NCBI GenBank assembly: GCA_050575255.1
Contig: JBNZDD010013727.1
Span: forward strand, 9,262,527 to 9,326,526
Length of the DNA: 64,000 nt
Direction: 5' to 3'
Origin: Harriotta raleighana
Taxonomy: Eukaryota
The notes beneath the pieces are model-generated. The model was not told where the DNA came from. It ran no database searches and was given only the letters and a program-made list of their open reading frames with translations. The position numbers were made by a program, and so were the translations under genes. This document shows, piece by piece, positions 1 through 64,000 of this stretch (the stretch's first letter is position 1; every line of letters begins with the position of its first letter).

Positions 1-1562
1 TCCCTCCCCCTCTGGCTTACATCCTGCACTGACCTATTCTCCTCACTCACTCTCCTCCACACTACCCTCTCCACTACCCTTCATGCCTTTGCCCCTTTCA
101 ACTCCCGAACTGCCTCCTAATCACGAACCTCACCTTGGTTCACCAGCCACCTCCACTCTCTCAAGGGTCAGGTGCAGGCTGCCGAATGCACCTGACTCAA
201 ATCTGGTCTGATAGTCCATCTGTATATCTGGTTGGACCATATCAAAACTTACCGCTCTGCTCACAAATTGTCCTTCTATCCAAGAAAATCTTGGAGTTGA
301 AGGCAATCCCCAGGCTCTTATTCTTCACAACCAATCAACCTCCTCCGTCCACAGCCCCACACCTCACCTATTCCCCCCTCTAACTCTAGCTGCAAGGAAA
401 TGCTGGATTTCCTGGAGTCCAAAATCGAGGGAAGTCATTCAGCTGCCTCTGAATGAGGCAGAGCAGTTTCTGTGCTGTGAGCACTGCCACTCCTTCCCAT
501 TACGCCGCACACTCCGACCCATACCCATCCTTCCTTCCACACTTTCGAACCTGTCTCCTCTTCTCATCACCACCATATCATCTATGAAGCCCACTAATTG
601 CTCCCTTGACCCTATCCCCAACCCTCTCCTGACTTCCCAGTTCCACCTACTCTACCACCTACTTTCCAACACCATCAATTTCTCCCTACCACCCAGTACT
701 ATTCCCATCCCCCTCAAAACAGCCATCCTGAAGAAACTTTCCCTGGACGCATCCGTGCTCTCCAATTGCCAACCCATTTCTAAGGTCCTCAAAGGAGTTG
801 TTGTTTACCAGCTTTGCTCTTTCGTTTCCTCTCACTTCCTCCATGAGCTCCTTCAATTAGATTTTCATGCTGCTCACTGCACAGAAACTGCTCTGGTCAA
901 AGTCACAAATGACATCCTGTCCATCTGTGACTAGGTCTTCCTCTGCCTCCTCGACCTCTCAACCACGTTTGATACTGTGGGACACTCAATCCTCCTCCTT
1001 TACCTCAATTATCTCACCTCAACCTTCAAGGTTCTGTTCTTGACTGATTCAGACCTATCTCTCACACCGGCTCCATTTTGTCTTTCTCAATGGTTTCTCT
1101 TCCAGCCCCCGCACCGTCTCATGCAGTGTTCCTCAGGAATCTGTCCTCGATCCCCTCCTCGTCAACCTTTACGTGCTCCACCTTAGTGACATCATCCGCA
1201 CACATAGGGTAAATTTCCACATGTACGCAGATGACACCCAACTCTATCACTGCCTTCACCTTCATTCCGCAGTCCTGATATACTGCCAGTCAGATATCAA
1301 ATCCTGAATGACAGATAACTTTCTACAGCTTAACGTCAGCCAGACTGTGGCCCTTCTGATTGGCTCGCATCAGGTACCGGCAGCATCAGTATCCACGAAT
1401 GCACACTCCACTTAACCAAGCCAGTCACGAACCTGGGTGTCTTGTTGACCCTGAACTGTTCTTTTTCCCCCATATCCGTGCCATGACCAGCACCGCCTTC
1501 ATCCACCTCTGCAACATTGTCCATCTCCGCCACTGCCTCACCTCAGACCACTGAAACCCTTA
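1..1562 (+). mobile_element. Degenerate L2-clade LINE ORF2 fragment (RT region), frameshifted
   Basis: ORF 584-934 reads CSLDPIP...LSNCQPISK...HCTETALVKVTNDIL; ATGTACGCAGATGACACCCAACTC (MYADDTQL) lies at about 1221; the segment is colinear with the L2 copy at 60560-61830. Confidence 0.93.
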
Positions 1563-2121
1563 CACAAATGTTTGTTAAAGTGTTTTATGAAAAGAGTCAA
1601 GTCTTAGACAGTTTTGAGTCTTTCACCAAACATTTGTAGGTAGAAATTGAATGAATAATATTAAATAAATAAATGATCCTTGCATTTGATATACAATAAT
1701 GCCTTTTATGTCAGAAGTGGTTTACTATAAAGGGTAGTAATTGTATATTTTATGAGCAAATGGTGTATTCTTTACTACCCTTTGGTCTCTCAGTTTTCAT
1801 CCATGGTTTCACACATGACTTTGGTAGGAGTAAGCAATATACCGGATAAGACAAATGAGTTGGGCAGCTCCATTTCTGTTACTAGGCAACATGAGCTTCA
1901 CCTTATCGCCTGCTGGAAAGAGGTTCTACACAGGAGCCAAATGTGGCTTTGTTCTTCTGTTACATTGGACTGTTAAAGAGACCTACAGCACTTCACACAT
2001 TTATAGTCGTGCACCTCAACCTATGCAGGTCCATATCTGGCTGCTGAGCTTACCATAACTGGACAAGCATGAGAAACACATGGAATGTGTGGAGTATTGC
2101 ACTGGGGGATCGACAAGTACA

Positions 2122-2540
2122 ATAATAAACTCTGAATTTTATATAGCTGCTTTCACATCACAAGGATATCTTAAAGCACTTCATAGAATATACTGTAATG
2201 TGTAGTATCCTTGTATTTTGTAGGCGAACATGCCAGCCAATTTGAGCATAGCAATGTCACACAAAAGACATGAAGTGAATGACCATTTTTATCTGGACGA
2301 TTTGCTGGTCAGAACACTGGGAGAAATTCCCTTCTCTCTTGGAAGAGTTTCATGGGATCTTTAATATCCATCTGAACAAGCAGACCAGATGTTGTTGTAA
2401 TGCCTCATTTGAAGTGCAGCACCTCCAACAATGTAGCATTCCACAGCTTCCAAGCCTGGACTGGTGAGTTGAAAGTCCTGCATATGGCTTCAACCCACAA
2501 CCTTCTGACGCAGAGTGAGAATGCTTCTAACGGAGCCAGT
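2122..2540 (-). mobile_element. Near full-length old Deu-domain SINE (SacSINE1/AmnSINE1-like)
   Basis: Minus strand shows a tRNA-like head (tcagaaggttgtgggttgaagcc), central Deu motifs (gatattaaagatcccatg, tctcccagtgttctgaccag, aaattggctggc) and an L2-like tail. Confidence 0.8.
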
Positions 2541-3794
2541 GATTCTCAAATTAGATCCACCTAAGAGTTTGAGCATCGGCAGCGAGTATTAGACAGGCCT
2601 GAAATTAGGTCTAGCGCTTCCTTAATAAAGCACAGCCATCATATATTACTCCACAAATTAAAGTGACACCCTGTAAGTATTCCAGTGGGAAATAGACATG
2701 TCTTGTGGCACTGAGCTGAGGTAGATTTACCACAGAATACACTTATTTACACATATCAATCTGCAGCTGTAGTACTTTCACTATTTCAACACAAGAGTTG
2801 CAGAGCACAGTTTTTAACCATTTGAAATTGGAAACATATTTAATTGTTATTAATCTTTCCACACAAACTATAATTTTAATGAGAATACTGCATACTGATT
2901 GGAGGTGTTTTGATGGATGCAGCAAAAATTCAAACAATCTGATTTTACTCCTGAATTTATATCCATACTTGAAACAACATTTGGGGTTTCCAGGCAATTA
3001 GCTGAAAGAAAGTGAAATATGTATTCATAACAGGTTACAGATTTTGCACATTTGAATGGGACAGCCAGGTGGAACTAATCCCTGACTGGAATCCCAGGAT
3101 CTTTCCTGTTCTCTTAGTGGGTGAGTATTCATTTACTCTATTTTGTGGTCTAGTGGTCGGCAGACAGTCAATCATTGGCATGCAATTGTGCCTGTGACTG
3201 ACTGTGGGACAAAGATTCTTCCAAGCCCCTGGTGATTTAGTGGTCATGTTATATCAGACTCCTTGAGCTCTACAGGGAAAGATACATTCAACAACAACTT
3301 GGATTTATATAATTCCCTTCACACAGAATACCATCTCAGAGTGCCTAAGAGATGTGGAGCTTGCCATCCATTCACCCAGGTTGTAGCTATATACATCTGG
3401 TTACTGGCCGTTTATAATGGAAGCATCTGTGTACAGATATTGATCAATTTGGATAAATTAAAAATTAATTTGGAAACTGTATAATGTGAATTCTCCTAAA
3501 TTGCGAATAATAAAGCGTTCAAGTACTGAGAATCTCCAGGAGCACACAAGCTACAACCAGAGAAAGCATGAAAAAAGGTTCACTGTAAGGAGCTAAAAAT
3601 TCAGGTAGCTGTTCTGAAGATTTGAATTCAACAATTGGTGGAACTGCCCACTAGGGTACACAAATACAGCCCTTCACTATTGCCCTTTTGTATTTTGCAT
3701 GTTCAGCATCAGTCCAGGCTTATATTTTGTATCATGGTAATAGCAAACATGCAGTAAAATCCCCCTAATTCCATAGTCAAGCCATATATAAAAA

Positions 3795-4010
3795 ATAATC
3801 CTTACCTTCAATGCAGCATCTTTCAAGTCGGAAGGCTATCTCATAGCTTCACAGATTTTAGTATAAACTGAAGTAACTATGTGTTTTTTTGGAAAATGCT
3901 CAGCCAATTGCACACAGCATTGTTCCACAAACAGCCGTGAAACGAATGACCAACTTTATTCAGAGAATTGATGGTCAGTTCACTGGAAGAAACTCCTATC
4001 TATTTTTAAA
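3795..4010 (-). mobile_element. Deu-SINE 3' half, degenerate
   Basis: cagccaattgcacacagcattgttccacaaacagcc matches the other Deu-SINE copies. Confidence 0.6.
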
Positions 4011-4517
4011 TAAAACAATGTTTAAAAAGAACTCATGTAGCTTCCTCTGTGTCACCTTAAATTCGTAATGATATGACTAACTATCCCATTAGTACTTTGA
4101 TGATTTTAGGAAATTCTTTAGCAGTTTGAATTAGTGAGTACCAATTTTTGGTACGAGTAATCAATCATAAAATTCTACCAAAAGTCAGATAACCTTTTTT
4201 GAATTGAGGAGTGTTACCATATCAGATGTATCCAAATAACAACCATTTTAAAATATACCTTATCATCAACTGCTCACGATTCCTAGGTATCATGAAAGAT
4301 AGAGCTACAGAATACTACTGGAGTAATGAAACAACACAGCAAGTAGGATCAAAAGTAGTTTGTAACGATTCTGTCAGTGTGTGAGTCCCATTTGGCAACA
4401 TGAGTCTGCCAGGTAGCATAGCAGAGATGTTTCTGAGCTATTTTTTCACTTGAACATTTGAAAATGATTATTCAAAATAAGAAGCATAAATCTTTAATCA
4501 TGAGATGGCAAGGGTTC

Positions 4518-4897
4518 ATACATAAGAACATAAGAATTAGGAGCAGGAATAGGCCATTCGGCCTCTTGAGCCTGCCCTGCCATTCAATATCATGGCTGAT
4601 CTTCTAATCTAACTCCACCTACCCGCCTTATCCCAATATTCCTTAATCCTTTTATCCACAAGAAATCTATCAATCTCAGTCTTGAATATGTTCAAGGGCT
4701 AAGCATCTGCAGCCCTTTGGGGTAGAGAATTCCATAAATTCACTACCCTCTGAGTGAAAAAGTTTTTCCTCAACTCAGTGCGAAAGGACTGACCCCTAAT
4801 TTTAAGACTGTGACTGCTGGTTATAGTTTCTCCAACCAGGGGAAATAGTCTCCCACTATCTACTCTGTCATGTCCCTTAATAATCTTACAGGTTTCT
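4518..4897 (-). mobile_element. CR1 LINE 3' end
   Basis: ORF 4699-4995 encodes the CR1 ORF2 C-terminus (KIIKGHDRVD..LFPL..FRTELRKNFFTQRVVNLWNSLP); the tail is (cataagaa)n. Confidence 0.93.
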
Positions 4898-5393
4898 TGT
4901 GGCCTCTGTTGTTTCCTTCCCTCCCCCACACATTTTCCAAACCAGAATGCCATGGCCTCTTCAACTCCCATTTCCACTACAGAGAACAAAGTCACTCTTT
5001 ACATACTTGCAAGAAAATCTCAATCATAATTTAAATATTCATGCTGTTTGTTGAAAATCACTGAACACTATTAAAAAAAAATCANCTCTTCAACTCCCAT
5101 TTCCACTACAGAGAACAAAGTCACTCTTTACATACAAGCCCCTTGCAAGAAAATCTCAATCATAATTTAAATAATCATGCTGTTTGTTGAAAATCACTGA
5201 ACACTATTAAAAAAAAATCATTACGTGTTAATTTTGCCTTATTCTTTGAATACTGTAATTACCTGCAAAAGCAAAGTGTATTTCTGGTTTGCAAAGTAGT
5301 GATGTGGTACATGGAAATCTCTTTATAGTGTGGTCAAGTGGGTCCAGCGGCTACAGTATAATCAGAATGCAAAAACATTTCCAGGTCACCAGG

Positions 5394-5541
5394 ATGTCAC
5401 TGACGTTACTTTCTGTGTGTTGTGCACATGCTGCTATGCTCAGGGAGTGATGCCAATTTCACTTGCTTCACAAGTGATGTGAGTGATGCTTCCGGCACAT
5501 AGAACTCCTGCACAGCTCTCAGGAGGTGACATTAGTGACAT
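5394..5541 (+). other. About 148-nt imperfect palindrome / long hairpin
   Basis: atgtcactgacgttactttctg (5394-5415) pairs with caggaggtgacattagtgacat (5520-5541); the apical stem is tcacttg-cttca-caagtga. Confidence 0.75.
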
Positions 5542-5564
5542 TTTACTGCGTATAGCAGAAAATG

Positions 5565-5628
5565 AACAAATTACATTTGTATAGAGCCTTTAACGCCGGG
5601 AGGACATCCTAAGGTGCTGGACAGTTAA
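5565..5628 (-). mobile_element. L2 3' terminal tail fragment
   Basis: Reverse complement of the L2 tail cagc(a/g)c(c/t)tt(a/g)gga(t/c)gtcctcc..gtnaaagg..ctatacaa. Confidence 0.8.
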
Positions 5629-5665
5629 GGATTTGTGGCGTTATCGAGCCTAGATGTGGCGTTAT

Positions 5666-5965
5666 CGCCCTAACTGCCCAACCATCAGTGGCAAGGCTTT
5701 CAACCTTTCTATCCCCACATTATAGAACTCCATCCCGCAGTCCCTCCACCTTGCTTCCTCCATTTTCTCCTTTAAGGCTGGTCTCAAGACCCACCTCTTC
5801 GGCTCCCCCCCTGACTCTTCCTCCTCTCCCACTCTCCTTCCCCTCCCCCTACCCCCGACATCTCTCCCTGCCCCACTCGGGTCCCGACCTGATTGTTCAG
5901 CGCTTTGGGACGTCTTCCCGACGTGAAAGGCATTAAACAAGTGTAATTTTGCTGTTATTTTTGTA
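5666..5965 (+). mobile_element. 5'-truncated L2 3' end
   Basis: Closely matches 61842-62140 and ends cagcgctttgggacgtcttcccgacgtgaaaggc...ttttgctgtt. Confidence 0.9.
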
Positions 5966-6712
5966 GATTGATGAATGTGTGGATGAGGGTTTCGATAGCC
6001 TGAGGTAAAAGCCAGTGAGAAAACCAGACATTGATGTGGAGGTGAAACAAGACATGGAGGTTACGAACTGGCTCGGTGAGGTAGAGGGTGGATCCCTAGA
6101 TGGTAATGCAATCATTGCCTGAGATATGGAGGTGCTGACGGGAGCCAATCAGGAAGGCTCAGTCTTGTTGATGGTCAACTGTAGAAAGTTAGCTCTCAAC
6201 TAGGACTTAATTTCTGACAGATATTCTGGCAGGACAGCAGTGGTCCTGGAGTTGAAGGTGGAGGCAGAGAGGTAGAATTGGGTGTCATCTGCATACATGT
6301 GGAATATCGCCCCATGTCTGTGGAGGATGTCACCAATAGGGAGATTGTAGATATTGAAAAGGAGAGGACCAAGAACAGGGCCCTAAAAAACATGCAAAAC
6401 ACAGTGTGAGAGCTGAAGGAGAGGTAGTTTGTGGAGGTAAAGTGGAGCCGGTGTGAAAGATAGGATCTGAACGAGTCAAGGACAGAAGCATGAACGTTGA
6501 GGTTTAGAGGAGAGGCAGTGGAGGAAGATAGAGTGGTCAATGGTATCAAAGGCAACAGAGAGGTCAAGGAGAATGAGGAGAAAGAGAGCCCTGGTCACAG
6601 ATGGACAAAATGTCATTTGTCACATTGACCAAGGTTTCTTCCTTGTTGTCGGCAGCAAAGAAACCCGATTGGAGGGATTTGTATAGGAATTAGTGGGAAA
6701 GGAAGGAGCGAA
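5966..6712 (-). mobile_element. L2 LINE RT fragment
   Basis: Minus strand reads atgtatgcagatgacacccaattc (MYADDTQF); upstream is an LDLSVAFDTID-like region; frameshifted. Confidence 0.88.
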
Positions 6713-6716
6713 GAAC

Positions 6717-6790
6717 TGTTCTGACAAAAGGTCATCGACTTGAAATGTTAACTCACTTTCCTCTCTCCATAGATGCTGCCTGACTTCTGT
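6717..6790 (+). mobile_element. Penelope-like element terminal repeat fragment with degenerate hammerhead motif
   Basis: GTT-CTGACAA-A-AGGTC-ATC-GACTT-GAAA-TG-TT-AACT followed by cactttcctctctccatagatgctgcctgac, as in the 16.8-kb Penelope end. Confidence 0.75.
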
Positions 6791-7346
6791 TTGTACCCTG
6801 TACGTACAACTGATTGTGTTTGTATTGCTTCTAATTGCAGCATAGAGTACATTTATCCCTGGGTAAAGTCGTTGCAATTGCCTGTCTCTCCTGAATGAAT
6901 GTATCAATTAGGGATGTCGCCAGCAGCTATTTCATCTCTGGACATCAGTAAGTCCTTACAGCAGCAACCCTTATTTGTTGCATATGCAAAATAAGCAGGT
7001 GGCATCATACCCTAAAGTCTTTTTTTTCTTTTGAGTGTATAAGAGGCAGGACTGGGAGGGAAAGCAGGTGCAGTGAAGGCGATACCTTTACTGGGTTCCT
7101 GGTCTGATCCGTGTTGTGTGATTTTTTGAATTGTGAAAGAAAACCTTTTAAGGGTTTGTTGAAGGCTAATTTAGAAACATAAGCTAACACCACCTGGCCA
7201 ATTACCTTTCATATCATACAACCAAATACTGTATGTTCTTTGACGTAACATAAGGGTGCAATAAGAGGTACAGATAACAACATAAGAAGAGTAACATATT
7301 AAATCATAGCAGATGATTTAGTCTATGTTCTTTAATAACTCTATCT

Positions 7347-7421
7347 ACAACAACAACAACAACAAAATTACATTTATAGAGCGCGTTTCACGTCAGGAGG
7401 ACGTCCCAAGGCGCTGGACAG
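7347..7421 (-). mobile_element. L2 3' tail with (CAA)n
   Basis: acaacaacaaaatacatttatagagcgcgtttcacgtcaggaggacgtcccaaggcgctggaca. Confidence 0.85.
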
Positions 7422-7802
7422 ATGATTTACCATCTATTGTCTGTCTTTCGGTCTGTCGATCTGTCCATCTGTCTGTCTGTTGATCTGTCCGTCTGTCTTT
7501 TAAACATCCTGATCAACTGCGTATCGACAACCTTTTTTGTCAGTGCATTCTATATTTTTAAATCCTCTTTATGAATAAATAGTTTCTCATCTCACTTCTA
7601 ACTTTAGCTCTAGTTTTAAAATCCTGCACCCTTGTTTGCTTTCTCTACATGGGAGAAGCAAAGATTTCCCTATTTCGTTTGTCAATTTCCTTCTTTGTTA
7701 TAAACACATCAATCAGACCTCAACCTCCTTAGCGCTAGGTAATAAATCCACAATCTCTTATCCTAACTAAGAGCCAGCCAATCTATTGAATCACCATTGG
7801 AT

Positions 7803-8470
7803 AACAACAACAACAACAATAACAGTGCTTCACAGTGATTGGGGGACAGACCGATAATAGAGGTGGCCGTAAACACGGTCGAAAAAGAACATTTTCAGGT
7901 GAGACTTGAAAAGGGGGAGGGATGGGGCAAGGAGGAGGGAGAGTTTTCCAGAGTTTTGGGGCACAGCGGCTGAAAATGCGACTTCCAATAGAGGGGAGGA
8001 GGGTGTGATGGACAATCAAGAGGCTGGAGCCAGGCAAGTGGGAGGCATCGGGTGGTTGATTAGGGAGTGAGGAAGTCCAGAGAGGTAAGGAGTGAATGGA
8101 TTTGTACATAAGTGTGAGGATCCTGAAGTCAATCCGTTCGGTGATGGGGAGTTAGTGGAGCCTGGTCAGAACTGGTGAGATGTGGGTACGGAGTTTGTGG
8201 GATCAGTATTAGGGTGGCAGAGTTCTGAATCAGCTGAATGTTCTGGACGGTGGAGCTAAGGAGACCGGCGAGAAGTACGTTGGAGTAATCCCAGCGGGGG
8301 TGAGTAACTCATTCATGAGGGTTTGGGCTGCATTTGGGGTAAAGGATGATCGGAGGTGGGCAATGCAGTGAAGGTGGAAGAAGGCGATCCAGGAACTGGA
8401 TGTGGGGGAGGAAGGACAGGGGGTCGAACCGGAAGTCAAGATTGCGCACTGGTTTGGTGAATCTGAGGGA
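7803..8470 (-). mobile_element. L2 LINE 3' region
   Basis: ORFs give IGSRIFSRCAPKLWKTLP, FKSHLKMFFF and FFHLHCIAHLR..AAQTL, which are L2 ORF2 C-terminal motifs; (CAA)n tail at about 7803. Confidence 0.85.
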
Positions 8471-8807
8471 GAGTACAACAGTACTCTAAAGTCAGGAATC
8501 CAAAATGAAACACAAAAGTAAAACATGCCCTGTTTTATAACAAATTCAATTAACCCTCCAAGAAGTGAAATTACCAATATTTCACAACAGATTAAATGTT
8601 ATCATGTTAAAATATGACACCCAAAATTCTATCTAGTATTATCCTATAGTACATTTGTCCTAAAATCTAAGATTTATGCATAATTGTGAAAGATTCTTAA
8701 ATAAACTCTTAATTTGAAAGTTGGGTTTTTTCTAGGAACTGCAGGAAACCATTGTGTTGAAATTGGGGATTCACCACTGAGGCTAATCTTTACTAATAGA
8801 TTGGAAA

Positions 8808-8895
8808 TAACAACAACAACAACAACTTCGATTTATATAGCGCCCTGCATGTCGGACGGCGTCTCAGAGCGCTTCACAATAGCGGATCCCGGATC
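8808..8895 (-). mobile_element. Second L2-type 3' tail variant
   Basis: (CAA)n-atttatatagcgccctgcatgtcggacggcgtctcagagcgcttcaca; related tails at about 3290, 25275, 26545, 44295 and 59900. Confidence 0.65.
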
Positions 8896-8943
8896 TCATA
8901 AAAATACTATATTTCTTAATGTATTCAATCACATTGACTACTA

Positions 8944-9258
8944 ATAATAATATAATATGGATCTTTGCATTTGATATAGCGCCCAGTTGCATCGTTGAAG
9001 GGTCTCAAAGCGCTCCACACAAATTTATTGTGAAGTGCAGCAACAGTTCATGTATAGGAAGCCAATTTCTGCACGGTAATGTGGAATAAGCAGCCAGGAA
9101 GTGACTGATCAATTTTATTTGGGTGGCCAAGACACCAGGAGAAACTCACTTTTCTAATCGAATAGTTGTATGGGATCTTGTAGCTCAGAGCACTCACCTC
9201 GCAATTGAGAGACCTGGATTCAATTACCAGCAGGGCGAAACCTTAGGCAAGTTTCATT
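8944..9258. mobile_element. Deu-SINE 3' half (-) abutting a young tRNA-SINE head (+)
   Basis: 8944-9178 is a minus-strand SINE tail and Deu region; 9179-9258 reads tagctcagagcactcacctcgcaa..gggcgaaaccttaggcaagtttc. Confidence 0.65.
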
Positions 9259-9261
9259 AAA

Positions 9262-9660
9262 TTTTCACCCCAATATTCCAAAACAGCTCTGACTAGTATT
9301 CTATACAATTGTAGCAGCATCATATTGATTTTATATTCTACACCCATCATTATAAAGCCCACTTGATTGTCATTGGATATCAGCTCCTTTTGAGCACATC
9401 ATATGGTCTTGAAAGTAAATTAATCTTGAACAGTTTTTCTGGTCTTTCATTTTAAAGTTGTTGTAAGATTACAAACTCTTCTTCCAGTCCCCCTTCCTTT
9501 CTGACATGGTGTATGTTTTGTTTTTACTAAATTCCTCCCAGGAACAACATGACCCTTTGCCCGGAGGAACAGAACTTATTGTTGGGTTCAGAAATTATCT
9601 TGATCCCTGAATATCTCTGCCACCAGGAAATCAGTTCCTTGTCAGAAAAAAATGTTTCTT
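9262..9660 (-). mobile_element. Very old CR1 RT C-terminal remnant
   Basis: Minus strand ctacaattgtatagaatactagtcagagctgttttggaatat translates LQLYRILVRAVLEY, compared with CR1 LYKTLVRPHLEY. Confidence 0.6.
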
Positions 9661-10087
9661 CCCCAGGTCTTTCTTCCGTCTTCCTTTATCACGATTTGTG
9701 CATTAATACGTAAGGGTACTGTACATTGCACAGTACATTCGTTCTGTGCCAACATTTAAATCAGAGTGTCATTGTAACTTGATTTAATCAGGATTTTGAT
9801 TGGCTTTAGCTATGCTTATGCAACTTGCCTCCAACCAGTTTTGTACAATTTTGAAAACATATGTACAAAACAATACACTTTTGAACGGATTACCTCATTC
9901 TCTTGGAAAAAATACAACAGAATATTTGATTAAATATTTGGAAAATGTGTGATTCAGTGAAATAGTGGGAAATATATGGGTGATAACTACTGTATATTGG
10001 GAAAGATTATCATTTGTACAGTGTGTTGTCATGTTGCATTGCCTAAACATAACTCACTGCTCACTAGTAATATTATTCCTTACAGTT

Positions 10088-10460
10088 AATATAACATTTT
10101 TCACCAAGCAGGAGAACATCTCAAAGTACTTCACATGATAAACTATAAAGTGTATGTGTGCATTTGTAATCAAATGCAGCAGCCAATTTGCACACATCAA
10201 ATTCCCACAAACAACCATTACGTTTTATTTGGGGAATTGTTAACCAAGTCACACCATTCTCTATTTGAACCTGAAAAGGTGTACTGGTCCTTGATTTAAT
10301 ATCTCTTCGAAAGAAGATACAAAAGACAATGCTGCATACCCCAAACTATACATTGGAGTGGCATACTGGATTATATAAATTCAAAGGCCCGACATGGGCT
10401 TGAACCTACAATTTCTCACTCAGAGACAAAAATACCACCAATCAACCCAGGCTGTCACAC
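10088..10460 (-). mobile_element. Old Deu-SINE, degenerate
   Basis: gcagccaatttgcacaca..cccacaaacaacc, and head gggcttgaacctacaatttctcactcagag. Confidence 0.65.
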
Positions 10461-11269
10461 AATTGATATAGGTTGATACATTGATACACTAGTTAGACTG
10501 ATAGAATTAAAATTAACAGGAGCTGGTCAGTTATTTGTTTACATTTCATGCTATCCTTTTTGAGCTGTATGCTTTTTAGTTCTTTGGGGGTTCACGTGTA
10601 AAGCGATAAAGCAGAGAGTGGTGCAGAGAAGCTTTATAGAAGGACATTAAAATTATTTGTAGCCTTGCTGCTGATGATTGACAGAAAAATGATGGGCAAT
10701 TAATTCTAATAACTTACATCATATCAATAGTGACTGTAGTGGAGGGTTGTAACAGTAAGTTATATACGCAGCCAGTTACAGGATTGATCAAGAGTGTTGT
10801 TTGCTCAAACCTGAAGGTTACAAACACTACCTCGCATTTGGGGGCACTTTTGTAACTCTCCTGTCAATTGTTCACTATAACATTCAATATTTGACATTTT
10901 CTTGGAATGACATTTATTACAATATTTATTTTTCGAAAATAAAATTATCACATTTTCTTTATCTAGGCTTACTTTGTGAGAAATTATCACAAAACCTTTT
11001 CCAAATCTCTTTTTAGTTGCATCCATCAATTATGTTTTAATATACACAACTCCAGTGGCTTCCTGTGTGTTGATCATGGCACTATAAGGGTAAATTTTCT
11101 CCTAGGAATTTGGCAAATTGTTGAGTTCAGCCTTAACTTTGAAGCCAGTTTTCTGTAGGTCTTAGAAGAAATGCACAGAAAAATTAATTAAGTCTGGTTT
11201 AAGAAATTACCAAATTCTATACACTACAAAATGCTAACTTAATAGAATAAATCTGGACCTAGGTTGAAT

Positions 11270-11645
11270 TTCACCCCTTATGCTCTCCTCCTACTCCACT
11301 CCAGTGCCTGTACCCTTTATTCAGTGGACACAGGTCTGCTACACATTCCCCAACCCTTCCACATCACTGTTGGTGGCTATGCCTTTAATCACTTCACTCC
11401 AAAGCTCTGGATTGCCCTGTCACAATCCCACTGCCTCAAGCCTAAAATCACACCTTAAAGATCCCTTTTGACTGTATCTATCATCACCTTTCTCCCCTTT
11501 CCGTCTTTGCATGAAAGGCAATATATAATCCCACAAATATATAGCCAACAAAATATTCAGTCAATACAGTATATTTTGTGAAGAGCTTTGACAAGTCTCA
11601 ACAACATGAAAGGATGCTATATCAAAATGCACAGATTATTATTAA
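11270..11645 (+). mobile_element. Degenerate L2 3' end followed by a SINE tail
   Basis: ORF 11264-11458 contains TVGGYAFNHFTPKLWIAL; the SINE tail ends gctatatcaaaatgcacagattattatt. Confidence 0.6.
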
Positions 11646-12332
11646 TAGAAATGCGTTGTTGATGTTATACATCTTAAAGTTTGTAAGTATAGTTTGCTTT
11701 ATACCTGTAATGTGCTTGGCTTGAGAAGCAGAAAATAAAATAATTATCTTTCACTGCTACAAACAATCATATATGAAGAATCAAATCCATTCATACAACT
11801 TATTTCTAATGACCGCCTTAAATTCCATCCCGATTTTACAAACAATACACAACAGTAATGTTATTTCTGCCAGGATAAAACTGAACATTTGTTGTAAGCT
11901 CAAAAACTATTCAAACACTGAAGATAGGATTCCTGGCAGCCTCACTTTATCCAATCACTGGATCGCAAATTTAAAAAAAACATTGTCTCTTGTTGACTCA
12001 ATCTTCCAGTAGAGTTTGTTTGTATACTTTGCAAATAGAGGTTACAAAGAGGTAATGATTAAGAGTCAGCAGTACATTTTGATAACTGGTAAAGGTTTTG
12101 TTTTCAGGCTTGTAGTAAAATGAAAGGAACACTCCTGATCTAATTTAAAAGTAGATACAGTATGTTAAAATCAGGCTTGGGTACTAAATGGAGAATACTG
12201 TATATAGTTATAGAAAATTATGAGCTATTTTTATTTCTTTCTATCTTCATCTTCTATCATTAAGCAATACTGCAATGATATTTTGTATTTTTACACCGGC
12301 CTCACTCAATGATAATCAATATCCACTGTGGT

Positions 12333-12688
12333 GTCCTGCAGTATATTGATTAGAGCATTGGCCTCACAAGCAAGAGACCTGGACTTGATTCCAGGCAAGT
12401 TTCCTTACTCCACACAATTCTGTTTCCCTAGCCATAAACAATAACCTGGTTGTTAGTCAATTGGTGGATCACTTTCCTCGGGTAATAATCCCTTTTTAAA
12501 AAATAAAATTGGTCAATCAATCCATGACTATTTGTGGTACACTGCTTTAAACAATTGACGACTGTGTTTCGCCCATGAAATATACAGTCAATTCACTTTA
12601 CAGTATATTCTGTTACGCACTTTGAAACATCGCAAAGATGTGACAAGGTGCTGTATCAAATGTAAGGATTATTACAGTATTATTATTA
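12333..12688 (+). mobile_element. Young tRNA-derived SINE, long variant
   Basis: tRNA-like head, ggcaagtttccttactccac, an extra ~65-nt internal segment, Deu-like 3' half and (ATT)n tail. Confidence 0.8.
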
Positions 12689-13500
12689 AATGGTGGCCGA
12701 AAATAACTTCCTGTCTACACCTGACTGCTCCTTACTCATTCATCTGTTTCATTCCAAGGGTATAATAAATAGATTTACATAGGATGACAATAAATATATA
12801 CTATTTCGCAACTGCTAATTTGCATAAAACTTCATCTGTGCACCTAAATAAACATCACAAGCCTGTTAGGAGCAGTGTCTATGGAATACAGATTTGAATT
12901 TGCTACTAAGTAGAATAGAATGACTGCACGTAATTTGACTGATTATGGTTGTTGACCTCAAATGGCTTTAATCACATACAATCCTTTCAAATGTTTCTGA
13001 CATCAATCTCATACTCACTTACACAAAATAATCAACTCCCAGCATTTTCCATTCTTTTAATAGGTCCACTCTTCTGAAATGGAAAATGGGTATAGAAAGC
13101 CCTCCACTCTACATACAAGCACCAGCCACAACCTTGAGATATCACCACTAAGCTCTCCACCTTCTGAACTCAATAACTTACCATGCAAATTGCTGAAAAT
13201 ATTTTTAAATGTAATTTTAACTAATTTTAAGATGAAAGACTGCTTGTATATAAAGTGCACACTTTGGAAAGAAAGCTAGATTAATTGTTCTGGTGTATTT
13301 CCATTGTTTAAGCTTGAAAATATCTGATTTTCAAAGTTCACATTTCTCTCATTGTAAATTTGTATGTTCTTATGTCCTGTTCTTATCACACAGATAAAAT
13401 TGATCATTAGCTTAATGGCTGTTTATAGGACATTGGTCAAAAGATTTAGTGTACAGTGTAGTAACTGTTTTATTTTTGCAGATGAACTATAGGTCTTCTA

Positions 13501-13597
13501 CAAAAACAGAAGTTAATGGGAACACTTAGCAGGTCAGGCAGTATCTATGGAGAAAGGAAAGTGAGTCAACGTTTCAGGTCCAGGACCTTTCGCATAG
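13501..13597 (-). mobile_element. Penelope-like terminal repeat fragment with hammerhead motif
   Basis: Minus strand: TGCGA-A-AGGTC-CTG-GACCT-GAAA-CG-TT-GACT-cactttcctttctccatagatactgcctgacctgct. Confidence 0.78.
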
Positions 13598-15274
13598 TTT
13601 TTTTGTCTGATAATAAAAAAAACAGGAAACCAGAAATTGTTCAAATATTTGCCTGAAGGATATTGAACAAGGCTGGGAATTGGATCTTCCATATGAATCT
13701 CTCCTATCTGGATGTGGCTAGGATAAAATTGGTTCCCTCTGGAATTAATCCATTCTGTGTCAGAGGAACCGAATGATTTGTGTAGTACATGTAGCTCTCT
13801 TGTTTCCTTATCCCAAAACAATCTGAGACAGTGTGGTGTAATTTGCAGTAATTGTTAACTGGATTCTTTAATAAAGAATTGAAAGCTGAGGAAATGGAGA
13901 CCACTTCCAGAAACATGCATTGTAAATATAGCACAAGACATGCTGAGAAGCAGGGACACATAACAAAAAATGAAAATTTTTGGTCCAAATATTCCAATCC
14001 AGTTAACATACAAAAACTGAGGTGGATTCAATCCAGGGTCTTTATCTCCATTTGTCTGATAACTTTATGAGCAGTATTGAGTGACAATTCTGTGGCATTA
14101 TTGAACCATGAAAATACATACTAATGCAAAGTAGCTCATTTAGATTTTGGTCAAATTCCATAATTTAGTCTAAATTAAGATTTTTTATCCATATTCATGA
14201 AGCATTTCACTACGACCCCTAAGTGAAGCATCCAAATATGGATGCCATACAGAAACCAAAAAGGATGGCATGCCAACCCTCTGCTCTGAAAGTAGATTGT
14301 GTCTGGTACAGTTCATATGGCTTAGAGTGCCATATTTTTTAGATTCATGCTAAAGAATCCCATTAGAAATGACCGCGTATGAAACCCCATTGTATGTGTG
14401 TATATTCGGATTTCCTTGCTTGCTAATGGTAGAAGCAGGGAAATTGTTTTAATTGTATCAGACTTACATTAGTCAAAACTCTAGTTACTCATGTTTCTAT
14501 TTGATCTAATAATAAGACATCAATGAAGACAGAGATTTCTGAAGATACAACTTTATTTTGCTTTTGTGAGGAGATTGATCATTTAATTTCCTAATGCACT
14601 GATCCTTCTCTTCATACAGTATAAATTATAGGCATGTAACACACATCTAGAAATTATTTCTTGATTGCGGGCATTGTAATTAAAATGAATGCAAAGGCAA
14701 CCTACAGTTCCAGGGATCAGCCTGTATGATCATGCAAACAGATTACTTCACAGTGACAATAAATCCTAGATGATTTTATGCTCAGTTGAAAGATCCTCAT
14801 AATTGGCTTATGAAAAAAATATTACTGGTATGATTGATATAATACAATCATTGCAAATGTTAATAATAGCACTGAATAGACTGAGTATTATAATATGCCA
14901 CTCAAATCTCATATTTACATAGGCAGGTAAAAATATTAGTCTGATAGGGGAAATGTTCACAGGGTTCCAAGAAAGGTTTTGATGAAGAAGACTCTTCTAC
15001 CCATTTAATCTTGTCCTTCCAGAACACCCATCTTACTGCATTCTTGTCACAAATTATGAAGTTAATTTTTTAAATGCGTCCAAATTCCTGCCTTCCAAGT
15101 CTTCCTAGTAACCTGTTCTAGTTCTTAATTACTTTCTGGTTAAATAAATACTTTTTCGTGTCTGTCCTAAAATTACAATTCGCAACTTAAACCTGTCCTC
15201 TTCGTCTGCTATCTCAGTGCATCACATTGTATTCTTATTGGTTTACTTTGTGAATCCAATTTAAAATGGAAAGA

Positions 15275-15409
15275 TTGTGTGCAATTGGGCGCTACATTTC
15301 ACCCAAAAATGTACAGTCAATTCACTTTATAGTATATTTTGTGAAGCGCTTTGAGACGTCTAGAAGACGTGAAAAGTGCTATATCAAATGCAAGGATTAT
15401 TATTATTAT
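15275..15409 (+). mobile_element. Young SINE 3' fragment
   Basis: tacagtcaattcacttta..gaagcgctttgagacgtctagaagacgtgaaaagtgctatatcaaatgcaaggattattatt. Confidence 0.85.
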
Positions 15410-16740
15410 AAATCTTGTCTACCACTGTAAAGTTTACACCCAGACATCTCCATTGATGACTGAGGAGCCATAGTTTGTCTATTGCCTCGTTGCCCGTAGT
15501 TCATTTATTCTTATTGCTCTCCTCTTTGCTTCCCTTTGAGCCTGGGCAATTTGGGGTGCTGAACCATATGCATTCTCTAGATATGGCCTTCTGTGGATTT
15601 GAACAGGTTTGTTTGCTTTGGTTTCTTGTTTACCCAATAGATATTTGGGCTACTCAGAATGAGATAAATATAGAAGACAACTCATTATCCACTCTAATTT
15701 GGATCGCCTCCAATGCTGGATGCGGAAACAATGGGGATAATTGACTATCACAAAATATATAAAATAGGTAGATGGTAACCAAAAACCTTTTCATACATTA
15801 TGCTGTCACTGCCACCACACTGTACCAACCCACCTTTTTATCTGTCTTTTCCTCTCTTTCTCTCTCAGCCTTTCTTTCTTGCTCTGCTTCTGTAACAAAT
15901 TGCTGAATGACGCACTTTCTATGTGCTGTTGGTTCCAGTCACTCTGTGCAGATAAATTATGTTCCTAGTAATACCACATACATACATTTTATTTTTGCCA
16001 GTACTGTACATTATTATTGCTTCACTTCCACAATAGAGCCTATGTGAACAAAGGTTTGTGCAGACACTTGGCATGCAGCTAGTTTGATTGCAATAGATAG
16101 ATACTTAAGAAGTTACAGTATTGAGAGGTAATAAATAAAAAATAATCCTTGTGCAGTACTTGATATTGTCATGTCAGGAGGATACCTTAAAGCACTTCAT
16201 AAGATTTAGTAGTGACTGTGTATTTTGTAGGTAAATTACACAGTGGACAAAAGGCAGTGAAATGGAAATAAAAGATCTGTGATGGTTTATTAAACTAGCA
16301 GAATAGGCTTGACAAGTTTAATCTTTTTTTATGTCCCTATATTCTTATCTATCCCAAAGCCACATTTTAACTAATTTGTTCTTTCAATCCCTTACTCTAT
16401 AAATATGCCACAACCGAGAGTAGGCTTCCAGACCTTTATCGGCTAAGGGAGGCATAAAAGAATGGGGGAGCTTTCTTTCATTTCTTATGTGAGTGCATCT
16501 TACTGCCATCCAGTCAGACTGGCTCATATTGACAAATAGAAATTATTATGTTTCAGCTTTTTAAAAATGTGTCTATAGATGCTATTTTGCTTTTTTTTAT
16601 CTCTCTGGCAGCCTATGACTAGGTATTTTGTTTTTAAAATAAAATACATCTGTAAATCCATGGAGTTTGATGTTCCCCCCAAAAAATTTTATGTTGTGCA
16701 TTTTGTATTTACTGCACTGAGAGCACTTGTTGTTTGATAG

Positions 16741-17201
16741 CAGAAAGAGAAATCACTGGGAACATTCAAGCAAGTCAGGCAGCATTTATGGAGAAAGGAA
16801 AGTGAGTCAATGTTTCGGGTCATGACACTTAGTCAGAACTGGGACTTGTTGGGAGGGAGAGGCTTTTAAGCACTAACAGAAAGGGAAAGACAGGACAAGA
16901 AAGACAAAGAAAATAGGGGTAGAGGACAGAAGATGATTAGTTAAAGAGTTGTTAATGTTCTGAAACAAAAGGGGGGATTGCAACAAAACTGGAGAGAAGA
17001 GGAGATAATAATGTTAAACAAAGAGGGGGTGAAACTGCAAAAGAACAGGCAGATCAGATGGTCACAGGAGAGGTGGAGGGGGAAGGTGAGCTGTTATGAC
17101 TTGAAATTATTGAAATCAATATTGAGGACAGAGGGCTATAAGGTCCCTAGCAGATAGATACGATGCTGTTCCTCGAACAGTTCCGCGGTGCCGTTGTTCC
17201 A
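16741..17201 (-). mobile_element. Penelope-like element 3' fragment: GIY-YIG endonuclease C-terminus, pyrimidine-rich UTR and hammerhead-bearing terminal repeat
   Basis: 17180->17094 translates LFEEQHRIYLLGTL*PSVLNIDFNNFKS*, resembling the typical PLE ending EQxxIxxLxTLxPxGLN; 16840->16805 reads AGTT-CTGACTA-A-GTGTC-AT-GACCC-GAAA-CA-TT-GACT. Confidence 0.82.
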
Positions 17202-17202
17202 G

Positions 17203-17363
17203 GTGACTATTTGTGGAACACTACTGTGCGAAATTGGCTGCAACAGTTCACCCACAAAATACACAGTGAATTCACTTTCCAGTATTTCCTGCAAAGCTCT
17301 TTGAGAAATCTGGATGAGGTGATAAGACGCTGTTTCAAATACAAGCATTATTATTATTATTAT
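17203..17363 (+). mobile_element. SINE 3' half
   Basis: gactatttgtggaacactactgtgcgaaattggctgc...cgctgtttcaaatacaagcattattatt. Confidence 0.75.
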
Positions 17364-17419
17364 GTTGCAGGAGGAGACAAAGGTCCATGGCCTCACCTCT
17401 CGCGGCTCTATTCATTCCC

Positions 17420-18450
17420 AAAACACCAACAACAACATAATTTCATTTGTATAGCGTCTTTCATTTTAGGAGGACGTCTCAAGGTGCTGGACAGTTATTG
17501 ATTCAGATCCGAGCTGAGGAGGTGGGGGGTGGGGGGAGGGGAAATAATTGCCAATGGGTTCATCAAAGAGGAGAGTCTTGAGGCGAGACTTGAAGGAGGC
17601 TAGGGAGAGTCCAGAGGGACTTCGGGATGGAGTTATTAATAATAATAATCCTTGCATTTGATATAGCGCTTTTCACACCTTATCGATGTCTCAAAGCGCT
17701 TCACAGAATATTCTGTAAAGTGAATTGACTGTATATTTGTGGGCGAAATGCGGCAGCCAATTGCGCACAGCAGTGTCCCACAAACAGTCATGGATTGAAA
17801 TGACCAATTTTATTACGTATTGTGTTTTTTTTTGGAGGGATTATTATTAGGCATGTGGAGTAAGGAAACTTCCCAAGGTTTCACCCTGATCTGCCTGGAT
17901 TCGAACACAGGTCTCACGCTTGTAAGGTGAGTGCTCTAACCACTGAGCTACAGGAGCTCCTCCAGAGGTTGGGGGCAGAGAGACTGAAGGCTCTGCCGCC
18001 AATGGTTGGGCAGGTGGGTCGAGGACATGGAGCAGGACGGAGGGGCCGGGTGGGTTGATAGGAGGTCACGGATGTATGGTGGAGCGAAGTTGTGGAGGGC
18101 TTTAAATGTAAGGACCAGGATCTTGAATTGGATCCTCTGGATGACGGAGAGCCAATGGAGTCGGGCAAAGATGGGCAAGATGGGATCACAGAGTTTGGGA
18201 GGGTAGAGGACATGGTCCGCAGAGTTTTGGATTATCTGCAGCCTGTGTAGGGAGAAATTGGGAAGGCCGACCAACAAGGCAATTGCATAATCGAGCCGGG
18301 ATGTAATGAAGGCGTGGATGAGGGTTTCAGTGGCTTTAGGGGTGAGGTAATGGCGGAGTTGGGAAATGTTGCGGGAGTAGGGAAAGGCAGAGCGAGTCAT
18401 TACCCTGGATGTGAGGGTGGAAAGACAGTTGAAGATTGAACAAGTTGAGG
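17420..18450 (-). mobile_element. L2 LINE 3' ~700 bp interrupted by a SINE
   Basis: ORF 17948-18400 reads ATETLIHAFITSRLDY..LQIIQNSA..LHWL..IQFKILVLTFKALH, a classic L2 ORF2 C-terminus; tail at 17420-17495. Confidence 0.93.
17634..17960 (-). mobile_element. Full-length young tRNA-derived SINE (short variant)
   Basis: A box tagctcagtggttagagc, B box gttcgaatcc, body and (ATT)n tail. Confidence 0.92.
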
Positions 18451-19102
18451 GTCGAAAAACATGTTCCTATTACACTATGAAACCTCTTCTGTGCAGTGAA
18501 CACTTCCTACCCTCTTTCCTCCTCACTATTGCAGTGCACCACACATCATCAATGTTTCCCTCTGATATCCCTTCATCTGAAGGACATTGTTATCCAGAGT
18601 TGAACTGTTATGCAGGATCTTGGACTTTTGGGCATAGAGAATGTCACGCATGAGTTCTTCCCTTATCTTTCACTGTCCTCATCTTGCTCCTTCATCTCTT
18701 CCTCTTCTTGCTCAACCTTTAATGATGAAATCAATCTTTAATATCTGTGGAGAGAGAGGCTGCAAGAAATAATAAATAATTGTAATCCTTGCATTTGATG
18801 CAGGACTTTTCAACAACAACAACAACTTGCGTTTATATAGCATTTTGGTAGCATCTATCCCATATAAAAGGAAAGCGTTTGACAATGGTGGAGTCAGGGA
18901 GAGAGGAAAGGTAACGATTGACACATTTGAAGAGGAAGATCTTCAGGTGGAATTGAAAAGGCTAAAGAGGGACAAGGCAAACCGATTGTGGTGGAGAGTT
19001 CCAGAAATTGTGGAAAGGATGTGCAGAGGACAGAGTCAGCTGATCAAATGGGACAAGTGGGGTGTTCACAAGTAGAAGAAGTAGGGAGGTGTTGGGGCAT
19101 GT

Positions 19103-19403
19103 GGAGTCCTGTGGCTCAGTGGTTAGAGCATTCGCCTCGCAGGCGAAAGACCTGGTTTCAATTCACGGCAGGGCGATACCTTGAGCAAGTTTCCTTACTC
19201 CACAAACCTGATAATAATCACTCAAGAATAAAAATAAATTGGACACTTCAATCCATGACTGTTTGTAGGACATTCCTGTGCGCAATTGTCTACCAAATTT
19301 TGCCCACAAATGTACAGTCAATTCACTTTATAGCATCTTCTGTGAAGCTCTTTGAGATGCCTGGAATACATGAACCCACTACGTCAAATGCTAGGATTAT
19401 TAG
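19103..19403 (+). mobile_element. Full-length young tRNA-derived SINE
   Basis: ggagtcctgtggctcagtggttagagcattcgcctcgcaggcga...gcaagtttccttactccac...ggattattag. Confidence 0.9.
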
Positions 19404-21169
19404 TATATTGTTATTTTATGAAATGTCTTTCATGTCAGAAGAAGATTTCAAAGTGCTTCACAGAGTTTTTACTGAAAAGTAAAGCGACTGTGTATTTTGT
19501 AGAATCATAGCTAAATGATCATTAGTATCACGTGTTCTGCTGCTTGTACCAAGCTTAGAATTGTGGTCTGCTATAAATCATTATCCTCTGAGACATTACC
19601 ATGTACATACTTGAGTTTATCATTGTGTTGGCAAGATATGAAATGGCACGGTTGTATCTCAAACTAGTGCTGTGTAAAAAATCCTCCTTCTATTGCTTCA
19701 TTTTCTTTCTTTGCAGCTGGCTTCAGCTTGCTGAAAGATCTTCCCACCTCTAACAAGACATTTTAAAGTCGCTGGCAAGAATGAACAGGAAGTTATATCT
19801 AGCTATTTTATCCTATTTTCCCTATCCTGGGTAATGCTGCAATGCCCCAGTAATCCCTTGAACTCAATCATTCCATGAGCCAGGACTTGCTGATAACAGG
19901 AGCTTAACCCAATCCTTCCAATCCTTCCCCCTTCCTCTTCTCAGGCTTGGGGACAATTGCCTTTTTCTTGGGGGGGGTGGGGGGGCAGAGGGGAGTGCAG
20001 TTCTCACTGAAACAGAGATTTATATGTGTCAGACAAGATCCTAACCTCTTAGTCTTGGGAAGAGACCGCAGTGCCTCGTTCTGAAAATGGTTTCTGATTA
20101 TTGATGGTCCTGCCATCAGTTTTGACCCTTACAGAGATAGTGGTATAGAGATCACTTTTTGCACATGGCTCAGCCCCAAATTGCCTCCAGAGACTTCTAT
20201 ACATATTTGGCTGACAAAAGATACCAATTGCCTGAAAATCCTATTCTCGGTGGGGGAGTGGGGGCTGGTGTGGGTGGGGTGGGGGGCAGGGGGGAGGCTA
20301 GGATACAGCGTGAAAAGAAAGCTACATCATCATGTCTACTATCTTGTACAGAGAATAAATTGGAACATTATTATCACAAAGGAACTCTGTGGAAATGTAC
20401 TGTGCTATTTGTACCTAATCAACAACAGCAGGAGGTTCCTGTAATTTATTTTTCCACTAAACAGCGATAGTTCAGTGCAAAACATGTACACATTAATTTA
20501 TGATGGCTAATCTCTGGTTTTAGGTTAAAGTGTGGTGTGCAAATTCAGTCATATGTAAAATCTAATGGTATAAGAATAGTGTTTTGATTCAATTTTGTGA
20601 CATTCTACGACTATGGGGGAGAATAGCTCAGCACTTATATCTCTATGGGGAATCTCCATATTTCGCAGGCACTTCTACTGTCAAAACGTAGGTATAATTT
20701 TTTACTCTGTGCATCTCCAGCACTCAATAAATAGGAGACAGAATGTGACAGATTCTTAAATGCAGACTTAGTGGGGGGAGAAATTCAACCTGGATCTAGA
20801 TTTACTTTTTTTTAGTGTTTCTTGAACTGTGCAAGTTCTTATATTCTTTTAAGAACTTCAGATAACCAAAGTTAAGGCTGATAAATTTGGCGAATTCGGC
20901 ATTAAGAACATCTAAGAAATAAAATAAATTCCTCCCACTAAGTATCCACCTGAATATATAACAGGAAAAGTCCCAGATCCAAAAACATCCATTCAGGACA
21001 GGCTGTAGCCACCAGTTGAATTGTAGGCAAAGTACCTAACTTTGAGCATTAATTGATTATCTGTTGATCAGGGCACTTCAGACATGAGTGACTTAGGTCT
21101 TAATTAGCACACCACACATTACAGTGTTCAGCTCAATGCATTTGGTAAACTTCACTTACATTCATGTTT

Positions 21170-21463
21170 CTAAATGTGCGTGTACTCATGTCGTCCACAA
21201 ATGTACAGTCACTACACTTTACAGTCACTGAGATTGATAGATTTCTTGTGAATAAAGGGATTAAGGGATATGGGGATAAGGTGGGTAGAATAAATCGGCC
21301 ATGATCTTATTGAATGGCAGGGCAGGCTTGAGGGGCTGAATGGCTTACTCCTGCTCCCAATTCATATGTTCTTATGTTCTATGTAGAGTATATTCTGTGA
21401 ATCGCTTTGAGATGTCTAGAACATGTGAAAAACGCTATATCAAATGCAAGGATTATTATTGTT
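21170..21463 (+). mobile_element. SINE 3' half with a nested CR1 3' tail (21228-21380)
   Basis: The SINE resumes (gagtatattctgtgaatcgctttgag) after the CR1 tail ending ttcatatgttcttatgttct. Confidence 0.82.
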
Positions 21464-22489
21464 AATATTAGATTTTTTCAAATGTTTGCTCTGTTTATTT
21501 TGAATAATCTATAGGCAGGAGTAAACTCAGAATATCAAAGTCCTTGTCTGATGCCTTTTGTATCACAAGAGAAATTTATACCAGCAATGCTACTATTACC
21601 ATTTGAGAATAAGGCAGTTACTAACAGAACTGTGTTTTCTCCATAACTAAACAACCAGCCAACATTCACTGGATCGTGTATCATGCTGATACTTGAGAAC
21701 CTTACCCAAAAGGAGACCATCTCAGAGATTGCACTGAAGTGGAATTACTGTAAGGTGTCACATATCTGATTACTATCAGCATTCAATAGTAACAGTCTAG
21801 GTTATACCTCCTCCGGTTTGAATCCTATTAACAAACGTTCTCCCCATTCTACAAGGTACCCAATTCAACACTTCGACAAACTAGCCTATCATGTGAACCT
21901 GACTTTCTCTCTTCAGATATAATTTTATCTAATATGAATTTCCATCTTATTCTGTTTTTATCTCATCCTCCCACAAAACCATACACATCACTTCACAGAA
22001 TATCCTGTGAAATACTTTGAGACATCCTCCTTTTGTGTTTGAAATGTGCTATAACAATTGATTATTATCTGGCATTTCCCTGATATCTGAATCATTTCTG
22101 AGTTTGTTTTATTACTTTTTAATCCCTGATTTTGCATTACAGTTAACATGTACTGTAATAAGAATTTGCAGTATACACATAGGAAACTGATTCAGATATT
22201 TGCTGGTATTCTGACCATAGCGAGTTGACATCATATTCAATGCCAAAATAGTTTTACATCAATGTCAGGGTTTATCATTTACAACCCATTTACAATGCCT
22301 ACTTTATCAATCAATCAATAATTACGNTTTTACATCAATGTCAGGGTTTATCATTTACAACCCATTTACAATGCCTATGTTATCAATCAATCAATAATTA
22401 CATTTATATAGTGCCTTTCACGTCGGGAGGACGTCCCAAGGCGCTGAACAGTCAAATAGGGATCAGAACAGGGGGGAGTGATACACTTG

Positions 22490-22690
22490 AATAGCTCATC
22501 ATTCCCGAGGAAAGGTGCTAGTGGAATTTTCCACCTTTATTCACATTGGATGAAAATATCACCTCCAACAATCCAGCACCCCCAATACTCTATTGGAGTG
22601 TAACATTAGACAATGAGTTTCAATTCCAGATTTAGGGTTTAAACCCACAGCTTTCTGACTCAGAAGCGAGTGCAACCAACTGAGCCAATC
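22490..22690 (-). mobile_element. Deu-SINE 5' half
   Basis: Minus-strand head ggctcagttggttgcactcgcttctgagtcagaaagctgtgggtttaaaccc. Confidence 0.7.
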
Positions 22691-22844
22691 TGATGCATAA
22701 AAATATGAATGCGTACTCTACCATTAGTTTGAGGCCCATTAAACAACCACCAAGTATTAATAAATTATTTTCATTTGTTATTAAGCATGTAATGACACTT
22801 GTACTTGTACAAAAGTACAATGACATTTTGTACTTTTTTTTTAC

Positions 22845-22965
22845 TGATTATTATCAGGTGGGTGTGTAGAGTAAGGAAACTTACCCAAGGTTTCACCCTG
22901 CCTGGAATTGAACACTGGTCTCTCACTAAAAAGGCGAGTGCTCTGACCACTGAGCTATAGGACTT
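22845..22965 (-). mobile_element. Young SINE 5' part
   Basis: Minus strand gtcctatagctcagtggtcagagcactcgcc..gtgttcaattccaggcagggtgaaaccttgggtaagtttccttactc. Confidence 0.85.
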
Positions 22966-24664
22966 CTTAATCTGTCACTAGGAGGTGCTAATTTTGTCTT
23001 CTGAGAGACTCGCTCCCTACTTACCCTTGATGCTGGGATAATATCCCATTACACATACCATGAGTGCTACCTTCAAATGAAAGGAGTGCTTGTGGGTCTG
23101 CCACCAAATTGTTTGTTTAGTATCATCTCAAGACCGCATGAATTTAATGAATCTGTACAAAGCTCAGCACCTATGGAATTGTGACCAATGGAATGTATTG
23201 GTTTCATAACCTCACCACTAAATTTAGTGGCTGCTTGAAAAAAATTGGAATATGTAGTTAACATTGTTTATACTGCCACAATCAAGACTTCTGTATAATC
23301 TTACCAAACATAAAATTGCATTAATTCCAATGGCAACTGGAATTTCACCTTCTGGAGAGATAAAGGAGGGAAATCATAAAGTAGCTTAAAGTAAACACTT
23401 TCACCAATAGGTTCATATCTCTGCATACTGTTAACTGTGTTCAGTTAAAATGTTATGGTAATTTTGTGTAACCTCTCAAATGACTTGTTCAGCATCTATA
23501 GAACTGGATTTCAATACATTGTAGCTCTCAGCAGTACAATTATTGGGTCAATTTAGCCCTGTATGAGGAATGAACTTTTTGCAATCTTAGCTGACTGCTG
23601 AATCTAACTGCAAAATTTGCGCAATCCTTAATGAGAGCCATTTATTTACTGAGGCTATTTTAACATGCAGCTTGTTGTGTTCTTAATAAGCCATTGCTTA
23701 ATCAGATTTATCAATCAAAGAGTTGTTTGAGCTAAGTGGTCGTAAAATGGAGTGAGATTGCCTTTATTATGACACACAACTGGAAGGATGGTATAATGCA
23801 AAGCTGGGGAATAATTTCCTTTCCAATTAATCAATTTTAAAGCTTATTAGTTTAACCTAACTATAGAAAGCTAATGATTAATTAATCACATATTATTTGG
23901 AGTTTATGAAAAGAACAGAACAGTCATATTAAGATTTTCTCATCTGAATGTCGTCAATTCATTCAGTATGTATTTTTATATAGTGTATATGATTTCCCTT
24001 ACAATGTACTGACATATCGCATTACATTACATAAAGAAGTGTTTCCAATGCAGGTAATCTTTTATGGCAATTGTATAAGGTCACACAATGCTTCACTTCC
24101 CAATCAGAGCAATGAGCAAAAGAGCGAGGGATATAAAAAATCTGTTGTTAATGTACTTGCATTTGTGTTTAGATATGAAGTCATGTGTCTAACATTCACA
24201 GAAATCTATTGTCATGCTGAAGATATTCAAACCAGACTGATTTTCATGGAAATTTACCTTTAACTTGAATAGATTATGTATTCTCTCCTTGGAGAGATGC
24301 ATCTGCTAAAACAATTCGGTAAAGTATTGGGCACAGGGTGACAAGAGCTCAGACTTGGGGCCAAGAGTATGCACTGGAGCTTAACTAACTAAAAGTTGCA
24401 AACTCTGTCTGGCTCACTTCCCACTACTTACCCAACTTGGCCCACCTTACCCATTACGAATTTGACTTGCAGTGTTGAGCAAATTGGAAAAATTCCTGCC
24501 CCCAGTGACTGGTCTGCCCCTCCAAGACTTGTCAGTGAGCCAGACTGGCTGGTCTGAGATCTACAATGCATTGAAATAGTGTAGACTACCACAAGACTAT
24601 GAAGACTCCCACAAAGGGTTATCACGATCCTGGCCTACATTGGCAAGGGCCAAACAGCTATGAC

Positions 24665-26310
24665 AACACTGTACAAATTACATTTGTAAAGACATCCCAA
24701 GGTGCTGTCAGGGATTAGGACCAGAGCAGGAGGGAGGTGGAGGGGAATTGAGATCAAGAAGTGTGGAGCACAGAGGATTAGAGGGTGGCCGAAGGTATGG
24801 TTGAGGTGTGCCTTGAAGGAGGCAAGGGAAGGGGAGAGACAAAGTGAATGTGGGATGGAGTTTGAGAGGGTGGGGCAGAGAGGTTGAAGTCCCAACCACT
24901 GGTGGTGGAGCAGACCGGGCATGGGACATGAAGCTGGCTGGATTTGCTAAGTAAGGATGAGAATCTTGAACTCGATCCTCTGAGGGATGGAGAGCCAGTG
25001 GAACTGGATGATAGTGGGTGTGATGCGGTCAAGGAGTCTGGGGCAGGAGAGGACACAAGCTGCAAAGTTCTGGATGATCTGGAGCTTGTGGAGGTAAGGG
25101 TTGGGGAAAAAAATTGCATTTGTATAGCACCTCTCATATCAGGAGGACGTCCCAAGGTGCTGAACAGTTAGTGTTTCGGACCCGAACTGGGGACGGAATT
25201 GGGAAGGATGGATGGAAGGGTGAAGAAAGGGGCTGACCAATGGCATGGTCAAAGAGGAGGGTCTTGAAGGCCAACAAGCAACAACAACAACTTTATATAG
25301 CGCCCGGCACGCAGGGGCCATTTCAAAGTGCTTCACAGTGGTGGAGCCCAAGGTCGAGCCGGGGGAGGGGGAAGATGACTGTAAGTATGGTTGAAGAGAA
25401 AGATGTTCAGGTGTGACCTTGGATGATGAAGTATTGGAAACGGTGGCAAGATGAAGGGGTTGAGGGAGGGAGTTTCAAAATTTTGGGCATAGTGGCTGAA
25501 AGCTCGGTCACTGATGATGGAGTGGAGGATTCAAGGCACAAGGAGGAGGCCTTACCCAGTAGAGCGGAGAGCGCGTGTACTGCTGTGAGGATTGAGTAGA
25601 TAAGAGAGGGAGGTGGGTGCGGAGAATTAGAGGGATTTAAAAACAAGAGTGAGGATCTTGAAGTCAATTCACTCTGTGACACAGAACCAGTGCAGTTTGG
25701 CAAGGGCTGTGATAATTGGGATACGAAGTTTGGTGCGGGTGAGAATGCGCATGCAGAGTTTTGTATGAGCTGACTTTTGTGGATGCTGGAGGAGGGGAGA
25801 CCAACATGGAAGGCGTTAGAGTAAGCAGGGCATTGGCATAGCCAAGCCTGGATGTAATGAAGACATGTACAACAACAACAACAACAAAATTACATTTGTA
25901 TAGCATCTTTCATGTCGGGAGGATGTCTCAAGGCGCTGGACAGTTAATGTTTTGGACCTGAGCTAGATATGGGATTGGTGAGAGTAGAGGGAAGAGGGGA
26001 GGAGGGCTGATGAATGGCATGGTCAAAGAAGAAGGTCTTGAGGTGAGACTTAAAGCAGGCTATGGAGGGGGCGAGGTGGATGAATTGTAGAATGGAATTC
26101 CAAAGGTTGGGAGCACAGTGGCTGAAGGCTCACCTAGTTGGGCGGGAGGGTCAGGGGATGTGGAGCAGGCCAGAGCCCACTGAGTGGAGGGAACGTATAG
26201 GTTGGTAGGGGTTAGTCAGAGGTAGGGGGAGGCAAGGCCATGGAGGGCTTTAAAGGTGAGGACCAGGATCTTGAATTGAATCCTACATGTAATAGGAAGT
26301 CAGAGGAGTC
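24665..26310 (-). mobile_element. Cluster of at least four nested 5'-truncated L2 3' ends
   Basis: Separate tails start at about 24670, 25110, 25273 and 25869; peptides include FITSRLGYANALL and FKAHL. Confidence 0.85.
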
Positions 26311-28066
26311 GGGTGAGGATGGGAGTGGGGGGCGCGGGGGTGGGGGAGGGGGAATGGGGGGGAATAGGTGTACCAGGGGGACTTGTGGGAGTGGAAAGTG
26401 GTTAGGGGAGTTGATGGGGATAAAGGTGTTGAGAATAATAAACAAATTTGTGGGAGGGCTGTGGACTGTGGCAGTCCACCATTTATATAACTTTCCCAGC
26501 AAAAAAAATGCTAGGAACGATTGAAAGATGTTGAAACAGCTGCAACAACACTTATATAGCGCTCTTCACAAGGGGTAGAGTCTCACAGCAGTTAACGGTG
26601 GTGGAATCTTATGTCGATCCAGGGAGAAGGAGAAGCTGATTGTAAGCACGGTTGAAGAGGAAGATCTTCTGGCATGATCTAAAAAAACAGAAGTAGGGGG
26701 CAAGATGGAAGAATTGAGGGAGAGAGTTTCAAAGTTTCGGGGCATTGTGACTGAAAGCTATTGGCCTGTATCTCATGTTTCAGTGACTTTGCAATTCAAT
26801 ACTGGCTGGTAACTGGCNGAGCGGAGAGCGCGTGTACTGCTGTGAGGATTGAGTAGATAAGAGAGGGAGGTGGGTGCGGAGAATTAGAGGGATTTAAAAA
26901 CAAGAGTGAGGATCTTGAAGTCAATTCACTCTGTGACACAGAACCAGTGCAGTTTGGCAAGGGCTGTGATAATTGGGATACGAAGTTTGGTGCGGGTGAG
27001 AATGCGCATGCAGAGTTTTGTATGAGCTGACTTTTGTGGATGCTGGAGGAGGGGAGACCAACATGGAAGGCGTTAGAGTAAGCAGGGCATTGGCATAGCC
27101 AAGCCTGGATGTAATGAAGACATGTACAACAACAACAACAACAAAATTACATTTGTATAGCATCTTTCATGTCGGGAGGATGTCTCAAGGCGCTGGACAG
27201 TTAATGTTTTGGACCTGAGCTAGATATGGGATTGGTGAGAGTAGAGGGAAGAGGGGAGGAGGGCTGATGAATGGCATGGTCAAAGAAGAAGGTCTTGAGG
27301 TGAGACTTAAAGCAGGCTATGGAGGGGGCGAGGTGGATGAATTGTAGAATGGAATTCCAAATGTTGGGAACACAGTGGCTGAAGGCTCACCTAGTTGGGC
27401 GGGAGGGTCAGGGGATGTGGAGCAGGCCAGAGCCCACTGAGTGGAGGGAACGTATAGGTTGGTAGGGGTTAGTCAGAGGTAGGGGGAGGCAAGGCCATGG
27501 AGGGCTTTAAAGGTGAGGACCAGGATCTTGAATTGAATCCTACATGTAATAGGAAGTCAGAGGAGTCGGGTGAGGATGGGAGTGGGGGGGGTGGGGGAGG
27601 GGGAATGGGGGGGAATAGGTGTACCAGGGGGACTTGTGGGAGTGGAAAGCGGTTAGGGGAGTTGATGGGGATAAAGGTGTTGAGAATAATAAACAAATTT
27701 GTTGGAGGGCTGTGGACTGTGGCAGTCCACCATTTATATAACTTTCCCAGCAAAAAAAATGCTAGGAACGATTGAAAGATGTTGAAACAGCTGCAACAAC
27801 ACTTATATAGCGCTCTTCACAAGGGGTAGAGTCTCACAGCAGTTAACGGTGGTGGAATCTTATGTCGATCCAGGGAGAAGGAGAAGCTGATTGTAAGCAC
27901 GGTTGAAGAGGAAGATCTTCTGGCATGATCTAAAAAAACAGAAGTAGGGGGCAAGATGGAAGAATTGAGGGAGAGAGTTTCAAAGTTTCGGGGCATTGTG
28001 ACTGAAAGCTATTGGCTGTATCTCATGTTTCAGTGACTTTGCAATTCAATACTGGCTGATAACTGG
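25562..28066. repeat. About 1.25-kb direct duplication joined at n26818
   Basis: 25562-26816 is nearly identical to 26819-28066 with a few SNPs and indels; the ORFs are duplicated in the track. Confidence 0.95.
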
Positions 28067-29027
28067 TTATTCAGCCAGCACTGAATGTTATAGTCCTAAC
28101 ACCTCTTGCACAGTCTCCAGGACTGAAAAGGTTGTCAATCAGTGCTTCCTGATGGAAAAATCTACTGATATTAGCCAACTGACTCATTGCCAAGTCTCAA
28201 AATGCCAGGTCGCTTGGTGCTGTAGGAAGATAAAACATTAAAGGTGTCTGACCAGTAAGCATTTTTTTGGATGGGTAGAGTGGTATTCACTTCTGCAATA
28301 ACAATCACGTTGATCTGTTTGTGAATTTAAAAACCTCAAATTTACTGTGTAAATATGGGAAAATGTATTAAGCCTTTGTAATTCATGAAATAAATTGTCT
28401 GCAGCTTTCAGTTATTTATCCCCTGATCCATTTGCTTTTAGTTATGGATATCTTTGTGAGCAGAGTTTCAACCCAAATCTTTGATAATCTTTGTTTCCTG
28501 GAGACTTTGTTTCTGACACGTTTATCTTTTACTTTGGAGAAATGATTTTTGCCGGTGTTCTGGCCAACAATCCACCAGATAAAGTTGTCATTCCCTTCAT
28601 GGCTGTTAGTGGGACAGTACTGTATGGAAATTGGCTGCAGAGCTCATCCACAAAGTACATAGTCCTCTTATTCCACAATTAAATCTATTACTGTGAGACA
28701 TTTTGATGACATGATGAGGCACTTTATCAAATGCCAGGTATAGAGGCTATTACCTAATGGAATTGCAGCATCTTGCATAAAACCACCTTTCTATATGATA
28801 CAGCTCAGAAACAAGCCATTCTGTCTATCCAGTCTGGCTTTTACACTCCACACTAGTGCCTAATCTCAATCCTATCTACTTCTTTATTTATCTCTTCACA
28901 TTCATAAGCCTCTCAAATATGGCCATGGTCTTATCCAATATGGGATCCTTTCCATTTCTTTTGAAAGGCCCTTTAAGAGACAAAGAAGTGAGAGTTCCTG
29001 CATTGTATGTGGAGTAGTTGTCAGGCT

Positions 29028-29335
29028 ATAGAAACAAAGAAACAAGAGTAGGCCATTCAGCCACCAAGCCTGTTTAGTCATTTTATAAGACCATGACTGA
29101 TCTGTACCTCAAATCCAATTACCCACCTTTGCCCCACATGCCTTAATAACCCTGTCCAACAAATATCTATTCCACCTCAGTCTTGAGGATGTGAATGGAT
29201 CCAACATCCACAGATTTCCATTACCCTTTGGGTGAAAAACTGCCTGCAATTTCACTTTTAAATGATTGAGCTTTAATTTTAAAATTATGCCCCCTTGTTC
29301 TAGATTCTGCTACCAAACAAAATAGTTTACTTGTA
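29028..29335 (-). mobile_element. CR1 3' end
   Basis: atagaaacaaagaaacaagagtaggccattcagcc..ccatgactgatctgtacctc; similar to 4518-4897. Confidence 0.8.
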
Positions 29336-30164
29336 CATCACAATGTCCTTTCCTAGGAGAATGCATTGTAAAAAAGAGTTCTACATTATAATTTTTAAAA
29401 ATTATTCATAATTCAACATTGTATCACCATTTCTGACTTTCCTCTGGGACAGAGCATGTTTTGTTAATTCTCTTACCTCGATTCTTTATTCAGTGCTTGA
29501 TCTTTTGTATTTTAAGCTTCCTTCAGTCTCCAAATGCAGTCTGGTCAGATTTATTCTTCACTCTCACAAATGATATCTATCCAGGGTCCATGAAGACTCC
29601 ATTTTCTTCAGTGAGGTCGTCTCTTGACTTGGATGCCCATAATTTTGTTATTCCCATACTTGTTTTTTTAACATGGAATTCTAAGACACAGTAAATTTAT
29701 TTTATTTATTGCTACAATGTTTTTACAGATTTTGACTCCGTCTATACATACTTACCCACACACTGATGAAACGTTCCTGTGGAGCCTGCACTTTATCCAT
29801 TCGAAATACTGTTTACATAGTTTTCATTAAATTATATATTCAACTATTATAAAACAGTTGTCTTCACAAACCTATATCTTCCTAACTTCAGATGTGACTT
29901 GGGCGCCAAATGGTTAAGAAATATTCACTAAATCTTTCATTTAACATTTGCTTCTCCGATAGTCACTGGAGTCACTAGTCACTTATCAAATATATATTTC
30001 AGTTTTCCAGAAAGAAGAAAAATATGCTTCATTACTTGTTATACAACAATCGATCCCTGCCACCCCTGTGGTCTCAGCCCAAAGGAGCACCTGAAGATTT
30101 CTCAGTTCTGAGGATGCTGTTGATCATGGAAATCACACCTTGAGTGAAGCTAAAAGCTTAATTT

Positions 30165-30625
30165 GCGTTCTGTGAAGCAATACTCAAACGTAGCCTCTAA
30201 GTGTCCAAAACAAACACATTGAATCCACAGTTGCCAAGGTAACACTCCTTATTTTCAAACTGGGAATAGAGTGCGTTGTCCATCCGACAAGACAAAACAT
30301 TAATCCTTGGTTCCATCTGCTTGTTCAGGTGGATTTTAAAGAACACTCTTTGAAAAAGATAAAGGAACTTCACCTAGTGCCTTTGGACATCCTTCCTATG
30401 TGAAAGGTGCTATTCAGATATAATTTTGTTGTTGTTGTTGCTCTGGCTCACAATCCACTGGATAAAATTGGTCATTCACTTAAAAATTGTTTGACATTAC
30501 TTTGTGAAATTTGGCTGCCACTTCAGCATACAAAATACACAGTCACTACACTTTACAAAGTGAAGCATTTTTAAAAATGTTTCTTTAATAAAAAGCTTTA
30601 TATCAAATGCAAAGATTATTAGTAT
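30165..30625 (+). mobile_element. Old Deu-SINE with an L2 tail inserted at about 30377-30441
   Basis: tctgcttgttcaggtggattttaaaga..; the L2 tail ends (TTG)n; the SINE resumes with aaattggtcattca..atcaaatgcaaagattatt. Confidence 0.65.
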
Positions 30626-33502
30626 GGTTGATCTATTTGTAGAAATTGTCTACACTTTAAATTTCCAACAGAAAATGCATTGGAATTCTCAATTTGCAGA
30701 TCGATTCTGTTGGGAAAATAAATCAATTCTAGAGATGGTGATGTTTGTTGGAACTTGACTCAGTTATGGACAGTAATTCACCATGGCATTTGTCCAGCCA
30801 GAGAACTACTGCCTTACGATAAATTCAGACTGAATACTCACAAGTACACATAGTCTGATTTTAGCAAGTATTTCAGTGTTCATAACATTTATTTAGTTGT
30901 ATACAATAAAATAATCAGACATCAATCTCTGTTGAATATCAAACAATGTTAACTGAACAGTTTTCAGCAATCAAGTTAAGAGCAATGACTTCTGATCAGG
31001 AACTGAACTTCCAAACCCATTAATAGACAAATGCTGGAATTTCCATATTAAACTGATTCTTATGGGTTCTTTTCTACATTGATCTGGCATTTTTTCCTTT
31101 ACTGTTTTTTTCTTGCCAGCTCTGGAGCTCTTGATGCAGTTGAGCATAGCGGTAAAAATCAATAAGACCGATGAATCTGGAACCTCTGCATTCCCTTCTT
31201 CATGCACTAATGACCTTGCTGCCTGCACATTATGAGATCATTTAGTGCTGTAGGGCTCCCTTTACGTGAATGGCATCTTAAATTCACCAAACCATGGGCA
31301 GCACGGGCTTCTTGGTAGAAAATTGTATCATTTCCTACATTCAGCAGACAGACAACTGAACCGTAATATTTTTCTGAATAGTTCTCAGCAATGGGAAATA
31401 CAGCCCTCTGTAGACTTCAAGCTAAATTATATGCTATTGGACAGTTGTGATTTGAAGTAACACTAAGTTAGACATTTATGTCGGTCCCTGCTCACAATCA
31501 ACTCTGCAATTGTCGACAGGATCAATTTTTTAAAGTTCATATTTCGTATTTGCTTATATTTGACAAGAACAAATGCATGAAAAGATTTTCCTAAGTAAAC
31601 TGGAGCCAGTCTTATTTGGGGTCATCTGGATTAACGAGAGCATTTTTAAGGTATGTATTTGTTGATGAGAACATCAAAGTCAGAGAATTTAATTTAAGTG
31701 AATAGAATTAAAAATATCAATCTTCAGATTATGCAGTAGAAACAATTATTCAGTTTAATTAATACATTAATGATAGAACATAAGTGATTTTTTGTTACTG
31801 ACATTTATTAATTTAGTTATTAATAGGAATTAACTGTGGGATCTTTGAGCTAAGATATGCAGAAAATTGAAATATATCTCTGTGGCAAGAACATAAAATA
31901 TTTCTTCATGGTTAATTTATCGTGTAATTGCAAGCTATATTAAGAAACTAATAAGTGTTCTGTAATAGTATTACTAATATCACAATTCAGGTTAACAAAG
32001 TAAAAGATAAACAAAGCTGTTATATTTTCATTAAATATAACAATCTGCAAAAACAGTAATTGTGCACATCTTCAAATAGTCAATTAACACATTTTAAAAA
32101 GAATCAGGAGCAAAAGTTGGGTTACAAACTGTTGTATAAATAGTCCAGATTTAACAATGGTGGAAGTAAACCATCTCCCCTCTAATATTTATTTAATTTT
32201 ATTCTCATTGTTGTTTGTCAAAAGGCATTTTTATTTTGGGGTGCAGCAGATATATTGTGTTTCACTTCTTGCAGTGTCACCTCTACCCAAACAGATATTG
32301 AAATCTCTACCAACGCTAATCATGAAAAATGTCCATCGCATTTCTTGCTATCAGTTATTGCCAGACAAAATTGACTAAAACAGTAATAGATTCAATTACT
32401 GTCAGAGGTAATCACTCCTATCTAGACCAACATATTTAAACAGATTGCAGCAGCACATGATCACAGTGAGGGCTATTTGCTGCCTTCATATTTGTTTGTG
32501 TGAGAAGACCTTGAGCTTGAAAATATATGGAAATCGCCAACACTGACCATATAGTGACATTAACACAGCATTATAATTGTGCTAATTTCAGATAAGAACA
32601 ATCTAGATTATACACAGAAATTAAAGACCAGATCATTGATCAAACTATACCTTTCAGGTGATCAAACTATACCCCCGATTTTCAAAAATCTTGAAGCTTG
32701 GGATGAGACTTTTTGGGGCATGTGGTTCTGCTTACAAAGAAACACCAGTTTGGGGTAGAAATCCATTTACTCTATGTATCATTTTAGATGTCCAGAATTT
32801 GGTGAATTGTTGAATTAAAATAATTTACAGATAACTTCAGAACTAAGGCTGTGTTTATGATTTTGACAAATTGTGGTAGTTCTTGGAATATATCAATACA
32901 AATTGTAGGAAAGATCTAATATATAAAAGTATACAACATCAGCAAATTGCACTTATATAGCATTGTCCACGCAGCCTGGTATTCTTAAACAACAAACAAC
33001 AACAAAACTACATTTATAAAGCGCCTTTCATGTTGGGAGGATGGCTCAAAGTATATTACATACAGTAAAATACAGTATATGAAAGATACAGGCATATAGG
33101 GATACGGTAGGACAGTGAGACTGAAAGAACACCATGCTCTGAGAGTGGGTACAGATTCAATAAGCCACCTGGCATCCTGTAAATTTCTATAATTCTAGGA
33201 CCCTTTTAAAAACAAATTAGCTCTCTGTATAAATTATCTTCACTGTCCATTAGATGAGCTAACAACTCTGTTCCATACGATTCAATGATGATCTGATAAT
33301 ATTACCTGTGATTTTGCCAAATATTTTGGACAAACCCCAACTTCAGCACAATGAAATTCTGCAGCGAGCACTATTGAAGCGGTCACCCCTCTCAGAACAT
33401 TGGCTTCACTCAATTTTGAAGTGGCACTCAGACATGAGGGGAGAGGGTGGGTGGTGGGGGGAAGGGGGCAATTTTCAACTATTTTTGTTATATGATGTCT
33501 CA

Positions 33503-33722
33503 TAATAATATTCCTTGCATTTGTTATAGAGTTTTTCACGTCTTCTAAAGTGCTTCACAGAATATACTGTAAATTGAATTGACTGTATATATGTGGGCAA
33601 AACACAACAGCCAATTGTGCACTGCAGTGTCCCACAAATAGTCATGGATTAAAATGACCAATTTCAGGGGGAGGGATTATTATTAGGTGTATGGAGTAAG
33701 GAAACTTGCCCAAGGTTTTTCA
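33503..33722 (-). mobile_element. Young SINE, head truncated
   Basis: Matches 17634-17885. Confidence 0.85.
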
Positions 33723-33844
33723 CTCCTATATTTAACAGAATCTATGTCTACTTCTGTTACTGATAGAAAGACTTGAAACCAATGTTATTATCAGAATGAG
33801 TCACATCTTTTATTGATAACAATAATCCTTGCATTTGACATCTT

Positions 33845-34283
33845 AAATTTGAATTCAAGATCCTCGTCCTCACCTTCAAGGCCATTCACGGCCTTCTTCC
33901 GCCTTGCTCTCTGACCTGCTGTCTCCCTATCAGCCTGCCCGCACCCTCCATTCAGCAAACTCAGGCCTGCTCCGCATCCACCACCCTAACCGCCCAACCC
34001 TCGGCAGCCAGGCTTTCAGCCTCTCTGCCCCCACACTTTGGAATTCCATCCCGCAGCTCCTCCACCTTACTTCTTCCCTTTCCTCCTTCAAGGCCAGTTT
34101 CAAGACCTTCCTCTTCGACCAGGTCTTCGCTCCTCCCCCAACTCTTCCCCCTCTCCCATTCTCCTTCATCTTTCCCTACCCCTGACCCTCCCCCACTGCT
34201 CGGGGCCAACCTGACTGTTCAGCGCTTTGGGACGTCTTCCGGATATGAAAGGCGCTATACAAGTGTAATTTTGTTGTTGCTGT
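33845..34283 (+). mobile_element. 5'-truncated L2 3' end inserted into a minus-strand SINE tail
   Basis: Encodes EFKILVLTFKAIHG and [29 protein letters not shown]; the SINE tail is split at about 33820-33840 and 34285-34345. Confidence 0.9.
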
Positions 34284-34539
34284 TAAAAGCGCTTCACAGA
34301 ATATGCTGGAAAGTGAATTGACTGTATATTTTGTGAGCTAAATGTAGTTAAATTTGGAATTGACTGCACCTTCTGGTGAATTAATTTGAAAAGGTAAAAT
34401 CTATTGTAGGATGTGCATCTAACAATATTCCGCTCTATTAAAGAAAGGCAATAAGAACCAGCCTGAAAATTCCTAATGGGCTGCATCAAGATGCCATTTC
34501 AATTAATAATTGGGAATTGCTGTGGTGCCCCAAAGCAAA

Positions 34540-35000
34540 AGGAAGAAATTGGTGGGAAATTATTCAAGCAGAGGAAAGCACTGGAGAAAGGCAGAAAAAT
34601 AATAATTATGGGCAATTTTAATTACTGCAATTGAGAGGCAGGATGATGGGATCTTTCAAAATAAAGAGGTCATTTTTTTGAGAGCTAATGTTGTCTGATA
34701 CAGCCTGTTAAAATTGAAACTGAAATAAACAGAAAAAAAGTTTTGTCCACATAATAGTCAATTCACTTTACAGTATATACTGTGGAAGCGCTTTGAGAAG
34801 TTTAAATGACATGATTAGGAGGTGTATCAAATCCAAGGATTATTATTATTATACTGTATACAGTACTCAATTTGAGTGTTATGATTTAATGACTGAGGAG
34901 CACAAGGATCAAATTGTTATTCATCAAATATGCAGGTAAGTAAGAATTGACAAAGAGGAATTGGGAAGTAAAGCGGGCAAATATCGTTTGTTGTCACTCA
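34540..35000 (+). mobile_element. Very old CR1 ORF2 remnants, interrupted by a SINE tail
   Basis: ataataattatgggcaattttaattac translates IIIMGNFNY (GDFN-like); gcgggcaaatatcgtttgttgtcactc translates AGKYRLLSL (GNYRPVSL-like). Confidence 0.45.
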
Positions 35001-35064
35001 GAGTGTAGATTAAACCAAGTGGTGAAATAGGACTGCAGCACAGTATTATTTTTATATTTATTTA

Positions 35065-35350
35065 TATATTATATTTATATAGCGCCTTTCACGTCAGGAG
35101 GACGTCCCAAGGCGCTGTACAGTCAAGTGGGGGGAGGGGTCGGGGGAAGAAAAGCAGGAAAATACTGACTGTATATTTGTGGGCGAAACGCGGCAGCCAA
35201 ATTGCGCACAGCAGTGTCCCACAAACAGTCATGGAAGCGAGAGGGCCAGGGATGAAAGGGGAAAAGAGGGCAAGGGGAGGGGTTGGGGTAGGAGGAAGAG
35301 AGAAGGAAAACCAGGTGTATATCTGGGGAGAAATAGGGTTTATACCGCAC
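35065..35350 (-). mobile_element. L2-type tail with an embedded SINE Deu-segment (35165-35233)
   Basis: tatagcgcctttcacgtcaggaggacgtcccaaggcgctg followed by gactgtatatttgtgggcgaaacgcggcagccaaattgcgcacagcagtgtccc. Confidence 0.75.
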
Positions 35351-36214
35351 TGGACACAGAAAAGAGAGAGGCAGACACTCAAACAATATATCGCAAAGGT
35401 GATTATTATTAGAGCATTGATATCCCCCACTATGACACCTGTCACCAATAAAACTCCATGAAGGTGAAATAAAAGCAACACCACAAAGTCTGTGCATATC
35501 ATATAGAATAATGCAAGTCAAGATGTCTTTCAAGGATATAAAGTCAAGCATTTGGCAGCGCATCAATACAGGTCGAAATGGAATGTATCCGACAATGCTG
35601 GACTGGAACAAGCACAGAGATGATGAGTGGAGTGTTTGTAATTATGTGCTTAGTGGACATAGGAATGATAATCATGTGCAATACCCTGCTGTGTTTTGTT
35701 CACAAAATATACAGACAACTAATTTTAGAGTTTATTCTCTAAAGCGTTTGAGACGTCTCAGAGATGTGATACATAAAATGTGAGGATTCTTATTACTGTA
35801 TTATTATAATCAGAGAGAAGGTGGACAACTAATTAGATACTCTTTAGATGTCTGTAGCTTCAGGGGATTCTGTATTACCCCAAATTTAACTTTGAAATTT
35901 CAAACATTGAACAGTGCACATTGATACAATGAAAGTAACCAAAATATTATGGTAATAAAGCTTTTGAGATACCTGCTGTCATTTTATATCTGTGCCATCA
36001 TTAACATGTAGAATTAAAAATAATGCAAGGTATAAAAATGTTTGTTTGATAGAACGTTATTTCTAACCTGTCTCCAATTTATCATTCTTCACTGCAGTGT
36101 CCTGGGCAACAATGTCTCCAGAGAAAACTGGCCATTCACTTCAAGGGTGTTTGAGGGACATTGCTGTCTGAAATTCCTTTTTTATTTATCTACAAAATAC
36201 ATTTTGTACTTGGT

Positions 36215-36500
36215 GTAGTTGAGCGGGAATGTGATGGCTGCCATCAGGGATCTTGAGGGTGAGGTAATGGCAGAGTCAGGCAATATTGCAGAGGTGAGTG
36301 AAGACAGTTGAGGATTGAACAAGACATCTAAGTTCCTGACTGGCTTAATGAGGTTGGGGCTTGTTGAATGTTTCTGGTGTTCATGAAATGTTTGCGNCAG
36401 TTGAGGATTGAACAAGACACCTAAGTTCCTGACTGGCTTGATGAGGTTGGGGCTTGTTGAATGTTTCTGGTGTTCATGAAATGTTTGCGTTGGCCGGGCA
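36215..36500 (-). mobile_element. L2 ORF2 fragment
   Basis: Encodes PVRNLDVLFNPQLS, compared with L2 VRNLGVxFDxxLS. Confidence 0.65.
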
Positions 36501-37099
36501 TGTCAATAGCTTCAGCCCAAGCTTTTTTTCTGGCATATGGCAGTTCTATGTATAAGTATGTTAAAGAAGGTTTTGGAGCAGAACTGGGGCCATATGGTCT
36601 GTTCCTGTATTTTCTTGGAACCAGGGCGTACTGTAAAATTCCACTGAGGTGATGTAGCCCTTAAAAATGGAACACTTCCTGAACTTAATTGAATTCAACT
36701 ATGATATCATTGTGTGAGCTGCAGCCAATATCCTAACAAATAAAGAAAAAGAACACAAGCCACACGTCCCAATTCCCATGGGACGAAGCAATTAAAAAAA
36801 AAAAATTTTGGGTGGAGGGAGAAATGAAAGCTATGGCTGTGTATGATTGTTTGCATTTTGTTTTCTCATTCCTTAGAGGTGATTTGGGTTAGTAACATGT
36901 TAAGGATGTTAGTGCAGAAGAAATTGTGCTACTTCAAAGCTTTACTTCCCTTGTATTTTGACAGGAAAAATGGAGCTCCCCTTTTAGATATTATCCCTGC
37001 AAATATTTCCCAAGCTTTGTTGCTGAACATATTTTCTGGACTGAATTGAACTTCTGGAATAAAACCATAAGGCCCCAGCAGTGTCCCCATTTCATAAAT

Positions 37100-37480
37100 T
37101 TATTGGTGGGGTCAGCTGGGTGTCTAACACATGCGGAAACCCATCATCATGCTTAAGAGTATCCAAACATAGCTGTAAATTCCATGCATCCCACCTACAT
37201 GTGGAAATCTCAGAGATAGATTGTTGGAATGGAATGCACGCTCATTCCATGGAGGGATGCATCCTGTTTACCTAATTCCAGAAAATATTAGGTGCAGGTA
37301 GGTAAGATCCAAGGCTTGGGGATCCCAGAGTGTATGGTGGGGTACTGCTGGAGTCCAACCTGCTAACACCAAATAGCCTGTCATTGATATTGCTATATAG
37401 CAAACATTCCTGCTGCTTATCCAGCTGGGACTATCCTTCCATCCTTTGCAGTAGGGCTTTTGTTTGCAGGGTTAACAGGA
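37100..37480. repeat. Unclassified dispersed repeat, copy 1
   Basis: Shares agctgg..tgtct.acacatg.ggaa.cccatca.catgcttaagagtatc with 55540-55710 and aligns with 63530-63790. Confidence 0.7.
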
Positions 37481-38532
37481 GCTGAGTGGGATGTCTCAAA
37501 GCAGTTCACAGGATTTACTATGAAATACAGTATCATGAATATATCTATATCTGTGCAGGTAAACAAGGTAATTTATTTATGCACAGCAATGCTCCACAAA
37601 CAGTTATATGAGCTTCATCTTACCCATTCTAGCTTCTGTATACTCTCTCCTCCAACAGTGATCAATAAATAATCAAAAACAACAATAATATAGCACCTTT
37701 CATTACATTAATTACCTCTGAAGTATGCCTCAAAATGCTCACAGGATGCACAGTGAAGTATAGTTTGTTAGGAAAATATCTGATAAGACCTTTGAATATT
37801 CATTCATCTTACCACTTTCAGCTTTGGTCTCCTTAGTTATCATTCTCTATCTCCACCTCAGGTCCAGCAAATCATTGAGCGCTTTGGAGTAATTATTTAA
37901 GTCTACATGTATTCCTATTTACTTCAATACTGTTCTCAAGTAGATATTTATCATCAAATGAAGTTATAGATGAGGAATCAAGCACTCTTGTTGTAAGCCT
38001 GTTCCACATACAGTATTCACTACTTTGTGGGGGAAACAGAAAACACATATTGTCTAAATTCTAGTCTGATTTGAAGATTTTTTAAAATTGTAAACATATG
38101 GTCTCTAGTTCTAACCTCATGGTCTAAGTCAAATAGCCAGCTTACATTTAGCTCTCGTTATTTTAAAGACCTGTATCATGTTTCCCCTCATTCTCTGTTT
38201 TCTCTATTGAAAACTTTTAGCTTCAAGAGACTCTCGCCATACATTAGAGCACTGATCCCCAAATCAACCTTGATCTGCACCACTCTTAAATTAACTTGCA
38301 GCTCAGGCTCCGAGCTGCAATGTGACATGTGTCATTGTGTGAAGCGCTTTGAGACATCATAGTGATGCGAAAGACTATGCAAATGTGAATTGTTGCAGTT
38401 GCTTTTCTCTGAAACATTTCCTTTCACCAGTTTTCCTTTGAAGCCAGAGGCTCGTACATGTTCAGAAACAATGTTTAAGGGCAAATGCAATTGTAAAATT
38501 GCATGTCACCTTCTTTAAGAGAGGACAATTGT

Positions 38533-38617
38533 ATGTGTGTGAGAAAGATAGATAGATAGACAGACAGACAGAGAGAGAGATCGAGAGATAAATAGAGATA
38601 GTATGTGTGAGAGAGAG
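38533..38617. repeat. Compound (GATA)/(GACA)/(GA) microsatellite
   Basis: Seen directly in the sequence. Confidence 0.9.
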
Positions 38618-38639
38618 ATTCACAGTGATAGAGGGAGAG

Positions 38640-38840
38640 GACAAGTTTCCTCAATCCACACGCCTAATAATAATCCCTCAAGAAAAAAACAATAATAAAT
38701 TGGTCATTTCAATCCACAATTGTTTGTGGGACACTGCTGTGCGAAATTGGCTACCAAGTTTTGCCCACAAATATACAGTCAAGAGACATCTAGAATATGC
38801 GAAAAGCACTATACCAAATGCAAGGCATTTATTTTATTAT
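38640..38840 (+). mobile_element. Young SINE lacking its head
   Basis: caagtttcctcaatccacacgcctaataataatccc..tgtgggacactgctgtgcgaaattggct. Confidence 0.85.
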
Positions 38841-39002
38841 ATATTATAGTGTCATTTCATGTGCGGTTGTTAGAGCTGTCATGTCATCTCATGTGCATTG
38901 TATTTTCTCTGTACATGACATTACACAAGCTTTACTTACCTTTGTTATGAGCTACATGGGTGGTTTCAATGTATCTTTAGTTTTGACTGTTACAAAAAGC
39001 AA

Positions 39003-39228
39003 TAGAACATATGAACGTAAGAATAAGGAGGTGGAGTAAGCCATTCAGCCCCTCAAGCCTGCCCTACCATTCAATAAAATCATGGCTGATCTACTAATCT
39101 AACTCCACCTGCCCGCCTTATCCCAATATCCCCTAATCCCTTCATCCATAAGAAATCTATTAATTTCATTCTTGAATATGTTCAAGGACTGAGCATCTAC
39201 CGTCTTTTGAGGTAGAGAATTCCATAGG
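39003..39228 (-). mobile_element. CR1 3' end
   Basis: Closely similar to 4518-4738. Confidence 0.88.
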
Positions 39229-40883
39229 GTTAAGTTGCAAAAATGCTGTACCCCTGGTGAAAATTTGAATTGGGAAATTGTCTGCTGGCAAGAGCACCAT
39301 CCTCAGTCCTACGTGCTGAGTCTAAAGTCTGTGTTAGCAGTTCAAGCTTTGCATTGTTTCTGCTTTGCATTTTCTTTGAAAATGTACATCTATTTATAAA
39401 TATATTCCGTACAATAGAAATCCCAAACAAATACAGAGTACAATATATTCTTTTCCATTTTTTCTTTCCCCCGATACAAAAAGAAACATTTGGTTGTTTG
39501 TGGTACATTTTTGCTTTGCAGGTTTTGATGTTCATGTCACACCACAACATGCAGTGCTGAATATTAACAGAATAACCCTGCTTTACCTTTACCAAAACAC
39601 GCCCACACCCCCCAGCCAGGGGAACAGATTCATGTTGCTTCACAGTGTTTGGTCAGCTTTAAACCCAGTGAGGAATCTGCCAGGCAGTTGGCATGGAAAC
39701 AGGGCTGCTTTCAGCATTTACTTCACTCATGGATTGGAGGTGTGGTGGAGGGATGGTTGGAAAGAGAAAGACTAGGTAAACCACAAGGCATGCCGATCAT
39801 AAATTAATAAAAGAGGGTCACAGTAAATTGATGTGCTTGACAGCTTCTTCAGTGGAAGCTGACAGTTAGAGCATTGATAAGGACAGTAGTGATGCATAGA
39901 CCATAGAATTATGCATTCGAAGCCCAAATATCATAGGAAATAGCATAGATTTACACTCAAAAGTGTATATGCCTTCACTGTCAAAGAGTGACTGAAGCAG
40001 AATGCAGTATTACTCTTTGATAACTTGATTTTAGTACAATTACAGGACATTTGTTAACATTCAACATTGGAAAAAATAAAAAATAATAAACCGGTGGACA
40101 TAACCAAGCAGCAGTGTTAAACTAAAACAAGCTCCTTCAGAGGAAATGGCATTGAACTCCAGGACTTTAGCCAGCCTAACACATAAACAGCATGTTTGCA
40201 AAGACGAAAGCTATCTCGACGTATTGGTGCTCAGACCATGCCAATTAATGATCTACTGGGAAATGGTTTTATTTCTGCCACAAATGAATAAAACTCATTT
40301 TGTAAAATATGTAAATAAATAAATTGGGTTCCTGACTGACCTGGTAAATGTTTAACTGCATGCAATTGCCAAATCTGTTTTCAGCAGCTGCCCTGATATA
40401 TTTTTAATGTACTGTACAACATTTTTTTTTACAGGATATTATCATATACCAACTCAGTTACTGTATTGTTTTATCCAACATTTAATCTGTTGCCATTATC
40501 CCTCCCACTCTCTTACATTAGTTTCACCTTTATAGTGGGTGTTTTTGTGATAATTTATACTCTACTTTTGTGTGGAAGATTATGCACATAGTATCTATTT
40601 GATGCACGTTTTGATCATAGAAAGAACTCAAGCTAATTCAGAGTGACCCTTAATGCTTAATCGAATTCTACTCCTACACTGTGCAAAGTCAGTCAGTTAC
40701 AGATCCTCATTTTTCAACCTTAATTGTCATAACTATTAGCTTTCGAATGGCAATTAAATAGCAAGTTAATGAGAAGGGATTTAGTTAAAATGAGTTTTTT
40801 ACAGAGAAATGTCTTATGATGCATAAATTAAACTATTTGCAATACAATGTGAAGAATCTTAATTTCCAATGTACTTCAAACTA

Positions 40884-41207
40884 CAGTAAAAGCCCGTTTA
40901 TCCGTGACTCGATGAACCGGAACTTCCGTATAACCGGCAGGCCATTGCAGAAGGTAAGTATAAATAACACAATATTCTGTTTTTACAGTATCTGTTATTA
41001 CTGTATTTAGTCTATTATTTATATGGTACAGAGTACAACATTTATAATAAAGTACCCATACAATAATCTGTTATTATCTGTCATTATTTAATCTCTTATT
41101 AATATGGTATGTGTTAAAATGAGTCAAATGTTTTGTGTTGGGTTTTCGGTGTCGGATCCGACCGTTTAACCAGCATTGGCTGGGTCCCGTGAGTGCTGGC
41201 TTTACTG
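40884..41207. mobile_element. Tc1/mariner-pogo (Tigger-like) MITE
   Basis: TA|CAGTAAAAGCC...GGCTTTACTG|TA terminal inverted repeats with a TA target duplication; CpG-rich ends and an AT-rich core. Confidence 0.78.
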
Positions 41208-42097
41208 TAGTTAGGGAGCTCACGTCGATTAAATCATGAGGTGCAGCCTTTTGCATTAATTGCCTTTCTGTTCCCTACTCCACCATCAAATATGTCTTTA
41301 TATTCTTTCTATATTGATGTCTTTAAGCAAGATATTACTTCTATCCTATAAACTGGAAACCGAAGAATAGAAGCTTAATTCTGTTTGTAACACTAATGTT
41401 TTTTTTACAGGGAAGGGAAAAGTATTCTTTCTCCAAACAGTAGTAATAACAACATATCAATTAGGACATAGCTTAAAAGCAAAATGTCTGTTATTTCAGT
41501 GCCTGTATCAAAATGCACAGATTCATTGTTTATAGGTTGTGGTTGAGTGAAATGAAGCAGGGAAAGAGGAGTCACTCTGTTTTTCTCTACCAGAATGCCT
41601 CTTTACAGCCTGCAGCACTGCCTTTCCAGCATCAGAAAGAGACAGGATGGGCAAAATATCTTGGTCACACTTGTTATATTGAGCTATCTATTTATTCCAG
41701 TCACATAATCTCAAATCAGTTAGCAGTTGTAGCAAGCCAAACCTTCTGTCCTTACATTATTGTGTACCAAATAAATCATGTTTTTTTTATAATCTATGCA
41801 AAATCCCTGAGAATATAGGAAAATAGAAACAGGAGGAAGTCATTCAGCCTCTCGAGAAGTTTATTAAGTCTTGACATATCTTTCAGTTCCATTGTCTTAC
41901 CCTTTTGCTATATCCCTTAATACAGTACATAGGTATGGGATCCAATGCAACTTCAGGTCCTAGAGCATTATGTTTATAAAAGTCTTTGTTGTATGTCCCA
42001 CAACTGTATGTCAATAAAAAGGAGAAAATCACATCATGGACAAGTTGAGCAAATGAATTTTAACTGAAAGGCAGCAATTGATATGGGTTGTATATTA

Positions 42098-42195
42098 AAG
42101 TAAAAGCTCGATAATTCTGCACAGTTGGACCCACTTACCTCCCAGATTTCGGAGTTTGCTGGCAATTAGAACCTACCCTAGATATGGCTGGGGAA
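42098..42195 (+). mobile_element. Tigger-like DNA transposon left end
   Basis: aagtaaaagctcgataatt..gttggacccacttacctcccagatttcggagtttgctgg; homologous to 59554-59642. Confidence 0.55.
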
Positions 42196-43304
42196 ATAAA
42201 AGCATTAGAAAGTGAGTGAAGCATCCCTTTGCCTCTGTTCCCGGGTCATAAATTAATTCAAGGTTATATCCGAGTAACTGGCATGGAAATGCCACAAATC
42301 TGCAAATCAATCATTAGTAGCTACAAGACACCTTCAGGTCCAGCCATGTTGCATTTTTCAGCCATATCTTTGGTAAATAGGACTTTTTAATCCAGCCACC
42401 TTTTTCAGTGTTTAACATCCCATCAAACCATAATGAACACAAGACCAGCCTCTGGGCTTAAATGTTCTTGGGACGTCCTCCTGACGTGAAAGGCGTTCTA
42501 CAAATATAATTTTGTTGTTGTTCTAGTGAAGAGGTGAATGAAAAAACACACCAAGTGCAGAAGTGAAGCAAAGTCTGAAAAGAAAACAAACATCTTATTG
42601 GAGGAAAGAACAGTGTTATATATCCTTATTCAGCTGTTTCAATTCATATCTTTTTTATGATTCTAAATTTTACCTTGGAAAGCAAATCAGGAAAAGGCAG
42701 AAAAAACACACAATAAACCGGTTCTATGATAAAATCACTTGACAGGAAATAATAATGAACCACGGATATTCATTGTTTTGCAGACCAGAGTTGTTCATAT
42801 CCATTTTCTTTCTTCTGTGTTTATTTCTGATAGATCGGGTTATTTGAGGTCAGATATTTCATTTACAGATAGATTCTGCATTAACCTCCACCAGCTTCTG
42901 AGAAGCCCTACAGCATCCTATATAGCAAACTAACAGGGGTAGTTATTTTCTGTAACCATGAAGAAAATCTGATGCAATTGATTTTTTTCTCTCTGGTCTA
43001 AAGCATTTCACTTGAAAACTTCTTGGTCTGAAATAGTATATTTTTTCAAACAAAGATCATCCTTCAAACAGAGCTGATTGTAAAATACTCTCCATGTGGG
43101 GGAAGAAACAAAATGGAAATGGCCTAGATCCAGGCTCATGCAGTTCAAATAGCACTTCATGATGACCATTCACACAGCGTTGATAAGGTTCTCTCAAAAT
43201 TGGTCATCTTAGTTTTGTAAAAGTTTACTAAGCACTCCGCCAGGCTGCTTGATAGAACACTGCACCTACGTGAGGCATTGGGAGAAAGGGAAAAAAACAA
43301 TATA

Positions 43305-43510
43305 CTCTTTAACCCATCATCTCATGTCCTCTACCCAATTTTCTCATTTGTCTTCCTTGCCCTGCCTCTCCCCTCTCAGTTAGTCCTTAAAATCTCCCAA
43401 ATACCCCAATACCCCAGTTCAGGGACCCAACAATGTTGACTCTTTTTCCTTTTTCCATAAAATGTTGCCTGACCTGCTGAGTGTTCCCAGTGATTTCAAT
43501 TTTTGTTTTT
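43305..43510 (+). mobile_element. Penelope-like 3' UTR/terminal repeat with the hammerhead core deleted
   Basis: cccagttc-agggaccc..atgttgactc..ttccataaaatgttgcctgacctgctgagtgttcccagtgatttc matches the reverse complement of 16745-16930. Confidence 0.7.
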
Positions 43511-43814
43511 TAAAAAATATTATCTGGTTCAGTCACATTTGACTAAAACGGATAATCCCTTTTCTATCTACAGAAGAGTGTGTGGAAATAGAATTACAAG
43601 GAGCCATATTTAGAGCAAATTAATCTTCCACTTTGTTTCTTCATCTCCTTTATTGCTATAATTTTTAAAAGAGGAACCAGCAGCACAGATTAACATTTCT
43701 TTAATTTAACATGGAAAAGGCAATTTATAGTACAGCCCAATTATAATACAACTTATTTCCTGTCCGAATTTGAATATAATCAATTGCAATGTGGATACCA
43801 TTCACATGTTAATG

Positions 43815-44205
43815 CTAATAATTCTTGCATTTGATAAGGCACTGATCACGTCATTGAGGTGTCTCAAAAAGCTTCACGGGTTATATTGTAGTGTGAATTT
43901 TGCAGATTAAATGGGGCAACCAGTTTGCACATAGAAATATCTCATAAACATGGAGTGACCAACTTTATCTCAGGTATGGCTGGCCAGGACTCCGGAAGAA
44001 ACTCCCTTCTCTTTTGTAAAAAAAGAGGATCTTTAAAATCCATCTGAACAGGCAAATGATGGCATCTCCAACAATACAACACAAACCCATCACTGCATGG
44101 GAATTTCATTTTAGGACTATATGATTCCAAGTACCGACATGGATCTTGAATCCATAAACTTTTAAGTTATAGGCGAGTGTGCTACTACTGAGTCAGGCTG
44201 ACACA
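43815..44205 (-). mobile_element. Old Deu-SINE
   Basis: ggccaggactccggaagaaactccc..ggatctttaaaatccatctgaacagg..catctccaacaat, plus a tRNA-like head. Confidence 0.75.
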
Positions 44206-44292
44206 TTAAACACAACTAGCTTTGTTCCCCCATAAAATGGCTAAAAATGACAGTTCTCCGAGATGCTACCCAGAGTGAAGAGTTCTTCAATA

Positions 44293-44535
44293 ATAACAAC
44301 AACTTGCACTTAAATAGTGCCCTCTACGCAGGGTAGCATCTCACAGTGCTTAACAATGACAGAGTTTGACTCTGACATGTGGGGTGGCCATAACCATGGT
44401 CAAAGATAAGGTTTTCCAACAGGAGTTGAAAAAGCAGAGATACAGGAGCAAGTTGGAAAGATTGAGGGAGAGTGTTGCAGACTTTCGGGGCATAGTGGCT
44501 GAAAGCGTGGTGGGATAGAGGGTGCAAGGGTCGTG
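44293..44535 (-). mobile_element. L2 (second tail variant) 3' end
   Basis: ORF 44324-44542 contains AFSHYAPKVCNTLP; (CAA) tail. Confidence 0.7.
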
Positions 44536-46304
44536 GATCCAACCATTGTGTTATATTGAGGCTCCAGTGAACTATCTGACCATAAGATTAAAAAAGATAT
44601 TTTGGTGATAGAGCTCCGTTGGCCTATTTAATCACATACCACCTTTTTTGCATTACAGAATAAAGCTTTTCCTAATCCAATGCTTCTATTATACAATTCC
44701 AATTATATCCACTCTTGTAAACTGGTTATAGCCATTANAAGCTTTTCCTAATCCAATGCTTCTATTATACAATTCCAATTATATCCACACTTGTAAACTG
44801 GTTATAGCCATTGATTACCCTTGTGTAAATAAATAGTTTATGTCCTAAAATTATGCCTGAATCTAGGATTTTGTTTTCTGCTACTATTCTGTACCTTAAA
44901 GTTCTTGGTTTACATTCTCTTTCCTATCTTGTCCACCTCTGTAAGGAACTGTCTAAAACATCTATTTTTGAGGTTGAAGAGCCATAGGTTGAAGAGCAAT
45001 TATTTAGGTTTCCTCATAGTTTATCTAACCCAGGAGATCAGACATTGTTTTGAGTGCTCCAAGACACTATCCTGCATGAATAAATGTAAGTTGTTGTCAC
45101 TGTTGCTGTTTCTCTGTACTATGTCTATGGTCAAGACAGACCTTTATGCCATGGCAATAACTATATCTAATACTGCAGGTGCTCCCTTACCAGAGCATAG
45201 ATCAGCATAGTGCATGGCATCTAGGGATCAGAAGCCCACAATTCCATCTAGTTCTAGTTTATAAGAATATTTGGTGATTTTTGAAAAATTAGCCTTGCTC
45301 CACCTCTACAATCTCATCAAACTGTTGCAACCCGCTCACTCCTTCACTCAGCAGGCTCCAGGCTGCATCATGTTCCCCATTATTGGCGGTCAGGCATTCA
45401 CCCTATCTTTGCTTATTCTGTTGCCGCTGTGTTTCACCCACAAAATATAGTCAATTCATTTTACAGTGTATTCTGTGAAGTGCTCTGAGATGATTTGAAG
45501 ACATGATAAGGTGCCATATCAGATGCAAAGTTTATTATTATTATTGGTGTTGCACATCTTATGTTACTGAGTTATACCATATACAGACCTGGGCTTCAAG
45601 CATCCTTGTTTGAGAATTTCAACAGTCCTCCCCGCCACATGTTGCCAATCGCAGTTAATTTATCAGGAATAGAGGTGAGAAGAGGCAAGGTGCCAGCCAA
45701 TGTGAGTGAGGGGAAGCTGGCACAAAGACTACCTGCAGTAACACTTCAGTACTGTTCACCAGCTGTTCCTAGAACAACATTGGCTGATGTTGCATATTGC
45801 TTTAAGGATCTAAGTGTTGATTGAATATGGATGATGCAAGGATAACAGTATGCTGGGAAAGTGACTGGGCAGATTTGAAAGAGGTTGATTTGTAAAGTAG
45901 GAATTAAAGGACCAAGTGAATCTACATTTTATTTGGAGTAAATAACATTACACGGTGTCAGAAGTGAAAAGGAGAAGCCGTATGGTTTCGGAGGTAAAAC
46001 TTGAAAACAGAAGGCTGTATCAAAGGAAAAATTGGGGGGAAAGATAAATACAGATCTTATTGCGTAAATGATGAAAAAACAAAAGCTATACAGATGAACA
46101 TCATGGAGATCAAATAAAGAAATACAGGAGAAAAAGGAAAAGCAGAAAGAAGAGCAAGCAGCAGCAGAAATTGTGAGAACAACCAAATGTGGAAAATAAA
46201 TAAAAAGACCACAAAGAATGATAGAACAAGATTGGTAAAAAAAAAGATAAAAAGCAATTGGCTGCCATTTTTCGCTCACAAAATATATAGTTAATTCTCT
46301 TTTG

Positions 46305-46606
46305 TGGCGTCCTGTAGCTCACTGATTAGGGCACTTGCCTTGCAAGTAAGAGACCTGATTCCCGGTAAAGCGAAGCCTTGGGCAAGTTTCCTTATTCCAC
46401 ACACCTGATGGTCATCCCTCCAGAAAAAACCCAATAATAATTTGGTCATTCAATCCACAACTGTTTTTGGGACACTGCTATGTGCGATTGGCTGCCACAT
46501 TTCATCCACAAATATACAGTCAATTCACTTTAGAGTATATTCGGTGAAGCATTTTGAGATGTCTAGAAGATGTGAGAAGCGCTATATAAAATGCAAGGAT
46601 TATTAC
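46305..46606 (+). mobile_element. Young SINE (repeated at 47947-48229)
   Basis: gtcctgtagctcactgattagggcacttgccttgcaag...gcgctatataaaatgcaaggattatt. Confidence 0.88.
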
Positions 46607-49569
46607 TCTCTCCCAACAAAAATAATCTAAGATTTACACACAAACCAGAGTGTTCTGAGGATGAAGGAAACCAAAGTAGCTCTTATTTATTTCTTAAAAT
46701 ACTGAAGAATCATAACTGTCCAGTTACTGAGGTCATCTGCTGCTTCGTAGCTATTGAAAAAAATAACACAAATAAGGATTAACATATTAGCTGCTTTGAA
46801 GAGCACTGTAGAAACTTTGGAAGAAGGTAACTCTCATATCTCAAATGGCATGGAAAGGCCGAGTAAAGAGGAGCAATAAATACATTGTCAAAGAGATAAA
46901 AGAATTCAAAAGATCAAGATTGGCAGAACCATGGTTATTTCTTCTTTTGGCTGCTGATCTTTGCCCACAGTAAACAGTCAATCCACTTTCGAATATATTT
47001 GGTGAAGCGTTTTGAAACTTCTTAAAATGTGATAAGGTGCTATATCAAATGCAAGGATTATTATTATTATGATATCTAGAAAATGTTTTGATAGCTCAAC
47101 ATTATATGCTTCTTCATTAGTGTTTTGTTGTGATGGTGAAATGAGTAGTGTCACTTCTGACTTCTGTTCTCGTGTATACCATGAAATGCGTTGCATTTTA
47201 AATTTACAGTTTATCATTCATATTTAAAACTGGTCTGGAATAATGAAAAATACCTGTGGATGCTTAAAAATTTCTACATGACAACTTGAACATGCACACA
47301 CAAAAAAATTAAAAGTAACATCACTAGCAAAACAGCACTGAAATTTAAAATCTAGGATTGTGTGTGTTAGTTCCTAATGCATGACTCACATTGAATGCAT
47401 TAAAATAATTTATATTGGATTGATTTTCCATCAGGTTTTGCTTATAGGTTTCATTTCTTTCTTCTCCCTTTATCTACAGCACAGTAAATACTTCAGGAAG
47501 TTGCTCCAGTAAAACAGTCTGGAACATGAAGGAATGCACGGAAGGATAATCATAATATTATCAACTCCCTATTCTCCAAGGTAGCGGTCAATAATGCGGT
47601 TCTAATTGAATAACTTATCTGCTGCTATTTCCCTTGGGAAAGTCTGAGATACAACCTCTTAGTGCAGGCAGATGGTGCAGCATATACAATGGAAAACATT
47701 GCCATTTCACTCCTTCATTCTGAATGAAAGAATTCCGCTTTACTATTCATTCATTGAAGAGACAGGAAATGAATGTACTTGATTTTCAGTATTGCATTTA
47801 AATAAAACTGTAATTCAGTGTCTGTTTCAAGCAACAGATACAACGGTGAAGTAAATTCCTCAATCGATTATAGCTAATTTTGGTGCAAGTGAAACAACAA
47901 CAACAACAAAATGACATTTGTATAGCACCTATCATCTCGGGAGGANTGATTAGGGCACTTGCCTTGCAAGTAAGAGACCTGATTCCCGGTAAAGCGAAGC
48001 CTTGGGCAAGTTTCCTTATTCCACACACCTGATGGTCATCCCTCCAGAAAAAACCCAATAATAATTTGGTCATTCAATCCACAACTGTTTTTGGGACACT
48101 GCTATGTGCGATTGGCTGCCACATTTCATCCACAAATATACAGTCAATTCACTTTAGAGTATATTCGGTGAAGCATTTTGAGATGTCTAGAAGATGTGAG
48201 AAGCGCTATATAAAATGCAAGGATTATTACTCTCTCCCAACAAAAATAATCTAAGATTTACACACAAACCAGAGTGTTCTGAGGATGAAGGAAACCAAAG
48301 TAGCTCTTATTTATTTCTTAAAATACTGAAGAATCATAACTGTCCAGTTACTGAGGTCATCTGCTGCTTCGTAGCTATTGAAAAAAATAACACAAATAAG
48401 GATTAACATATTAGCTGCTTTGAAGAGCACTGTAGAAACTTTGGAAGAAGGTAACTCTCATATCTCAAATGGCATGGAAAGGCCGAGTAAAGAGGAGCAA
48501 TAAATACATTGTCAAAGAGATAAAAGAATTCAAAAGATCAAGATTGGCAGAACCATGGTTATTTCTTCTTTTGGCTGCTGATCTTTGCCCACAGTAAACA
48601 GTCAATCCACTTTCGAATATATTTGGTGAAGCGTTTTGAAACTTCTTAAAATGTGATAAGGTGCTATATCAAATGCAAGGATTATTATTATTATGATATC
48701 TAGAAAATGTTTTGATAGCTCAACATTATATGCTTCTTCATTAGTGTTTTGTTGTGATGGTGAAATGAGTAGTGTCACTTCTGACTTCTGTTCTCGTGTA
48801 TACCATGAAATGCGTTGCATTTTAAATTTACAGTTTATCATTCATATTTAAAACTGGTCTGGAATAATGAAAAATACCTGTGGATGCTTAAAAATTTCTA
48901 CATGACAACTTGAACATGCACACACAAAAAAATTAAAAGTAACATCACTAGCAAAACAGCACTGAAATTTAAAATCTAGGATTGTGTGTGTTAGTTCCTA
49001 ATGCATGACTCACATTGAATGCATTAAAATAATTTATATTGGATTGATTTTCCATCAGGTTTTGCTTATAGGTTTCATTTCTTTCTTCTCCCTTTATCTA
49101 CAGCACAGTAAATACTTCAGGAAGTTGCTCCAGTAAAACAGTCTGGAACATGAAGGAATGCACGGAAGGATAATCATAATATTATCAACTCCCTATTCTC
49201 CAAGGTAGCGGTCAATAATGCGGTTCTAATTGAATAACTTATCTGCTGCTATTTCCCTTGGGAAAGTCTGAGATACAACCTCTTAGTGCAGGCAGATGGT
49301 GCAGCATATACAATGGAAAACATTGCCATTTCACTCCTTCATTCTGAATGAAAGAATTCCGCTTTACTATTCATTCATTGAAGAGACAGGAAATGAATGT
49401 ACTTGATTTTCAGTATTGCATTTAAATAAAACTGTAATTCAGTGTCTGTTTCAAGCAACAGATACAACGGTGAAGTAAATTCCTCAATCGATTATAGCTA
49501 ATTTTGGTGCAAGTGAAACAACAACAACAACAAAATGACATTTGTATAGCACCTATCATCTCGGGAGGA
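46323..49569. repeat. About 1.62-kb direct duplication joined at n47946
   Basis: 46323-47945 appears essentially identical to 47947-49569; identical ORFs are offset by 1624. Confidence 0.95.
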
Positions 49570-49965
49570 CGTCCCAAAGCGTTGGCAGTCAGTATTTCAA
49601 ATCCAAGCTGGGGTCGGGATCGGGAGGTTCGAGGANAAAATGACATTTGTATAGCACCTATCATCTCGGGAGGACGTCCCAAAGCGTTGGCAGTCAGTAT
49701 TTCAAATCCAAGCTGGGGTCGGGGTCGGGATCGGGAGGTTCGAGGGAAAGGAGGGGATTTTGGGTGACCGATGGGACCATTGAAGAGGAAGGCTTTGAGG
49801 TGGGACTTGTAGGAAGCTAGGGAGAGACGAGGTGGAGGGACTGAGAGATGGATTTCAAGAGATTAGGGACAGAGTAGCTGAACACTTGCCCACCGATGGT
49901 GGGTTGGGTGGGATGGGGGACATGGAGCAGGCCAGAGCCCGCTGAACGGAGTGAGCGGGCAGGTT
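49517..49965 (-). mobile_element. L2 3' end, with a ~100-bp duplication at n49636
   Basis: (CAA)n tail and ggaggacgtcccaaagcg; the body matches 25869-26200. Confidence 0.85.
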
Positions 49966-50455
49966 AAATCATAGGAACATAAATTCATGTGTCCAGCGGC
50001 AGCCTTATGAGTTAAAAGATAATCTCAGAAATTGTTGTATCATTGACAATAAATAATAACAATCCTTACATTTTTGAACGGAATCTTTCAAGACAAGTAG
50101 ATGTCCCAAAGCGCTTCCCAGGTACAGTGTAAAGTGAAGNTCTCAGAAATTGTTGTATCATTGACAATAAATAATAACAATCCTTACATTTTTGAACGGA
50201 ATCTTTCAAGACAAGTGGATGTCCCAAAGCGCTTCCCAGGTACTGATTGTGCGTTTTGTCTTCTCTGAAGGTGCAGGACAGAATATGTCCCAGAATAGAG
50301 TGACCACACTATTATAGTGTTGAATCTCTTGCTGGTACAAGTAGGTGGGCAGATTCAGCTGAAGTAATGGGAAACAAAATTGATGGTAACTTTTTCATAA
50401 TGTCCATTTTTCTCAAATAAAACTCAGCCTGCAAAATAAAAATCTTGTGATGAAG

Positions 50456-50736
50456 TAATAATAATCCTCGGATTTGATTTAGTGCTTTTCATGTCTTCTA
50501 GCCACCTCAAAGCACTTTACAGACGAAACTGTAAAATGAATGACTATATTTTGAGCGGCAGAAAAGTGGCAGCCAAGTGCGCAAAGTAGTGTCCCACAAA
50601 CCGGTGTGGATTGAAATAGCCAATTTTTTTTTGAGGGATTATCAGGCCCATGGAGTAAGGAACCTTGCCCAAGGTTTCGCCCTGCCAGGTCTCTCACTTG
50701 CAAGGTGAGCGCTCTAACCATTGAGCTACAGGACTC
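50456..50736 (-). mobile_element. Full-length young SINE
   Basis: Minus-strand head ggagtcctgtagctcaatggttagagcgctcaccttgcaag. Confidence 0.88.
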
Positions 50737-50887
50737 CACAAGTACCACAACAAAATGGGAAATTCTATATGCAAACATGGTATAATTAAGATTGCTGTAA
50801 ACTGTGGAACATAAAATTAAATATCTTCATAATCCTAGTTTGGCAGTCATTGTACTTCACTGATTCTGTGGAAGGCATAAGAGTAAA

Positions 50888-51298
50888 TAATAATAATAAT
50901 GCTTGCATTTGTTATAGTGCCTTATCACTTCATCAAGACGTCTCAAAGAAAGAGGATTCACTGTGTGTTTTGTGAGTGAATGCAGCAGATAGTTTGTGTA
51001 CAGCAGCATCCCACAAATAGCCACCGACGGAGTCATCAATCTTATTTGGGGATTATTGGCCAGGACAGCAAGAGTCTTTTTCGAACAGTGCCATGGCATC
51101 TTTTCCATCCACCTGCACAGGAAAACAAGGCCTTAGTTTAACATCTCATCTGAAGGATGGCACCTCCAACAATGTAACCCAACCCCAGCACTGCATTGGA
51201 GTGTCAGCTTAGACTATGCGATTCCAAGTCCCAAAATGGTGTTAGAATCCATAACCTTCTGACTCAGAGGCAAGAGTTCTAGCTCTACACCAGACTAA
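50888..51298 (-). mobile_element. Near full-length old Deu-SINE
   Basis: ccatggcatcttttccatccacctg..gccttagtttaacatctcatctgaaggatggcacctccaacaatg..cactgcattggagtgtcagcttaga..accttctgactcagagg. Confidence 0.85.
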
Positions 51299-51780
51299 CA
51301 CTAAACTGTAGTATAAAAATATATTATTTTATATGGGAACATAGGAATGTACATGTACAGAATAGTTCAGTATGAGCCACCTAAGCCTCCAAAGTTTAGA
51401 ACTAATCTATCCCCATATCTCTTAACTACTTTCCTTGTAATTTGCTTTCCAATTCCCTCTTGAATTTGTTTCAATAATTCGCCACACCTCATTCCTAGAT
51501 AGACTCTTCCACCTTGCACTCACTCGGTAAAGTTAAATTTAAAATCTCAGTTTCCCTGTGCTAAGCTTGAGGGCACAATTGTTTGCTTTTAGGGATAAAC
51601 TGCCTCAATGATTTTAAAGTACATAGTGTGCCAGACGTAACACAACTATTCCTGACCTTAATCTATTGTTATGAGATAAATTCTATGAGCTGAGAAAAAT
51701 TTGTAACATGCACCTTCTTCAAAGTTTGTAATGTGAGGACTCCTGGTACTCATGGTCAACTCTTGGATAATCATTGTGAT

Positions 51781-52180
51781 GGAATCCTATAGCTTAATGG
51801 TTAGAGCATCTTACGTGGCAAGCAAGAGGACCTGAGTTTGATTCCTGGGCAGAGTGAAACATTGGGCAAATTTCTTTACTCCACATGCTTCTATTTACTT
51901 AGCAGCATTGCAGATCACTTTTCCTTAAAATAATAATAATTTGGTCAATCCATGGTAGTTTGTGGGACACTGCTATGTGTAATTGGCTGCCAGGTTTCAC
52001 CAAGAAATTGTAGTCAATTCTCTTTACAGTATATTCTGTAAAGCACTTTGAGACGTCTCGATATGGTNTGGGACACTGCTATGTGTAATTGGCTGCCAGG
52101 TTTCACCAAGAAATTGTACAGTCAATTCTCTTTACTGTATATTCTGTAAAGCACTTTGAGACGTCTCGATATGGCGCGAT
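51781..52180 (+). mobile_element. Young SINE (long-variant-like), 3' part duplicated at n52068
   Basis: ggaatcctatagcttaatggttagagc...ctatttacttagcagc..gatcacttttcc. Confidence 0.8.
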
Positions 52181-54342
52181 AATGCATACATAGTGGGACA
52201 TGCAGCATCTGGAAATGTAAACAATGAATATTATTGCAATAAAACAATGACAAAACAACAATAAAATTACATTTATAGAGCACCTTTCACATTGTGAGGA
52301 CGTCCCAAGGTGCTGGAATAAAAAAGTAGTATTGTCCAAATTGAGTTCACACTGTTGAATTCCTGAAGGATTTGGAAGAGACCACTTCTTGTAAAACAAA
52401 CTTTCTGAGCAAGTAAATAATATAAAGAAGTATATATAGAATTCAAGAAAAAAGTGGACCAATTCTGTACTTGTCATACAAGTGACAAATTGATTTCAAT
52501 ACTGATCAATGCATGGCAATGCATTTCAGGACTAAGTGTAAACCACCATCTCAATGTATTGTCATGGGGTAAACTGGATGAACTGGGAAAAGATTGAACT
52601 CTACATCTTGTTCAACCCTCGCTCCCGCTATGAACAAAGGTAAGACATATATTTGCAGAGATGGAGAAGGAAACAATGTTGGCTTACTCATTCCGATATA
52701 AAGCCTATTGAGAACAGTATTGAAGATATAGGGATAGGTGTAAACTGAGATGAACAAATAATGGATGGACACAGTGATTCCAGTGCTACACATGGGGTAG
52801 AATATTGAAATTAAATTGGGATAGTAAGGATTGATGAATGTGCTGGAGATTTTCCTTGATTATTTTACTTAAAGAAATAGAATGCCTGGTTGAAATTTGC
52901 AATAGAAAATGTTTGTATAAGTCTGTGGTCAAATGGTCTTTTCTCATTGCTTGATTTCATAAGGGTCAAAACATTGAGCAAATTTTCATGCTCCATTAAT
53001 TTTCACACATAAAAAATAGGGGACTAGTAGAATATGATCCAATGTACGAAGGTCCATAGATTTTTTGACCTTGATGAACCAGCCACATATATTCGTTTTA
53101 TTACTGTAATAGCAATACACTTTTATTTAAAAGGCATTAAATCAGTATTTTATAGACAGTATATTAAATAACAATAGAGTGAACATTTGGCCCTGCCAAC
53201 TGTTTCTATTAAATCCTGAGGTTAGAACAATAACTCATAATTGGCTACTTTTACAGTGTCATTTGTGTAAATGAATTCAACGTGCTATTATTTCACAAGC
53301 ATACAGGACAATTCTGATACCTTTTCTTCCGGGAAAGAGATAATATGGTTACTGTAAAAAATGAAACGCAGCATTACGATTTTGTACTAATTGCTTTGTT
53401 CTATATTAAAGATGAATAAACTGTGAAAAATAATTAAATATTAAGGCTTTAATTTGAAAATAGCAAGCATTGCCCAAATTGCTGAATAAAATGGAAAATA
53501 TTAAATTAAGGGATAATATCTATTTAAACAATTGGCCTGGCACATATTGTATTATTCAAAATAATATTAATAAAAAAACTCCAAAGAATGAATTTGTAAA
53601 ATCTAGAAATATTTTCACACTCACAGATATTGTGGCACATTGCAAAAACACTGACATCATCTTTACATACAATGCATGACTAATTACTAAATTCCTTCTT
53701 AATGGTCTGTTACCAAGTGATGGTCATTTCACAAATAAAATGGATAACAAGCTCCTCACTCTGGCAGCTGGAAAAATTTGTTCAATCTTCAAAATAATTC
53801 AACTACGAAATATGCAGTCACTCCACTTTATAGTAAATCCTAAGAAGCATAGATGTCCTCTCAACATGATATATCACTATATCCTCAACATGATATATCA
53901 CTATATCATGTTGAGAGTGTAAGAAATATTATTTGGGATTATGAGTCAATCAAATGTAACAAAGGTTAAATCAAACAAGCAATATATTCCACTTAATACT
54001 TTTTTTTGCAGTCTGATGCAAATTCTTCATGTTCTTCACTCTATATGAAAAGATATGTAAAATGTAAAGATACATGTACTACATATGCTTTCTTAATAAA
54101 GCATTTTTTTTTCCTGTAGACTTATGTCATTCACAACTATGGAAACATTTTCTTTACTTTTCTAATTTCTACAAAGTATGTTCCAATACAGTAATCTTAG
54201 TGACTTTACCCATTGTTATCAAACAAAGATCTTTGCAAAAATAGAAAGTGCTGGAATAGAATAATCTGATCATTGGGCAAAATCAGCAGATGCAAAAGGA
54301 GACAGAAGTTACTGTTCACTCTTGGTGTCATGTCAGGTAGCA

Positions 54343-54592
54343 GATCAGGGCGAAACCTTGGGCATGTTTCCTTACTCCACATGCCTAATAATAATCCCTC
54401 AAAAAAAACCACAATAATAAAATTGGTCATTTCAATCCATGACTGTTTGGGGGACACTGCTGTGCGCAATTGGTTGCCGCGTTCCTCCCACAAATATACA
54501 GTCAATTCACTTTACAGTATATTCTGTGAAACGCTTTGGGACGTCGATAAGATGTGAAAAGTGCTATATCAAATGCAAGGATTATTATTATT
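54343..54592 (+). mobile_element. Young SINE, 5'-truncated
   Basis: Nearly identical to the reverse complement of 17634-17893. Confidence 0.9.
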
Positions 54593-54824
54593 GACAGGCG
54601 TTCTTTTACTATCCTGTAAATAAACTCAACTTTGAGTGTTGGAGCTCAGGGGTTGAGCACCATATAACTTCACATTACACAGTACCAAGTCAATGTTGTT
54701 ATACAGTATTTCTAAATACATTTTATTCGTTAATTGTAATAAATAATTATATATAATCTGATAATTGGGCAAAATCAGCAGATGCTCTATACACATATAA
54801 TATGTTATATATTACAAATATTAT

Positions 54825-55105
54825 ACAGCACCTTATTATTTCTTTGAGCCATCTCAAAGCGCTTCACAGGGTATACCATAAAGTGAATTGACTGGCATGA
54901 AAGGCCATTGTAGTTTGTTGTTGTTGCATATTTGTGGGCAAAATCTGGCAACAGTGTCACATAAACTGTCGTAGATTGAGTGACCAAATTATTATTATTT
55001 GGTATATTTATTTTTGATTTAAAGGGATTATTACCTCCGGAAAAGCGATCCGCCAAGCGACTAACAATTGGGTTCCTATTTACTGCTAGGTAAACAAGGC
55101 ATGTG
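54825..55105 (-). mobile_element. Young SINE long variant, body only
   Basis: Minus strand cacatgccttgtttacctagcagtaaataggaacccaattgttagtcgcttggcggatcgcttttccggaggtaataatccc. Confidence 0.75.
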
Positions 55106-55109
55106 AAGT

Positions 55110-55395
55110 AATGATAATAATCCTTTGCATTTGATATAGTACTTTTCACATCTTCTAGACATCTCAAAATGCTTCACAGAATATGCTGTAAAGTGAATTG
55201 ACTATATGTAGGCAACATGTGACAGCCAATTTTGCACAGCAGTCTCCTACAAATAGTCGTGGATTGAAATGTCCAATTTATTATGTTTTTTTCTTGAGCG
55301 ATTATTATCAGGCATGTGGAGTAAGGAAACTTGCCCACTGTTTCGCCCTCCTTGGAATTGAACCCTGCTCTCTCGCTTGCAAGGCGATTGTTCTA
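55110..55395 (-). mobile_element. Full-length young SINE
   Basis: Head carries an anticodon-like arm tcgc-CTTGCAA-gcga, B box ggttcaattcc and an (ATT) tail. Confidence 0.88.
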
Positions 55396-55539
55396 ACCAC
55401 TAAACTTTAGGACTACAGTGTTGCCAGCAACGCAAAGTACAGTATTTGTCGTTTATGATTCTTGTTTTGAAATCATCCCTATTGAATGCTTCCCTACCAA
55501 ATATGAACAACATTAAATCAAGACTAAGTTATTTTTTAT

Positions 55540-55710
55540 GAGCTGGATGTCTGACACATGTGGAATCCCATCAACATGCTTAAGAGTATCGAAATCAAAC
55601 CAATTTCCATGCATCCCACCACATGAAAATTCCAGTGTATTGGAATGGCAGGATTACTCTCTCCCTGGAGGGGCACATCCTACTTACCTAATCCAGAAGA
55701 ATTAAGTGCA
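55540..55710. repeat. Unclassified dispersed repeat, copy 2
   Basis: Aligns by eye to 37113-37298. Confidence 0.7.
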
Positions 55711-58460
55711 ATGATGTTGCAATTTGCTTTTCTAGAAGGGATGATTTATAAAGATTTGGATGAATTAAAAAATATATAATTTTTACTTAGTTACAATTGG
55801 CTTGGTAATTGTGTCTCAGAACTATAGTATCTCTTTTCAAAATGTACAGCGTTCAATTTAAAATTAATCAAAAACATAGTAGTGAATAAAACAGTTTCCC
55901 CAGTGTCTTAAACTACTAAGAACAGCAACATGTAAAACTGCCGCATGTCAGCATTACTTCCAAGTACTATATCAGGAATCATGTCAATGAATTGTACGGG
56001 ATGCCCGGGTATCAACAAAGGAACAATCAACATCAAACATAGATGGTAAGAAACAATCTCACTGCACCAAACAGAGCCATCCAACTATTGCCACATGTAG
56101 AGGACACTGATTATAAGGGACATCATCCCTATTACATATTACTCTTCAGAATTAGTCTTCTCACACATTGATACATGCTTTACATCCCTCCAGCACTGTC
56201 CAATAGACTTTCAGATTTTAGAGGAGCCTGTATAAACCCACTGTGGGAAGGCGCTGTTTCCAAAGGTCAGCAAAGATCTCCGCTATTTCTATGAGTTGTC
56301 CTTAGGTTGGGACCCACATCAGGAGCTGGGGCGGTGTGGAAAATGGCATTTTCTCGGCTTTCCACTCTGTCAGCTGGCTATGTGACCCCAATCTGCTTTG
56401 CGTAATTGAATGTCGCGTTTCGGCCACAAAATACCATACTCAGTTATTCCACTTTACTGAATATCCTGTGAGGTGCTTTGCGAAGTGATAAGGCGCTATA
56501 TCAAATGCAAAGATTATCGTTAATTGTTTATTGCTCATGCTCCTTGCTGCTGGAAAGCTTCTGAATCTGCAGTCACACCACCTACTCTCTGATCACACCT
56601 TCTGTGGAACTGGACCACATGAACACGACAAGATTTTGTTAAGATAGAAAAGTATCAAATTGAATCAGTTAAGAAACATTGGAATTTTTAACAGCCACCT
56701 TAATAGATTCAACGTTATCCAAATTAATCTGTTTCAAAACAACAAATGTTAGAAGAAACATGAAAGCTTATTTTTTTTAAAATTTGGTTTCAATGTGCGA
56801 TATTTACTACAGCTAACAAACTAAATGGCATCTGTATTTATTAATCCTTGCTTAGATTCGTAGTATCAGAAGCATTACTCTTTCATTATACCTTGCCCTA
56901 TAGCTTATCATGTGCGATCTTACTTAAAGAGGCTGCATTTGATCACTTGTGCCCTTCAGGCCCTGAGAAAGGAAATAGCAGCTGCATTGTGTTAATGGTT
57001 GTGGGCAGACAGACTGGTGTGCTACACTTCCTGTCTATCACTGAACCCATCCTCCTCTCCCAGACAAATACCACATCTGAAAGTCAGCAAAGTGGCTTCC
57101 AGCTCAGACTGTCTCAGTTCACAGTGACTGTGACTTTAAAGCTGAACCTCAATTAATCATTAGTGTGAGTTTGAGGTAGGATAAAAGACTAAAATGATCA
57201 GATGAGGTCATGGCACACACCTACATGATCGAGTGGGCTGAATGGCCTTATCACTTTCCAACATTCAATGTTCTTATCACTGCTTTAATCTGTTGCTAAT
57301 TAATTCACACGCAAAAGGCTGGCTGCTAACTATCTGTGCAGAGAAAGTAACAAGTGTAAGCGAATGATGCGTTTTCTACATGTGTGAGTGATCATATTTA
57401 ACACGATTGAATTGCAGTATCAGAGGGAACAGGATACACATTGCAATTATTATAATTTACATTTTTCAGCTTCACGGTATTTTAACCCTGGAGGTTCTAG
57501 AATCTTGTTTTTGAAACTCTGCCACCTCAAAAACAAATCTCTCATCTTAATGTCAGTGTGTGATTGTGATGTATGGGTTACACTGATTCCCAGCCTAAGA
57601 TACAAGCAAAGGTGTCTTTAACTTCAGATTGTTTATCTAACCAAAACAGCACTTTCCCATGTGTAAATTAGCTGCTGTGTTCACTCACAAAATGTACACA
57701 GTCACATCACTTTTTCAGTTTCACAGTGATTTTAGATGTCCCGTGAGGTTCTTTGAGACATCTTTCAGACATCTGGATGATGTGCTAAGACACTGTATCA
57801 AATCCAAATATTATTCATAATTTGTGGAGCTCTGATAAACTGAAGATTTTAATTTTTTATTTTTTAAACTAGCATTAATGCAGTGTCTATTTTCAACAAT
57901 TACTAACTGAACCAACCCATATGTTGCTAATGGGATGAAAATCACAACGTATGATATTTTATTACTGTTGATAATTTTCAAAATGCTGATAAATGTGACC
58001 AAGACTGCTGACAACTAATGACTAACCACAAGTATGACCCTATGGTGGTTCTGAGATATCAACCAGCAGTATCAACTCAATTCTTCTTTGTATGTCATCA
58101 AATCACATCTGAAGACTAAATCTATGGAGATCATACAATAGAAATTTATGTTTTTTCTCGGATTTATCTCCAAAAATTCTATGGTAGATTTATAGTAGCC
58201 AGTAACTTTACCTTTTCTAGATATGTTCCCCACACAACCCACTTCCTGCACCAGAGAGAAGAGAGAATTCAACTGGTCGCAATACTCCTGTTTAATATCA
58301 GCAAGGGAAAAGTGATCCACAAGGTTTTGTGGTCAAAGGAACAGACAAGAAGTCCTGTTGAATTCTTTGCTGTATATCATATACCTGACCAATACTTCTT
58401 CTCAGAGCTGTTTTCTATTAATTAATTGTTAATTATGTGAGCCATCTAAAAATTTTAACT

Positions 58461-58716
58461 AAAATAGAAGTTGCTGGGAAAACTCAGGCATCATCTATGG
58501 AGAAAGGAAAGTGAATCAACGTTTCGGGTCCACGACCCTTCGTGGGGGTCAAAGACACAGTCACTGTCAGATCCAGGGGGTTTTGTGGTCAAAGGTAGTG
58601 GACCCGAAACATTGACTCACTTTCCTTTTCCATAGATGCTGCCTAGCCTGCTGGGTTTTCCCAGCAGCTTCTGTTTTTGTTTTAGATTTCCAGCATCTGC
58701 AGTATTTTGTGTTTTG
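58461..58716. mobile_element. Inverted pair of Penelope terminal repeats (fold-back mini-element), each arm with a partial hammerhead
   Basis: 58461-58542 is approximately the reverse complement of 58591-58678; the right arm continues to agatttccagcatctgcagtattttg. Confidence 0.82.
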
Positions 58717-59553
58717 TCAAAGTTGTAACTAACTGAGGCAAAATCTAAGACAGAATAGTTTAGGTATTCAATTTAAAGTATACCACAACAACAACAACAT
58801 TTTATTTCTAGAGTGCCTTCCACATCGGAAGGCCATCCATACTAAAAAATGCTACAGACTTTAGTTTTTTTCGATAAGATTATATTCCAACAAGAATTGC
58901 TTTCTATTAAGGAGCACAATCTCCATTAAAGGTGTTTGTTGAACTTCTTTTTCTAAAGTTACCACAAGATTAAGGCAATCATGCTAAAAGACATTCTACC
59001 ACTTACACCTGATTTCTTTATAACAAAGCAAGTTTCTTTGTCACAAAAAGGTACCTCAAACATTGTTTCATAAAAACTATTCCTTCAAGAGAAAAATATG
59101 TCGTTTACAGGTTTATAGCAAATCTCTAAATAGAACAAAATACGATGGAAGCCAGGTGAGAGCCATTGCAAACAGGGTAACACAGTAAAACCAATATTGA
59201 TGGGAGAAGCCCTAAATCCAATAAGATTTACTGGTCAATTCCAGACAGGTGGCTTTGTGACTCATAAAATATAATTCTGCAGGAAAGATAATTAACATGA
59301 GAGATCTGAATAAACTGAAAAGAATTGTCATTTTATTTGAATAAAAACAGTTACACACATCTTTACTTCAAAAGAGCTTGTTAAATTTTGAATGCTGCTG
59401 TTATACTACTACAATTTTTCATAAATTATGTTTAAACAGCACTTAACCTGAACTATTAAAAATACCGGAACTTCATACAGCTGAATATCAAAGCCCTTGA
59501 CTAATGCTTAAGAAGTTTAGAAAATAATAACATTAATCTTTGCATTTGATATA

Positions 59554-59642
59554 CAGTAAAACCAGCATGGTTGGGCCCACTCACCTCCCAGATTTTAGAG
59601 TTTGCTGGTGTTGTAGAAACCTACCTTGTAATGGCTGGGGAT
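59554..59642 (+). mobile_element. Tigger-like DNA transposon left end
   Basis: TA|CAGTAAAACC..ggttgggcccactcacctcccagattttagagtttgctgg. Confidence 0.6.
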
Positions 59643-60040
59643 GCCCCATTCCATACGCCACATGTGCTGTAACACAGCACTGAAGTTAAAAAATTCTCAT
59701 GCTCCAACCACAGCCCCGGATGACAGACTGGCCAAGATGGGAACTACAAGCAGCTATTCCGAACTTTGGGAGATTTGCCGACATCTGTATGTATTTTGAA
59801 ATCTTGTCCGTTTTAGGTAACAGTTATCTTCAGGTAACAGTTGAAGATCTTCCTCTTCAACTATGCCTCCAGTCATGTTCCCCCTCCCCCTGACTCAGCA
59901 TCAGCTTTCCCACTGTTAAGCACTCTGAAAAGCCATCCGGCATGAAGGGCGCTATGTAAATGCAACATGTTGTTAATTAATTGAAGAGAGTACTATCCCT
60001 TGAAAGCAATCCACCATTCTTTTAACAACCAGGATCCTAN

Positions 60041-62140
60041 GGTGGCATGGCCCTCATCTCTAGGGAGCCACTTGCCCTATCCTCCTACTCTGATTCCTTC
60101 CCCTCCTTTGAATACCTCAACCTCTCCTACACCTCCCATCTCTCTCTCAAAATCCTCCTTGTTTACTGTCCCCCAAAACCCTCCCCAACCTTCACCTCTG
60201 ACCTCTCCACTCTCCTTTCCTACCTATGCGCCTCCTCTGATCGCCTCATCATCCTCGGTGACTTCAACCTCCACTTCACCCTCTCCTGCTCCACCTCCTC
60301 AGAATTCTCCTCTCTCCTCTCGTCTCTCAACCTCTCCCTCCATATCCACTCCGCCACCCACATTCACGGCCACCCCCTCGACCTAGTGATCACCCGAGGC
60401 CTCAATGTCTCGGATATCACCATCTCCGACAAGGCCATCTCCGACTACCACTTCATTTATTTCAACTCCTCTTCCCTCCACCCCCAAACCTACCACCATC
60501 TTCTACCACCCATGGAAGAAGATCCCCCCACAAACTCTCTCCGCTGCCTTGGAGTCCTCTGAACTTCTCTCTCTCTGGCCCACCTCCTGCACTGACCTAT
60601 CGTCTGCACTCACTCTACTCCACAACACACTCTCCACCACATTTGACACTCTTGCCCCCCTCACTTCCTGAACTGCCTCCTACTCCTGAACCTCACCCTG
60701 GTTCACCAAGCCACCTCCATTCCCTCAAGGGCCAGGTGCAGGCCACTGAATGCACCTGGCTTAAATCCGGCCTAACGGTCCACCGGCATATCTGGCTGGA
60801 CCTCACATCATTTTACCGCTCCGCCCTATCCTCCACTAAATCGTCCTTCTACGCCAAGATAATCCTGGAGGTGAAGGACAACCCCCGGCTTCTCTTCTCA
60901 CCACCAATCAGTTCCTCTGTCCACCCTGCCTTGCCTCGCGGATCCTTTCCTCGAACTCCTGCTGCGAGGAAATGCTGGATTTCCAAAATCGAAGGAATCT
61001 GCTCTGCTGTCACTGTCCCTCCAACTTCCACTCCCTCCCCACCTCCCGCCCACACCCTGTCTCCTACACATCCTCCTTCCACACCTTCAATCCTATCTCC
61101 CCATCCTCCGTCAAAAAAACCATCTCTGCGATGAAGCCTGCTCCCTTGACCCCATCCCCACCCCGTTCCTCACCATCCAGCTCCACTAATCTCTGACACC
61201 TGTCCCTCTCATCTGGCACTGTTCCCAATTCCTTCAAAACAGCCACTATCACTCCCATCCTAAAAAAAAACCTTCCCTCGATTCGTCGCAGCTACAAGCT
61301 ACTAGCCCATCTCCAACCTCCCCTTCCTCTCCAAGGTCCTGGAAAGAGTAGTTGCCTCCCAGCTCCACTCTTTCCTCTCAAGATACTCACTCCTTGAACA
61401 CCTCCAATCAGGTTTCCGCACTTCTCACAGCACGGAAATTGCTCTGGTCAAGGTCACCAATAACATCTTAACTATCTGTGACCAGGGCTGCCTCAGCCTC
61501 CTCATCCTCCTCGACCTATCCGCTGCCTTCGTCACCGTCGCCCACACAATCCTCCTCCACCGCCTCTCCTCCCTCCTCAACCTTCAAGGCTCTGTCCTTG
61601 ACTGGTTCCAGTCATATCTCCCAACACTTTGTATCTTCCAACGGCTTTTCCTCCAGCCCCCGCACAGTCACATGTGGCGTTCCCCAAGTCTCTGTCCTTG
61701 GCCCTCTGAGCTTCACCCTCGATATGCTCCCCCCGGGCAACATCATCCGCAGAGATGGGGTAAATTTCCACATGTATGCGGATGACATCCAACTCTACCT
61801 TTCCTCCTCCTCTCTCGACTCCAGGACTACTGGCACGTCCACCGCCCTAACCGCCCAACCATCGGTGGCCGGGATTTTAGCTTCTCTGCCCCCACACTAT
61901 GGAACTCCATCCCACAGTCCCTCTGCCTTGCTTCCTCCCTTTCCTCCTTCAAGGCCAGTCTTAAGACTTTCCTCTTCGACTCCCCCCCCCCCTAACTCTT
62001 CCCCTTCTCCCACTCTCCTTCACCCTCCCCCTACCCCCGACCCTATCCCCCTGCTCAGGTCCCGATCTGATTGTTCAGCGCTTTGGGACGTCCTCCTGAT
62101 GTGAAAGGTGCTATACAAGTGTAATTTTATTGTTGTTGAT
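60041..62140 (+). mobile_element. L2 LINE ORF2 pseudogene (APE endonuclease + RT) plus 3' end
   Basis: Endonuclease motifs LIILGDFNLH, THIHGHPLDLVITRGL and ISDYH; RT motifs [46 protein letters not shown] and YADDIQLY; tail gggacgtcctcctgatgtgaaaggtgctata..(TTG)n; multiple frameshifts. Confidence 0.96.
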
Positions 62141-63529
62141 GTAAAGTGGCAATTCTTCAACAAAAATCCTTATCAGATCCCAAGTAATGTGTCGTGGCAT
62201 CAAATGATAAAGAAAAAAAAAGGATTCAGGTGTAAATGAGGAATTCTTCATTAACTGTGCACCAAGAGAAACATTTTATTATTTAAGATAGTTTAAAAAA
62301 TATATTCAAGTTCTTATTTATTTTTATTTATTTTTATTATTTATTTTTCAGCCCTTTAACTGATAACTTAATTATTTCACAGCTGCATGCAAGTTTGATA
62401 TAACTGCAAATATTTTATTTAAACATTAGTCATTTTACATTTCACAGTAGTTTATAGGTGACATCTTGAAAAATATTAAATGAAGTGTGAAGAGTTCCCG
62501 TGGTTGCTAATTTTATTCAGAATGGGATTTAAAAGATGGCAATTTCAAATGGGGTACACTAATAAGACTAATAAGCAAATGGGGAATCTGAAGTATGTCA
62601 CACATCCCTGAGAGAACTGCACTCTGACATGATCTACCTTCAGTGTGGAACTCCTATGAACATGGTTATTAGAAGCTATTTTCATTTGGAATTTTGAGTC
62701 TTTATTATGGTATCCTGTAAATAAGTGTAAAACACAGGGAAATTAGGGGAAATTGATCTTAATGGACAACCGTGGTTTGCACACCTCCCAGTTTTCTTGC
62801 CCTCCATGAGGTGCATAAGATTAGTATGCAAAGATGGAGAGAATATAATAATTTAACTGATTAAGGTAAAGAGAAAGCAAAATCACTCAGTTGAGTAAGT
62901 GCATCAGAAATGGGTCTAGGAACCAGTGTTAAGAAATGTTACGAAAAGTAAAAGTAAAAGGTGCAAAGTATCCATAGCAAAAACCAAAGCGAATCTTACA
63001 AGTAAGCTTTGTGCTTAAAATCATGGAAGTAGAGCAATGTAAATGAGGAAAATGAGTGGTCAATTTATTCTCTCTATATTTATGTAAATCAAAGTCACCA
63101 CAAATGTAAATTTATTGTGCTCAGTTCTTGTTTTCCACAATCTCCATCACGTCTCTATGGAGTAACCTTTATTGCTGCAATGTGCACATTTCCTGCTTAT
63201 TAATATTCAGCTCCTTGGTTTCATTTAATACATTCGCCATTCTATTCACATTCAGAATAACTACAGAAACACGAATCCGCAAGTATAAAGTGTTGGAAGT
63301 TTGAACTCTGGGGAGTTTGTCAAAGACCCTGATTGCAGAATGTACCAGATGTCCAACTAAAATGCTGCAACATTTATATTTATGTCACCCATGGTAACAG
63401 CTGGCTCTCAGCTAGAATGGTCTCACCTCACTCCACACAGACATTTTCTGTCCATGTGGACACTTGTAAAATATATGGAGATACGGTTATTATTTTGTGT
63501 TATGACTCCATAAGATAATTCATTTTGGT

Positions 63530-63790
63530 CATCTAGGCATCATGCACATACAGAGACCTATCACCATGCTTAAGAGTCTCCAAACCATTGAAACATTTGT
63601 CACACACTCTCCCCAATAGGACACATGCTAATCCTGGTGTGTTGAGGCATAGGAGCGAAAGTTTGTGGACCCTGAGGTGTGCAATGGACGCCTACTGGAG
63701 TTTAACGTACTAAAATACACACAAGCATTCCATTGCTTGTCCAGTTTTGACCATCCTACCTGCTGGGCTTTGACCTTCAAGGCTGATAGT
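63530..63790. repeat. Unclassified dispersed repeat, copy 3
   Basis: catgcttaagagtctccaaac and caagcattccattgcttgtccag..gaccatcctacc..gggctttg align with 37150-37460. Confidence 0.55.
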
Positions 63791-64000
63791 AACTAAATAG
63801 AAACCATCCCACTCTACTGTGACTGGTTTGCCCCTCCAAGTGCTTTTATTGGTCCATGCTGGCTTGTCTGTCATTAACAGTGGTTTGGAGTATAGCAGCC
63901 CTACTTATCGTAAGAACTGGACTGCAGAGACTGTCACAAAGATACAGCAGAATTTCAACCTTCCAATGCTAGGTGTGTCACCTTAGGTCTGAAGATGAGA

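What the first reader, a model, noticed from the sequence alone, without database searches (positions are those of the whole stretch)
16741..17201. Penelope-like retroelement family carrying a minimal hammerhead ribozyme in its terminal repeat
Seen: the minus strand encodes a PLE-type GIY-YIG C-terminus (EEQHRIYLLGTL*PSVLNIDFNNF), then a UTR and a terminal repeat. That repeat recurs at 6717(+), 13597(-), 43415(+), 58542(-) and 58591(+). Their by-eye consensus is AGTT-CTGACGA-A-RGGTC-NNN-GACCY-GAAA-CG-TT-RACT. This reads as stem I / CUGANGA / stem II / GAAA / palindromic AACGUU stem III / GUU cleavage triplet. Established: PLE pseudo-LTRs carry minimal type-I hammerheads with a palindromic stem III that are proposed to cleave as dimers. 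Inference: this is a chondrichthyan ribozyme-bearing PLE lineage, possibly uncatalogued in this taxon. No copy here keeps a perfect CUGANGA (CTGACAA, CTGACTA, ..TGCGA, CCACGA), consistent with decay, often at the CpG.
Basis: partly seen in the sequence, partly recalled or inferred. Interest (0 to 1): 0.8.

Follow-up and report, generated by a model that had tools for sequence, protein, structure and literature searches.

The report
Decayed Neptune retroelement end with hammerhead
This is the broken tail end of a very abundant Penelope-like jumping gene that carries a small hammerhead (self-cutting RNA) motif of an already described kind; the ends of its many copies suggest that the RNA was likely copied uncut, from a predicted start site at the motif's first base.

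Summary
Real, and of a known kind. Window 16741-17174 (minus strand) is a 5'-truncated copy of a Neptune-clade Penelope-like element: last 26 codons of the GIY-YIG domain, 3' UTR and one pseudo-LTR with a minimal type-I hammerhead. The genome holds 736 exact copies of the intact core pattern (control 0). Invertebrate relatives carry the motif at the same place with covarying helices, and a model built only from them ranks three window copies first. The window copy itself has a broken core. Minimal hammerheads in fish Neptune elements were described in 2014, and this scan noted the same kind in other shark-type genomes. The one addition: among 142 copies chosen on a downstream motif, 40 begin within 8 bases of the start of helix I, about 30 bases after a TATA-like box. 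There is no excess at the predicted cut site. This fits transcription starting at the ribozyme and reverse transcription of uncut RNA, as shown in vitro for a lizard element. Cleavage and start site are untested.

The parts
17094..17174 (-). Last 26 codons and stop of the PLE ORF (end of the GIY-YIG domain); one internal stop; 5' truncation point of this copy at about 17174-17192
   Evidence: DNA 83-85% identical to copies L002 and L031, which run on into GIY-YIG (and RT in L031). The peptide alone maps to positions 797-817 of the 819-position profile of relatives, weakly (2.7 bits; best of 1470 scored shuffles 2.5).
16870..17093 (-). Pyrimidine-rich 3' UTR / upstream part of the pseudo-LTR
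   Evidence: Shared by the 30 best genomic copies at 81-87% identity.
16864..16869 (-). TATA-like box TTAAAA, 33 bases before C3 (predicted promoter)
   Evidence: 42-43 of 44 copies keep each base. A TATA-like word lies 34-39 bases before C3 in 15 of 21 invertebrate relatives, 11 of them one family; no control. Function inferred.
16837..16840 (-). Helix I 5' strand (AGUU); predicted transcription start; commonest 5' end of short copies
16829..16836 (-). Core box CUGANGA plus the extra A; G8 is changed to U in this copy
16817..16828 (-). Helix II and loop; one mismatch and a 1-base deletion in this copy (family: 5 pairs, 3-base loop)
16805..16816 (-). GAAA box, palindrome ACGU (here ACAU by CpG decay), U17, predicted cut between 16809 and 16808, helix I 3' strand
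   Evidence: Cut site placed by hammerhead numbering, not measured.
16741..16804 (-). Downstream part of the pseudo-LTR up to the first of two common 3' ends; this copy lacks the ~35-base tail
6718..6786 (+). Short copy that begins at helix I (-3)
   Evidence: E 0.0056.
13477..13592 (-). Short copy truncated inside the core (+4)
43305..43508 (+). Pseudo-LTR copy with an internal deletion through the core
58453..58722 (.). Head-to-head inverted pair: 58543-58453(-) without tail and 58591-58722(+) with tail, the typical PLE insertion form
   Evidence: E 0.003.

Best explanation
The stretch is a 5'-truncated, mutated copy of a Neptune-clade Penelope-like retrotransposon whose pseudo-LTR carries a minimal type-I hammerhead motif; in the parent element this motif likely sat at the very start of the transcript and was likely copied back into DNA uncut. 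Shown: element anatomy (pseudo-LTR, hammerhead, tail, ATG 168 bases after C3, RT, zinc knuckle, GIY-YIG), covarying helices in relatives, two preferred 3' ends, a sharp pile-up of 5' ends at helix I, and no excess at the cut site. Inferred: a TATA-like box starts transcription at helix I; the element's protein nicks DNA and starts reverse transcription at one of two internal sites about 100 and 132 bases after C3; copying back to the RNA's 5' end gives the abundant 100-140-base copies, often folded back as inverted pairs. Longer copies, such as this one, would come from read-through RNA primed in a downstream pseudo-LTR. The ribozyme would cut only as a dimer through ACGU or with protein help, and slowly: the monomer is predicted to fold into a rod that traps the core. 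The window copy is predicted to be inactive.
For: Family and clade. Motif under constraint: present within 700 bases behind the ORF in 18 of 34 relatives against 2 of 34 on the opposite strand; 85.8% of cells paired, 6 of 8 pairs changed on both sides, 0 of 500 shuffles as high; the model from relatives alone ranks three window copies first and hits 23 of 29 homologous loci; non-CpG core 3% deviant against 10% in flanks. Ends: 40 of 142 5' ends at -8..0 in both subfamilies (25 of 88, 15 of 54), 12.5% per base against 1.7% over +1..+45; cut site 6 of 370 against 78 of 4454; 0 of 65 such hits have an upstream same-strand piece. Precedent: PMC4209133 (fish Neptune min-HHRs, weak dimer cleavage); PMC11167929 (internal RT starts define the tail; uncut RNA is the dominant template in vitro; cleavage needs the protein).
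Against: No cleavage or start site was measured. The -8..0 interval was chosen, and ends from local alignment are uncertain by a few bases. 62 of 142 ends lie inside the motif (+1..+26; 2.7% per base), which RT fall-off at a hairpin could also explain. 5 of 21 relatives show no TATA-like word and one has it at -27; Drosophila Penelope has a TATA-less promoter (PMC2377424). I found no full-length copy whose upstream pseudo-LTR starts cleanly at helix I. The predicted active dimer (-14.5 kcal/mol) is far less stable than the predicted rod dimer (-28.3), and position 17 is U, recalled as a slower triplet. Cut RNA may simply not be packaged or copied, so lack of a peak does not show lack of cutting.
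Confidence: 0.72

Rival explanations
1. Self-cleavage is an obligatory step: two hammerheads of a tandem transcript cut as a dimer, release unit-length RNA that is circularised, and the circle is the template (Cervera and De la Pena model).
For: The motif is conserved with compensatory changes from invertebrates to this genome, and the palindrome is kept; tandem junctions exist (L292). A ligated circle would also give copies that span the cut site.
Against: A circle has no end at helix I, so it does not explain 40 of 142 ends there or why only 17 of 142 run further upstream. Hammerhead mutants did not affect insertion in vitro for the Anolis element (PMC11167929, passages).
Confidence: 0.12
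2. The pile-up at helix I is not a transcription start: reverse transcription or 5' joining stops there because of the rod-like hairpin, or a separate short non-autonomous master (retrozyme- or SINE-like) with that boundary was amplified.
For: The monomer is predicted to form a rod from -4 to +32; ends are also raised inside it. One duplicated locus shows an L2 insertion exactly at this point (L262, L263).
Against: A polymerase moving 3' to 5' on the RNA meets the hairpin at +32, not at -4. Both subfamilies show the peak, so it recurs. TATA-like spacing of about 30 bases fits a start. I saw no long tandem arrays of short units among the fetched loci. 0 of 65 peak hits are split long copies.
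Confidence: 0.13
3. The motif is a chance look-alike in a repeat, with no ribozyme ancestry.
For: Rfam finds nothing; the window copy is broken; only 5 of 44 copies keep both core and palindrome.
Against: Same position, invariant core and covarying helices in distant relatives; 97 of 177 changes are CpG transitions, as expected after insertion.
Confidence: 0.03

Closest known systems
Minimal hammerheads (min-HHR) in pseudo-LTRs of metazoan PLEs, including fish Xena, Poseidon and Neptune (Cervera and De la Pena 2014, PMC4209133; parts 1-2 of 4 read, 2 of 3 supplement files searched)
   Same: Type-I topology, short helix I, extra base between A9 and 10.1, G10.1-C11.1 pair, palindromic 15.2-16.2 with no loop 3, thousands of dispersed single copies.
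   Different: No shark term found in the two supplement files searched; figures not seen. Here position 17 is U in 41 of 44 copies, and N7=C allows a core-trapping rod.
Neptune clade of EN+ Penelope-like elements, nearest named member Neptune1_Ap (Craig et al. 2021, PMC8557442; passages and one supplement file searched)
   Same: RT then CX4CXXC linker knuckle then GIY-YIG with CCHH; RT motif IVSACSCPTELISSY; inverted 5' copies; 30-40-base tail.
   Different: A decayed vertebrate family of likely tens of thousands of copies, about 88% of the sampled ones starting at or inside the hammerhead region; none of the 16 long loci examined has an intact ORF.
Poseidon element of Anolis carolinensis, PAc (Frangieh et al. 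2024, PMC11167929; parts 1-2 of 4 read)
   Same: Two 3' ends that bracket a tail; copies span the uncut hammerhead; no RNA ends at the cut site in their RNA-seq data, no DNA ends there in mine.
   Different: In PAc the ORF starts inside helix II and the RT start sites lie in the ORF; here the ATG is 168 bases after C3, past the tail. Different clade.
Non-LTR retrozymes of animals (bioRxiv 10.64898/2026.07.22.740005; passages only, supplements closed)
   Same: PLE-derived, non-coding, hammerhead-bearing short repeats; reported in one chondrichthyan.
   Different: Retrozymes are head-to-tail tandem units; the short copies here are single or head-to-head pseudo-LTR ends with ragged 5' boundaries.

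Membership tests
EN+ Penelope-like element | Single ORF with PLE-type RT and C-terminal GIY-YIG | tested here: met
   Family copies L259-L261 give RVT_1 (E 9e-5) and GIY-YIG (E 0.004), both under Pfam's cut-offs because the copies are broken; 114 relatives at E<=1e-20 with RT, some with GIY-YIG; tblastn covers most of 806-924-aa relatives. The window copy holds only the last 26 codons.
EN+ Penelope-like element | Pseudo-LTRs, partial tandems, inverted 5' copy, optional 30-40-base tail | tested here: met
   L292 shows ORF end, pseudo-LTR, tail, next ORF start; 49 of 142 copies have an inverted partner; 3' ends at two sites about 35 bases apart.
Neptune clade | CX2-5CXXC linker knuckle and CCHH in the endonuclease | tested here: met
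   Knuckle and CXXC-YIG-H read in L009, L017, L259; second H in L023, L006. Nematis and Naiad also have such motifs (PMC8557442).
Neptune clade | RT groups with Neptune references in a tree | tested here: inconclusive
   No named reference sequences were available as data. A motif search of the Craig 2021 supplement found the family's RT motif once, in Neptune1_Ap, and not in the Nematis or Penelope rows shown.
Minimal type-I hammerhead | CUGANGA and GAAA boxes, U16.1-H17, helices I and II, palindromic helix III stub | tested here: met
   Family level. Not met by the window copy itself (G8 to U, 16.2 G to A, helix II damaged).
Minimal type-I hammerhead | Self-cleavage after H17, as dimer or with protein | not testable with these tools
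   Bench assay needed. Folding predicts a core-trapping rod for monomer and dimer.
Rfam hammerhead families | Match to a curated model | tested here: not met
   No hammerhead family among 11 matches at E<=10 in the window. Intact copies elsewhere were not run against Rfam.
Non-LTR retrozyme | Head-to-tail tandem units with fixed monomer ends at the ribozyme | tested here: not met
   Sampled copies are single or inverted pairs with variable 5' ends. No genome-wide tandem-repeat scan was run, so rare arrays are not excluded.

The most novel reading that the evidence does not exclude
In Neptune elements from invertebrates to cartilaginous fish a TATA box starts transcription on the first bases of the hammerhead's helix I, so the ribozyme is the capped 5' end of the mRNA. 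The tens of thousands of short genomic copies are a fossil record that the copied RNA was uncut. The ribozyme would then be an off-switch that removes a capped leader of about 33 bases when two RNAs pair or the element's protein binds, rather than a step of transposition.
Probability: 0.25. Interest if true: 0.55.

Novelty: new member of a known kind. Interest (0 to 1): 0.27.

Why it matters
As a catalogue entry it matters little: minimal hammerheads in PLE pseudo-LTRs are known from fishes, coelacanth, frogs and reptiles. The useful point is methodological. What PLE hammerheads do in vivo is stated as unclear in PMC8557442, and copy ends in a genome with this many insertions give a cheap in vivo readout. 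Here that readout agrees with the in vitro result on the Anolis element and gives an exact, testable start site.

Tried and rejected
Rfam scan of the window: no hammerhead. tblastn of four full-length relatives against the window: nothing significant, as the coding remnant is too short. L068, two cores 6.7 kb apart, is a duplication across an assembly gap, not a full element. The 639-aa open frame (L269) gave no frame of 200 aa or more once frames with over 20 unknown residues were dropped. A loose pattern for other hammerhead families gave 166 matches against 15 control; nearly all of the 100 listed are this family. Expression: no RNA holder listed. My first structure string was one column off; model R1 built on it was not used; searches are the corrected ones. 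No target-site duplication was evident by eye for the window copies. Lunse et al. 2017 is not held; I saw it only as cited in PMC6765202. Literature on this taxon: 'Neptune + Penelope + chondrichthyan' gave 0 papers, 'hammerhead ribozyme + cartilaginous fish' gave 1 unrelated paper, 'Penelope + shark + retrotransposon' gave 15 listings, none read. These do not show absence from Repbase, Dfam or subscription journals.

Full report
Observation. A pyrimidine-rich stretch and the repeat follow. The stretch has at least 4832 candidate matches in its 1.10-Gb genome; 40 were scored, and the long non-self ones are 81-87% identical. A pattern for the intact core has 736 exact matches and the reversed control none. 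Two downstream 28-letter patterns that mark two subfamilies have 1501 and 1639 exact matches. A profile finds 18 pieces in 464 kb around the window, 15 with pseudo-LTR sequence. If that region is typical the genome holds some tens of thousands of copies; this is an extrapolation from one region.

The element. Longer copies extend upstream into a GIY-YIG domain, a CX4CXXC zinc knuckle and an RT. An RT piece has 152 matches in the genome (150 of 681 candidates scored). Three copies of about 2.6 kb are 85% identical to each other; none of the 16 long loci examined has an unbroken ORF. Pfam gives RVT_1 and GIY-YIG below its cut-offs. The protein search gives 114 relatives; the closest named are bamboo shark proteins at 57-59% identity, followed by invertebrate proteins near 50%. 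The family's RT motif occurs once in the supplement of Craig et al. 2021, in Neptune1_Ap, and that paper gives the knuckle and CCHH as Neptune features (passages). L292 shows a whole junction: ORF end, pseudo-LTR, hammerhead, tail, then an ATG 168 bases after C3 whose first residues match the N-terminal region of relative P0024. [quoted passage not shown] The strong link is DNA identity of 83-85% to copies that run on into the ORF.

The hammerhead. In 44 copies (29 of them picked by likeness to the window copy, the rest by RT match or incidental) the commonest base in each column gives helix I AGUU/GACU, CUGACGA, an extra A, a 5-pair helix II, GAAA, ACGU and U17. Non-CpG core positions deviate in 12 of 395 cells, flanks in 445 of 4414; the gap remains for A/T columns (3.1% against 8.1%) and is smaller for G/C (8.4% against 11.7%). 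CpG transitions make up 97 of 177 changes; 20 of 44 copies keep the core and 5 of 44 also keep ACGT. For an outside test I fetched 80 relatives from metagenomes. Of 44 that reach the ORF end, 10 were dropped for under 250 bases of downstream DNA; 18 of the other 34 carry the core boxes within 700 bases, against 2 of 34 on the opposite strand. Fifteen motifs that I picked (six from one close family) show 85.8% of cells paired and 6 of 8 pairs changed on both sides; no shuffle of 500 and no slid register comes near on paired cells or covariation score (one search was a mis-registered first try). A covariance model from these non-shark motifs ranks window 58512-58552, 6715-6755 and 16803-16842 first (E 0.003, 0.006, 0.1; next 2.2) and hits a family copy in 23 of 29 loci. 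Rfam finds no hammerhead in the window. The copy in question has G8 changed to U, a damaged helix II and a broken palindrome, so it is predicted to be inactive.

Copy ends. I chose copies on a motif downstream of the cut site, so that the choice is blind to the ribozyme (first-listed matches; duplicates and copies with short or gapped flanks dropped). In a first pass 35 of 118 5' ends fell at -7..0 from C3. With more copies and stricter scoring, 40 of 142 fall at -8..0 (mode -3), 62 at +1..+26, 8 at +27..+31, 15 at +32..+46, and 17 run further upstream. Per base at risk that is 12.5% at -8..0 against 1.7% over +1..+45. The predicted cut site shows no excess (6 of 370 against 78 of 4454). None of 65 profile hits that start there (some loci overlap) has an upstream same-strand piece within the 0.4-1.5 kb of flank held. 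In L207 both arms of an inverted pair start at -3 and abut. 3' ends cluster at two places, 56 and 53 of 142, about 35 bases apart; 49 of 142 copies have an inverted partner. A TTAAAA box lies 33 bases before C3, kept in 42-43 of 44 copies; 15 of 21 relatives have a TATA-like word at -34 to -39, without a control.

Mechanism. The simplest reading joins these facts with published work. Transcription likely starts at helix I. The protein likely primes reverse transcription at two internal sites, as shown in vitro for the Anolis element, where these sites define the tail, uncut RNA is the main template, and the hammerhead cuts only with protein. Copying to the RNA's 5' end gives the short copies; read-through RNA primed in a downstream pseudo-LTR gives long and truncated ones like this. 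Folding predicts that the intact monomer prefers a rod pairing the core with the palindrome (-10.8 against -8.2 kcal/mol), and the dimer likewise (-28.3 against -14.5); 4 of 10 relatives fold the same way. These models ignore tertiary contacts. Start site, priming and cleavage are all inferred here.

Known systems and novelty. Cervera and De la Pena 2014 report min-HHRs in Xena, Poseidon and Neptune elements of fishes, thousands per genome in coelacanth and frog, with weak dimer cleavage. A TATA plus initiator in a pseudo-LTR, inverted pseudo-LTRs and the tail are described for rotifer Penelope elements (passages). A 2026 preprint finds retrozymes in one chondrichthyan and Neptune or Poseidon in five vertebrate classes (supplements closed, which may name this family). 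My searches found no paper on this family in cartilaginous fish and none placing a TATA-driven start at helix I of a Neptune hammerhead, but Repbase, Dfam and most subscription journals were not searchable. Earlier notes of this scan report the same kind in other genomes; none matched a query on the start-site point. Verdict: a real, correctly read feature and a new member of a known kind, with one modest, testable addition about where the RNA starts and that it was copied uncut.

Noticed in passing
L292:955-984 (+); same junction in L283, L285: Just before the ORF's ATG lies a branch-point-like word, a pyrimidine run and TAG, which looks like a splice acceptor. A second acceptor-like pyrimidine run with CAG marks the start of the tail. 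PLE introns are known; no donor or spliced copy was identified.
   Followed up: partly
L262:1812-2232 and L263:1688-2507 (-): An L2-type LINE end is inserted exactly at the start of helix I in an old duplicated locus; its TTG tail abuts GTT of the motif. In L263 a tRNA-derived SINE sits inside it.
   Followed up: partly
window 17634-17953 (-), 17204-17362 (+), 19105, 22893, 46308, 50677, 55343 and others: A very abundant SINE with a tRNA-like head (Rfam tRNA hits). One copy splits an L2-like fragment (17420-18466) beside the finding, and a partial copy abuts the PLE's 5' junction.
   Followed up: no
window 59985-62104 (+): Broken LINE of L2/CR1 appearance (endonuclease- and RT-like pieces in several frames); family name by eye, not tested.
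   Followed up: no
window 25630-26323 and 26887-27580: Two stretches 1257 bases apart give identical BLAST hits: a recent tandem duplication or an assembly repeat.
   Followed up: no
L356:1728-1769, L377:4912-4955, L381:5450-5487: Invertebrate relatives with hammerhead variants whose 15.2-16.2 letters differ from CG (UA in L377, still palindromic; non-palindromic in L356 and L381).
   Followed up: no
L304, L308, L335, L318 and this family: Where N7 is C or U the monomer is predicted to pair the core with the palindrome, in shark and invertebrate families alike; this could be a conserved off state.
   Followed up: partly
P0079: A snail protein annotated as an XIAP ubiquitin ligase matches the PLE RT over 89% of the query: likely a misannotated Neptune element.
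   Followed up: no
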